NCBI GenBank assembly: GCA_963825505.1
Contig: CAWGTL010000018.1
Span: 66,137 to 130,136 of the forward strand
Source: an uncultured Actinomycetota bacterium
GTDB taxonomy: Bacteria > Actinomycetota > Actinomycetes > Actinomycetales > CAWJMD01
DNA length: 64,000 bases
Reading direction: 5' to 3'
Positions 1 to 64,000 of this stretch are shown here, one piece after another (within the stretch, counting starts at the first letter, position 1; every line of letters starts with the position of its first letter). The notes beneath the pieces were generated by a model. It searched no databases. It was given only the letters and a program-made list of their open reading frames with translations, and was not told the DNA's origin. A program made the position numbers and the translations under genes.

Positions 1-83
1 TCAGCGCCCTGGCCAAGACCCCCGACGACCGGGCGGCGATCGGCGCCGCGTTGGCGGAGGTCGCAGCCGGGCGGGGGTCGTGA
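1..83 (+). CDS. 3' end of an upstream CDS entering the window (26 codons); function not assignable
   Basis: The open frame ...SALAKTPDDRAAIGAALAEVAAGRGS ends at TGA 81-83, 16 nt before the CoxE-like gene. Only context hints at identity: CoxE genes usually follow a MoxR/CoxD AAA ATPase. Confidence 0.3.
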   Translation, partial: SALAKTPDDRAAIGAALAEVAAGRGS

Positions 84-99
84 CGGGGCCGACCCAGCC

Positions 100-1335
100 A
101 TGACACCGCCGCCTGGGCGCACCGTCCTGCGCGGGGTGGACCGCGCGGTCTTCGCGGCGGCGCTGACCGCGCGGCTGCGGGCGGCAGGGGTCCCGGTGGG
201 GCTGACCGCCACCGAGGACCTGGTCCGGGCGCTGGCAGCCGTGCCGCCCCTGGACCGCGGCCGGCTCTACTGGGTGGCGCGCACCACCCTGGTGCGGCGC
301 CGGGAGGAGCTCGCGGCGTTCGACGACGTCTTCGGTGCGGTGTTCGCCGACGACCTCGTGCCGCTGACCGCGTCGGCACGCCGGGGGGCGGCGCCGGCAC
401 CGGCGGCCGACGACGCGCTGGCGCAGGTGCCGGGTGGCGACCACGACGAGGTGGCGGGCGGAGGGCTCCCGTGGGTGACGCTGCCGTCGGTGGTGGGCAC
501 GGGTGACGACGAGGGCGCCGACCTCCTCGTCCCGCTGCTGCGGGCCAGCGACCTCGAGCGGCTGTCCGACGTGCCGTTCGAGCAGCTCGCCCCCCACGAG
601 GTGGAGCAGCTCGGGCGCTGGCTCGCCGACGGGGTCCGGACCTGGCCGACCCGCCGGTCGCGCCGTCGCCGCCCTGGCCGCCCGGGTCACCAGGTGGCCC
701 TGCGCCGCACCCTGGCACGGGCGCGTCGGACCGGCTGGGAGGCGGTCGACGTCGTCAAGGTCAGCCCGGTGCCGCGGCGGCGCCGGGTGGTGGTGCTGTG
801 CGACGTGAGCCAGTCGGTGCAGGCTCAGGTCCCCGCCTTCTTGCAGCTCGCCCGGGCGCTGACCACCACCCTGGACGGTGAGGCGTTCGCGTTCGGCACC
901 GGTCTGACCCGGCTCACCCCGGTGCTGCGGAACGCGTCCGCCGCCCGAGCCGTCGAGCTCGTCACCGAGCAGGTGACCGACCGGTTCGGCGGGACCAGGA
1001 TCGCCTCGAGCCTGGAGGCGCTGCTCGCCTCGCACCACGCGGACGCCGTCCGCGGTGGCGTGGTGGTGATCGCCTCGGACGGGTGGGACAGCGAGCCGCC
1101 GGAACGGGTCGAGCGGGCGATGGCCCGGCTGCGGCGCCGGGCGCACCGAGTGGTGTGGGTGAACCCGCGCGCGGCGGCGCCCGGCTTCGCGCCGCTGGTC
1201 GGGACGATGGCGGCCGCGCTGCCCTACTGCGACGACCTGCTGCCGGCCGACGACTTCCGTTCTCTCGCCACGGTGATCGACGTCCTGTGCCGACCCCGGC
1301 GACCGGTGGGCGGCGTGCTCAGCTCCACAGGGTGA
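100..1335 (+). CDS. VWA domain-containing CoxE-like protein
   Basis: 411-aa track ORF with a CoxE-family N-terminal region and a C-terminal VWA domain carrying a MIDAS-like DxSxS motif (VVVLCDVSQSV). Confidence 0.8.
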   Translation: MTPPPGRTVLRGVDRAVFAAALTARLRAAGVPVGLTATEDLVRALAAVPPLDRGRLYWVARTTLVRRREELAAFDDVFGAVFADDLVPLTASARRGAAPAPAADDALAQVPGGDHDEVAGGGLPWVTLPSVVGTGDDEGADLLVPLLRASDLERLSDVPFEQLAPHEVEQLGRWLADGVRTWPTRRSRRRRPGRPGHQVALRRTLARARRTGWEAVDVVKVSPVPRRRRVVVLCDVSQSVQAQVPAFLQLARALTTTLDGEAFAFGTGLTRLTPVLRNASAARAVELVTEQVTDRFGGTRIASSLEALLASHHADAVRGGVVVIASDGWDSEPPERVERAMARLRRRAHRVVWVNPRAAAPGFAPLVGTMAAALPYCDDLLPADDFRSLATVIDVLCRPRRPVGGVLSSTG

Positions 1336-2272
1336 CGTGCACGGACGGTCTGAACCGGGTGATGTCGACACCGGTGCCCCGCAGCATCGCCTGCGTGGCA
1401 CGAGGCGTGGTGACGAACCGGCGCAGCTCCTCGACCGCCGGCGCCGGCGGGACCAGCGTCATCAGGCTCCACACCGAGTCGGCCCGCAGACCCGGGCCCT
1501 CCACCCGCACCAGGCGACCGCTGGCCACGTCGCGCGCGGCGACGAAGGACAGGCTGAGCGCCACCCCCTCGCCCCGGGCGGCCTGCTCCAGGGCGGCCGC
1601 CTCGCTCTGGAAGATCCGCTGCCGGTCCTCGGGGACGCGCAGGCGGTGCAGCATCGCGGCGACGGCCCCGGGGCCCCCGACGGCGCTCGGCCCGAGCAGC
1701 CAGGTCTGGTCCCGCAGCTGGCGCGCGGGGTCCGGGTGGGAGGCGAGGGGATGGCCCGGGCCGACCACGACGACCACCTGGTACTTCAGGAACGGCGTCG
1801 AGGAGATGACGCCGGGCTCGCTGGTCGGCAGCGGCGGCCCGATCGCGACGTCGGCCGAGCGGGAGGTGAGCAGCGCGGCGAACCGCCGTTGCGGGCTGAC
1901 GCTCAGCTCGACGTCGAGGTCGTCCGCCCGGCCGGTGAACAGCTCGATGAGCCCGGGTGCGGCGTGCTCGGCGAACAGGCTCGAGGCGGCGACCCGGAGC
2001 AGGCGCCGCCCGTTGGCGGCCTGACCGACCTCCAGGACGGTGCGGTCGGCGAGGCCGAGGATCTCCACCGCCCGGCTGGCCAGCCGCAGGCCGCCCGGCG
2101 TGAACGCGAGCCCCGCCGACGTGGGGACGAACAGCCGGTCGCCCAGCTCCTTGCGCAGCTGCGCGACGTGCAGCGAGACCGCGGCGTCGGACACGCCGAG
2201 CTCGGCCCCCGCAGCCTTCACCGAGCCGCAGCGGGCCACGGCCGAGAAGGCGCGGAGCTGGGCGGGCGTCAC
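1319..2272 (-). CDS. LysR-family transcriptional regulator
   Basis: 317-aa ORF with a GTG start. It has an N-terminal wHTH (LRAFSAVARCGSVKAAGAELGVSDAAVSLHVAQLRKELG) and a LysR substrate-binding region. Confidence 0.85.
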   Translation of the reverse strand: MTPAQLRAFSAVARCGSVKAAGAELGVSDAAVSLHVAQLRKELGDRLFVPTSAGLAFTPGGLRLASRAVEILGLADRTVLEVGQAANGRRLLRVAASSLFAEHAAPGLIELFTGRADDLDVELSVSPQRRFAALLTSRSADVAIGPPLPTSEPGVISSTPFLKYQVVVVVGPGHPLASHPDPARQLRDQTWLLGPSAVGGPGAVAAMLHRLRVPEDRQRIFQSEAAALEQAARGEGVALSLSFVAARDVASGRLVRVEGPGLRADSVWSLMTLVPPAPAVEELRRFVTTPRATQAMLRGTGVDITRFRPSVHVTLWS

Positions 2273-2322
2273 CTCCGCACGCTAGCCCAGCCGCGACCGT
2301 CGCGGACCCGGCTCCGCGAGGC

Positions 2323-3777
2323 TCAGCCCGCGACCTCGGTGAGGTCGCCCGACCACAGGGTGTGGAACGCGCCCTCGCCGTCGATCCGTCCGTAGGTGTG
2401 CGCGCCGAACAGGTCACGCAGACCCTGGATCAGCGACGCCGGCAGCCGCTCCGAGCGCACCGTGTCGTAGTACGCCAGCGCGGCGCTGAATCCCGGCACC
2501 GGGACGCCGGCGCCGACCGCCAGCGCGACGACGCGCCGCCACGCGTCCTGCGAGCGGCCGAGGTCCTCGGCCAGCCCGGGGTCTGCGAGCAGGGTGGGCG
2601 GCGGGTCGCCGGCGTAGGCCTGCCGGATCCGCTCGAGCAACCGGGCGCGGATGATGCAGCCGCCGCGCCAGATCCGCGCGATCTCGGCGACGTCGACGTC
2701 CCACCCGTAGGTCCTGCTCGCCTCGCGGATCTGGTCCAGACCCTGGGCGTACGCCACGACCTTGGAGGCCCACAGCGCGGCCCGGACGTCGTCCACCAGC
2801 CGGGCCGGGTCGCCGGCGTCGAGGGAGCGGTCGGGCCCCGTGAGGGCGGCGCGGGCGGCGTCGCGCAGGTCGGTGTGGCCCGAGGTCGACCGGGCGAACA
2901 CCGACTCCGCGATGGTGTTGACCGGGACGCCGAGCTCGAGCGCGATCTGCACCGTCCAGCGACCGGTGCCCTTCTGCTCGGCGCGGTCCGCGATCACGTC
3001 GACCAGCGGCCGGCCGGTGCGGGCGTCGACCTGGTCGAGCACCCGCGCGGTGATCTCGATGAGGAACGAGTCGAGGTCGCCCTCGTTCCAGTCGCGGAAC
3101 ACGTCCGCGATCTCGGTCGCCTCGAGCCCGGCGGCCCGGAGCAGGTCGTACGACTCCGCGATCAGCTGCATGTCGGCGTACTCGATGCCGTTGTGCACCA
3201 TCTTGACGAAGTGCCCGGCGCCGTCCGGCCCGACGTGCGTGCAGCACGGCTCGCCGTCGACCTGCGCCGAGATCGACTCCAGCAGCGGGCCGAGCGACTC
3301 GTACGACTCCTTCGAGCCGCCGGGCATGATGCTCGGGCCGTTGAGCGCGCCCTCCTCGCCACCGGACACGCCGGCGCCGACGAAGTGGAGCCCCTTCTCC
3401 CGCAACGCCTTCTCCCGACGACGGGTGTCCTCGTAGTGGGCGTTGCCGCCGTCGACGACGATGTCGCCCTCGTCGAGCAGGGGCACCAGCTCGTCGATCA
3501 CGGCGTCGGTGCCTGCGCCGGCCTTGACCATCACCAGCACGCGGCGCGGACGCTCCAGGCTGGCGACGAAGTCCTCGAGCCGCTCGGACGGGACGAACGT
3601 CCCCTCCGAGCCGTGCTCGGCGACCAGCGCCTCGGTCTTCGCCGTGGTCCGGTTGTAGAGGGCGACGGTGTGGCCGTTGCGGGCCAGGTTGCGGGCCAGG
3701 TTCGCCCCCATCACGGCCAGGCCGGCGACGCCGATCTGGGCGGTGCCGGTGCGATCGGTGCTCGCTGCGTCGGTCAT
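2323..3777 (-). CDS. gnd: NADP-dependent decarboxylating 6-phosphogluconate dehydrogenase
   Basis: Full-length 6PGDH-like sequence with a Rossmann motif (IGVAGLAVMGANLARNL). I moved the start to ATG 3777 (MTDAAS...), because the 27 extra upstream codons in track ORF 2323..3858 have no support. Confidence 0.9.
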   Translation of the reverse strand: MTDAASTDRTGTAQIGVAGLAVMGANLARNLARNGHTVALYNRTTAKTEALVAEHGSEGTFVPSERLEDFVASLERPRRVLVMVKAGAGTDAVIDELVPLLDEGDIVVDGGNAHYEDTRRREKALREKGLHFVGAGVSGGEEGALNGPSIMPGGSKESYESLGPLLESISAQVDGEPCCTHVGPDGAGHFVKMVHNGIEYADMQLIAESYDLLRAAGLEATEIADVFRDWNEGDLDSFLIEITARVLDQVDARTGRPLVDVIADRAEQKGTGRWTVQIALELGVPVNTIAESVFARSTSGHTDLRDAARAALTGPDRSLDAGDPARLVDDVRAALWASKVVAYAQGLDQIREASRTYGWDVDVAEIARIWRGGCIIRARLLERIRQAYAGDPPPTLLADPGLAEDLGRSQDAWRRVVALAVGAGVPVPGFSAALAYYDTVRSERLPASLIQGLRDLFGAHTYGRIDGEGAFHTLWSGDLTEVAG

Positions 3778-3921
3778 GGCCACAGTCTCATCCCTCCCGG
3801 AGGCGTTGACGAGGACGATCTCCGCTTGACAGCCGTCCTCCGGTGCCGTGGACTCCACCGAACCCGGACCGATCGGCCGGAACGGGACGACGACGACGAA
3901 GTCGGGCTGGGGGTGGTTCGC

Positions 3922-4895
3922 GTGAGCGCGTCCGCGCCGGTGACCGCCGTCCCGACCTCCGAGCCGTCCGCGCCGGGTCGACGTCCGACGCGCGGACCGG
4001 GGTCGCGCCGCCAGACGTTCCTCGGCCTCGACCGCGACGGCCTGCTGCTCGCGCTGCCGGCCCTCGTGCCCGTGCTGGTGTTCAGCGTCTACCCGCTGGT
4101 CAACGGGATCCTGCTCGGCTTCACCGACGCCCGCGCGGGGCGCAACGTCGAGACCAGCGTCACGTGGTTCCAGAACTACGCGGACCTGATGGGCGACAGC
4201 TACTTCTGGCAGTCGTTCCGGGTCGGGCTGGTGTGGGCGTTCGCCGTCACGATCCTGCAGTTCGTCGCCAGCCTCGGGTCTGGCGCTGCTGCTCGAACGA
4301 GCGGCTCCGGCTGCGCTGGCTCGCGCGGACGCTCGCGCTGGTGCCGTGGGCGATGCCGCCGGTGGTCATCGGCATCATGTGGCGGCTCGTCTACCACCCG
4401 AACGCGGGCATCCTCAACGCGTCGCTGCGCGACCTCGGGATCCTCGACTCCAACATCGACTGGCTCGCCTCGTTCTCGCTCGCCCTGCCGGCCGTGATCG
4501 TCGTGGGCGTCTGGGCCGGGATGCCGCAGACCACGGTGGTGCTGCTGGCCGCGCTGCAGTCGGTGCCGCAGGAGCTGCACGAGGCGGCCGCGGTCGACGG
4601 TGCCGGGCGCTGGCGCCGGTTCCGCGCGGTCACCTGGACCCACATCGCACCGGTGGTCGCGGCGATGACGACGCTCGACTTCGTCTGGAACTTCAACTCG
4701 TTCGGCCTGGTCTACGTGCTCACGCAGGGCGGGCCGGGCGGGACGACACGGCTGCCGCTGCTGTTCGCGTACGAGGAGGCGTTCCGCTACGGCAACTACG
4801 GGTACGCGGCCGCGCTGGGCAACGTGATGGTGCTCGTCATCGCGGCGTTCGTCGCGGTCTGGCTGCGCCGCCGGATGCGGGAGGTGGACGAGTGA
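3922..4895 (+). pseudogene. Carbohydrate ABC transporter permease (MalF/UgpA-like), read through two closely spaced frame changes
   Basis: The N-terminal half (GTG 3922, ...LVFSVYPLVNGILLGF...) lies in the frame of track ORF 2362..4497. The C-terminal half, with the EAA loop (ELHEAAAVDGAGRWRRFRAVT), lies in ORF 3843..4895. Extra bases are apparent near 4279 and 4295. Confidence 0.75.
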
Positions 4896-5725
4896 GGACC
4901 AGCCCCGCCGTCCGCACCGGCCAGTACGCGGCCCTGCTGCTGTACCTGGCCTTCCTCGCCCTGCCGCTGCTGTGGCTGGTGTCGACGGCGCTGAAGACGC
5001 CGCCGGAGATCGCGCGGATCGACCCGACGGTGATCCCGCTCGAGCCGACGCTGCAGAACTTCGCGGACGCGTTCCGCGAGCAGCCGATCCTGCGCTCGAT
5101 GTCCAACAGCCTGGTCGTCGCGGGGACGAGCTCGCTGGTGACCGTGGTGCTGTCGGTGCCGGCGGCGTACGTGATGGCGCGCTACCGCTCCGTGGTGAGC
5201 CGGGCGGCGATGGTCTGGGTGCTGCTCAGCCAGATCTTCCCGTTCATCCTCGTGATCATCCCGCTGTTCCTGCTCGTTCGGGACGCGGGTCTGTACGACA
5301 CCCACCTCGGGCTCGTCCTGGTCTACGTCGTGTGGTCGATGCCGTTCGCGCTGTGGATGCTGCGCTCCTACGTGGCGTCGATCCCGGTGGAGCTGGAGGA
5401 GGCCGCGGCGATGGACGGCGCGTCGCGCTGGCGGACCCTGCGCTCGGTGCTGGCGCCGCTGCTCGCGCCCGGCATCGTCGCTGCGGCGATGTTCACGTTC
5501 GTCAACGCCTGGAACGAGTTCTTCTTCGCGCTGGTGCTCCTCAAGGACCCCGACCTCGCGACCCTGTCGCTCACCCTGGTCAAGTTCATCGGCGCCGAGG
5601 GCGTGGCCAAGCTCGGGCCGCTCGCCGCCGCCTCGCTGGTGGCGACCGTCCCCAGCCTGGTGTTCTTCGCCCTCGTCCAGCGCCGCCTCGTCAGCGGCCT
5701 GCTCGGCGGGGCGGTCAAGGCGTGA
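4892..5725 (+). CDS. Carbohydrate ABC transporter permease (MalG/UgpE-like)
   Basis: GTG 4892 overlaps the upstream stop (GTGA). The protein has six TM-like segments and an EAA motif (LEEAAAMDGASRWRTLRSV). It is the C-terminal part of track ORF 4346..5725. Confidence 0.85.
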   Translation: MRTSPAVRTGQYAALLLYLAFLALPLLWLVSTALKTPPEIARIDPTVIPLEPTLQNFADAFREQPILRSMSNSLVVAGTSSLVTVVLSVPAAYVMARYRSVVSRAAMVWVLLSQIFPFILVIIPLFLLVRDAGLYDTHLGLVLVYVVWSMPFALWMLRSYVASIPVELEEAAAMDGASRWRTLRSVLAPLLAPGIVAAAMFTFVNAWNEFFFALVLLKDPDLATLSLTLVKFIGAEGVAKLGPLAAASLVATVPSLVFFALVQRRLVSGLLGGAVKA

Positions 5726-5792
5726 CCGCCCACGACCCGCGCCAGCCGCACCCGACCCGTCCACGAGACGTCCACCCCCGCAGGAGGAACCG

Positions 5793-7106
5793 ATGAGAAC
5801 CCGTCGAACGTCCGCCGTCGTCGCCGTCCTGGCGACCGCCGCACTCCTCGTCACCGGCTGCGCCCGCGGTGACTCCTCCGGCAACCCGGACGACGAGGCC
5901 CCCCGCGAGGGCGAGAGCATCAACCTGACGTTCCAGAGCCTGGCGTTCCAGACCGACGCGGTCGCGTCGACCAAGGAGATCGTCGACTCCTGGAACGCCG
6001 AGAACCCCGACGTGCAGGTCGAGCTGGTCCAGGGGGACTGGGCGTCGGTGAACGACCAGCTGCTCACCTCGTTCGAGGGCGGCACGGCGCCGGACGTCTT
6101 CCACTACGAGTCGGGGCCGCTGCGCGACTTCAACGAGCGTGGCTCGCTGCTCGACCTGGACGAGTACCTCTCGGACGAGATCAGGGGCGACATCCGCGAG
6201 GGCGCCTGGGACACCGTCACCTACGACGACGCCGTCACCGGCGTGCCGTTCCTGCAGGAGTCGCAGGTGATCTTCGCCAACAAGACCCTGTTCGACGCCG
6301 CCGGCGTGGAGCTCCCCACGATCGACGACCCGTGGACCTGGGACGAGTTCGCCGACGTGACCGAGCAGCTGACCGAGAACGGGCAGTACGGCACCGCCTT
6401 CCCGCTGAAGTCGCCGGCGAACCGCATCCTCAACCTCGGCATGGGCTACGACGCGGCGTACTTCGAGACCGAGGACGGCGTGTCGACGGCCGTCTTCGAC
6501 GACGCCGAAGGCGCTGTGCCGCAGCGGATCCACGACATGATCTGGACGGACAAGACGGCCTCGCCGGAGGCGGTCGGGCTGTCGTCGGCCGACGCCCTGC
6601 CCGGCTTCTTCGCCGGCCAGTACGCGACGCTCCCCGGCGCGATCTGGGTGCGCCAGCAGATCCAGGAGCAGGCACCGGACGGCTTCGAGTGGGTGACGCT
6701 GCCGCCGCTCGAGGGCACCAGCCAGACCCAGGGCGCCGTCTCGCAGACGCTGTCGGTGTCCGCCGACACCGAGCACCCCGAGGAGGCGGTGGCGTTCGTC
6801 GAGTACATGCTGAACGCCGAGAACCAGGCGAAGCTGGCCGCCGGCGACTGGCTGCTGCCGACGAGCAAGGAGGCCGTGGAGGCGCCCGAGCTGAACACGC
6901 CCGAGCTGGGCTGGGACGTCGCGGCCTCGACGGCCGACGACCTGGAGATGGCGCCGTTCCAGCAGGTGAAGGGCTTCGAGGAGTGGAAGTCCAAGGTCGC
7001 CAACCCGGCGATGCAGGAGTACTTCGCGAACCAGATCTCGCTGGAGGACCTCGGCACCCGGCTCACCGGTGAGGGCCAGGACATCCTGGACCGCTACAAC
7101 CGGTAG
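5793..7106 (+). CDS. ABC transporter extracellular sugar-binding lipoprotein
   Basis: 437-aa ORF with RBS caggagga upstream, a lipobox signal peptide (LLVTGC) and a family-1 solute-binding-protein-like sequence. Confidence 0.85.
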   Translation: MRTRRTSAVVAVLATAALLVTGCARGDSSGNPDDEAPREGESINLTFQSLAFQTDAVASTKEIVDSWNAENPDVQVELVQGDWASVNDQLLTSFEGGTAPDVFHYESGPLRDFNERGSLLDLDEYLSDEIRGDIREGAWDTVTYDDAVTGVPFLQESQVIFANKTLFDAAGVELPTIDDPWTWDEFADVTEQLTENGQYGTAFPLKSPANRILNLGMGYDAAYFETEDGVSTAVFDDAEGAVPQRIHDMIWTDKTASPEAVGLSSADALPGFFAGQYATLPGAIWVRQQIQEQAPDGFEWVTLPPLEGTSQTQGAVSQTLSVSADTEHPEEAVAFVEYMLNAENQAKLAAGDWLLPTSKEAVEAPELNTPELGWDVAASTADDLEMAPFQQVKGFEEWKSKVANPAMQEYFANQISLEDLGTRLTGEGQDILDRYNR

Positions 7107-7206
7107 GCGCCCTCGCCGCCCCCCTCCATCACGCCGAGCGAGAACGAGGCGCGAGACGTGCCGGCGCGTCGCGCGCCCCGTTCACGCTCGAGGCGGGAGG
7201 GGCCCG

Positions 7207-7925
7207 TCAGGCAGGGTCGGACGCGTGCACGACGGCGCGGTCGACCACGTCGGCCATCGCGGTGTAGCCGCGGTCGTTCGGGTGGAACCAGTCGGGCGCG
7301 AGCAGGCCGACCCAGGTGGCCGGTCCGTCGCGCCGGAAGTCGGCCAGAGCGAGCGCTGCCGTCGGCCGCGCGGCGGCGGATCTCCGCGTCCATCTGCCGC
7401 ACCTCGCGCTGCGGGTTGGGCAGGTTGCCCACGACCGCAGCCCGCCGGCAGGGCGTCGAGCAGGGTGGTGAACCGCTCGACCGCGTGCTCGCGCAGCCGC
7501 CGGTTCACGATGTCGTTCGAGCCGACGAGCACGGTGACCAGCTCGGCCCGGTGCCCCAGAGCGGCCAGCCGCTCGAGGGCAGGCAGCTGCCGGTCGAGCA
7601 CGTCGTCGACCCGAGCGCCGGTGACCGCCAGGTTCACGAGCCGGTAGGCGTGGCCCTGCGCCGCCCAGCGGCCGCGCAGCTGGCCGACCCACCCCCGCTG
7701 GGGATCCGACGCGCCGATGCCCTGCGTCATCGAGTCGCCGATCGCGACCCAGAGCGGGCCGTCCTGCCGGAGCGCTTCGTCGTTCGCCTCGCGCCACGCG
7801 GCGGCGAACGGCTCGACCTGCCGCTGCACCGACCGCACCCCCGGCAGGACCCGCGACATCGCCCGCAGCACCGGCCCGGTCGGCCGCGGGCTGGTGTTGT
7901 CGTAGGTGAGGTCGCGACGGTCCAC
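7207..7925 (-). pseudogene. SGNH/GDSL hydrolase, read through two frame changes
   Basis: Block I is VAIGDSMTQG and block III is LVGSNDI, both in ORF 7182..7925. The middle part (VVGNLPNPQREVRQMDAEI) lies in ORF 7094..7432. The C-terminus with block V (DWFHPNDRGY...ASDPA*) lies in ORF 7207..8121. The shifts are near 7436 and 7357. Confidence 0.7.
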
Positions 7926-8017
7926 GCCTCCAGGATGCGGTGGCGCCCGGACCCGCGTCCCGCCGACCCGGCGAAGTCACCTGCCGGGCGGCGCGGCGCC
8001 CGCGTACCGTCCCGGGG

Positions 8018-8497
8018 GTGGACGACCTCGAGCTGCGACCGTTCCTGCCCGACCAGGCCGAGCTGGTGTCGTCGTGGGCACCCACCGAGCGCGAGGTCTG
8101 GACCTGGGTGTCGCGCCGCACCGTGCCCGTGCCGCCCGACGCGATCCGCGGCTGGGCCGCCGAGGAGGGGTCGCTGACCTACCTCGTGCACGAGGGCGAC
8201 GAGCCGGTCGCCTTCGGCCAGATCTGGCTCGACGACGACGAGGAGGACGCCGAGCTCGCGCGGCTGCTGGTCGCCCCCGACCACCGCGGTCGCGGCGTCG
8301 GACGGCGGATGGTGGCGGCGATGACCGAGGTGGCCCGGCAGCACAAGGCGCACGTCGCCATGCGGGTCGCGCCCGGCAACGAGTCTGCGCTGCGCGCGTA
8401 CGCCGCCGCCGGCTTCGAGCGCGTGGACCCGGCCACCGAGAAGGAGTGGAACGAGGGCCAGCCGGTCGACTTCGTCTGGCTCCGCGACCGGGCATGA
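8018..8497 (+). CDS. GNAT-family N-acetyltransferase
   Basis: Acetyl-CoA binding motif (RLLVAPDHRGRGVGRRMV). The likely start is GTG 8018 (VDDLELRPF...) inside track ORF 7940..8497. Confidence 0.8.
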   Translation: MDDLELRPFLPDQAELVSSWAPTEREVWTWVSRRTVPVPPDAIRGWAAEEGSLTYLVHEGDEPVAFGQIWLDDDEEDAELARLLVAPDHRGRGVGRRMVAAMTEVARQHKAHVAMRVAPGNESALRAYAAAGFERVDPATEKEWNEGQPVDFVWLRDRA

Positions 8498-8752
8498 GCG
8501 GCAGGCCCCTCGACACCGTCGAGTCGGTGCGCGCCGAGGTCCGCCGTGTCGACGCCGCGTGGCCGAAGGAGGTCACCGCGTCGACGACGACCGTCGCACT
8601 CCGCGAGTCGGGAGTCGTGGGGCGAGGGCACCAGCAGGCGCCCGCGCCCGGTCTCGCGCCGCCAGCACCGGCGCGGCGTACCTACTCGCCAGTACCCACG
8701 CGAGCCCCGCGCGGAATGGGATCAGGGGCGCGGGATCACTAGGTTGTGAGCC

Positions 8753-14328
<5,576 letters not shown>

Positions 14329-14375
14329 CGGCGGGCACGGCTCAGGAGCCGCCGCACGGTGCCGATGGGGTACGT

Positions 14376-15252
14376 GTGATCCGTCGCGCCACCGCCCGTC
14401 GTGCCGCCGCCGGGTTCGTCTGCGCGCTCGCGCTCGGTGGGTGCGCCTTCGTCGTCCAGGACATCACCCCGACCGGTCCGGCGGTGCCGTCACCGACGGG
14501 ACGACGGTGGCTCCGGTGCCGTCGTCCACGGAGACCTCCTCGCCGTTCGAGGTGCCGACCTACGAGCCGTCGTTCGACGACGCCGGGCGTCCCTACGACG
14601 CCCCCGTCGAGGCCGACGTCGTGGTGCGGACCGAACGGATCGGAGCCCTCGACCTGCACGGGCAGCCCTGGTCCTCGACGGCGGCGAGTACTACCTGGGC
14701 ACGTCGTCCCGACCGCCCGTCGCGCTCGGAGGTGCCGACGTGGCGGACGTGGAGCTCGTCCTCGCCGGGCCGGCACGGGCGCGGTCGTCGGTCGCCGGTG
14801 TCGTCATCCGCGTCCCGGGCTCGACGGTCCACCGCTGGTCGGCCTTCGAGGACGGCTACCTCACCGACGGCGGCATGGGCGGCGTCTGGGTGCAGGACGC
14901 CGTCGGCGTGTCCGACGGGTCGCAGGAGCACGGGGGGCACCCGCTCGCGGACGCACCGCTCCAGCGCCTGTTCGGAGGCGCCGACTGGGACCTCACCGAC
15001 ACCGACGACGACGCGGCCGCGGAGGGCCTGCTGTTCGGCAACGGCTCTGGCGACGGCGTGTTCCCGGCGGTCCGCGGCTTCGACGCCGGCGGCCGGGTCG
15101 TGGCGGTCGCGATCTGGCACCTGTGGCTGCCGTGGCGGGTCGGGGTCCCGGAGGGCACGCCGCCGCCTGACGTGACGGCGCACGAGGACGCCATCGCGGC
15201 CTGCCTCGCGCGCGGCGGGTCCGTGCGCGTCGACGACACCTGCACCCGCTGA
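14376..15252 (+). pseudogene. Lipoprotein, tentatively DUF4241-like, read through two frame changes
   Basis: GTG 14376 is followed by a lipobox (FVCALALGGC) in frame 3. The middle part (TDGTTVAPVPSS...LDLHGQPW) is in frame 2. The C-terminal part (LVLDGGEYYLG...GNGSGDGVFPAVRGFDAGGRVVAVAI...) is in ORF 14401..15252. The shifts are near 14490 and 14668. Confidence 0.55.
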
Positions 15253-15281
15253 GTTGTCACCATCAGGTCAGGCGCCAGTCT

Positions 15282-15319
15282 GTTCTGACAGCCGGAACGG
15301 GCAAGCCGGCTGTCAGAAC
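15282..15319. terminator. Perfect 14-bp-stem hairpin between convergent genes (candidate bidirectional terminator)
   Basis: GTTCTGACAGCCGG (15282-15295) pairs with CCGGCTGTCAGAAC (15306-15319) across a 10-nt loop. It lies between the stop at 15252 (+) and the stop at 15364 (-). Confidence 0.5.
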
Positions 15320-15363
15320 GAGAACGACGTCCGCGCGGGTGTGGTTCTGACAGACGGGTCGTC

Positions 15364-16047
15364 CTAGAGGTCGACGACGACGACGGTGACGTTGTCGGAG
15401 CCGCCGGCGTCGAGGGCCGCGGCGACGAGGGCGTCGGCGGCCTCGTCGACCGAGCCCGACCCGAGCAGGGTGGCGACGTCGGGGTCGTCGACCTCGCTGG
15501 TGAGGCCGTCGGTGCACAGCAGCAGCCGGCCGTGGCCGGGCAGCGAGACGGTCTGCGGCAGCGGGGGTTCGGTGTCGCCGGCCAGCAGGCAGCGGGTGAG
15601 CACGAACTGGCCGGGGTGGGTGCGCGCCTGCTCGCGGGTGATGACGCCCGCGGCCGCCAGGCGCTCGGCCTCGTTGTCGTCGACGGTGACCTGCTGCAGC
15701 CCGGCGCCGTCCAGCCAGTAGATGCGGCTGTCGCCGACGCCGCCGACCGTCACCGCGTCGCCGTCGAGGACCGCCACGACGAGGGTGGTGCCCATCCGCG
15801 CCAGCGCGGCGTCGCCGTCCGCGCCACCGGTGACGGCGGCCGAGGCCGCGCGGAACGCCTCGGCCGGGTCGCCCGACGCCGCCAGGGCGTCGTGCGCGGC
15901 CTGCGCCGCCAGCCGGCTCGCGACCTCGCCGCCGTGGTGGCCGCCGAGGCCGTCGGCGACGACCCAGGCGGTCTCGGACACCACGTGCGCGTCCTCGTTG
16001 CCGTCGCGCACGTGGCCGACGTGGGTGCGGGCAGCGACCTCGGGCAC
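15364..16047 (-). CDS. PP2C-family Ser/Thr protein phosphatase
   Basis: Motifs THVGHVRDGNEDA, VADGLGGH and CTDGL...GGSDNVTVVVVDL. I placed the start at GTG 16047, because the rest of track ORF 15364..17160 is a GC-driven extension. Confidence 0.85.
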   Translation of the reverse strand: MPEVAARTHVGHVRDGNEDAHVVSETAWVVADGLGGHHGGEVASRLAAQAAHDALAASGDPAEAFRAASAAVTGGADGDAALARMGTTLVVAVLDGDAVTVGGVGDSRIYWLDGAGLQQVTVDDNEAERLAAAGVITREQARTHPGQFVLTRCLLAGDTEPPLPQTVSLPGHGRLLLCTDGLTSEVDDPDVATLLGSGSVDEAADALVAAALDAGGSDNVTVVVVDL

Positions 16048-16106
16048 CTGCGAACCGTAGCCGACCGCGCCCGTCCGGCTCCGTCGCGGCCGGACGGTCC
16101 ACCCGG

Positions 16107-16550
16107 TCAGTGGTGCGCGTGCACGACAGCGTGCCCCCGTCCGCGGGAGATCATCGCCCGGTTGACCGGCACCGTCACCACGAACGCGACGGCGAGGGCG
16201 AACGCCAGCGAGCCCCAGAACAGCGGGCTCGACAGGCCCGCCTCCATCGCGCCGGGCACCGCGAGCAGGACGCCGTTGTCGACCAGCTCCATCACGGCGA
16301 TCGAGAGCGTGTCGGCCGCCAGCGCGACCGGCAGCGCCTGCCGGAACGTCAGGCCCGAGCGCAGCAGCGGCAGCATCGTCAGGGCGTAGCCGAAGACGAA
16401 CGCCAGCCCGACGGCCAGCGCGATCGTCGCCGCCCCGTGCCAGCCCAGCGCCGTCCCGATCACCAGACCGAGCACCTCGCCGATGGCGCACCCGGTCAGG
16501 CAGTGCAGCGTCGCCGTGACCGCCATCCGCCAGCTGCTGTCCATGTCCAT
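16107..16550 (-). CDS. DUF4396-type small integral membrane protein
   Basis: 147 aa from ATG 16550 (MDMDSSW...), with about four TM segments and the conserved HCLTGCAIGE motif. Confidence 0.7.
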   Translation of the reverse strand: MDMDSSWRMAVTATLHCLTGCAIGEVLGLVIGTALGWHGAATIALAVGLAFVFGYALTMLPLLRSGLTFRQALPVALAADTLSIAVMELVDNGVLLAVPGAMEAGLSSPLFWGSLAFALAVAFVVTVPVNRAMISRGRGHAVVHAHH

Positions 16551-16571
16551 CGCTCCTCGTCGCTCTCCAAG

Positions 16572-16588
16572 ATACCCCCGGGTGGTAT
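16572..16588. promoter_or_regulatory. Candidate CsoR/RicR-type operator (ATACCCCCGGGTGGTAT)
   Basis: A near-palindromic 17-mer, AT-flanked with a GC core, lies 22 nt upstream of the DUF4396 start. It matches TACCC-N5-GGGTA with one mismatch. Confidence 0.4.
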
Positions 16589-16706
16589 ATGGCGCCAACA
16601 GGGCGAGGTCGGAGGGCATTCCCGGCGCCGTCCGGGCGTTCTTCCTGCGTACGCTCGCCGTGACCAGCCGCGAGCGGTCGGTCGGCGACGTGCAGGAGGA
16701 GGTCCC

Positions 16707-17006
16707 ATGGCCCGGTGCGAGCACCTGGAGGCGGCGCCCGCGCAGGCACAGCAGCCCACGACGCCGGACGGGTGCGCGGAGTGCCTCGCGGACGGCGGGC
16801 GGTGGGTGCACCTGCGGCTGTGCCTGACCTGCGGCCACGTCGGCTGCTGCGACTCCTCGCCGGGCAAGCACGCCAGCGGCCACCACGCGGCCACCGGGCA
16901 CCCCGTGATCGCCTCGTTCGAGCCGGGGGAGACCTGGCGCTGGTGCTTCGAGGACGAGGTCGGCGCCGACCCGGGCGCCCGCCCCGCACGAGAGGGCACT
17001 GAGTGA
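16707..17006 (+). CDS. UBP-type zinc-finger domain protein
   Basis: ATG 16707 is preceded by RBS aggagga. The Cys/His pattern is CEHL...CAECL...HLRLCLTCGHVGCCDSSPGKHASGHH. Confidence 0.8.
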   Translation: MARCEHLEAAPAQAQQPTTPDGCAECLADGGRWVHLRLCLTCGHVGCCDSSPGKHASGHHAATGHPVIASFEPGETWRWCFEDEVGADPGARPAREGTE

Positions 17007-18679
17007 CCGGGTCCCGCGCCGGAGCGCGGCCTGTGCTCCTCACCGTGGACGACGACGCCGCGGTCTCGCGCGCCGTCGCGCGCGACCTGCGGCGCAAGTA
17101 CGGCGAGCAGTTCCGGGTGCTGCGCGCCGACTCCGGCCCGCAGGCGCTCGAGGCGATCAAGGAGGTCGCGCTCCGCGGGGAGCAGGTGGCGCTGATCCTG
17201 GCCGACTACCGGATGCCGGTGATGAACGGCATCGAGTTCCTCGAGCAGGCGATGGACCTGGTCCCGGACGCGCGCCGCGTCCTGCTCACGGCGTACGCCG
17301 ACACCGACGCCGCGATCTCGGCGATCAACCTCGTCGACGTCGACCACTACCTGGTCAAGCCGTGGGAACCGCCGGAGGAGAAGCTGTACCCGGTGGTCGA
17401 CCAGCTGGTGGCGCTGTGGTGCAGCACCGTGCGCAGCGGGCGCAGCGAGATCAAGCTGCTCGGTCACCGCTGGTCGCGGCCGTCGTTCGAGGTGCGGGAC
17501 TTCCTCTCCCGCAACGGGGTCCCGTACCGCTGGTACAGCGTGGAGGAGCCGGAGGGGCAGCGCCTCCTCGCGCTCGCCGACGCGACGCCCGAGGACGTCC
17601 CCGTCGTCGTGGACCTCGAGGGCGAGGTGCTGCGGCGCCCCACCACGGCCGAGCTCGCGCAGGCGGTGGGGATGAGCACGCTGCCCAGCGAGGACTTCTA
17701 CGACCTGGCGATCATCGGCGCCGGCCCGGCCGGGCTCGGTGCGGCGGTGTACGGCGCCTCGGAGGGCCTCACCACGGTCGTCGTCGAGCGGCAGGCCCCG
17801 GGCGGTCAGGCCGGGCAGAGCTCGCGGATCGAGAACTACCTGGGCTTCCCCGACGGCGTCTCGGGCAGCCAGCTCACCGACCGCGCGCGCCGGCAGGCGC
17901 TGCGGTTCGGCACCGAGATGCTCTCTGCCAGAACGGTCACCGAGCTGCGCACCGCCGGTCCGAAGAAGGTCCTCACCCTCGACGACGGCACGCAGATCTC
18001 CGCCCACGCGGTGGTGCTGTCCACCGGGGTGGCCTACCGCGAGCTCGACGCCGACGGGGCAGCGGACCTCGTCGGACGTGGCGTCTACTACGGGTCGGCG
18101 TCCACCGAGGCCGAGGCATGCGTCGGCCGGCACGTGGTGGTCGTCGGCGGCGCGAACTCCGCCGGCCAGGCGGCGGTGTTCTTCGCCCGGCACGCCGAGA
18201 AGGTCACGCTCGCGGTGCGCGGGCCGGACCTGCGCGCCTCGATGTCGCACTACCTGGTGGAGCAGATCGCCGGCATCGACAACATCGAGGTGCGCACCTG
18301 CACGGTCGTCGCGAGCTGCACCGGCGAGGACCACCTGGAGTGCGTGACGCTGCACGACGTCTCCACCGGCGAGGACCAGGTGATCGACTGCGCCCACGTC
18401 TTCGTCTTCATCGGCGCCGCCCCGCTCACCGACTGGCTCCCGGACGAGGTGCTGCGCGACAGCAGCGGGTTCGTCCTCACCGGCCCCGACCTCGTGGTCG
18501 ACGGAGCCACCCCGGCACCGTGGCCCCTGGACCGCGACCCCTATCTGCTGGAGACGAGCGTCCCCGGCGTGTTCGTCGCAGGTGACGTCCGCGCCGCCTC
18601 GGTGAAGCGGGTCGCCTCCGCCGTCGGCGAGGGCGCCCTGGCCGTCACCCTCGTGCACCGCTACCTCGGAGAGTTCTGA
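17003..18679 (+). CDS. Fused response regulator / thioredoxin-reductase-like FAD-dependent oxidoreductase
   Basis: The GTG start overlaps the upstream stop (GTGA). The REC domain has LLTVDDD, the phospho-acceptor in ILADYRMP, and YLVKPW. The FAD motif is IIGAGPAGLGAA and the NAD(P)H motif is VVVGGANSAGQAA. The TrxR CATC site reads SAST. Confidence 0.85.
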   Translation: MTGSRAGARPVLLTVDDDAAVSRAVARDLRRKYGEQFRVLRADSGPQALEAIKEVALRGEQVALILADYRMPVMNGIEFLEQAMDLVPDARRVLLTAYADTDAAISAINLVDVDHYLVKPWEPPEEKLYPVVDQLVALWCSTVRSGRSEIKLLGHRWSRPSFEVRDFLSRNGVPYRWYSVEEPEGQRLLALADATPEDVPVVVDLEGEVLRRPTTAELAQAVGMSTLPSEDFYDLAIIGAGPAGLGAAVYGASEGLTTVVVERQAPGGQAGQSSRIENYLGFPDGVSGSQLTDRARRQALRFGTEMLSARTVTELRTAGPKKVLTLDDGTQISAHAVVLSTGVAYRELDADGAADLVGRGVYYGSASTEAEACVGRHVVVVGGANSAGQAAVFFARHAEKVTLAVRGPDLRASMSHYLVEQIAGIDNIEVRTCTVVASCTGEDHLECVTLHDVSTGEDQVIDCAHVFVFIGAAPLTDWLPDEVLRDSSGFVLTGPDLVVDGATPAPWPLDRDPYLLETSVPGVFVAGDVRAASVKRVASAVGEGALAVTLVHRYLGEF

Positions 18680-18680
18680 G

Positions 18681-20132
18681 ATGGATCCGTCGACCCTGTC
18701 CCGCAAGGTCACCCTGGACGAGCTGCGCGGCCTGTTCCTGTTCGAGGCGCTCGACACCGACCAGCTCGCCTGGCTGGTCGAGCACGGTGGCGTCGAGGAG
18801 CGGCACGCCGGCGACGTCGTCTACGGCGAGGGCCAGCCGGCCTCCTGCTTCTTCGTCCTCATGGACGGCACGCTGTCGATGACGCGCACCGTGCAGGGCG
18901 AGACGATCGAGATCACGCGCACCAACCAGCGCGGGGTCTACTCCGGTGCGACCACGGCCTTCGTCACCTCGGGCAAGGAGTCGCTCTACCAGAGCAGCCT
19001 GCTGGCGGTCACCGACTGCACCTTCTTCGTGCTCGACTCCGAGGACCTCGGCACCGCCATGCGCGGCTGGTTCCCCATGGCCATGCACCTGCTCGAGGGT
19101 CTCTACCTCGGCATGCGCCGCAGCAGCTCGATCATCGGCGAGCGGGAGCGCCTTCTCTCCCTCGGGCGCCTGTCCGCCGGACTCACCCACGAGCTGAACA
19201 ACCCTGCGGCTGCGGCCGTCCGGGCTACGTCGTCGCTGCGCGAGCGCGTCGCGAAGATGCGGCACAAGCTCAGCGCCCTCGCCTCCGGCCACGTCGACCC
19301 GGACGTGCTGGTGCGGCTGGCGACCGCCCAGGAGGACGCGATCGAGCGCAAGGCGAAGGCACCCGAGCTGACGCCCGTGCAGACCGCCGACGCCGAGGAC
19401 GAGCTCGGCGACTGGATGGACGCCCGCGGCATCGGCAACGGCTGGGACCTCGCCCCGATCCTGGTGGCCGCCGGCATCGACACCGAGTGGCTCGACGGTC
19501 TCGCCGGCGACCTCGACGAGCAGATCCTCGCGTCCGGGCTCGGCTGGATCGCCTACGCCCTCGAGACCGAGATGCTGATGGACGAGATCGAGGACTCCAC
19601 CGACCGGATCTCGAACCTGGTCGGCGCCGCGAAGCAGTACTCCCAGCTCGACCGCGCGCCGTTCCAGCAGCTCGTGGTGCACGAGGGGCTGAAGAGCACG
19701 CTGGTGATGCTCGCCCACAAGATCCGCGAGGCCCACGTCGAGGTGGTCAAGGACCTCGACAAGGACCTGCCGGCGGTCCCCGGGTACCCCGGCGAGCTGA
19801 ACCAGGTCTGGACGAACCTGGTGGACAACGCGATCGGCGCGATGCCCGACGGCGGGACGCTCACGCTCAGGTCGCGGCTGGACGGCGAGTGGGTCGTCGT
19901 GGAGGTCTGCGACACCGGCAGCGGCGTGCCGCCTGAGCTGCGGACGAAGATCTTCGAGCCGTTCTTCACGACCAAGCCCACCGGCAGCGGTACCGGGCTC
20001 GGGCTCGACATCTCCTACCGGATCGTCACCCAGCGGCACGGCGGGTCGCTGTCGGTGGAGTCCGAGCCGGGGGACACCCGGTTCGTCGTCCGGCTTCCCC
20101 TGCGCGAGGCCCCGTCCGTCGCCACCGCCTGA
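18681..20132 (+). CDS. Histidine kinase with an N-terminal cyclic-nucleotide-binding-like domain
   Basis: It starts 1 nt after the upstream stop. There is a cNMP-like beta-barrel region (LFEALDTDQLAWL...FFVLMDGTL). The H-box is LSAGLTHELNNP, the N-box VWTNLVDNAIGA and the G-boxes DTGSGVP and GSGTGLGL. Confidence 0.85.
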   Translation: MDPSTLSRKVTLDELRGLFLFEALDTDQLAWLVEHGGVEERHAGDVVYGEGQPASCFFVLMDGTLSMTRTVQGETIEITRTNQRGVYSGATTAFVTSGKESLYQSSLLAVTDCTFFVLDSEDLGTAMRGWFPMAMHLLEGLYLGMRRSSSIIGERERLLSLGRLSAGLTHELNNPAAAAVRATSSLRERVAKMRHKLSALASGHVDPDVLVRLATAQEDAIERKAKAPELTPVQTADAEDELGDWMDARGIGNGWDLAPILVAAGIDTEWLDGLAGDLDEQILASGLGWIAYALETEMLMDEIEDSTDRISNLVGAAKQYSQLDRAPFQQLVVHEGLKSTLVMLAHKIREAHVEVVKDLDKDLPAVPGYPGELNQVWTNLVDNAIGAMPDGGTLTLRSRLDGEWVVVEVCDTGSGVPPELRTKIFEPFFTTKPTGSGTGLGLDISYRIVTQRHGGSLSVESEPGDTRFVVRLPLREAPSVATA

Positions 20133-20136
20133 TTCG

Positions 20137-21501
20137 TCAGCTGCGGCGGTCCTGGCCGGGGACGGTCGCGGGGGCGAGCACCTCGGACGGGCCGACCGCG
20201 AACTCGTCGAGCTCGGTCTCGATCCGCTCGGTCTCGCGCTTCTTCCACTCCCGCACGGCCTTGCCGGCGAGGTCGACCTGCGCGTCGAGCACGGCCTGGG
20301 CGGTGCGCACCTCGGCGTCGAGCTGGGTGGCCGAGCGGGCCTTGGCGGCCTCGAGCGAGGCCTGGGCGACGGCCATCGCCTCGGCGTGCTCGACGTCGAG
20401 GCGGAGCTTCGCCCGGGTGACGCCGCGGTCGTCCTCCATCTGGGCGAGCGACTCGTAGAGCGTGGGCTTGGTGAGCGCCAGCAGGGTCTTGAAGAAGATC
20501 GGGAGGCACTCGATCGCGGTGAGGAACAGGAACAGCAGGATGTGCGCGAACTGCAGGATCCAGCTGTCCGCGGTCAGCCGGTGCAGGGCCTCGAGCCGGG
20601 CGAGCAGGCCGTCGTTGCTCTCGGTGGTGGCGTCGTGCGCGGCCACCTCGGCGGTGCGCTTGCGCTCGGCGTCGGCCACCTGGTCGGTGAGGTCGTCGAC
20701 CCGCGCCTGGTTGGAGATCGCGGCCTGCTCGGTGGAGGTGGCCACGGACTGGCGGACCTCGGCGGTCTTGGCGTCCAGCGCCGCCTGCAGGCGCGACACC
20801 TCGCCCGCGAGGCGGTCGCGCCGGGCCTGCTTCTCCTCGAACGCCGGGCCGGCGCCGATCACGCCGGAGCCGCAGGTGCCGTCCTTCTCGCAGGCGACCT
20901 CCTGCTCGGCGGCGTTGTAGTCGATGGTCACCTGCGCCAGCTGCGCGGTGAGCGCGGCGACCTCGGGGTTGGCGGACACCGAGTCGGCCGGGGCACCGGC
21001 GGCGATCGCGAGCTGGAGCTCGGAGATCTCGGCCTTCTTCTCGTCGATGTCGGAGAAGCGCGGGTCGGCGTCGAGCCGGGTCTCGAACGCCTCGAGCTCC
21101 TCGGTGTGCATCGCGATCAGCTCGGAGTCGATCTCGGCCTTGAAGATCTGCAGCGTCAGCGGGGTCGAGACGACCAGGCCGATCACGACCGCGAGGACCA
21201 CCCGTGGCGCGGCCAGCGCCAGCGTCGCCTTCTTGGAGGAGAGGCGGGGCGTCGAGGTGATCAGCCAGCGGTCGAGGTTGAGGATCGCCAGACCCCACAG
21301 CGCGCCGAGGACGCCTGCCAGCCACGGGGCCACGTCGAGCGCCATCCAGAGCGCGAGCGCACCGGCGACGGCGGCGAGGGCGGCGGTGGTCAGCAGCGTG
21401 CCTCCGAGGCTCGCCTGCTTGGCCAGGTCGCGCGGCGCGTGGTCCAGCACGGCACGGTTCGAGCCGGCCACCGCGAGCAGGAAGCGGTTCACGGGGTTCA
21501 C
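20137..21501 (-). CDS. DUF4407 domain-containing membrane coiled-coil protein
   Basis: GTG 21501 (VNPVNRFLLAVAGSNRAVLDHAPRDLAKQASLGG...) is a typical DUF4407 N-terminus. The protein has two N-terminal TM segments, a long Ala/Glu/Gln-rich coiled coil, an internal TM hairpin (WILQFAHILLFLFLTAIECLPIFF) and a second coiled coil. Confidence 0.75.
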   Translation of the reverse strand: MNPVNRFLLAVAGSNRAVLDHAPRDLAKQASLGGTLLTTAALAAVAGALALWMALDVAPWLAGVLGALWGLAILNLDRWLITSTPRLSSKKATLALAAPRVVLAVVIGLVVSTPLTLQIFKAEIDSELIAMHTEELEAFETRLDADPRFSDIDEKKAEISELQLAIAAGAPADSVSANPEVAALTAQLAQVTIDYNAAEQEVACEKDGTCGSGVIGAGPAFEEKQARRDRLAGEVSRLQAALDAKTAEVRQSVATSTEQAAISNQARVDDLTDQVADAERKRTAEVAAHDATTESNDGLLARLEALHRLTADSWILQFAHILLFLFLTAIECLPIFFKTLLALTKPTLYESLAQMEDDRGVTRAKLRLDVEHAEAMAVAQASLEAAKARSATQLDAEVRTAQAVLDAQVDLAGKAVREWKKRETERIETELDEFAVGPSEVLAPATVPGQDRRS

Positions 21502-22697
21502 GGATCGGTCCTGTCGGTCTCGGAACGGCTGTCGGGACGGGTCTCGGGGCGGGCGCCGCGGCGGGCCGTCGGGGATGCACCGGCGGTCCCGGGTCGGCGC
21601 TGGAGCGCGTCGAGGTAGGACTCGTGGCTGATGAACCGCTGCTTCGGGTGGCTGCGCAGCCACCGGGTGAAGGAGGAGGGCACGCCCAGGGGGCGCACCG
21701 GAGCCGACGTGTACGGGCGGAGCCGGTCCTGGGCGCGCATCACCTCGTCGAGCCGGGTCAGCACCGAGTCGGCTCCCGCGGCGTTGCCGCGCAGGTCGAG
21801 CTGCAGGCGCTGCACCGCCGGCATCGGGCGCGGGCCCGGCTCCGGGGTGGGCTCGGGCTCGGGGACGACCTCGATCTCCGGGGTGCTCACCGCGGTGACC
21901 CCGGCGGCGTTGGCGCCGATCAGCACGACCGAGCGGCTGTGCCGCAGCGCGACGGTGGTCTGCCCGTGGGACGGGAAGCCGGTGCGGCCGTCGACGACCA
22001 CCGTGTCGGCGCCCTCGAACGACCAGGTGACGGTGACGGGCGAGCCCTGTGCGATCCGCACCTCGTTGACCTCGATCCGCAGCGCGCGGGGGCGCTCCAG
22101 CGGCGGGGCGGCCGGGGCCGGGGCGACCGGCACCGGCGCGACCGCGACGACCGGCTCCGGCTGCGGGACGGGGACCGGCGCAGCGGGCACGACGACCGGC
22201 TCGGGCTCGACCACGGCCTCGACGGCGTCGGGCTCGGCCTCGACGGGGGCGACGGGCAGGCGGACGGTGACCTCCTCGCGCTCGTCGACCAGGGCGGCGA
22301 CGGGGCGGGTGTCCGCGACCTCGACGACGACCGTGTCCTCGACGTCGTCCGGCAGGTCGTCGGCGAGGTCGTCGGCCAGGTCGTCGGGCTCGTCCTGGGC
22401 GGCGGGAGGCGGGTCGTGCCGGCCCCAGTCGCCGACACCGGGCAGCACGTCGATGCCGAGCACCTCGCGCATCGTCCTGGCGCCATGGACGCGGCGCTGC
22501 GGGCCGTCGACGAGGTACCGGATCAGGGCGACCAGCAGCACGAAGGCCGAGGAGACGACGACGCCCGCCAGGATGAACGCCCAGGCCGAGACCCAGGTCG
22601 ACAGCCGCAGGTGCAGCACGTACACGCCGGCCACCGCGACCAGCCAGAGCCACGTCAGGACGTCGTAGCGCAGCGGCTCTCTGAACAACGGGTGCAC
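21498..22697 (-). CDS. Uncharacterised membrane protein with acidic repeats, a Pro-rich linker and a beta-rich domain
   Basis: 399-aa ORF whose stop overlaps the DUF4407 start (GTGA). It has two N-terminal TM segments, the repeat DDLADDLADDLPDD, the PVPVPQPEPVVAVAPVPVAPAPAAPP linker and a beta-strand-like segment (VTVTWSFEGADTVVVDG). I recognise no family. Confidence 0.65.
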   Translation of the reverse strand: MHPLFREPLRYDVLTWLWLVAVAGVYVLHLRLSTWVSAWAFILAGVVVSSAFVLLVALIRYLVDGPQRRVHGARTMREVLGIDVLPGVGDWGRHDPPPAAQDEPDDLADDLADDLPDDVEDTVVVEVADTRPVAALVDEREEVTVRLPVAPVEAEPDAVEAVVEPEPVVVPAAPVPVPQPEPVVAVAPVPVAPAPAAPPLERPRALRIEVNEVRIAQGSPVTVTWSFEGADTVVVDGRTGFPSHGQTTVALRHSRSVVLIGANAAGVTAVSTPEIEVVPEPEPTPEPGPRPMPAVQRLQLDLRGNAAGADSVLTRLDEVMRAQDRLRPYTSAPVRPLGVPSSFTRWLRSHPKQRFISHESYLDALQRRPGTAGASPTARRGARPETRPDSRSETDRTDP

Positions 22698-22790
22698 GAG
22701 GGTCCTTCGGCGGGTGGGGGGCTCGACTTGAGCACGGGAACCACCCGTCCGGGCGTGTGTCGCCCGGGCGCTCGTGCGATCACGCTACAG

Positions 22791-23597
22791 ATGGGTGCGC
22801 ACCGTGCCGAGATCCCCCGTGTGGCAGACCAGCAGCTGGTGGCGGGCTGGCGCCTCCTCGCCCTGCTCGGCGCCGGTGTGCTCGTGGTGGCGCTGCCAGC
22901 CTGGTCGCGGATCGCCGGGCCGCCGCCCGTCGAGCTGCCGCCGGTGCCCGTCGACGCCCTCGACGTGCGGGTGCTCCCCGTGGTGGAGCCGCTGGTCACG
23001 GGCCCGCACGCCTTCGTCGCCACCCACCCGGACGGGACGCCCGTCGTCCCCGACCCGTGCCGACCGATGCACTGGACGATGAACGTCGAGGGCATGCCGT
23101 CCGGCGGGCCGGAGCTGGTGCGGGAGGCGGTCGCCCAGGTCTCCGCCGCGACCGGTCTGGCCTTCCTCGAGGACGCGCCCACCGACGAGCGGGTCGTCAC
23201 CGAGCGGCCCAGCGTGCAGCCCGAGCGGTACGGCGACCGCTGGGCGCCGGTTCTCGTCGCCGTCACCGACGACGCCACGATGGCCGCCCTGGGCGGTGAC
23301 GTCGCCGCGGTGGCCCAGCCCGCGACGATCGCGCCGTCCGGTCCCGCGTCCGCCCGGGTGGTGAGCGGTCAGGTCGCGATCGACGCCGACTTCGTCCGCT
23401 ACTCGGTCAGCAGCGCCAGCGGGCAGGCCCGGTTCCGGATGGTGGTGCTGCACGAGCTCGGGCACGTCGTCGGCCTCGACCACGTCGACGACCCCACCCA
23501 GGTGATGCACGGACGCACCAGCTACCTCTACCTCGGCACCGGTGACAAGCAGGGCCTGGCGCTGGCCGGCCAGGGCCGCTGCTTCGACGACACCTGA
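22791..23597 (+). CDS. Membrane-anchored matrixin-family zinc metalloprotease
   Basis: ATG 22791, an N-terminal TM anchor (WRLLALLGAGVLVVALPAW) and the zinc-binding motif VVLHELGHVVGLDH. It is the C-terminal part of track ORF 21624..23597. Confidence 0.8.
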   Translation: MGAHRAEIPRVADQQLVAGWRLLALLGAGVLVVALPAWSRIAGPPPVELPPVPVDALDVRVLPVVEPLVTGPHAFVATHPDGTPVVPDPCRPMHWTMNVEGMPSGGPELVREAVAQVSAATGLAFLEDAPTDERVVTERPSVQPERYGDRWAPVLVAVTDDATMAALGGDVAAVAQPATIAPSGPASARVVSGQVAIDADFVRYSVSSASGQARFRMVVLHELGHVVGLDHVDDPTQVMHGRTSYLYLGTGDKQGLALAGQGRCFDDT

Positions 23598-23754
23598 CCG
23601 AGCCGACCACGCCCTCCGACCCCGGCCGCCGCGCACCTGTGGACGGTCGTGCGGGACGGTGCGGCGCCGCCCGTACGGTGGTGCACGTCAGCACCGGCAC
23701 CTGCGGGGGAGCCGGTGACGAGGGGCCGGGTAGCGGCGGCCGGGGTGCAGGGGG

Positions 23755-24147
23755 GTGCACGTGACCGACGAGTTCTCGCTCGACGAGGCGCAGTCGCTGG
23801 CGAACTACGTCGCCTGGATGGACGTCGTCGAGAAGGACCTGTACGACACCGCGTCGTACGTGTCGAACGTGGTCTGCGGCGACGAGGGCTACCCGCTGCT
23901 GATGAAGCCGGTGGTCGACGCCCTCGACGAGGCGGCCTGGTTCTTCCGCGACATGGTCGACCTGTTCGTCGAGCGCTGGAACGCCACCGAGCAGACCCTG
24001 TTCGAGATCGGCCGCGCCTACGGGCAGGACGACGAGGCGGTCAGCCGGCTGTTCGACCAGAGCGACCTCGAGCGCCGGATCGAGATGCAGCAGAAGGCGA
24101 ACCAGGTGCGGCAGGAGAAGATCGACCGCGAGATGGGGCTCTCCTGA
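23755..24147 (+). CDS. Hypothetical acidic all-helical protein (about 128-130 aa), first gene of a coupled trio
   Basis: Track ORF. The alternative start GTG 23761 has better spacing to the aggggg RBS. There is no TM segment or signal peptide. A helix-turn-helix-hairpin-like layout is expected from the sequence pattern. Confidence 0.65.
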   Translation: MHVTDEFSLDEAQSLANYVAWMDVVEKDLYDTASYVSNVVCGDEGYPLLMKPVVDALDEAAWFFRDMVDLFVERWNATEQTLFEIGRAYGQDDEAVSRLFDQSDLERRIEMQQKANQVRQEKIDREMGLS

Positions 24148-32322: not shown

Positions 32323-33075
32323 TCAGAGGGTCGAGCCGCCGTCCACGTAGAGCGTCTGGCCGGTGACGAACGAGGCCTCCTCGCCCACCAGGAACCCGAT
32401 CGCGTTCGCGATGTCCTCGGGGTACCCGACCCGGCGCACCGGCGTCTGGGCCGCGGCGGCCTCGCGGTACGCCTCGGGCTCCATGCCCACCCGGCGCGCG
32501 GTGGCGTCGGTCATCGCCGTGACGACGAAGCCGGGGGCCACCGCGTTGACCGTGACGCCGAACGGGCCGAGCTCGATGGCCAGCGTGCGGGTGAAGCCCT
32601 GCAGGCCCATCTTCGCGGCCGAGTAGTTGGCCTGGCCGCGGTTGCCGAGGGCGGAGACCGACGACAGGTTGACGATGCGCCCCCACTTCTGCGGGACGAA
32701 GTGCGCCTGCGCCGCCTTCGAGACCAGGAACGCCCCGCGCAGGTGCACCGCCATCACGGTGTCCCAGTCGTCCTCGGTGAGCTTGAACAGCAGGTTGTCG
32801 CGGGTGACGCCGGCGTTGTTGACGGCGATGTGCAGGCCGCCCAGCTCGGCGACGGTGCGCTCGACCGCAGCCTGCACCGACCCGGCGTCGGTGACGTCGC
32901 AGCCGATCCCGACGGCGGTGCCCGACAGGTCGGCCGCGACCGCCGCGGCGGCGGCCTCGTCGAGGTCGAGCACGGCCACGGCCGCGCCGTCGGACGCCAG
33001 CCGGCGCGCGGTGGCCGCGCCGATGCCCCCGGCACCACCGGTCACCAGCGCGATCTTGCCCGTCAGGTCAGCCAT
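32323..33075 (-). CDS. fabG: 3-oxoacyl-[ACP] reductase (SDR family)
   Basis: TGGAGGIG cofactor motif, NNAGVTRDNLLFKLTEDDWD, and the catalytic S...YSAAK. Confidence 0.8.
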   Translation of the reverse strand: MADLTGKIALVTGGAGGIGAATARRLASDGAAVAVLDLDEAAAAAVAADLSGTAVGIGCDVTDAGSVQAAVERTVAELGGLHIAVNNAGVTRDNLLFKLTEDDWDTVMAVHLRGAFLVSKAAQAHFVPQKWGRIVNLSSVSALGNRGQANYSAAKMGLQGFTRTLAIELGPFGVTVNAVAPGFVVTAMTDATARRVGMEPEAYREAAAAQTPVRRVGYPEDIANAIGFLVGEEASFVTGQTLYVDGGSTL

Positions 33076-33144
33076 CTCGCCGTCTCCGCTCCGTCGTCCG
33101 CCACCAGCGTGTCCGGGCGAACCTACCGGCGGCGAACAGCCGGA

Positions 33145-33822
33145 TCAGCCCGGGACGGGTGTGCGCTCCACCACCACGCCGGCGATCCGTCCGACCTCCG
33201 CCAGCCGGAACGTCTCCGCCCGGTGGAAGGCAGGGCCGTCCTCGCGGACCACGAGCAGCCCGAGCCCCACGTCGCTGCCGATCGGGACCAGGGCCGAGCC
33301 CACGGCGGCACGGCCGTCCGCGAGCTGCACGCGCGGCGAGCCGACCCGCAGCGGCAGACCACCGTCCAGTCCCGGCAGCAGGTCGGGGGCGCGGATGCCG
33401 CCGAGCTCGACGGTGTCGACGACGTCGACCGCGCCCTGCGAGGCCTCGCCGCGGCCGGACAGCACCGCGGCCCAGTCGGCGCCGATCGCCGCGGGCACGC
33501 CGTCGACGAGGGTGTGGAGCGCGCGCGCCGGCTGCTGCACCAGGCGCGCCACCAGCTCGAGCTCGGCGTGCCCGGTGACCGGTGGCGGCGACTGCAGCAC
33601 GCCGTCGACCGCGACGCCCGGCGTGCCCCGGAGCGCGAGCGTCAGCCGGTCGAGGTGGGCGGTGTCGTGGACGCGCACGTGCACGTCGTCGACGGCACGG
33701 CCGTTCTCCGCGCTCAGCACCTCCACCTGGACGACGTCGGCACCTGCCTGGCCGATGGACGACGCGACCTGACCGAGGGCGCCCGGCCGGTCGGGGACGG
33801 TGAGCCTGATCCTGACCAACAT
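33145..33822 (-). CDS. ACT domain-containing protein with a GAF-like C-terminal region
   Basis: N-terminal ACT pattern (MLVRIRLTVPDRPGALGQVASSIGQAGADVVQVEV). 225-aa track ORF. Confidence 0.65.
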   Translation of the reverse strand: MLVRIRLTVPDRPGALGQVASSIGQAGADVVQVEVLSAENGRAVDDVHVRVHDTAHLDRLTLALRGTPGVAVDGVLQSPPPVTGHAELELVARLVQQPARALHTLVDGVPAAIGADWAAVLSGRGEASQGAVDVVDTVELGGIRAPDLLPGLDGGLPLRVGSPRVQLADGRAAVGSALVPIGSDVGLGLLVVREDGPAFHRAETFRLAEVGRIAGVVVERTPVPG

Positions 33823-33949
33823 GCCGTTCAGGATGCGGTACCGGTGTTGCCGGGACGTGTCCGTCGCGCGTCGTGCACGCTACGTCGAGCCGAGGAGGTC
33901 CGGGCGCGGTCGGACAGGAGTAGTTTCCGGGGGAGCGAGGAGGTCACCG

Positions 33950-34759
33950 ATGCCGACACAGGACCCGCGGGTCGTCGAGTTCCACCGGCTGCACGCGTCC
34001 GGGATCTTCGTGATGCCGAACCCGTGGGACGTCGGCAGCGCGAAGGCGCTGGAGCAGCTGGGGTTCCCCGCGCTCGCCACCACCAGCGCCGGGTACGCGT
34101 GGACGGCCGGGACGGCTGACAACGGCGTGCGCCTCGAGGAGATGCTGGCGCACCTGCGGACGCTGAGCGCCGCCGTGCAGGTGCCGGTGAACGCCGACTT
34201 CGAGGACGGCTTCGCCGCTGACCCCGAGCAGGTGTACGACCACGTCCGGCAGGCGGCCGGGACGGGCGTCGCCGGCCTGTCGATCGAGGACTCCACCAGG
34301 GGGGCCGACGAGCCCCTGCACGAGCACGACGTCGCCGTGCAGCGCGTGCGCGCGGCCCGCAGCGCGATCGACGACAGCGGGACGGGCGTGCTGCTCACGG
34401 CTCGGAGCGAGGGCTTCGTGGTGGGCCGTCCGGACATCGACGACACCACGCGGCGGCTGCGGGCGTACGCCGAGGCGGGCGCCGACTGCCTGTACGCGCC
34501 GCGACTCGGCACGGTCGAGCAGATCCGCGCTGTCGTGGAGGCCGCCGGACCGCTGCCGGTGAACCTGCTGGTGAACTCGCCGTTCACCACGGTCGCGGAG
34601 GCGGCGGACCTCGGCGTGCGGCGGATCAGCGTCGGCGGCACCCTGGCCCGGGCGGCGTGGGGCGGGATGCTGCGGGCGGCCACCGAGATCCGCGACCGCG
34701 GCACGTTCTCCGCGTTCACCGACCTGCCGGACGTCGACGCCCGCTTCCGCGACGGCTGA
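33950..34759 (+). CDS. Isocitrate lyase / PEP mutase superfamily enzyme (2-methylisocitrate-lyase-like)
   Basis: ATG 33950 follows gaggagg. Motifs include FVMPNPWDVGSAKALEQLGFPALATTSAG, AGLSIED and ADCLYAP. Confidence 0.8.
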   Translation: MPTQDPRVVEFHRLHASGIFVMPNPWDVGSAKALEQLGFPALATTSAGYAWTAGTADNGVRLEEMLAHLRTLSAAVQVPVNADFEDGFAADPEQVYDHVRQAAGTGVAGLSIEDSTRGADEPLHEHDVAVQRVRAARSAIDDSGTGVLLTARSEGFVVGRPDIDDTTRRLRAYAEAGADCLYAPRLGTVEQIRAVVEAAGPLPVNLLVNSPFTTVAEAADLGVRRISVGGTLARAAWGGMLRAATEIRDRGTFSAFTDLPDVDARFRDG

Positions 34760-34780
34760 ACGGTTCTCGGCGCCGCGTCG

Positions 34781-37024
34781 TCAGCCGGTGACGGCCAGCA
34801 CCAGCGGTAGGACCGGGCCGGAGCCGGCGCGGCGCAGCGCGCGGGCGGCCACCGTGAGGGTCCAGCGCGAGTCGGCGAGGTCGTCGACGAGCAGCACGGG
34901 CGCGCCGTCGAGCTCGGCCAGCCGCTCGCGCAGCTGGCCGCCGACCCCGAGCCGGTCCCAGACGCCGGCGAGCCGGAACGCGCTGTTGCCGCCCGAGCCG
35001 CCCTGCGGGCCGGGCCCCACCGGCTCGACCTCGCCGAGGAACGGCAGCCGGCCGACCTCGCCGATCCGCTCGCCGGTGGAACGCACCAGCCGCGGCCGGG
35101 TGCGCGACGCGATCGTCACGACGCCCGCCGGCCGCTGCGCCCAGTCCCAGTCCTTCAGGACCCGCACGCAGGCGTTCAGCAGGACGTCGCCCAGGGGGTT
35201 GTCCGGGGAGCGGTCGTCGAGCACCTCGCGCAGCACCGGTCCCCAGCCGAGGTCGGTGAGCCGGGCGAGGGCGCGCCCGGGCTCTGCCTGCTCCTCGGGC
35301 GGGATCTTCCCCTTCACCTCGACGCCGAGCCGGTCCATGCCCGTGGGCCACAGCTTGCGCGCCTCGACCAGGACGCCCGGCTGGTGCAGCGCGTCGTCGG
35401 CCCGGCTGCGGGCCTGCTCGGGGACGTCGGTGGGGAACCAGGTGCCGGCGCACAGGTCGCAGCGTCCGCAGGGTGCGGCCGTCGGGTCGTCGAGCGACTC
35501 CTGGAGGAAGGCCATCCGGCAGCCCGGCGCCTCGAGCCGCTGGTAGGCGAGCATCGCCTGCTGCTCGTCCTCGCGCGCCTGCGCGACCCGGGTGTAGCGG
35601 TCGTCGTCGTAGGTCCAGGGCTGCCCGGTGGTCACCCACCCGCTGCCCTCGCGCCGGACCGCGCCGTCGACGGCGAGCACCTTGAGCAGCAGCTCGAGCC
35701 GGCTCTTGCGGACGTCTGCCGCGGTCTCGAGCACCGTGGTGGACAACGGCTTCCCGCTCTGCGCCAGGGCGTCGAGGACGGCCGCGGCGTCCTCCTCGCG
35801 CGGCATCGACGACGTGGCGAACCAGGCCCAGATCGGCCGGTCCTCGGGGCCGGGCAGGAGCAGGACGTCGGCCCGCTCGAGGGCACGCCCGGCGCGTCCG
35901 ACCTGCTGGTAGTAGCTGACGGGGGAGGACGGCGACCCGAGGTGGACGACGAAGCCGAGGTCGGGCTTGTCGAAGCCCATGCCCAACGCGGACGTGGCCA
36001 CGAGGGCCTTGATCTCGTTGCGGCGCAGCGCCTGCTCGGCCTCGCGCCGCTCGGCGTCGTCGGTGCGGCCGGTGTACGCGAGCACGGTGTGGCCCGACGA
36101 GCGCAGCAGCGCGGCGGTCTCGTGGGCGGCGGCGACCGTGAGCGCGTACACGATGCCGCTGCCGGGCAGGGTGTCGAGGTGGGCGTCGAGCCAGGCCAGC
36201 CGCGAGGCGGCGTCGGGCAGGGCGAGCACCCCGAGCCGCAGCGACGTGCGGGCCAGCGGTCCGCGGACGGTGGTGACCGGCACCGGCGCGCCGCCCGGGC
36301 CGGCCGTCAGCTGCGCCTCGACGTCCTCGACCACGCGGGTGTTGGCGGTGGCCGTGGTGGCGAGGACCGGTGTGCCGGAGGGCAGCTCGCCGAGCAGGTC
36401 GCGGATGCGCCGGTAGTCGGGACGGAAGTCGTGACCCCAGTCGGAGATGCAGTGCGCCTCGTCGACCACGAGCATCCCGCAGCCGCCGACGAGGTCGGGG
36501 AGCACCTCGTCGCGGAAGCGGGGGTTGGTCAGGCGCTCGGGGGAGATGAGCAGGACGTCGACCTCACCCGCCCGCACCCGCGCGGTGACCTCGCCCCACT
36601 CGGTGGCGTTGGCCGAGCTGACCTGGTCGGCGCGCACGCCGGCCCGCGCCGCGGCGGCGACCTGGTCGCGCATCAGGGCCAGCAGCGGTGAGACGAGCAG
36701 CGTGGGGCCGGCACCGGCGGCACGCAGCAGCGCCGTGGCGACGAAGTAGACGGCCGACTTGCCCCACCCGGTGCGCTGGACCACCAGCGCCCGCTCGCGC
36801 CTGGCCACCAGGGCCTCCACCGCCTCCCACTGGCCCTCGCGGAACGCGGCGTCGTCGCGACCGGTGAGCGCGCGCAGGACGGCGTCGGCGCGGGTGCGCA
36901 GGTCGTCGGTGGCGGGCGCAGGTGCGGCGGGGGCGTCGGCAGGGGGGAGGCTCACCGTCCCCACGCTAGGGGGTGGTGCCGACACGACCGTCCGGCCGCG
37001 CGACCTGGCGAGGCGGACGCGCAC
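34781..37024 (-). CDS. recQ: RecQ-family ATP-dependent DNA helicase with a C-terminal phosphoribosyltransferase-like (ComF-like) domain
   Basis: Walker A is QRTGWGKSAVY and the DEAH box is VVDEAHCISDWGHDFRPDY. The zinc-binding region includes CRMAFL...CGRCDLC. The C-terminal PRT-like motif is PVLLVDDLADSRWTLT. The start may be GTG 36955/36964 rather than 37024. Confidence 0.85.
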   Translation of the reverse strand: MRVRLARSRGRTVVSAPPPSVGTVSLPPADAPAAPAPATDDLRTRADAVLRALTGRDDAAFREGQWEAVEALVARRERALVVQRTGWGKSAVYFVATALLRAAGAGPTLLVSPLLALMRDQVAAAARAGVRADQVSSANATEWGEVTARVRAGEVDVLLISPERLTNPRFRDEVLPDLVGGCGMLVVDEAHCISDWGHDFRPDYRRIRDLLGELPSGTPVLATTATANTRVVEDVEAQLTAGPGGAPVPVTTVRGPLARTSLRLGVLALPDAASRLAWLDAHLDTLPGSGIVYALTVAAAHETAALLRSSGHTVLAYTGRTDDAERREAEQALRRNEIKALVATSALGMGFDKPDLGFVVHLGSPSSPVSYYQQVGRAGRALERADVLLLPGPEDRPIWAWFATSSMPREEDAAAVLDALAQSGKPLSTTVLETAADVRKSRLELLLKVLAVDGAVRREGSGWVTTGQPWTYDDDRYTRVAQAREDEQQAMLAYQRLEAPGCRMAFLQESLDDPTAAPCGRCDLCAGTWFPTDVPEQARSRADDALHQPGVLVEARKLWPTGMDRLGVEVKGKIPPEEQAEPGRALARLTDLGWGPVLREVLDDRSPDNPLGDVLLNACVRVLKDWDWAQRPAGVVTIASRTRPRLVRSTGERIGEVGRLPFLGEVEPVGPGPQGGSGGNSAFRLAGVWDRLGVGGQLRERLAELDGAPVLLVDDLADSRWTLTVAARALRRAGSGPVLPLVLAVTG

Positions 37025-37126
37025 CCCGCGAGGCCCGCACGCCTCGTGGACGTGGCGACCACCACGTCCACGAGGCCTGCGAGCAGTCCACGAGGTCGGC
37101 GAGCAGGGGGCGAGGGATCCCGCGGG

Positions 37127-38074
37127 TCAGCCCTTGACGCTGCCCGCGAGCAGGCCGCGGACGAAGTAGCGCTGCAGGGACAGGAACACGATGAGCGGCA
37201 CGATCAGCGAGACGAACGCACCGGCGGTGAGCCGCTGCCACTCGTTGCCGCGGGTGCCGGCCAGCTCGGCGAGACGCACCGTGATCGGTGCGACCTCGTC
37301 GGTGCCGCCGGCGAAGGTGAGGCCGATCAGCAGGTCGTTCCACACCCACAGGAACTGGAAGATGACCAGCGAGGCGATGGCCGGGACGAGCAGCGGCAGC
37401 ATGATCCGCCGGAAGATCGTCACGTGCCCCGCGCCGTCGACCCGGGCCGCCTCGATCAGCTCGCCCGGCACCTCGGAGATGAAGTTGTGCAGGAGGAAGA
37501 CCGCGAGCGGCAGGGCGAACGCGGTGTGCGCCAGCCACAGCGACAGGTACGGCACGTACTCCAGGATCGGGTCGAACGTGTCGCTGCTGAAGATGCGCAG
37601 CAGCGGGATGAGCGCCATCTGCAGCGGCACGATCTGCAGCGCGAAGACGAACACGAACAGCCAGTCGCGGCCGGGGAACCGCATCCACGCGAACGCGTAG
37701 GCCGCCAGCGCCGCGAGCGTGACGGGCAGCACCACGCTCGGGATCACGATCATCAACGAGTTGACGAAGAACCCGGCCAGCTGGCCGTTGGAGGAGCTGC
37801 CGAACAGCACCTCCTGGTAGTTGTCCAGGGTCAGCTCGGGGTTGCGGAAGAACGTCCACCAGCCGGTGGTCTTGATCGCGTCCTCGGGCCGGAACGACGA
37901 GACGAACAGGCCGAACGTCGGCAGCGTCCACGCGACCGCGATGAGCACCGCGACGGCCGAGCCGATCCGCGACGTCAGCGACTTCTTCGCCTCCGACGCC
38001 AGCGAGCGCCTCTTGTCCGGCTTGCGCGCGGTATCGCCCGCAGGCGCCGGTGTGATGACGGTGTTGGTGGTCAT
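37127..38074 (-). CDS. Carbohydrate ABC transporter permease (MalG-like)
   Basis: 315-aa ORF with six TM segments and the EAA motif LIEAARVDGAGHVTIFRRI. Its start overlaps the upstream stop (ATGA). Confidence 0.85.
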   Translation of the reverse strand: MTTNTVITPAPAGDTARKPDKRRSLASEAKKSLTSRIGSAVAVLIAVAWTLPTFGLFVSSFRPEDAIKTTGWWTFFRNPELTLDNYQEVLFGSSSNGQLAGFFVNSLMIVIPSVVLPVTLAALAAYAFAWMRFPGRDWLFVFVFALQIVPLQMALIPLLRIFSSDTFDPILEYVPYLSLWLAHTAFALPLAVFLLHNFISEVPGELIEAARVDGAGHVTIFRRIMLPLLVPAIASLVIFQFLWVWNDLLIGLTFAGGTDEVAPITVRLAELAGTRGNEWQRLTAGAFVSLIVPLIVFLSLQRYFVRGLLAGSVKG

Positions 38075-39051
38075 CGCACGCTCCTGGCCTCGTTGAGCTG
38101 GCGGATGTTGTAGATGACGACCGGGATGACGAGCACGAAGATCAGCACCGCGAGGGCGCCGCCGCGCCCGGGCTCGCCGAACCGGAACGACTGGTCGTAC
38201 ATGGCGTTCGCCACGACCGAGGTGTCGAACTGGCCGCCGGTCATGGTGCGGACGATGTCGAACACCTTGAGCACGCCGATGGTGATCGTGGTGAGCACCA
38301 CGACCAGCGTCGGACGGATGGAGGGGACGGTGACGCTGCGGAACATCTGCCAGGCGTTGACGCCGTCGAGGCGCGCGGCCTCGACGATGTCGCCCGGGAT
38401 GGCCTTGATGGCGGCCGACAGCAGCACCATCGCGAAACCGGCCTGGATCCAGATCATCACCAGGATGAGGAACAGCGTGTTGACCGGGGCGTTGTTGAGG
38501 AAGTTGCGCGGCTCGCTGCCGAACCAGATCAGCACCTGGTTGAACAGCCCGATCTGCTCGGCGGTCTCGGGACGCTGGGCGTACACGAACTTCCAGATGA
38601 TGCCGGCGCCGACGAAGCTGATCGAGACCGGCATGAAGAGCAGGCTCTTGGCCACCGACTCGAATCGCGAGCGGTCGATGAGGATGGCGTAGAGCAGGCC
38701 GATGCCGGTGGACAGCAGCGGCGTGAGCACCACCCAGATCAGGGTGTTGCGGATCGTGATGAACGACTGGGGGTCCTGGAAGATCCAGACGTAGTTGGCC
38801 AGCCCGACGAAGGCCTCACCCTGCTTGTCGAGGAGCGACAGCCATCCGGTGCGCAGGGCGGGATAGACCAGGAACACAGCCAGCAGGAGCAGCGCGGGGC
38901 CGGCGAAGACGGCGATCTGCACTCGCTCGCGGATCGACTTGGGGCTGCGTTCGGCGAGCAGCAGGACCGCCGCGATGACCGCGAGGAACGCCGCCAGGAA
39001 GAAGATCATCGTCCCGAACTTCGGGCCGAGGTCAGCCAGGAAATCCTCCAT
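38071..39051 (-). CDS. Carbohydrate ABC transporter permease (MalF-like)
   Basis: ATG 39051 (MEDFLADLG...) lies directly after RBS ggaggtgtg. The EAA motif is IVEAARLDGVNAWQMFRSV. Confidence 0.85.
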   Translation of the reverse strand: MEDFLADLGPKFGTMIFFLAAFLAVIAAVLLLAERSPKSIRERVQIAVFAGPALLLLAVFLVYPALRTGWLSLLDKQGEAFVGLANYVWIFQDPQSFITIRNTLIWVVLTPLLSTGIGLLYAILIDRSRFESVAKSLLFMPVSISFVGAGIIWKFVYAQRPETAEQIGLFNQVLIWFGSEPRNFLNNAPVNTLFLILVMIWIQAGFAMVLLSAAIKAIPGDIVEAARLDGVNAWQMFRSVTVPSIRPTLVVVLTTITIGVLKVFDIVRTMTGGQFDTSVVANAMYDQSFRFGEPGRGGALAVLIFVLVIPVVIYNIRQLNEARSVR

Positions 39052-39131
39052 CACACCTCCAGGTGCGCCGAACGGTGGCCGGGCCACCCCCGCCAGGGAG
39101 GTGACCCGACCACCGGGTCAGTTGCGGACGG

Positions 39132-40493
39132 TCAGGAGGTCGGCCAGGAGGCCTCGACCTGGTCGAGCACGGACTTGGTGTCCGAGCCGTTGATCCAGTC
39201 GGTCATCGCCTTCCACAGCGAGCCCGAACCCACGGCGGCCGGCATCAGGTCCGAACCGTCGAACCGCACGACGGCCTCGGGGTCCTGGAGCACCTCGTAG
39301 GAGAGCTCGTTGATCGGGTTCGACCCGAAGTCCGAGGCCTCCATGTTCTTGTTGGCGCTCAGCCAGTTGCCGAGGGCGGCGCGGGACTGCGCGAACTCCA
39401 CGGTGCTGAGGTAGTTCTGCACCGCCTGCACCTCCTCGCGGTCGGCGAAGGCACCCACGAACTCGCCGGCCACCAGGGTCGGGCGGGTGTCGTCGGCCGA
39501 CGGCAGGTAGAAGGCGAAGATGTCGCCGTCCTCGCCCACCGTCACGTCCTCACCGAGCTGGGCGCCGTAGAAGGACGCCTGCCGGTGCATGAAGCACTGG
39601 CCGTCGAGGATCGGCAGGCCGCCGTCCTGGAACGCGGTGGTGGTGATCGACTGCACGTCGCCCAGGCCACCGTTCACGTAGTCGGGATTCTTGAGGTACT
39701 CCCCGACCGCGTCCGCCGCCTCGACCACCTGCGGGTCGTTGAACGGGATCTCGTGGTTCACCCACTCGTCGTAGACCTCGGGCCCCGCGGTGCGGAGCAT
39801 GAAGTCCTCCATCCAGTCCGTGGCCGGCCAACCCGTGGCGTCACCGGACTCGATGCCCGCGCACCACGGCTTGACGTCACCGGCACCGGCGATCTCGTCG
39901 CTGAGCGCCTTGAGGTCGTCCAGGCTCTCGGGGACCTCGTAGCCGGCGTCGGCGAACATGCTCGGCGAGTACCAGACGAACGACTTCACGTTCGAGCCCA
40001 GCGGCGCGCCGTAGAACTCGCCGTCGACGGTGCCGTAGGCCTTCCAGTCCTCGGTCCAGCCCTCGTCGACGTTCGACTCGGTCTGGTCCGGGGCGGTCTT
40101 CAGGTCGCCGCTGGCGGCGAACCGCTGCAGCAGGCCCGGCTGGGGGAAGAACGCGATGTCGGGCGCGTTGCCGCCCTCGACCCGGACGTTGAGCTGGGCC
40201 TCGAACTCGCCCGAGCCCTCGTAGGAGATCTCGATGCCCGTGCAGTCCGTGAACTCGGTCCACGCCTCCTCGAGCAGGTCGGCCTCGGCGTCGCGGATGG
40301 GGGAGTAGATCGAGACCTCGGCGCCGTCGAAGGTGCCGTAGTCCTCGAACGCGGCGCAGTCGCCGTCCGCGCTGCCGCCGCCGCCACCCCCGCCGCCGGT
40401 GTCGCCACCGGCTCCGCAGGCCGCCAGGGCCAGCACCAGTCCCGTGGCTCCCGCCGCAGCAGTCAGCCGTCGGTGCTGTCGTGTCACACGCAT
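39132..40493 (-). CDS. ABC transporter sugar-binding lipoprotein
   Basis: 453-aa ORF with lipobox LVLALAACG followed by a Gly-rich linker. The sequence is like a family-1 solute-binding protein. Confidence 0.85.
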   Translation of the reverse strand: MRVTRQHRRLTAAAGATGLVLALAACGAGGDTGGGGGGGGSADGDCAAFEDYGTFDGAEVSIYSPIRDAEADLLEEAWTEFTDCTGIEISYEGSGEFEAQLNVRVEGGNAPDIAFFPQPGLLQRFAASGDLKTAPDQTESNVDEGWTEDWKAYGTVDGEFYGAPLGSNVKSFVWYSPSMFADAGYEVPESLDDLKALSDEIAGAGDVKPWCAGIESGDATGWPATDWMEDFMLRTAGPEVYDEWVNHEIPFNDPQVVEAADAVGEYLKNPDYVNGGLGDVQSITTTAFQDGGLPILDGQCFMHRQASFYGAQLGEDVTVGEDGDIFAFYLPSADDTRPTLVAGEFVGAFADREEVQAVQNYLSTVEFAQSRAALGNWLSANKNMEASDFGSNPINELSYEVLQDPEAVVRFDGSDLMPAAVGSGSLWKAMTDWINGSDTKSVLDQVEASWPTS

Positions 40494-40739
40494 GGTGGTC
40501 CTCTCCGTCGAGTCCGCGGCTCACCGGTGCCGCGCTTTGTGATCAAACCGCGCGGTGAGTTGGGCCACAAGGCATTCCGGGCCGTACCCGGGTAACAATC
40601 CCGTCACGTGGTGGACACTTTCGGCCCAGTTGACCGGTACAAACGTTCAACTCGGAAACAACAGGTAGAGCGCTCCCACGCCGGCGTCCGACGACGGGCC
40701 CGACCTGCCTGTCCGCAGCTCGCGGGGCAGGATGGTGCG

Positions 40740-42467
40740 GTGACCTCCCCGACACCGCCCACCGGCCCCGCCGACGTGCCCGCCGGTCCGCCCACGACGC
40801 CGCGCGAGCTCGCCGACCGCTACGTCCACGACGCCTCCGACCTCGACACGATGGTGGCCACCGGCCTCGGCCTGGTGCCCCACGACGACCGGGTCCCGGA
40901 CCTGTCGCCGCAGGGGCAGGAGGCCAAGGACGACCTCGCCCGCCGGGTGCTGGCCGACCTCGACGCGATCGAGGCCACGGCCGGACCGGACGGCCTCGAC
41001 GCCGCCGAGCGCCGCTGCGCGCGGCTCCTGCGCGAGCGGCTGGGTGCCGGGCTGGCGGCCTCGGAGGCGGGCGAGCACCTGCGCACCGTCCGCAACATCT
41101 TCGGACCGCCGCAGGCGGTGCGGCAGCTGTTCACGATGATGCCGATGTCCACCGACGAGGACTGGGGTGCCGTCGGCCGCCGGATGGCCAAGGTGCCGGA
41201 CGCCTACGCCTCGCACGTGCAGAGCCTGGAGCTCGGCCGCACCCAGGGCCTGCTCGCCGCCCCCCGCCAGGTCGAGACCATGGTCGGTCAGCTCGACGAG
41301 TGGGTCGGCGGCGACCGGTCGTGGTTCCACGACCTGGTCTCGCGCGGCCCGGACGACCAGCGCGCCGACCTCGACGCCGCCGCCGACGCCGCGGCGCGCG
41401 GCGTGGTCGAGCTGCGCGAGTACCTCGCCGGCACCTACCTGCCGTCCGCGCAGGGCACCCCGGACGCCGTCGGACGCGACCGGTACGTGCTCGGCGCCCG
41501 CGTGATGGCCGGTACGCGGCTCGACCCGGAGGAGGCCTACGCCTGGGGCTGGCAGGAGTACCTGCGGCTCGACCGGCAGCTGCGCGAGGCGGCCGAGGAG
41601 GTGCTGCCCGGCTCGACCCCGCTCGAGGCGATGCGGCACCTCGACGACCACGGCGACGCGGTCGAGGGCGTCGAGGCGGTGCGCGAGTGGCTGCAGCAGA
41701 TGATGGACACCGCGATCACCGACCTGGACGGCACGCACTTCGACATCGCCGACCCGATCAGGACGGTGGAGGCGATGATCGCCCCGCCCGGATCGGCCGC
41801 GGCGCCGTACTACTCGCGGCCCTCGGTCGACTTCTCCCGGCCGGGCCGCACCTGGCTGCCGACCCTCGGGCGCGAGCGGTTCCCCGTCTGGGACCTGGTG
41901 AGCACCTGGTACCACGAGGGCGTCCCCGGCCACCACCTCCAGCTCGCGCAGTGGGTGCACGTGGCGCCGCAGCTGTCGCTGTACCAGACCTCGCTCGGCT
42001 CCTCGAGCGGTGCGACCGAGGGCTGGGCGCTGTACGCCGAGCGCCTGATGGACGAGCTCGGCTACCTCGACACCCCCGCGCGGATGGGCTACCTCGACGC
42101 CCAGCAGATGCGGGCCGTGCGCGTGGTCATCGACATCGGCATGCACCTCGGGCTGACCATCCCGGACGACTCGCCGGTCGACCCCGGGCAGACCTGGACG
42201 CCCGAGCGCGCCCGGGCGTTCTTCGGGGCCAACTCGGGCCGCTCGTCGGACTTCATCGACAGCGAGATCGTCCGCTACCTGGGCTGGCCCGGCCAGGCGA
42301 TCTCCTACAAGCTCGGCGAGCGGGCCTGGCTCGCCGGCCGCGAGCAGGCCACTGCGGCCCACGCCGCGCGCGGCGAGGAGCTCGACCTCAAGGCCTGGCA
42401 CATGGCGGCCCTGTCGATGGGCGCCCTCGGCCTCGACGACCTCACCGAGGAGCTGGGAGCGCTGTAG
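40740..42467 (+). CDS. DUF885 domain-containing protein (putative metallopeptidase-like)
   Basis: Conserved WYHEGVPGHHLQL motif. The likely start is GTG 40740 inside track ORF 40608..42467. Confidence 0.8.
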   Translation: MTSPTPPTGPADVPAGPPTTPRELADRYVHDASDLDTMVATGLGLVPHDDRVPDLSPQGQEAKDDLARRVLADLDAIEATAGPDGLDAAERRCARLLRERLGAGLAASEAGEHLRTVRNIFGPPQAVRQLFTMMPMSTDEDWGAVGRRMAKVPDAYASHVQSLELGRTQGLLAAPRQVETMVGQLDEWVGGDRSWFHDLVSRGPDDQRADLDAAADAAARGVVELREYLAGTYLPSAQGTPDAVGRDRYVLGARVMAGTRLDPEEAYAWGWQEYLRLDRQLREAAEEVLPGSTPLEAMRHLDDHGDAVEGVEAVREWLQQMMDTAITDLDGTHFDIADPIRTVEAMIAPPGSAAAPYYSRPSVDFSRPGRTWLPTLGRERFPVWDLVSTWYHEGVPGHHLQLAQWVHVAPQLSLYQTSLGSSSGATEGWALYAERLMDELGYLDTPARMGYLDAQQMRAVRVVIDIGMHLGLTIPDDSPVDPGQTWTPERARAFFGANSGRSSDFIDSEIVRYLGWPGQAISYKLGERAWLAGREQATAAHAARGEELDLKAWHMAALSMGALGLDDLTEELGAL

Positions 42468-42486
42468 CCGTTCCGAGCGCGGGTGG

Positions 42487-43332
42487 TCACATCCGCTGGT
42501 AGCGGGCCCGGGCGAACAGGTACACGCCGAAGGCGGCGATGCCGACGCCCATCAGGATCAGCAGGACCTGGCCGAAGGGCTGCTCGCCGATGGTGCGGAA
42601 GGCGCCGTCGAGGCCGGTGGCCTCGGCGGCGTCGGCCTGCGCGGCGGCGTAGACGAGCAGCACGCCGAGGACGGCGACCGCGACGCCCTTGGCGACGTAG
42701 CCGGCGGTGCCGAGCACGCGGATGGCCTTGGACACCTCGCGGCTGCGGCCGGTGCCCTGCAGGTCCTCGAGGAACTTCTTGGTCGCGCCCTTGTAGACCA
42801 GGTAGGCACCGACGCCGAGGACGACGAGCCCGACGGCGCCGACGAGCACGCGTCCACCGGTGCTCTGCACCAGCTGCGCCGTGACGTCCTGGCTCTGCGC
42901 CGACTGGGAGGAGCCCTGGCCCTGGGTGAACCGGAACGCCGTGTACGCCAGCCCCAGGTACAGCACCGCCTTGGCGGCGGCCTTGACCCGCTCGCCGGTG
43001 CGGCTGGCGTCCTGGCGGTGGATCCCGGCGGTGCCGACGCCGGCGGCGGCGTTGACCGCCTGCCAGATCCCGAGCGCGACGAACGCGACCACGGTGACCC
43101 ACAGCGCGAACGTGCCGAACCCGGTCGAGGACAGCTCCGAGAGCGCCCCGGTGGGCGAGGCCTCCTCGCCGGAGCCGCTCCCCAGCGCGAGCCGCAGGAC
43201 GATCACGCCGATGATCAGGTGCAGCACGCCGTCGACGACGTACCCGATCCGGGCCAGCCGCTCGAGCCACTCGCTGTTGCCGGCGGCGCGGACCGCGTGG
43301 CCGGCGCTCGCTGCTGACGGTGTCGGAGACAT
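42487..43332 (-). CDS. DUF1206 domain-containing membrane protein
   Basis: ATG 43332. The protein has repeated TM pairs with the RIGYVVDGVLHLIIG / GYVAKGVAVAVLGVLL pattern typical of DUF1206. Confidence 0.75.
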   Translation of the reverse strand: MSPTPSAASAGHAVRAAGNSEWLERLARIGYVVDGVLHLIIGVIVLRLALGSGSGEEASPTGALSELSSTGFGTFALWVTVVAFVALGIWQAVNAAAGVGTAGIHRQDASRTGERVKAAAKAVLYLGLAYTAFRFTQGQGSSQSAQSQDVTAQLVQSTGGRVLVGAVGLVVLGVGAYLVYKGATKKFLEDLQGTGRSREVSKAIRVLGTAGYVAKGVAVAVLGVLLVYAAAQADAAEATGLDGAFRTIGEQPFGQVLLILMGVGIAAFGVYLFARARYQRM

Positions 43333-43472
43333 GGTGGTGCTCCACCCCTTCGTCGCTCGTCCCAGCCCGGGGTACCGGGCGGGTGCAGCAGGACGCCCTG
43401 ACGCCTCGCTCCGGCCGACATGATGGAGCACCCGGGGACCGCCCGCACGTCCAGCCGTGCGGTCGGAGGCGC

Positions 43473-44279
43473 TCAGTCGCGCAGCGGACGGGCCCCGGCG
43501 ACCAGGTCGTCGAGCTTGCGGCCGTGCAGCACCCGCAGGCTCAGGCCCGACCGCTGGACCCGGCGCTGCACGGCGTCGTGCGGGACCGGGACGTCGGAGG
43601 CCACGAGCACGGCGTTGGCGTACCGGCGGCCGCGCAGCATCGCGGTCTCGGCCACCAGGGCGACGTGGGGGAACACCTCGGCGGCGGTCGCCACCTCGGA
43701 GCGCAGGGTGCCGAGCGGGGGACGGTCGGCGACGTTGGCCAGGTACAGGCCGCCGGGAGCCAGGACGCGTCGCACCGCCTGCGCCATCTCCACCGTGCAC
43801 AGCCGGTGCGGGGTGGTGTCGCCGTCGAACACGTCGCGGACCACGGCGTCGGCGGAGTCCTCGCGCCGAGCGGCGAGGCCGTCGCGGGCGTCGGCCGCCT
43901 GGATCCGCAGCCGGGGGGAGCGCGGCAGGTCGAACCACTGGCGCACGAGGGCGCTGAGGGCGGCATCGACCTCGAGCACGACCTGCTGGGAGCCGGGGCG
44001 GGTGGTGTCGAGCGCCCAGGGCAGCGCGCAGCCGGCGCCGCCGAGGTGCAGCACCCGCAGCGGGGCGGGCGCGGGCGTGACGGCGTCCAGGACGTCGGAG
44101 ATCTGCTGCAGGTACTCGAAGTCGAGGCGCGCGGGGTCGTCCGGGCGCAGCGACGACGACGGGACGCCGTTGACGACGAGGGTCCACAGCCCCGGGTCGT
44201 CGGTGTGGCGGACCAGGACGGCGGTGCCGGTGTCGACCGGGTGCGAGCCGGCGACCGGCACGGGGACGGCGCGCGCCAC
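43473..44279 (-). CDS. Spermidine-synthase-like SAM-dependent transferase
   Basis: 268-aa ORF with motifs LRVLHLGGAGCALP and VVRDVFDG...LAPGGLYLANV. Confidence 0.7.
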   Translation of the reverse strand: MARAVPVPVAGSHPVDTGTAVLVRHTDDPGLWTLVVNGVPSSSLRPDDPARLDFEYLQQISDVLDAVTPAPAPLRVLHLGGAGCALPWALDTTRPGSQQVVLEVDAALSALVRQWFDLPRSPRLRIQAADARDGLAARREDSADAVVRDVFDGDTTPHRLCTVEMAQAVRRVLAPGGLYLANVADRPPLGTLRSEVATAAEVFPHVALVAETAMLRGRRYANAVLVASDVPVPHDAVQRRVQRSGLSLRVLHGRKLDDLVAGARPLRD

Positions 44280-44280
44280 G

Positions 44281-45360
44281 TCAGGGACCTGCCGGGACGG
44301 TCGGCTCCGCGGTGCCGGCGGCCTCGCGCTGCTCGCCGATCCAGTCGTCGATCCGGGTCCACCAGTCGTAGAGCCAGTCGGTGCGGTCCTGCGTGCCGCG
44401 GGGCACCTCGTCGGCGGGGACGAGCCACCAGCGCATCGAGATGGTCGTGTCCAGAGGGAGAGCGCGCCACATGTCGCCGACCGTCACGACGTGGTCGAGC
44501 CCGCTGTGCGCCACCCACACCACGTCGGCCTCCGGTGCGGCGTCGAGCGCCGCGCCGACGCCGCCCGGTCTGGGCGCGAGCACGTGCCGCATCCGGTCTG
44601 CCTTGTCGGCCTCCTCGATGAGACCCTTCTCCCGCAGCTTCGCGATCGCGCGCGCCCGCCGACGGTCGGTGTAGTTGCCGCCCTCGGGGAAGATCAGGAA
44701 GGCGTCGTCGGAGTCCAGCCCGGTGGCCAGCTCGCGCACGAGCTCGACCCCGGACGGTCCGCCCTTGCGCTCGCCGCCCGGCCGCACGAACCGGTTCGGC
44801 AGCCGCGAGAGCAGCACGTCGACGAGCGGGTCCCACTGCATCGCCTCCTTGAGCACGATCCGCGGCTCGCGGTCGTACCAGGACAGCAGCGCGTGGACGA
44901 TGAGGAACGAGTCACCGGGCCCCGCGTGCCGGGCGAAGACCAGGAGCGGCCGTCCCGTGAGGTGCTCGGGCTCGGGCCCCTCCACCGACACCTGCACGCG
45001 CAGGACCCGCTGGCACTCGGCGAACAGGAACCGCAGCAGCCACTGCGCGAGGTCGTAGTGCGCCCGCTCGAAGCGTGGAGAGCGGATCTTCCAGCCGAAG
45101 CCCGAGCACACCCACAGCGTGAGCAGGACGACCAGCGCCGCCGACTCCAGCAGCAGGAACAGCACGACCATCCAGAGGACGCGCAGCGGGCGCCACCTGC
45201 CCGGGATGAGCGGGCTGGCCACGGCGGCGACCAGCACGACGACCGGGAGCACGCCGAGGAGGGCGACCGTCAGCAGGACGACCGCCGGCGCGAGCACGAG
45301 CCGCCGCACCCAGCGGGGAGGGAGCACGTCAGATCCCCTCTCCTGCAGCGGATCCAGCAT
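44281..45360 (-). CDS. Lysophospholipid/1-acylglycerol-3-phosphate acyltransferase (PlsC-like), membrane-anchored
   Basis: The HX4D motif is FARHAGPGDSF and the second motif is FLIFPEGGN. There are two N-terminal TM segments. The start ATG 45360 would overlap the patatin stop by 32 nt and is uncertain. Confidence 0.75.
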   Translation of the reverse strand: MLDPLQERGSDVLPPRWVRRLVLAPAVVLLTVALLGVLPVVVLVAAVASPLIPGRWRPLRVLWMVVLFLLLESAALVVLLTLWVCSGFGWKIRSPRFERAHYDLAQWLLRFLFAECQRVLRVQVSVEGPEPEHLTGRPLLVFARHAGPGDSFLIVHALLSWYDREPRIVLKEAMQWDPLVDVLLSRLPNRFVRPGGERKGGPSGVELVRELATGLDSDDAFLIFPEGGNYTDRRRARAIAKLREKGLIEEADKADRMRHVLAPRPGGVGAALDAAPEADVVWVAHSGLDHVVTVGDMWRALPLDTTISMRWWLVPADEVPRGTQDRTDWLYDWWTRIDDWIGEQREAAGTAEPTVPAGP

Positions 45361-46180
45361 CCTGCCCGGCCAGGTACTCCGAGCTGGCGCGGTAGGCGGC
45401 CTCGATCCGGCGGGGGACGGCGGACGTCGAGCGGTACCTGATGTTCGCCGTCCTCGGGGTGGTGTCGTCGCCGGTGGGGAGCACGTGGACGGTGACGCCG
45501 TCGCCCAGGGTGGCGAGGTCGCGCGCGAACCGGTGCCGCCGGGCGATCTCGAACGCGACCGTGGCGACCTCCCACGGCCGCGTGGGCACCTGCAGCGGAC
45601 GCTCGATCCGTCCGACCTGGAGCACGTACACCGTCCGCGCACCCAGCTCGACCGCGCGGGAGACGGGGATCGAGTTGACCAGGCCGCCGTCGACGAAGTG
45701 CTCGTCGCCGACGCGGAACGGCGGGAACAGCCCGGGGACGGCGCACGACGCCATCAGCGCGGGGACCAGCGGGCCGGACTCGAACCAGTGCTCGCTGTAC
45801 CGCTCGATCGAGGCGGCGCAGCAGCCGAAAGGCACTGCGAGGTCGTCGATCTCGAGGTCGCCGAAGGTCGTGTCGAGCAGCCCGCGCAGGCCGGCGCCGG
45901 TGTGCAGCGCGGTCCGCGTCATCGTCCGCAGCCGGTCGAGAGGCGCGCTGGAGAACGCGGCGGTGGCGTCGCTGGACCACCACCGGGTGAGCAGCTCGAC
46001 GGCGTCCGGTCCGGGGTCGCGGGCCAGGGCCGCGCCGTTGACGGCGCCGATGCTCGTGCCGAGCACGACGTCCGGGCGGATGCCGGCCTCCACCAGCGCG
46101 CGGGCCATCCCGACCTCGCTGGCGCCGAGGACCCCGCCGCCACCGAGCACCCACGCGGTGCGCAGCGCCGTCCGGGTCAC
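45329..46180 (-). CDS. Patatin-like phospholipase
   Basis: The oxyanion motif is GGGGVLG, the nucleophile elbow is GTSIG and the catalytic Asp lies in FVDGG. The GTG start overlaps the upstream stop (GTGA). Confidence 0.85.
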   Translation of the reverse strand: MTRTALRTAWVLGGGGVLGASEVGMARALVEAGIRPDVVLGTSIGAVNGAALARDPGPDAVELLTRWWSSDATAAFSSAPLDRLRTMTRTALHTGAGLRGLLDTTFGDLEIDDLAVPFGCCAASIERYSEHWFESGPLVPALMASCAVPGLFPPFRVGDEHFVDGGLVNSIPVSRAVELGARTVYVLQVGRIERPLQVPTRPWEVATVAFEIARRHRFARDLATLGDGVTVHVLPTGDDTTPRTANIRYRSTSAVPRRIEAAYRASSEYLAGQDAGSAAGEGI

Positions 46181-46809
46181 GCCGCCACCCGCGGTGCGCG
46201 GGGGAGGGTGAGGCCGCAGTCGCGCAGCTCGAGCGCCGCCAGGGCGCGCACGACGTCGGCGTCGCCGCTGCGCCAGGCGGTCACCGGGTCGGGGGACACC
46301 CGCGCGAGCTTGTGCATCGGCTGGTTCGCCATGGCGCGCAACGCGAACAGGGCGAGGTCGGCGTCCGCGTCGATGAACCGGCGCGCCGCGGCCGCCCGCC
46401 GCGCGAAACGCACCCGGCCCGGCACCCAGAGCGCGACGGCGAGCAGCACGGGCACGGCGACCACCACGACGGTCAGCACGGTCGCGAGGTCCTCGACCAC
46501 CTCGACCTGCCGCCGGCCGGCAGCGGCGATCGCGTCGGCGGCGTCACCGGCGGAGGTGAACGGGGACGACAGCTCGTCGCCGACCAGCGGGACGCGAAGG
46601 GCGGTCTCGGCCGCACGGTCGAAGCTCCTGGCGGCGTCGGTGGCCCCGGCGTCGAGGCGCCGGCCGGGCTCAGCGAGGCCGCGCACGGCGTCGCCGACGG
46701 CCTGCCCCGCGCGCCAGGACAGCCAGATCCAGGCGACCAGCAGCAGGTCGCCGACGACCTGCAGCACCGCGCGGGCGGGCGTGCGCGCGTACAGCGCGGT
46801 GAACGGCAT
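46177..46809 (-). CDS. Hypothetical membrane protein (first gene of the patatin operon)
   Basis: ATG 46809 (MPFTALYARTPARAVLQVVGDLLLVAWIWL...). It has two TM segments and I recognise no family. It is the C-terminal part of track ORF 46177..48129. Confidence 0.55.
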   Translation of the reverse strand: MPFTALYARTPARAVLQVVGDLLLVAWIWLSWRAGQAVGDAVRGLAEPGRRLDAGATDAARSFDRAAETALRVPLVGDELSSPFTSAGDAADAIAAAGRRQVEVVEDLATVLTVVVVAVPVLLAVALWVPGRVRFARRAAAARRFIDADADLALFALRAMANQPMHKLARVSPDPVTAWRSGDADVVRALAALELRDCGLTLPRAPRVAA

Positions 46810-47091
46810 GGACGGCCTCCTGGTGTGGTGCCGGGTGTCGGGCACCGACGGCAGCGGGAGCTGGTGCGGCTCGACAGTAGGGCGTGCCGCCGGACCCCTG
46901 CCCTGGTGCGCCTCCTGGGGTCGGGAGGCACGCCCTATGCTCGGCGGCGGCACGGGTCCGGCATCCCGGCGGCGCAGGCCGTCGCGCCGCTCCCGGCCGG
47001 CCGACGGCCGACGACGTCCGACGGTCCCAGCGTCCGCGCGGCCGCGCCGAGCCCGGCCCCGCGGCACGACGAGGAGGACGAGGACAGCGCT

Positions 47092-48207
47092 GTGAAGGTG
47101 GGCATCCCCCGCGAGGTCAAGAACCACGAGTACCGCGTCGCGCTCACGCCGGTCGGTGCGCACGAGCTGACCCAGCACGGGCACCAGGTCCTCGTCGAGA
47201 AGGGGGCCGGCGTCGGTTCCCAGGTGCCGGACGAGGAGTACGTCGCCGCAGGCGCCACGATCCTCGACAGCGCCGACGACGTGTGGGGCACCGCCGACAT
47301 GGTGCTGAAGGTCAAGGAGCCGGTCGCCGAGGAGTACCACCGGCTCCGCGAGGGGCTCACCCTCTTCACCTACCTGCACCTGGCCGCCGACAAGCCGCTC
47401 ACCGAGCAGCTGGTCGAGAAGAAGGTCACCGCGATCGCGTACGAGACCGTGCAGCTGCCCTCGGGCGGGCTGCCGCTGCTGTACCCGATGTCCGAGGTCG
47501 CGGGCTGCCTCGCACCGCAGGTCGGCGCCCACTCGCTGATGAAGGCCCAGGGCGGCCGCGGCGTGCTGATGGGCGGCGTCGGCGGTGTGGCCAACGCCAA
47601 GGTCGTCATCATCGGTGCGGGCGTCTCGGGCCAGAACGCCGCGAACATCGCCCTGGGCATGGGGGCCGACGTCACCCTGCTCGACACCGACCTCGACAAG
47701 CTGCGGATGTCGTTCTGGCGCTACAACAACCGTGTCCACGGCCTCGCGTCGTCCAAGCTGGCGATCCAGCAGCAGGTGCTCGAGGCCGACATGGTCATCG
47801 GCGCCGTGCTGATCCCCGGCGCGGCCGCGCCGAAGCTGGTCACCAACGAGCTGGTGTCGCAGATGAAGCCGGGCTCGGTGCTGGTCGACATCGCGATCGA
47901 CCAGGGCGGTTGCTTCGAGGACTCGCACGCGACCACGCACGCCGACCCCACCTACGAGGTGCACAACTCGGTCTTCTACTGCGTGGCCAACATGCCCGGC
48001 GCCGTGCCCAACACCTCCACCTACGCCCTCACGAACGCGACCCTGCCGTACGCGGTGGCGGTGGCGAACAAGGGCTGGGAGCAGGCCTGCCGCAGCGACC
48101 GGTCGCTCGCCCTGGGCCTCAACACCCACGCCGGGCAGCTCACCAACGCGCCGGTCGGCGAGGCGGTCGGCATCGCGAGCACGGCCCTCGACGAGGTGCT
48201 GTCCTGA
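47092..48207 (+). CDS. ald: Alanine dehydrogenase
   Basis: GTG 47092 ([20 protein letters not shown]...), NAD motif [13 protein letters not shown], full-length AlaDH-like sequence. Confidence 0.9.
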
Positions 48208-49208
48208 GCCCAGGCACAGGGACGCCGGCCGGGCCCGCGACGGAGAGCACCTCCGCCGGGCCCGGCCGCGCGCTCGGCCGGCACCTGCGCGGCTACCTCG
48301 AGCACCTCGAGGTCGAGCGCGGGCTGGCCGGCAACACCCTGGCGGCCTACCGGCGCGACCTCGACCGGTACCTGTCCTACCTCCTGGCCCGCGGCGTCGA
48401 GACCCCCGGTGAGGTCACCGCCCAGCACGTCGCCGACTTCCTCGCCGCGATCCGCACCGGTGACGACGGCCGGCCGGTGCTCACCGCCTCGTCGGCGGCC
48501 CGCACCGTGGTCGCGGTGCGCGGCTGGCACCGGTTCCTGGCGCGCGAGGGCGTCACGCCGCTCGACCCGTCCGACGACGTGCGGCCGCCGCAGACCCCCA
48601 AGCGGCTGCCGAAGGCGATCTCGGTCGACGAGGTGCAGCGGCTGCTCGAGTCGGCGTCGGTGGGCGACACCCCGGCCGCGCTGCGCGACCGCGCCCTGCT
48701 GGAGGTCCTGTACGCCACCGGCGCCCGGATCAGCGAGGCCGTCGGGCTCGACCTCGACGACCTGCCCCCGCAGGTGCTCGACGGCGGGACGGGCGAGGGG
48801 GCCGCCGTCCGGCTCTTCGGCAAGGGCGGCAAGGAGCGGCTGGTGCCGCTCGGGCGCTACGCCGTCCGCGCCCTGCAGGCGTACGTGGTGCGCGCGCGGC
48901 CGGCGCTGGCCACCGCCGGCAGCGGCACGCCGGCGGTCTTCCTCAACACCCGCGGAGGTCGTCTGTCGCGGCAGAGCGCCTGGACCGTGCTGCGCGCCGC
49001 GGCCGACCGGGCCCGGCTCACCGGGCACGTCTCGCCGCACACGCTGCGGCACTCCTTCGCCACCCACCTGCTCGAGGGCGGGGCCGACGTGCGGGTGGTC
49101 CAGGAGCTGCTCGGGCACGCCTCGGTGACGACGACGCAGGTGTACACGCTCGTGACGATCGACCGGCTGCGCGAGGTCTACGTGGGCGCCCACCCCCGGG
49201 CCCGCTGA
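48204..49208 (+). CDS. xerD: Site-specific tyrosine recombinase XerD
   Basis: The core-binding domain includes [26 protein letters not shown]. The catalytic residues lie in [20 protein letters not shown] and [14 protein letters not shown]. The start is unresolved: there is no in-frame ATG, GTG or TTG upstream of the conserved core, and 48204 is a CTG. Confidence 0.8.
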
Positions 49209-49294
49209 GATAGGGTCGCCGACGACCTGACCCGCAGCTCCTGCGCAGGTCGCACGCACGCACCGCACCCGAGCAGCCAGAGGCGACCCCACCA

Positions 49295-50203
49295 GTGACG
49301 AGCACGACGTCCGACGCCGCGTCCGCCGGCGGCACGAACGCCGCGGCCGACGGCGCCAAGGACGGGCTGGGACCCACCGGACGCCCGCTGCCGCGCTTCA
49401 AGGCCCCCAAGCCGCTCGCCGCGCACGGTCCGGCGCGGATCATCTCGCTGTGCAACCAGAAGGGCGGGGTGGGCAAGACCACCACGACCATCAGCCTCGG
49501 CGCGGCGCTCGCGGAGTACGGCCGCAAGGTCCTGCTCGTCGACTTCGACCCGCAGGGCGCGCTCTCGGTGGGTCTCGGCAGCAACCCGCACACCCTCGAC
49601 ACCACCGTCTACAACCTGCTGATGGAGCGCGGCGTCGACATCCACGACGTGATCGCGCCCACGGCGGTCGAGAACCTCGACATCCTGCCGGCGAACATCG
49701 ACCTGTCGGCCGCCGAGGTGCAGCTGGTGGGCGAGGTGGCCCGCGAGCAGATCCTGTCCCGCGTGCTGCGCCCGGTGGAGGACGAGTACGACGTCGTCCT
49801 GATCGACTGCCAGCCCTCGCTCGGCCTGCTCACCGTGAACGCGCTCACCGCCTCGCACGGCGTGCTGATCCCGATGGAGTGCGAGTACTTCGCCATGCGG
49901 GGCGTGGCCCTGCTGATGGAGACGATCGAGAAGATCCAGGACCGGCTGAACCCCCGGCTCGAGCTCGACGGCATCCTCGCCACCATGTACGACTCCCGCA
50001 CGCTGCACAGCCGCGAGGTCGTCCAGCGGCTGGTCGAGGCCTTCGGCGAGCAGGTCTTCCACACGGTCATCGGCCGCACGGTCAAGTTCCCCGAGGCCTC
50101 GGTCGTGGCCGCCCCCATCACCCGCTACGCCTCCGGGCACGCGGGCGCCGAGGCGTACCGGCAGCTGGCCCGCGAGCTCGTGGCGCGCGGCCACGTCGCC
50201 TGA
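49295..50203 (+). CDS. ParA/Soj-family ATPase
   Basis: Deviant Walker A motif CNQKGGVGKTTTT in a 302-aa track ORF. Confidence 0.85.
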   Translation: MTSTTSDAASAGGTNAAADGAKDGLGPTGRPLPRFKAPKPLAAHGPARIISLCNQKGGVGKTTTTISLGAALAEYGRKVLLVDFDPQGALSVGLGSNPHTLDTTVYNLLMERGVDIHDVIAPTAVENLDILPANIDLSAAEVQLVGEVAREQILSRVLRPVEDEYDVVLIDCQPSLGLLTVNALTASHGVLIPMECEYFAMRGVALLMETIEKIQDRLNPRLELDGILATMYDSRTLHSREVVQRLVEAFGEQVFHTVIGRTVKFPEASVVAAPITRYASGHAGAEAYRQLARELVARGHVA

Positions 50204-50222
50204 CCCCGTCCGCGCACCCGCG

Positions 50223-51090
50223 GTGAGCGTGAGCACCCCCGAGACCCGACCGGCGCCCGACGCCGGCTCGGCGCGTCCGGGCACGCCCGCGTTCGAGGTG
50301 CACCTGGACAACTTCTCCGGGCCGTTCGACCTGCTGCTGAGCCTGATCGCCAAGCACCAGATGGACATCACCGAGGTGGCGCTGGCCACCGTCACCGACG
50401 ACTTCATCGCGCACATCCGCCGCGCCGAGGGGGTCTGGGACCTCGACCAGGCCAGCGAGTTCCTCGTGGTGGCCGCCACCCTGCTCGACCTCAAGGCCGC
50501 GCGGCTGCTGCCGTCCGGGCAGGTCGAGGACGCCGAGGACCTCGCCCTGCTGGAGGCGCGCGACCTGCTGTTCGCGCGGCTGCTGCAGTACCGGGCCTAC
50601 AAGCTGGTCGCCGGCGAGCTGGCCACCCGGTTCGCCACGTCCGGGCGCAGGCGTGCCCCGCGCGGTGGCGCTCGATCCGCACCTGGCCGGTCTGCTGCCG
50701 GACCTGGTGTTCTCGCTCACGCCGCAGCAGCTGGCCGAGATCGCGGCCCGCGCGCTGGCGCCGCGACCGCGGCCGCCGGAGGTCGGTCTCGACCACCTGC
50801 ACGGCTCGGCCGTCAGCGTGGCCGAGCAGGCCGAGGTCGTGGTCACGCGGATGCGGCGCTCGGGCGTGGCGACCTTCCGCGACCTGGTGGCCGACGCCGA
50901 GTCGACCCTGGTGGTGGTGGCGCGGTTCCTCGCCCTGCTCGAGCTGTTCCGCGAGTCGGCCGTGACGTTCGAGCAGGCCAGCGCCCTCGGTGAGCTGACC
51001 GTGCGGTGGACCGGCACCGAGAGCGGTGCCGTGCAGGTCAGCGACGAGTTCGACGAGCCCGACGAGACGGACGGAGACGAGCAGGCGTGA
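50223..51090 (+). pseudogene. scpA: Segregation and condensation protein A, one frame change
   Basis: The N-terminal part is FSGPFDLLLSLIAKHQMDITEVALATVTDDF (ORF 50223..). The C-terminal part is in ORF 50653..51090. The +1 shift is near 50648. Confidence 0.8.
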
Positions 51091-51701
51091 CGAGCGAGAC
51101 CGACGACGTGCAGGAGACCGCGGTCGAGGAGGGTCTCGACCTCGAGCTGCTGCCCGGCGGTGCGCGGGCGGCGCTCGAGGGCGTCCTCATGGTCGTCGAC
51201 GAGCCGGTGAGCGAGGTGCAGCTGGCGGCGGCGCTGGTGCTGCCGCGCGAGCGCGTCCACGAGCTGCTCGAGGCGCTGTCGGCCGAGTACGCCGAGCAGC
51301 AGCGGGGATTCGAGCTGCGCGCGATCGCCGGCGGCTGGCGCCTGTACAGCCGTCCCGAGCTCGCGCCCGTCGTCCAGCGGTTCGTCCTCGACGGGCAGAC
51401 GGCGCGCCTCACCCAGGCCGCGCTCGAGACGCTCGCCGTCATCGCCTACCGCCAGCCGGTCAGCCGGGCGCGGGTCTCGGCGGTGCGTGGTGTGAACGTC
51501 GACGGCGTGGTGCGTACGCTGACCACGCGCGGCCTGGTCACCGAGGTCGGCACCGACGAGCACACCGGAGCCACGTTGTACGGCACCACCACCACCTTCC
51601 TGGAGCGGATGGGCCTCGGCAGCCTCGACGAGCTGCCCGCCCTCGCCCCGTACCTGCCGGACGCCGACGTCCTCGACGAGCTCGCGGAGGGCCACGCGTG
51701 A
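51087..51701 (+). CDS. scpB: Segregation and condensation protein B
   Basis: GTG 51087 overlaps the scpA stop (GTGA). Motifs: LEGVLMVVDEPVS and ETLAVIAYRQPVSRARVSAVRGVNVDGVVRTL. Confidence 0.85.
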   Translation: MTSETDDVQETAVEEGLDLELLPGGARAALEGVLMVVDEPVSEVQLAAALVLPRERVHELLEALSAEYAEQQRGFELRAIAGGWRLYSRPELAPVVQRFVLDGQTARLTQAALETLAVIAYRQPVSRARVSAVRGVNVDGVVRTLTTRGLVTEVGTDEHTGATLYGTTTTFLERMGLGSLDELPALAPYLPDADVLDELAEGHA

Positions 51702-52583
51702 CCCCCCAGCCCCCCTCCGGCCGTGGCGCCGGCGGCAAGGGCGGGCCCCGCCGCACCCCCGGCGGGGCGAGCCACCGGATGGGCAAGGGCTCGCGCCCGC
51801 CCGGTCGCCGTCCGCAGCCGCCCCGCTCCGGCGAGCCGCAGGTCGACGTCCACGACCCCACCGGCGTGCGGCTGCAGAAGCTGCTCGCCCAGGCCGGCGT
51901 CGCCTCCCGCCGGGCGAGCGAGGACCTCATCGCCGCCGGCCGGGTCGAGGTCGACGGGCAGGTCGTCACCGAGCTCGGCGTGCGGGTCGACCCCGCCACC
52001 GCCGTCATCCACGTCGACGGCATGCGGCTCCAGCTCGACAGCACCAAGGTCTACCTCGCGCTGAACAAGCCGCGCGGCGTCGTCAGCACGATGAGCGACC
52101 CGGAGGGCCGCCCCTGCATCGGCGACCTCGTGGGCGACCGCACCGAGCGGCTGTTCCACGTCGGCCGGCTCGACGTCGACACCGAGGGCCTGCTGCTGGT
52201 CACCAACGACGGCGACTTCTCGCACCGGCATGCAGCACCCGTCCTACGAGGTGCCCAAGACCTACCTGGCCGAGATCCCCGGCCCGGTGCCGCGCGACCT
52301 GGGCAAGCGGCTGCGCGAGGGCATCGAGCTCGAGGACGGCCTGGTGCAGGTCGACTCGTTCAAGATGATCGACTCCAAGCCCGGCCGGGCGCTGGTCGAG
52401 ATCATCCTGCACGAGGGCCGGCACCACATCGTCCGGCGCCTGCTCAAGGAGGTCGGCCACCCGGTGATGCAGCTCGTGCGCGTCCAGGTGGGCCCGGTGC
52501 TGCTCGGCGACCTGCTGCCCGGCAAGAACCGTCCGCTGACCCGCGACGAGCTCGGCACCCTGATGGCGGCCATCGGCCTCTGA
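51698..52583 (+). pseudogene. rluB: 23S rRNA pseudouridine synthase (RsuA/RluB family), one frame change
   Basis: GTG 51698 overlaps the scpB stop. The protein has a Gly/Arg/Pro-rich N-terminus, an S4 domain (RLQKLLAQAGVASRRASEDLI) and the catalytic motif GRLDVDTEGLLLVTNDG. An extra A near 52229 moves the rest (HPSYEVPKTYLAE...) into ORF 52230..52583. Confidence 0.8.
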
Positions 52584-52688
52584 GCGCGTCTCGCGGGACG
52601 GATGGCGCGTCCCGTGTCCTGGACCGGGGTCCTACCGTGGTCACCGGCAGCGGCCGGGACGGCCGGCGCGGGACGAGGGAGTGCAGCG

Positions 52689-53051
52689 GTGGCGGTGCGG
52701 GGCATCCGGGGGGCGATCCAGCTCGACGCGGACGAGCGCGAGCACCTGCTCGCCTCCACCCGCGAGCTCGTCACCGCCGTGCTGCAGGCCAACGCGATCA
52801 CCGCGGACGACCTGATCTCCATCGTCTTCACCGTCACCGCCGACCTGCGCAGCGAGTTCCCCGCCCTGGCCGCCCGCGAGCTGGGCATGGGCGACGTGCC
52901 GCTGCTGTGCACGGTGGAGATCGACGTGCCCGGCGCGATGCCGCGGGTGGTGCGGCTGATGGCCCACGCCGAGATGGACGTGCCCCGCGCCCAGGTGCAG
53001 CACGTGTACCTGCGCGGCGCCGTGGGCCTGCGCCGGGACCTCGCCCAGTGA
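52689..53051 (+). CDS. aroH: AroH-class chorismate mutase
   Basis: Motifs VRGIRGAIQ, ISIVFTVTADL and VLQHVYLRGA-like. GTG 52689 or 52695 is more plausible than the track start at 52602. Confidence 0.75.
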   Translation: MAVRGIRGAIQLDADEREHLLASTRELVTAVLQANAITADDLISIVFTVTADLRSEFPALAARELGMGDVPLLCTVEIDVPGAMPRVVRLMAHAEMDVPRAQVQHVYLRGAVGLRRDLAQ

Positions 53052-53060
53052 GCGCGGCCG

Positions 53061-54158
53061 GTGCGCACCAGGGGGCCGGTGCGCGTGGTGGGGTCCGGGC
53101 CTGCTCGGGGCCAGCGTGGGCCTGGGTCTGCGGGCCCGGGGCGTCGACGTCGTGCTCGACGACCCGTCGCCGACCGCGCGGGCGCTGGCCCGCGACCTGG
53201 GCGCCGGCCGCCTGCCCGCGGACGACGAGCCCGATCCCGTCCTGGTCGTGGTCGCCGCCCCGCCGGACGTGACCGCCGACGTGGTCGCCACCGCCCTGCG
53301 CACCTGGCCGGCGCGCGGTCGTCACCGACGTCGCCAGCGTCAAGGGCCGCCCGCTGGCCTCGCTGCTCGCCTCCGGCGCCGACGGCCTCGACCGCTACGT
53401 CGGGCGGCCACCCCCTGGCGGGACGCGAGCGCTCCGGCGCCGTGGCCGCGCGCGGCGACCTGTTCGTCGGCCGGCCGTGGGTGCTGACGCCCTCGCAGGA
53501 CGCCCGGCCCGACGCCGTGGCCGTCGTCCGCGACCTCGCGGTCGACCTCGGCGCCGCGCCGGTGGTGATGCCGGCCGCCGACCACGACGGCGCGGTGGCC
53601 CGGGTCTCGCACGTCCCGCAGGTCGCCGCCAGCCTGGTCGCCGCGCGCCTGCTCGACGCCGAGGACGGCGCCGTGGCGCTCGCCGGCCAGGGCCTGCGCG
53701 ACGTCACCCGGGTCGCCGCGAGCGACCCCGAGCTGTGGGTGCAGATCCTCGGCGCGAACGCCGGACCCGTGGCCGAGGTGCTCCGTGCCGTGCGCGGCGA
53801 CCTCGACGCCGTCGTGGCCGCGCTGGAGGCGCTCGCCGTCGACGCCGACGCACCCGGCGCCCGCGCCGACCTCGCCAGGGCTCTGGACGCCGGCGTGCGC
53901 GGGCAGGCCCGGATCCCCGGCAAGCACGGCGCGGCCCCGCAGCGGTTCGCCGTCGTCACGGTCCAGGTGCCCGACCGCCCGGGCGAGCTGGCCCGGATGC
54001 TGGCTGCGATGGGCGGCGCGGGCGTCAACCTGGAGGACCTGCGCCTGGAGCACGTGCCCGACCGGCTGGTCGGCCTCGCGGAGGTCTCGGTGGTGCCCGC
54101 CTCGCGCGAGCGGCTCGAGCAGGTGCTGAGGGACGGCGGCTGGGAGCTCGCCGGCTGA
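53061..54158 (+). pseudogene. tyrA: Prephenate dehydrogenase with a C-terminal ACT-like domain; three +1 frame changes that restore the original frame
   Basis: Track ORF 53061..54158 looks intact, but codons from about 53100 to 53404 translate to Arg-rich nonsense. The true sequence is in frame 1 (LLGASVGLGLRARGVDVVLDD...) and then frame 2 (VVTDVASVKGRPLASLL...DRYVG). It returns to frame 3 (GHPLAGRERSG...). Confidence 0.8.
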
Positions 54159-54185
54159 CCGTCGTCGTGGTGCAAGGGGTCCGGC

Positions 54186-54250
54186 GGTGCAGGTCAGCGG
54201 TGCAGGTCAGCGGTGCAGGTCAGCGGTGCAGGTCAGCGGTGCAGGTCAGA
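54186..54250. repeat. Tandem repeat, 13-bp unit GGTGCAGGTCAGC x5 (four perfect copies plus one with a 1-nt change)
   Basis: Copies start at 54186, 54199, 54212, 54225 and 54238. A degenerate copy may precede them (54168-54185). The array lies between convergent tyrA and a small membrane-protein gene. Confidence 0.9.
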
Positions 54251-54723
54251 GCAGCGACAGGACGACCAGACCGACCGCCGTCAGCCCGGCCACCACCGCC
54301 ACCACCCGCCGGCCCCGACGTGGGGACGGCCCGCCCGGCGGTCGCCCGACGAGGTCGCCGTCCCCGCGCCGCGGCAGCAGCATGCCGGGAGAACCTCGCG
54401 GTCACCGACGCGGGCGGCGCCGACCGCGCCGGCGCGGTCCAGAGCGCGAACAGCAGCGCGATCAGAGCGAGCAGCCCGGCCCAGGCCCAGCTGAGCAGCA
54501 CCAGGGCCCACGGCAGCTCCTCGCCGCCGGGTCCGTTGGTGCGCACCCAGGTGAGCAGCATCGGCAGGCCGACGCCCGCGCCAGCGACCACGGCGAGCGC
54601 GTTCGTCAGCCGGCGCGCGCGCTGCCGCCGTGCGAGCGCGGGGGAGGGGGCCCCGGCCGGCAGGTCGCGGTCGCTGCGCCGCGGACGTGCCCAGCGACCG
54701 AGGGGACGGTCGTGGGTGAGCAC
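54246..54723 (-). CDS. Small hypothetical membrane protein (possibly frameshifted near 54385)
   Basis: GTG 54723 (VLTHDRPLGRW...). Two TM helices (LTNALAVVAGAGVGLPMLL and WALVLLSWAWAGLLALIALLF) lie in ORF 54220..54849. A third TM (VVAVVAGLTAVGLVVLSLL*) lies in another frame that ends at TGA 54246-54248. Confidence 0.45.
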
Positions 54724-54971
54724 GTCGCCAACGCTAGGCGGGACGGTCACGCTCCGCAGAAGCAGTCGCCCCCGGCGTCCCCCGACCGGCGCAGCGCGAC
54801 CGGGTCGGAAGCTCGCGCCCGCCACCCCCTCGGCCCATGGCGCGTTCACCCCCCACCGGGAGTCGGCCGCGTCGGCACCGCAGCGGCGACGCGGGGTCGT
54901 CGGTTTCGGTCGGGGACCCTGCTCGCCGTACCCTGGATCGTTCCCCCCACGTCAGAAGGATCGAGGTACCC

Positions 54972-55724
54972 GTGCGTCCCGGTGGCCCCGCGCCCGGCGT
55001 CCCGTCCGAGGCTCCCTCCGCTCGTGGCCTTGTCGTGGCCGTCGACGGCCCGTCCGGGTCCGGCAAGTCCAGCGTCAGTCGCGCCGTCGCGCAACGGCTC
55101 GGGCTGGCCTACCTCGACACCGGTGCGATGTACCGCGCCGTCACCTGGTGGTGCCGCGAGCAGGGCGTCGAGCTGGGCGACACCGCAGCCGTCGCCGCGC
55201 ACGCACGCGAGATCGACCTGCGGCTGGGGACCGACCCCGCGGCGCCGACCGTGCACGTGGGCTCCACCGACGTCGCCGAGGCGATCCGCGACCGCGACAT
55301 CTCCGCGGTGGTCAGCGCCGTGGCCACCAACCTCGGGGTCCGGGCGGAGCTGCAGCGCCGCCAGCGCGAGGCCATCGCCGCGGCCGCCCGGGGCGACGGG
55401 ATCGTCGCCGAGGGGCGCGACATCACCACCGTCGTGGCGCCGGACGCCGACGTGCGGGTGCTCCTGACCGCGCACGAGGACGCCAGGCTGCGACGTCGCG
55501 CCGAGCAGGACCGGGCCGGGGACGACGAGGCGGAGGCCACCCGCGACCAGGTGCTGCGCCGTGACCGCGACGACGCCACCGTCTCCCAGTTCCACACCGC
55601 CGCCGACGGGGTCGTGACCATCGACTCCTCCGAGCTGGACCTCGAGCAGACCGTGGCCGCCGTGCTCGCCGTCGTCCGCTCGCAGGTGCCGGCCGACCAG
55701 ACCACCCGAGAGGCCATCCGATGA
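54972..55724 (+). CDS. cmk: Cytidylate kinase
   Basis: GTG 54972 follows gaaggatcgagg. The P-loop is [13 protein letters not shown], followed by LDTGAMYRA. Confidence 0.9.
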
Positions 55725-57178
55725 CCGAGAGGTCCGACGAGGACACGTTCCTCGACCCCACACCGGCGCTGCGCGCCGGCCTGGACGACTACGACCTCAG
55801 CGACGAGGACCTGTCCCTCATCGAGGGCGAGGAGGGCGACCTCGACCAGGGCGACGCCGGCCCGCTCCCGGTGCTCGCCGTGGTGGGTCGCCCGAACGTC
55901 GGCAAGTCGACCCTGGTGAACCGCATCCTCGGACGCCGCGAGGCGGTCGTGCAGGACGTGCCGGGCGTGACCCGCGACCGCGTCGCGTACCGCGCCGAGT
56001 GGGCCGGCCGCGACTTCATGCTCGTCGACACCGGCGGCTGGGAGGTCGACGTCCTCGGCCTCGACGCCGCCGTCGCGAAGCAGGCCGAGGTCGCCGTCGA
56101 GCTCGCCGACGCCGTGGTCTTCGTCGTCGACGCCACGGTGGGCGCCACCGCCACCGACGAGCGGGTCGTGACCATGCTGCGCCGCAGCGGCAAGCCGGTC
56201 GTGCTGGCCGCGAACAAGGTCGACGACCAGAAGGGCGAGGCCGACGCCGCGGCGCTGTGGAGCCTCGGCCTCGGCGAGCCGTTCCCGGTGTCGGCCGTGC
56301 ACGGCCGCGGCTCGGGCGACCTGCTCGACGCCGCGGTGGCGGTGCTGCCCGACACCTCGCAGGCCGGCGGGGCGTACGCACCGGGCGGGCCGCGCCGGGT
56401 GGCGCTCATCGGCAAGCCGAACGTCGGCAAGTCCTCGCTGCTCAACAAGATGGTCGGCTCGGACCGCGTCGTGGTCGACCCGGTGGCCGGCACCACGCGC
56501 GACCCGGTCGACGAGGTGGTCGTCCTCGGCGGCCGGCAGTGGCAGTTCGTCGACACCGCGGGCATCCGGCGGCGCGTGCACCAGACCTCGGGGGCGGACT
56601 TCTACGCGTCGCTGCGCACCCAGGGCGCGCTCGAGAAGGCCGAGGTCGCCGTCGTCCTGATCGACTCCAGCGCGCCGCTCACCGAGCAGGACACCCGCAT
56701 CCTGTCGATGGTGATCGAGGCCGGTCGCGCGCTCGTGATCGCGTACAACAAGTGGGACCTCATGGACGACGAGCGCCGCCGCTACCTCGAGCGCGAGATC
56801 GAGATCGACCTCGTGCAGGTGCAGTGGGCGCCGCGGGTGAACGTCTCGGCCCGCACCGGGCGGCACCTCGAGCGGCTCGTGCCCGCGATCGACGTCGCGC
56901 TGGACTCGTGGGACCGCCGGATCCCCACCGGCCGGCTCAACGCGTTCTTCGGTGAGCTCGTGGCGGCGCACCCGCACCCGGTGCGCGGCGGCAAGCAGCC
57001 CCGCGTGCTGTTCGCCACCCAGCCCTCGACCCGGCCGCCGCGGTTCGTGGTGTTCGCGTCCGGCTTCATCGAGGCCGGCTACCGCCGCTTCATCGAGCGG
57101 CGCCTGCGCGAGACCTTTGGCTTCGAGGGGTCGCCGATCGAGATCAGCGTGCGCGTGCGGGAGAAGCGACGGCGCTGA
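55721..57178 (+). CDS. der: Ribosome-biogenesis GTPase Der (EngA)
   Basis: Two GTPase domains ([12 protein letters not shown] and [12 protein letters not shown]) plus a KH-like C-terminus. The start overlaps the cmk stop (ATGA). Confidence 0.9.
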
Positions 57179-57251
57179 GAGGGAAGGGCGTCGTGGGCGC
57201 CGTCAGGCGTCCGGTAGGCTCTCCGAGGCTCGTCGGGAGACCGGTGGGCGG

Positions 57252-57325
57252 CGGGCTGTAGCGCAGCTTGGTAGCGCACCTGACTGGGGGTCAGGGGGTC
57301 GCAGGTTCAAATCCTGTCAGCCCGA
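57252..57325 (+). tRNA. tRNA-Pro (anticodon GGG)
   Basis: Cloverleaf by hand. The acceptor stem is CGGGCTG/CAGCCCG and the D arm is GCGC-AGCTTGGTA-GCGC. The anticodon stem CCTGA/TCAGG carries the loop CTGGGGG. The T arm is GCAGG-TTCAAAT-CCTGT and the discriminator is A. No CCA is encoded. Confidence 0.9.
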
Positions 57326-57327
57326 CT
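57314..57327. repeat. Left copy of a 14-bp direct repeat CTGTCAGCCCGACT (tRNA-Pro 3' end) flanking the IS
   Basis: An identical 14-mer recurs at 58640-58653, immediately outside the other IS end. Confidence 0.85.
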
Positions 57328-57350
57328 ATGTGATGTCTCAGGACATCGGC

Positions 57351-57392
57351 AAGGCCCGAACCCACGGTTGTGGGTTCGGGCCTTGTCATTTT
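57351..57392 (+). terminator. Strong hairpin plus T-run inside the IS left end
   Basis: A 15-bp perfect stem (AAGGCCCGAACCCAC-GGTT-GTGGGTTCGGGCCTT, 57351-57384) is followed by GTCATTTTCGG. It overlaps the transposase stop and sits just downstream of tRNA-Pro. Confidence 0.6.
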
Positions 57393-58570
57393 CGGGGTTG
57401 GTAGTCGCGGTCGAGGTCGATGGTGAGGTCGCGTAGGAGTTCGCCGGTGGCGGCGTTGATGATGCGGACGTTCAGGTCTTGGACGAGCAGGATGACGTGG
57501 GTTCGGGCGTGGGGTCGTCCGACGCCGATGTGGCGGAGGCGGCCGGCCACGCGCAGGGTCACGGTGCCGGACTTGTCGACGCGGTCGTGTCGGATCCGGT
57601 CGTGGGTGTCGGTGTCTCTGGACGGCCCTGGCAGGGCTTTGGGCATGGTGTCGTAGCGGACGGCGGGGGTGGCCCGGTGCGGTAGGGATCGGTGCGGGCG
57701 GCGGTGGTTGTAGTCGCCGACGAAGGCGTCGAGCAGGTCCTGCAGGGCGGCGATGGTGTCGGGCTGGGCGGGTTGGGCGGCGAGCCAGTTCTTCAGGGTC
57801 TGCTGGAAGCGTTCGACCTTGCCGCAGGTGGTGGGGTGGCCGGGTCGGGAGTTCTTCTGGACCACGTTCCAGGTCCGGAGCTGGTGCTCGAAGTCGTTGC
57901 GGCCGCCGCGGCGCCCGGAGCCTGCGTGGCGGACGGTGTAGACCATTCCGTTGTCGGTCAGCGTGGAGGCTGGGATGCCGTGCAGGGTTGCGGTTTTGCG
58001 GAACGTTGCCCTCACGATCGGGGTGGTGACGCGGCGGTGGGCGGACACGTGCAGTGCGTAGCGGGTGCAGTCGTCGAGCCAGGTGATGATCTCGACGTCG
58101 GGGCCTGGTGACCCGTCGGGGTGGGTGAGCCGGTAGTGGGTGAAGTCGGACTGCCAGGTCTCGTTCGGCATCGTGGCTTCGAACCGGATGTAGCAGGACT
58201 TGGGGCGTTTCTTGGGTTCGGGGGTGACTGCGCCGTGGCGGGTCAGGATCCGGTGGATCGTGGCCCGCGACAGCGTGACGCCGTGGTGCTGGGTCAGGTG
58301 CCACCTGAGGGTGTCGGCGCCGGCGTCGTGGCCGGCCTCGAGGAGTTCCTTGCGCAGGCGTAGCACCAGCTCGACGGCCTCGGTCGCCGTCGCGCTCGGT
58401 GAGGTCCTGGGGCGCCGGGACCGGGGTTCGAACGCGGCCTCGCCTTCGTCTCGGTAGCGGGCCATGAGCCTGCTGACGGTGGCTTCGGACAGGCCGTAGG
58501 TCCGGGCGGCCTGGGCCTGGGACAGGCCCTGCTTGGTGATGGCTGTGATGACCAGCCTTGCTCTCGACAC
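57386..58570 (-). CDS. IS481-family DDE transposase
   Basis: 394-aa ORF with an N-terminal HTH (GLSQAQAARTYGLSEATVSRLMARY). The rve/DDE core contains WQSDFTH, TDNGMVYT and CGKVERFQQTLK. Confidence 0.9.
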   Translation of the reverse strand: MSRARLVITAITKQGLSQAQAARTYGLSEATVSRLMARYRDEGEAAFEPRSRRPRTSPSATATEAVELVLRLRKELLEAGHDAGADTLRWHLTQHHGVTLSRATIHRILTRHGAVTPEPKKRPKSCYIRFEATMPNETWQSDFTHYRLTHPDGSPGPDVEIITWLDDCTRYALHVSAHRRVTTPIVRATFRKTATLHGIPASTLTDNGMVYTVRHAGSGRRGGRNDFEHQLRTWNVVQKNSRPGHPTTCGKVERFQQTLKNWLAAQPAQPDTIAALQDLLDAFVGDYNHRRPHRSLPHRATPAVRYDTMPKALPGPSRDTDTHDRIRHDRVDKSGTVTLRVAGRLRHIGVGRPHARTHVILLVQDLNVRIINAATGELLRDLTIDLDRDYQPRK

Positions 58571-58639
58571 AGGCGAGCATCACGGACCGCTCTTGCGTAT
58601 GTCGTGAGACATCCCTTGCAGATGTCCTGAGCCAGGACA

Positions 58640-58653
58640 CTGTCAGCCCGACT
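58640..58653. repeat. Right copy of the 14-bp direct repeat CTGTCAGCCCGACT
   Basis: It abuts the right IS end (…CCAGGACA|CTGTCAGCCCGACT|TTCGGGG). Confidence 0.85.
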
Positions 58654-58657
58654 TTCG

Positions 58658-58695
58658 GGGCCTGACCTGCTGACGCGGGTCAGGCCCATTCTTCG
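58658..58695 (+). terminator. Hairpin plus T-rich tail, probably the original tRNA-Pro/der terminator displaced by the IS
   Basis: GGGCCTGACC (58658-58667) pairs with GGTCAGGCCC (58678-58687) across a 10-nt loop. It is followed by ATTCTTCG. Confidence 0.5.
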
Positions 58696-58816
58696 TGTCC
58701 ATCCGCGCCGGCCCCGACAGCCACCAGGACCTGACCTCGGGGACCCAGTGGCTCCCACCGCGGCCGGGACGAACCTGACGTACGTCGCGCGCACCTTCTC
58801 AGTGATGTACGTTATT

Positions 58817-58830
58817 CCAAAGATCTTTGG
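58817..58830. promoter_or_regulatory. Perfect 14-bp palindrome CCAAAGATCTTTGG (candidate ArsR operator)
   Basis: It lies in an AT-richer stretch that overlaps the RBS ggaggagg of the ArsR-rhodanese gene. Confidence 0.4.
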
Positions 58831-58840
58831 AGGAGGTTCC

Positions 58841-59527
58841 TTGGACAAGCGTGAGACCCGAGGCGCGGTCTTCGACCAGCTCGCGGTCGTGGGCAAGGCG
58901 TTCGCCAGCGCGAAGCGGCTCGAGCTGATCGACCTGCTGAGCCAGGGCGAGCGCACAGTGGAGTCGCTGGCCCGTGAGGCCGGCCTGGGAGTGAGCACCG
59001 CCTCCGCCCACCTGCAGGTGCTCAAGCTCTCCGACCTCGTGTCGACCCGCCGCGAGGGCACGCGGGTCCACTACCGGCTCGCCGGTGAGGACGTCGCCCG
59101 GCTGTACGCCCTGATGCAGACGGTGGCGCGAGAGCACTCGGCGAACGTCGACCGCGCCCTGGAGTCCTACTTCGGCGAGAGCGGCATCGACGACGGTGGG
59201 GTCGTCGAGATCTCGCGCGAGGAGCTGCGCGCCCGGATGAAGAGCGGCGACGTCGTGCTGATCGACGTCCGACCCGCCGAGGAGTACGCCGCCGGCCACA
59301 TCCCCGGCGCTCGGTCGGTACCGTTCGGGCGCCTCGCAGAGGACCTCACCCAGATCGACGGCCTCGACGAGGACGCTGACATCGTCGCGTACTGCCGCGG
59401 TGCGTACTGCGTGCTCGCCCACGATGCGGTCCGCCTGCTCCGGGCCCGGGGCCGCGCCGCCCGGCGCCTCGAGCAGGGCCTGCTCGAGTGGCGCACCGAG
59501 GGCAACCCCGTGGCCGTCGTCGCGTGA
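58841..59527 (+). CDS. ArsR/SmtB-family regulator fused to a rhodanese domain
   Basis: TTG 58841 follows ggaggagg (the alternative is ATG 58805). The wHTH is RLELIDLLSQGERTVESLAREAGLGVSTASAHLQVLKLSDLV. The rhodanese active-site loop is VAYCRGAYC. Confidence 0.8.
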   Translation: MDKRETRGAVFDQLAVVGKAFASAKRLELIDLLSQGERTVESLAREAGLGVSTASAHLQVLKLSDLVSTRREGTRVHYRLAGEDVARLYALMQTVAREHSANVDRALESYFGESGIDDGGVVEISREELRARMKSGDVVLIDVRPAEEYAAGHIPGARSVPFGRLAEDLTQIDGLDEDADIVAYCRGAYCVLAHDAVRLLRARGRAARRLEQGLLEWRTEGNPVAVVA

Positions 59528-60027
59528 GCACCGCCGTCTCTCGGCTGCCGCGGCCGGGCACGTCCTGGCCGCTGCGACGCCGGATCGTGGCGGTGGTGGC
59601 CGCGATCGGCTACACGCTGCTGATCGCGATACCCACCGACCTGATCGACAACCCGGTCTTCAGCCGCGAGATCCCGCCGACCTGGTGGTCGTGGCCCGCG
59701 CTGGTCGCGTCCTCGACGCTCGCTGGCCTGCTCACCGCGACCTACGTCCGGGTCCCGGACACGGCGGTCGCAGCCGTCGGGTCGACCGGCGAGGAGGGCG
59801 CTCTCGACGGGTCCGCCAAAGGCGGATACGTCGGCGGACTACTGACCTTCTTCGCGGTCGGCTGCCCGGTCTGCAACAAGCTCGTGCTCCTGGCTCTCGG
59901 AACCTCGGGCGCGATGACGTGGTTCGAACCCGTCCAGCCAGTCCTGTCCCTCGTCGCCATCGGCGCCCTGGCCTGGGCGTTGCGTGCCCGGCTGGCCGCA
60001 GGTGCGTCCTGCGCCATCCCCACCTGA
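59524..60027 (+). CDS. Hypothetical membrane protein with an intramembrane GCPVC motif
   Basis: GTG 59524 overlaps the upstream stop (GTGA). It has about four TM segments and the motif FFAVGCPVCNKLVLLALG. Confidence 0.6.
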   Translation: MSTAVSRLPRPGTSWPLRRRIVAVVAAIGYTLLIAIPTDLIDNPVFSREIPPTWWSWPALVASSTLAGLLTATYVRVPDTAVAAVGSTGEEGALDGSAKGGYVGGLLTFFAVGCPVCNKLVLLALGTSGAMTWFEPVQPVLSLVAIGALAWALRARLAAGASCAIPT

Positions 60028-60056
60028 CCCCGCACCCACGATCCCCGGAGGACCCC

Positions 60057-60791
60057 GTGCCGCACGCGCCAGCCCGCAAGAAGGGCCTGATCCCGCTCGT
60101 GATCGCCACCGTGGCCGGCCTCGTCGCTGCCGCCCTGCTGCTCACCCCCGCCTCGGGAGATCCCCGCGATCCCGAGCGTTCGGTGGCCGGTGCCACCCGC
60201 GACGCCTCCCAGCCACCCGTCGACCCCGCGGACGACCCGCTGACCGGGCTCGTCCGCCGGGACGCCGACGAGGTGACCGCGATCGGCGACGTCGACGCCC
60301 CGGTCGTGATGCTGAACTACTCGGAGTTCCAGTGCCCGTTCTGCGGGAAGTTCGCGAGGAGCACCGAGCGGACCCTCGTGGAGAAGTACGTCGAGGACGG
60401 CACGCTGCGGATCGAGTGGCGCGACTTCCCTTACCTGGGCGAGGAGTCCACCCGCGCCGCCGTGGCCGCCCGTGCAGCCGGTGAGCAGGGCAAGTTCTGG
60501 GAGTTCCACGACGCGCTGTTCGCCGACCAGGCCCCGCCCAACAGCGGCAGCCTGACCGAGGACCACCTGGTCGGTGTCGCGAGCGACCTTGGGCTCGACA
60601 CCGAGAGGTTCCGCACGGACATGTCGTCCCGCACGATCGCGGACGCCGTGGCGCGCGACTTCAGCGAGGGCCAGCAGATCGGCGTCACCGGCACCCCCGC
60701 GTTCGTGGTCAACGGACGGCCGATCATCGGCGCCCAGCCGACCGAGGTCTTCGTCGACGCGATCGAAGAGGCGGCGGAGGCTGCGCGGTGA
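60057..60791 (+). CDS. DsbA-family thiol:disulfide oxidoreductase (membrane-anchored, thioredoxin fold)
   Basis: GTG 60057 follows cggagga. It has an N-terminal TM anchor, the active site FQCPFCGKF, and GVTGTPAFVVNG. Confidence 0.8.
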   Translation: MPHAPARKKGLIPLVIATVAGLVAAALLLTPASGDPRDPERSVAGATRDASQPPVDPADDPLTGLVRRDADEVTAIGDVDAPVVMLNYSEFQCPFCGKFARSTERTLVEKYVEDGTLRIEWRDFPYLGEESTRAAVAARAAGEQGKFWEFHDALFADQAPPNSGSLTEDHLVGVASDLGLDTERFRTDMSSRTIADAVARDFSEGQQIGVTGTPAFVVNGRPIIGAQPTEVFVDAIEEAAEAAR

Positions 60792-61702
60792 TCGAGGTCG
60801 GCCTGCTGGCCGCCTTCGCGGCGGGCGTCCTGGCGCTGCTCTCCCCGTGCAGCGCGCTGCTGCTGCCGTCGTTCTTCGCGTACGCGTTCGCGAACCGCAC
60901 CGCGCTCCTGCTGCGCACCGCCCTGTTCTACGTCGGCCTGACGATCACCCTGGTGCCGCTCGGGACAGGGGCAGGTGCGGCCAGCGCGCTGTTCTACGGC
61001 CACCGGAGCCTGCTGATCCTCTTCGCGGGCTGGTCGATCATCGCGCTCGGCCTGCTCCAGATCCTCGGTCGCAGCTTCGCGATGCCGTTCGCCGGACGCC
61101 TGCAGGCCTGGTCCCACCGACGGTCGGCGAAGAACGCCGGCGGCAAGGCGACCTGGTTCTCGACGGTGGCTCTCGGCGCGGTCTACGGGCTCGCCGGCTT
61201 CTGCTCCGGTCCGATCCTCGGCGCGATCCTGACCGTGGCCGCGACGCAGGACTCGCCGCTGCAGGGCGGCGTGCTCCTCGCCACCTACGCACTCGGCATG
61301 GCGGCCCCGCTGTTCGTCCTCGCCGCGCTGTGGGACCGGCTCCAGCTCGGTCGACGATCATGGCTGCGCGGCAGGATGCTGAACGTCGGCCCGCTCGCCG
61401 TGCACAGCACGTCGCTGGTCTCCGGCCTGCTGTTCGTCACGATCGGCGTGCTGTTCCTGCGCTTCGACGGCACCGCCGGGATCAGCGGGGTGCTCGGGCT
61501 GGGCGACACCACCGACATGGAATTCGGCGCGCAGCGCTGGGTCGCCGACCTGACCGCCGACGTCCCGCGGTGGGGCGTTCCGGCCGCAGTGGCTGTCGTC
61601 GCCGCCCTGTTCGCCTGGCGCCGTCGTCGCGGACCGAGTGACGGACCTAGCGCCGGTCGCTCGGATGCACCCGAGGACCGAGAGACGACCGTCTCCTCAT
61701 GA
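60788..61702 (+). CDS. ccdA: Cytochrome c biogenesis protein CcdA / DsbD-like thiol-disulfide transporter
   Basis: The GTG start overlaps the DsbA stop (GTGA). It has six or more TM segments with conserved Cys in LLSPCSALLLP and LAGFCSGPILG. Confidence 0.8.
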   Translation: MIEVGLLAAFAAGVLALLSPCSALLLPSFFAYAFANRTALLLRTALFYVGLTITLVPLGTGAGAASALFYGHRSLLILFAGWSIIALGLLQILGRSFAMPFAGRLQAWSHRRSAKNAGGKATWFSTVALGAVYGLAGFCSGPILGAILTVAATQDSPLQGGVLLATYALGMAAPLFVLAALWDRLQLGRRSWLRGRMLNVGPLAVHSTSLVSGLLFVTIGVLFLRFDGTAGISGVLGLGDTTDMEFGAQRWVADLTADVPRWGVPAAVAVVAALFAWRRRRGPSDGPSAGRSDAPEDRETTVSS

Positions 61703-61974
61703 GGGACGGCCGCCGCTGCTGACTCGGTCGGAGCATGCCCGGGGGCCCTTGGACTCTGCGCGGCGTCGCCGGATGCGGGAAGGCTGGCCGAGACCAGCCG
61801 AGGCGGTCCTCGAGAGGCGCCAGGCGCCATTCGAGCGCGAAGACGGGCGGTGATGTCGTGACAGCCTCTGTGTCCACATCGACCACTGGACACCACGGTC
61901 TGGCGGCCCACGAGGTGGTGCTGCTGCTGGAGACCGATCCCCATCGCGGTACCGCGACGGTCCGCCGGCGGTGG

Positions 61975-62361
61975 CTAGGACGCTTCTGGTGGCACCGCGA
62001 AGACCGCCCACACGGCCTTGCCGTCGGGGTCGAGGTCGACGCCCCACTCGCGGCTCAGCTGGTCCACGATCCGCAGGCCGCGACCGTTGGGGCCCTGGGC
62101 CGGGGGGTCGGGCAGGGCCACGGCGACGGGCAGCGCGTCGCGGACCTCCAGCCGCAGCGACGCCTCGTGCCTGCTGATGGTGACGCTGAACGGCGTGGCG
62201 GCGTGCAGCACGGCGTTGGTGGCGAGCTCGGAGACCACCAGGCGGAGCACCAGCGCGGCGTCGAGGAGACCACCGGTGTGAAGGTGGTCGACCACGAAGG
62301 TCCGGGCCTCCGCGACGTGGCTCACGTCGTTCGGCCAGCTCCGCTGATACGTCCACGTCAT
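61975..62361 (-). CDS. ATP-binding protein, anti-sigma-factor-like Ser/Thr kinase (HATPase_c_2, RsbW/SpoIIAB-like)
   Basis: ATG 62361, 128 aa, with motifs [13 protein letters not shown] and [15 protein letters not shown]. It is the C-terminal part of track ORF 61975..63954. Confidence 0.75.
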
Positions 62362-62568
62362 GGTGCCGGGCACCGGCAGACCTCGCTCCCCTGGAGGGCG
62401 ACCGCTCTCATGGCGAGGTCTGGGCGATGGGCTACGGTCCGTCCCCTTCATCCTCCCCCCGGACACCGTGCCGCGCAATGCCGCGCGCCGTCGGCCAGGA
62501 GTAACGTGGACAGGACGGTCCTCGCTCGCGCTGGCCGACTGGAGCGCGGCAGGTCGTTCGGTGCGCAG

Positions 62569-63253
62569 ATGACGAGGGACGGCTGGCTCGGCGTGGACCA
62601 CCGCTTCGGGGGGGCGGGCGACCGCCTCGAGGAGGTGTGCAGGACGTGCGTGCTCGAGGCGGGGGTCGACGGCGCGGGTCTGACGTTGGCGTCGACGGAC
62701 GGCACCCCCGAGACCGTGTTCGCCACCGACACCGTCGCGGCCCAGGTCGAGGACCTGCAGTTCACCCTCGGCGAGGGGCCGTGCGTCGAGGCGGTCCGCA
62801 CCGGGGAGGCCGTGGTGGCGCCCCACCTCGGCGTGACCGACCTGGCCCGCTGGCCCGCGTTCGGGCGGGAGGCGGCTGCCATCGGGGTGGCGGCGGTGTT
62901 CGCCCTCCCGGTGCGCTTCGGGGCGGACTGCGTCGGTGCGCTCGGACTGCACCGGCTGACGCCCGGCCCGCTCGACCGGCGCCAGCTGGCCTCCGCGGTC
63001 GGGGGCCACCGACGCGGCGGCCACCCTGCTGGCCGACGGCACCACGGACGGGCTCACCCGCGTCGTGCCGCTGACGACGTACCGGATGGTCGTGCACCAG
63101 GCGGCGGGCATGGCCATGGTGCAGCTGGGGACCAGCCTCCCCGAGGCACTGGTCCGCCTGCGGGCCGCGGCGTTCGCCGAGGGCATCTCGATCAACGACC
63201 TCGCCACCGATCTGGTCAGCCGACGTCGTCGCCTGGCACGGGAGGAAGCATGA
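62569..63253 (+). pseudogene. GAF-ANTAR RNA-binding regulator, one frame change in a G-run
   Basis: The GAF part starts at ATG 62569 (…[20 protein letters not shown]…). The ANTAR part ([40 protein letters not shown]) lies in ORF 63065..63253. The run GGGGG at 63001-63005 has one G too many. Confidence 0.75.
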
Positions 63254-64000
63254 GCACACCGACCGGTCCGGAACGGGCCACCACCGCGCACGACCCCCAC
63301 GACGCGCGCAAGTACGTGCGCCTCGCCCAGCGGTTCGTGTCCCTGGCCGACACGCTCGTCGACGACTACGACGTCGTCGACCTCCTCGAGCACCTGGTGG
63401 AGTCCTGCGTCGACCTGCTCGGCGTCAGCCAGGTGGGCCTGATGCTGGTGGCGCCGGACGGGTCGCTGAACCTGGTGGCGTCCTCGAGCGAGGCGACCCG
63501 GCTGCTGGAGCTGCTGCAGATCCAGGGCGAGCAGGGCCCGTGCGTCGAGTGCGTGCGCACCGGCGCCCCGGTCGGGGTGGAGGACGTCCGCACCACCGCC
63601 GGGCGGTGGCCCCGCTTCTCCGCGGCGGCCGACGCCGCCGGCTTCCGCTCGGTGCACGCCCTTCCGATGCGGCTGCGGGACGAGACGATCGGCGGGATCA
63701 ACCTGTTCGGCGCGGCCGACCAGGCGCCGCTCGGTCTCGGCGACCAGCGGATCGCCCAGGCTCTGGCCGACGTCGCGACCATCGGGATCCTGCAGCAGCG
63801 CTCGGTGCACCGCGCCTCGCACCTGGCTGAGCAGCTGCAGGCGGCGCTCAGCACGCGGATCGTCGTCGAGCAGGCCAAGGGCGTGCTCGCCGAGCGCGGC
63901 GAGCTCGACATGGACACCGCCTTCGCGCGGCTTCGGGCGTACTGCCGCGACCACCGGCTCAAGCTCGGCTCGGTGTCAGCGGCCCTGGTGGCGCGCGAGC
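63250..64000 (+). CDS. GAF-ANTAR RNA-binding regulator (3' end beyond the window)
   Basis: ATG 63250 overlaps the upstream stop (ATGA), with RBS gggaggaagc. The GAF part includes [19 protein letters not shown]. The ANTAR part is [37 protein letters not shown]. The frame stays open to nt 64000. Confidence 0.8.

Follow-up and report, generated by a model that had tools for sequence, protein, structure and literature searches.

A soluble two-component system whose response regulator carries a thioredoxin reductase-like flavoprotein domain lacking the redox cysteine pair

What might a response regulator do with an output domain that resembles thioredoxin reductase (TrxR) and lacks the redox-active cysteines of that enzyme? 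The question is raised by a locus in a 64,000-nucleotide stretch of contig CAWGTL010000018.1 (hereafter, the window) from an uncultured Actinomycetota bacterium. An ORF check placed three plus-strand genes at positions 16707-20132:

16694..16702, plus strand: Shine-Dalgarno-like AGGAGGAGG, read from the sequence, 4 nt upstream of the ATG of the first gene
16707..17006, plus strand: zf-UBP zinc-finger protein, 99 aa with 8 Cys (Pfam zf-UBP, 49.8 bits against a cutoff of 22.7; homologue of PDB 2IDA)
17003..18679, plus strand: response regulator, 558 aa, receiver (REC) plus glutaredoxin-like plus TrxR-like flavoprotein domains (Pfam, structure-based and alignment evidence; alternative start GTG 17033)
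18681..20132, plus strand: histidine kinase of 483 aa, soluble, built from a cNMP-like barrel, a DHp that holds an inserted helical domain, and a CA domain (Pfam, AF2, Foldseek)

The tight packing noted in the original prediction was found at both junctions and is operon-like. The stop codon of the zf-UBP gene (TGA, 17004-17006) overlaps the regulator start as GTGA (17003-17006), and the regulator TGA (18677-18679) is followed by a 1-nt gap and the kinase ATG at 18681, with GGAGAG 7 nt upstream of this ATG. GTG 17003 is the earliest possible regulator start, as an in-frame TGA (17000-17002) lies immediately upstream; it is preceded by GAGG. In homologue P0001 (90% identity) the start was called at the position of GTG 17033; however, the P0001 locus keeps both the GTGA overlap and the decapeptide MT(G/E)SRAG(A/G)RP, with 4 of 6 nucleotide changes relative to the window being synonymous, which favors GTG 17003. 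We conclude that this three-gene stretch is a real operon for a soluble two-component system.

The regulator showed Pfam matches to Response_reg (51.5 bits) and Pyr_redox_2 (117 bits); the latter, together with alignments to solved TrxRs, bears out a TrxR-like flavoprotein as its output. Its features are as follows:

17033..17374, plus strand: REC domain, residues 11-124 (Pfam Response_reg over residues 13-124)
17444..17674, plus strand: mycoredoxin/NrdH-type glutaredoxin-like domain, residues 148-224 (AF2 topology and match of profile A3 to 2LQO)
17693..18676, plus strand: TrxR-like two-Rossmann flavoprotein domain, residues 231-558 (Pyr_redox_2, TIGR01292, PDB TrxRs, Foldseek)
17711-17746, plus strand: FAD GxGxxG motif of the TrxR-like domain
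17825-17851, plus strand: RIENYLGFP motif of the same domain
18080..18109, plus strand: GVYYGSASTE loop, residues 360-369, replacing GVSACATCDG of TrxR (HMMER and MAFFT alignments)
18140-18175, plus strand: NAD(P)H motif GGANSAGQAA of the TrxR-like domain
18572-18592, plus strand: GD motif of the TrxR-like domain

In the receiver, D17/D18, the phospho-acceptor D68 (nt 17204-17206), T96 and K119 were invariant among the 62 sequences of alignment A1, and the closest relatives were receivers of HD-GYP-type regulators (NF053512, 102.6 bits; PDB 2RJN). The output domain shares its two-Rossmann FAD/NAD(P)H fold, and the GxGxxG, GGQ, ENYxGFP, ATG, GGxNSA and GD motifs, with low-molecular-weight TrxB (E. 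coli 1TDE/1F6M, M. tuberculosis 2A87/9XUB, M. mazei 4ZN0). It is 26-33% identical to TrxRs, with E-values down to 5e-42 in phmmer and 5e-29 in Foldseek. It differs from TrxB by its N-terminal REC and glutaredoxin-like domains, by a TIGR01292 score of 222 bits (under the cutoff of 343) and by the family-wide replacement of CxxC by (Y/F)YGAxxxEA. The predicted absence of the redox cysteines, S-A-S-T standing for C-A-T-C, was seen in both alignments: HMMER set GVYYGSASTE opposite GVSYC-AICDG of solved TrxRs, and MAFFT gave the same placement with E. coli TrxB. A search for a CxxC at a shifted position found none at the aligned site or elsewhere in the flavoprotein, and a whole-protein scan detected no C..C at any position of the regulator. 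CxxC was likewise absent from this loop in all 131 alignable family representatives, for which the loop motif is G[VI][YF]YGAxxxEA (GV[YF]YG in 85 of 131).

The cofactor sites tell a different story. Among representatives of 50%-identity clusters, GxGxxG, GGQ, IxNYLGFP, ATG, GG(G/A)NSAGQAA and GDVR were conserved at 75-90% or more, a pattern that fits a working site and not a decaying pseudoenzyme. Both dinucleotide motifs thus appear intact as proposed, with two caveats on the NAD(P)H part: the glycine motif is GGANSA in the window's clade versus GGGNSA in the family consensus, and the 2'-phosphate motif HRR of TrxR reads VRG. The regulator would bind flavin and NAD(P)H, judging from these motifs; because of the two departures, nucleotide binding as well as nucleotide preference is put forward here as a prediction. 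In the AF2 model, pLDDT was <50 for two segments that lie near the flavin and are conserved (residues 265-287 and 531-538).

The linker of about 85 residues between the two domains had been assigned to a glutaredoxin/ArsC-type fold. The glutaredoxin part of this assignment holds, and the ArsC part does not, the domain being nearer to mycoredoxin/NrdH. AF2 predicted a beta-alpha-beta-alpha-beta-beta-alpha order for residues 150-221, and the family profile A3 matched mycoredoxin-1 (Rv3198.1, 2LQO), which has the same predicted topology, with E 2.8e-9 over residues 4-78; the NrdH entries 4FIW and 1H75 were lower in the match list. A Pro in the LPVV motif is conserved. In contrast to mycoredoxin-1, the domain sits inside a multidomain protein, and its CxxC position is occupied by WSRPS (nt 17471-17485), as originally read; the profile alignment sets W-S-x-x-S opposite W-C-G-Y-C. 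None of 141 family representatives had CxxC here and only 11 had even one active-site Cys, the window's protein having Cys at neither position. A thioredoxin-fold domain is likewise N-terminal to a TrxR-like core in AhpF and other fusions (1HYU, 4O5Q), and the Foldseek alignment of the full-length regulator model with AhpF spans 559-595 columns. AhpF has two thioredoxin folds. The regulator differs in having one glutaredoxin-like fold, no redox cysteines in either domain and an added REC, and its matches to TIGR03140 and TIGR03143 were partial and far under the family cutoffs (162 vs 503 bits).

Features of the presumed cognate kinase are listed below:

18720..19058, plus strand: CAP/cNMP-binding-like beta-barrel, residues 14-126 (Pfam cNMP_binding, 36 bits against a cutoff of 27.5)
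18933-18962 and 18984-19010, plus strand: degenerate phosphate-binding cassette, GVYSGATTAF and LYQSSLLAV (alignment with CRP and PKA RI-alpha)
19185..19205, plus strand: H-box THELNNP with phospho-accepting His170 (Pfam HisKA over residues 161-189; invariant in alignment A2)
19290..19517, plus strand: four-helix domain of about 75 aa within the DHp hairpin, residues 204-279 (AF2 model)
19665..20105, plus strand: HATPase_c catalytic domain with N, G1, F and G2 boxes (Pfam 93.4 bits; Foldseek matches including HK853 and ZraS)

The H, N, G1, F and G2 boxes were intact and invariant. No hydrophobic stretch was found in the kinase (maximum Kyte-Doolittle value of 1.15 for a 19-residue window), consistent with the proposed lack of a transmembrane segment. 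The barrel was also correctly described as degenerate: in the alignment with CRP and PKA RI-alpha, FGE is changed to YSGA, GE to GA and the cassette Arg to Tyr, and the phosphate-binding Arg and Glu are absent family-wide. The inserted domain (helices 207-225, 232-248, 254-263 and 268-277; pLDDT 82-91) had no Pfam match and was conserved across the kinase family.

The regulator family is widespread, and its surroundings were compared in 80 genomes from six phyla (Actinomycetota, Cyanobacteria, Chloroflexia, Planctomycetota, Acidobacteriota and Bacteroidota); orthologues at 58-68% identity occur in Mycolicibacterium, Nocardia, Streptomyces and other genera. In 79 of the 80 genomes the kinase gene lies no more than 4 kb from the regulator, and in 73 it follows the regulator immediately on the same strand. 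The zf-UBP protein, originally seen as a third partner, does recur: at 35 of the 80 loci, from three phyla, its gene is no more than 4 kb away, in one of three arrangements. However, it was absent from the other 45 (56%) and its position varies, so that it is optional, and what is conserved as a unit is regulator plus kinase. This protein belongs to a large group (approximately 8000 homologous clusters of 85-125 aa) and has the Cys/His ligand pattern of 2IDA, a stand-alone bacterial zf-UBP "hypothetical protein" (phmmer E 2.3e-27, residues 17-90); its cysteines fit the zinc ligands of the fold, and eukaryotic zf-UBP domains (HDAC6 5G0F, USP16, USP49) were distant matches (E 5e-4 to 4e-3). Its closest homologues also occurred in unrelated settings, for example beside Na+/H+ exchanger genes.

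REC and cNMP domains are classical input modules. All nine paralogues tested carried, instead of REC, an N-terminal cNMP domain on the glutaredoxin-like plus TrxR-like module, and in P0125 the same module follows both REC and cNMP. The original prediction had suggested a phosphorylation-controlled flavin sensor or effector; these cNMP and REC+cNMP versions favor a regulated effector over a sensor. The REC-TrxR architecture is already included in Galperin's response-regulator census (PMC5847659); going by the census passages on REC-TrxR, the window's regulator is a member of that class and indistinguishable from it, the architecture being widespread and not new. In those passages, neither the loss of the cysteines nor the glutaredoxin-like domain is brought up, and the cNMP-type kinase and zf-UBP are likewise absent. 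Our literature search found no paper on the function of this regulator family.

Taken as a whole, we tentatively favor, at a probability of about 0.45, a phosphorylation-gated NAD(P)H flavoenzyme acting on a non-disulfide acceptor in a cytoplasmic two-component system. Alternatively, though this seems rather unlikely to us, the module may sense redox state or conformation and have no catalytic role: it would bind FAD and NAD(P)H without turnover, and the FO/FR rotation of TrxRs would report the NAD(P)H/NAD(P)+ ratio or oxygen state through protein-protein contact (for example with zf-UBP or the inserted helical domain of the kinase) or through feedback on REC phosphorylation. Keeping together two former relay domains without their cysteines is sensible if docking and not chemistry is used; the AF2 model was nearest to FR-conformer TrxRs in Foldseek (5mh4, TMt 0.85; 3cty, 0.83), no conserved neighbor gene in the family loci pointed to an electron acceptor, and a small zinc-finger protein is a recurrent partner. 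Yet that partner is missing from more than half of the loci, upstream-fused REC and cNMP domains normally control an effector, and the loop that once held CxxC shows no degeneration: its new, strongly conserved motif places an acidic residue where TrxR has the acid-base Asp and looks like a remodeled active site.

A narrower version of the non-disulfide acceptor reading, improbable in our estimate, is a TrxR-type ferredoxin/flavodoxin-NADP+ oxidoreductase (FNR) under two-component control, linking NADPH by electron transfer to an iron-sulfur or flavin protein, as YumC does. Solved enzymes of this type (B. subtilis YumC 3LZW, C. tepidum 3AB1, T. thermophilus 2ZBW) are NAD(P)H flavoenzymes with a TrxR fold, no CxxC and a non-disulfide acceptor, and such structures were detectable (6gas/8c16, E 8e-20; 3lzw, 5e-16; 3ab1, 3e-13). 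However, the regulator was much closer to true TrxRs (E 5e-42, against 1e-13 to 1e-20 for the FNRs) and has another loop motif, and no ferredoxin or flavodoxin gene was conserved nearby. An extra C-terminal segment caps the flavin in the TrxR-type FNR family; the regulator stops at the last TrxR helix (...VHRYLGEF) without it. Finally, continued thiol/disulfide reduction via C373 (EAC just past the loop), a low-molecular-weight thiol such as the actinobacterial thiol mycothiol, or the Cys-rich zf-UBP protein as redox partner appears very remote: C373 is invariant in the window's clade (62 sequences), the linker most resembles mycoredoxin-1 and zf-UBP has its eight Cys, but across the wider family C373 is not conserved, its column most often having another residue, for example A, M, L or Y, the regulator has no C..C and no Cys in its glutaredoxin-like active site, the family extends beyond Actinomycetota, and the zf-UBP cysteines match zinc ligands in a gene that is often missing.

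According to the favored flavoenzyme reading, the kinase would sense through its CAP/cNMP-like barrel, which most likely binds another small ligand because the residues holding the cyclic phosphate have been lost; it would then autophosphorylate His170, from which the phosphate would go to Asp68 of the neighboring regulator. In place of DNA binding, the output is a covalent fusion of mycoredoxin/NrdH-like and TrxR-like domains, which, joined in one chain, resembles a former self-contained disulfide-reductase relay. With both CxxC pairs replaced (WSxxS and (Y/F)YGAxxxEA) and the FAD and NAD(P)H sites strongly conserved, dithiol-disulfide exchange should be impossible for the module. The earlier view that it is no classical disulfide reductase thus holds for the two sites across the family and, for activity, as a prediction from sequence. 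The flavoenzyme would oxidize NAD(P)H by non-thiol chemistry and deliver electrons to an acceptor, for example a metalloprotein or a small molecule such as O2 or a quinone. The switch for this activity would be REC phosphorylation, probably acting via packing of the glutaredoxin-like and NAD(P)H domains on the flavin, similar to CheB, RpfG-type REC-HD-GYP proteins and PleD/WspR, where it gates an attached catalytic domain, the difference being that the output here is a predicted flavoprotein. The zf-UBP protein would serve as an accessory zinc protein, optional for the system, and in the paralogues a directly fused cNMP-like domain would take the same switching role.

The thioredoxin reductase (TrxR)-like flavoprotein module of the response regulator lacks all redox cysteines, and the loss of both CxxC pairs extends to its whole family. 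The regulator is encoded between a small UBP-type zinc finger (zf-UBP) protein and a histidine kinase in a window whose G+C content is ~73%.

Features of the locus
15364-16050, minus strand, PP2C phosphatase gene, behind the DUF4396 gene
16107-16553, minus strand, DUF4396 membrane-protein gene, divergent from the operon
16707-17006, plus strand, zf-UBP protein, 99 aa (Pfam 49.8 bits, gathering score 22.7)
17003-18679, plus strand, response regulator, 558 aa (Pfam Response_reg 51.5 bits and Pyr_redox_2 117 bits)
18681-20132, plus strand, histidine kinase, 483 aa (Pfam cNMP_binding, HATPase_c and a truncated HisKA match)
20137-21501, minus strand, DUF4407 gene, convergent, its stop 4 nt from the kinase stop

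The operon-like packing described in the original prediction was borne out by the gene junctions. The zf-UBP stop codon (TGA 17004-17006) overlaps GTG 17003 in a GTGA, and the kinase ATG 18681 lies 1 nt past the regulator stop, with GGAGAG upstream; AGGAGGAGG is found 4 nt before the zf-UBP ATG 16707. GTG 17003 is the earliest possible regulator start, as an in-frame TGA (17000-17002) bounds the open reading frame, and GAGG is located 7 nt upstream of it. An alternative start, GTG 17033, is the one called in a 90%-identical homologue (P0001). We favor 17003 as the probable start because the GTGA overlap is also present at the P0001 locus, because the ten-codon stretch that separates the two GTGs specifies a near-identical peptide there (4 of 6 nucleotide changes are synonymous), and because R-P ahead of the first strand is kept in the family consensus N-terminus. 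Scans of 16400-20400 revealed no sigma-70-like promoter site and, as candidate terminators, weak hairpins only, all within coding sequence. No paralogues of the three operon genes were found elsewhere in the window, and NCBIfam offered no named equivalog for any of their products. The DUF4396/PP2C and DUF4407 flanks were also seen in a 90%-identical locus (L001) and were absent from more distant loci.

The flavoprotein part of the regulator (residues 231-558) aligned end to end with solved TrxRs (E 5e-42, 26-33% identity), and Foldseek searches with the AlphaFold model (mean pLDDT 78.9) matched solved TrxRs with E down to 5e-29 and TMt up to 0.85. It has the two-domain fold and the FAD and NAD(P)H dinucleotide-binding motifs of TrxB. 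The family was collected by a search of 1.84 billion proteins, with one representative per 50%-identity cluster, from which the best 150 matches, comprising both REC-fused and cNMP-fused forms, were taken. GxGxxG, GGQ, IxNYLGFP, ATG, GG(G/A)NSAGQAA and GDVR were each kept in 75-90% or more of the representatives. The NAD(P)H motif (18140-18175) is GGANSAGQAA in the window's clade vs GGGNSAGQAA in the wider family, and the HRRxxxR motif that contacts the NADPH 2'-phosphate in TrxR reads VRGPDLR (18212-18235); because of these departures, coenzyme preference may differ from that of TrxR. The TrxR-like part of the model was nearest to flavin-reducing (FR) conformers (5mh4, TMt 0.85; 3cty, 0.83), while most FO-state structures gave ~0.65-0.70. 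Two conserved segments, residues 265-287 (with RIENYLGFP) and 531-538, were modeled with pLDDT <50.

Where TrxR has GV-S-(A/Y)-C-A-x-C-D-G, the regulator reads GVYYGSASTE, and no C..C occurs anywhere in the protein, so that the predicted absence of the redox-active pair stands. None of the 131 representatives with an alignable loop had CxxC at this site. Instead, a replacement motif, G[VI][YF]YGAxxxEA, is conserved family-wide, and its Glu aligns with the Asp after the second Cys of E. coli TrxB. The possibility that CxxC had been kept at a shifted position, or that another conserved Cys pair had taken over its role, was ruled out by alignment of the regulator and its family. C373 (just past the loop), C439 and C447 are conserved within the window's clade only, C373 being invariant there. 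Against TIGR01292 (TrxB), the flavoprotein part scored 222.4 bits, below the equivalog cutoff of 343.45.

The linker ahead of the flavoprotein had been predicted to be a glutaredoxin/ArsC-type fold with a degenerate active site. The glutaredoxin-type fold and the degenerate site held, and the ArsC relationship gave way to a mycoredoxin/NrdH-like one. AlphaFold predicts beta-alpha-beta-alpha-beta-beta-alpha for residues 150-221, a thioredoxin-fold topology. The linker matched Pfam Glutaredoxin weakly as a single sequence (E 0.12); a profile (A3) built from 37 diverse family linkers matched mycoredoxin-1 (Rv3198.1, PDB 2LQO) with E 2.8e-9, and NrdH, glutaredoxin and GST N-terminal domains followed lower in the list. 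In this alignment W-S-x-x-S of the family, WSRPS in the window (residues 157-161), takes the place of W-C-G-Y-C of mycoredoxin-1, so the regulator has neither CxxC nor CxxS at the active-site position. Among 141 representatives, CxxC was never found at this position, and Cxx[ST] was found in 7.

NrdH-type redoxins are reduced by TrxR. An ancestral glutaredoxin-TrxR fusion would therefore have been a self-contained disulfide relay, both halves of which later lost their thiols. A specific history, in which the module came from an NrdH/mycoredoxin-TrxR fusion, lost its four redox cysteines in a single early event, was put to new use in flavin chemistry or signalling and now serves as the output of both two-component and one-component pathways, is possible but doubtful; were it true, the module would form a novel effector class of flavoproteins under signal control, with bacterial zf-UBP as its adaptor. 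One known fusion is AhpF, which consists of an N-terminal tandem thioredoxin-fold domain with CxxC followed by a TrxR-like part that also has CxxC. The regulator differs from it in having a single glutaredoxin-like fold and CxxC in neither domain, and it scored 161.9 bits against TIGR03140 (AhpF; cutoff 502.9).

The phosphorelay motifs of the system are intact. The REC residues D17, D18, D68, T96 and K119 are all present and are invariant in the 62 homologues of the regulator's own clade (alignment A1). The kinase keeps an intact H-box, THELNNP with His170, as well as intact N, G1, F and G2 motifs (NLVDNA, DTGSGV, FEPFFTTK and GTGLGL), all of them invariant. HATPase_c matched with 93.4 bits, and HisKA with 18 bits, below its cutoff of 26.9; an insertion that interrupts the DHp hairpin confines the HisKA match to the first 30 positions. 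This insertion, predicted by AlphaFold (mean pLDDT of the kinase model 77.1, 82-91 for the insertion), is a four-helix domain of residues ~204-279 (19290-19517) that separates the H-box helix from DHp helix 2. This domain had no Pfam match and is kept throughout the family (W245, W255, G265 and W289). Foldseek searches with the kinase model returned standard DHp-CA cores only (HK853, ZraS and others).

The kinase was expected to be soluble and its cNMP-like barrel to have a degenerate cassette, and both expectations agree with our data. Its maximum Kyte-Doolittle value over a 19-residue window is 1.15, i.e., no hydrophobic segment is present. Residues 36-119 are predicted to form a beta-barrel, and cNMP_binding (PF00027) scored 36 bits, above the gathering score of 27.5. 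When compared with CRP and PKA RI-alpha, the phosphate-binding cassette has Gly-Ala for Gly-Glu and Tyr for the cassette Arg, and both substitutions are conserved across 106 family kinases. The kinase has neither the Gly-Glu nor the Arg-Ser/Thr that contact the ribose and cyclic phosphate, and canonical binding of cAMP or cGMP is therefore unlikely.

Pattern scanning of a GTDB set with a single genome for each species identified at least 597 loci that encode relatives, of which the best 80 were analyzed. These 80 came from Actinomycetota (Streptomyces, Micromonospora, Amycolatopsis, Nocardia, Rhodococcus, Mycolicibacterium and others), Cyanobacteria, Chloroflexia, Planctomycetota, Acidobacteriota and Bacteroidota. 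In 79 of the 80, the cNMP-like kinase had a full-length homologue within 4 kb of the regulator, and in 73 this homologue was directly downstream on the same strand, with the gene ends mostly overlapping or nearly abutting. This synteny supports a model in which the adjacent kinase would phosphorylate the regulator. Once ORFs of the regulator-kinase pair, alternative frames included, were set aside, stop-to-stop ORF clustering of the 80 loci, noisy at ≥70% G+C, revealed nothing common to more than ~14 loci.

The zf-UBP gene was found within 4 kb in 35 of these 80 loci, including Chloroflexia and Planctomycetota genomes: 29 times downstream of the kinase, 4 times upstream on the same strand, as in the window, and twice upstream and divergent. 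That the linkage recurs although gene order is shuffled argues for a functional tie. The third partner proposed in the original prediction is a recurrent one, but it is optional and varies in position. The protein has the Cys/His zinc-ligand pattern of the domain and scores well above the PF02148 gathering threshold; its match among solved proteins is a bacterial structure without assigned function (2IDA, E 2.3e-27). Recognition of the regulator or kinase through the eukaryote-type ligand of this domain, a free C-terminal Gly-Gly tail, was considered and rejected, as neither protein has such a tail, whether or not zf-UBP is encoded at the locus. In L014-L062 (~7120-7470; Streptomyces, Nocardia and Rhodococcus), the zf-UBP gene downstream of the kinase encodes a variant that lacks the last zinc-ligand Cys (WFWNY vs WRWCF) and has a C-terminal tail that is Pro-rich and conserved, ...GPELAPP..HP.DQ.PGP.GRVP.DW.

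The closest relatives of the zinc finger elsewhere (60-73% identity) occur in unrelated contexts, twice beside Na+/H+ exchanger genes. For example, L085, L086 (both 5001-5264) and L087 (5001-5258) encode proteins 69-73% identical to that in the window, away from the two-component system; a Na_H_Exchanger gene is adjacent in L087 and lies ~2.3 kb off, with two genes between, in L085 and L086. Many zf-UBP proteins of 85-125 aa are labeled 'CPA1 family monovalent cation:H+ antiporter' by JGI, and many are labeled 'ubiquitin carboxyl-terminal hydrolase 14' by NCBI; both look like annotation errors. Another public label is 'UBP-type zinc finger domain-containing protein'.

Many representatives of ~550 aa matched residues 143-557 of the query only. 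In all nine such paralogues tested (P0148, P0170, P0180, P0196, P0202, P0208, P0215, P0232 and P0239), an N-terminal cNMP_binding domain replaces REC ahead of the shared module (glutaredoxin-like plus TrxR-like), and in P0125 the order is REC, module and C-terminal cNMP domain. Because the module stands behind two different classical input domains, it would be a regulated effector rather than a sensor, and this is our main argument for that reading.

We tentatively propose the following mechanism, to which we assign a probability of about 0.45. The kinase would phosphorylate D68 of the regulator, and the glutaredoxin-like plus TrxR-like module would bind FAD and NAD(P)H and pass electrons to a non-disulfide acceptor. 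The gate would be REC phosphorylation or, in the cNMP-fused paralogues, ligand binding, probably acting via the way in which the glutaredoxin-like domain and the NAD(P)H domain pack about the flavin. Retention of both relay domains together without their thiols is also consistent with a conformational switch that responds to NAD(P)H or redox state without catalysis, a reading which we regard as unlikely, though the strongest competitor. It is improbable that the regulator is a TrxR-type ferredoxin-NADP+ reductase: matches to these enzymes had E 8e-20 or weaker vs 5e-42 for TrxRs, and the regulator ends at the last TrxR helix, lacking the flavin-covering C-terminal extension of such reductases. 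Residual thiol chemistry via non-canonical cysteines or partners is very improbable, as no Cys is conserved family-wide.

Public databases label regulator relatives 'thioredoxin reductase (NADPH)' or 'FAD-dependent oxidoreductase' and kinase relatives 'ATP-binding protein'. A passage of the archaeal two-component census by Galperin and colleagues (PMC5847659) calls the REC-thioredoxin reductase combination 'Mycobacterium-like'; the architecture is already catalogued, and our locus is a further instance of it. No functional study of the REC-TrxR family was found in a full-text literature search whose coverage left out most subscription journals; the census passage was the sole mention to emerge from it. 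As far as this search shows, the family-wide double Cys loss, the mycoredoxin-like linker, the dedicated kinase (its cNMP domain degenerate, its DHp domain carrying an insertion), the one-component paralogues and the zf-UBP linkage had not been combined before. Overall, what the original prediction observed was confirmed, and its structural interpretation was supported.

Response regulators with TrxR-like output appear in censuses without assigned function. Our analysis adds concrete handles: the family-wide loss of both CxxC pairs of a one-time relay with its cofactor sites kept, a soluble kinase dedicated to the family, with a cNMP-like sensor that, judged by its cassette residues, should be unable to bind cNMP canonically, a parallel one-component version of the module, and zf-UBP as a frequent genomic partner. 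The system is tractable and occurs in Streptomyces, Nocardia, Mycolicibacterium and Nostoc, and it could reveal a new regulated flavoenzyme activity and give bacterial zf-UBP proteins their first functional context.
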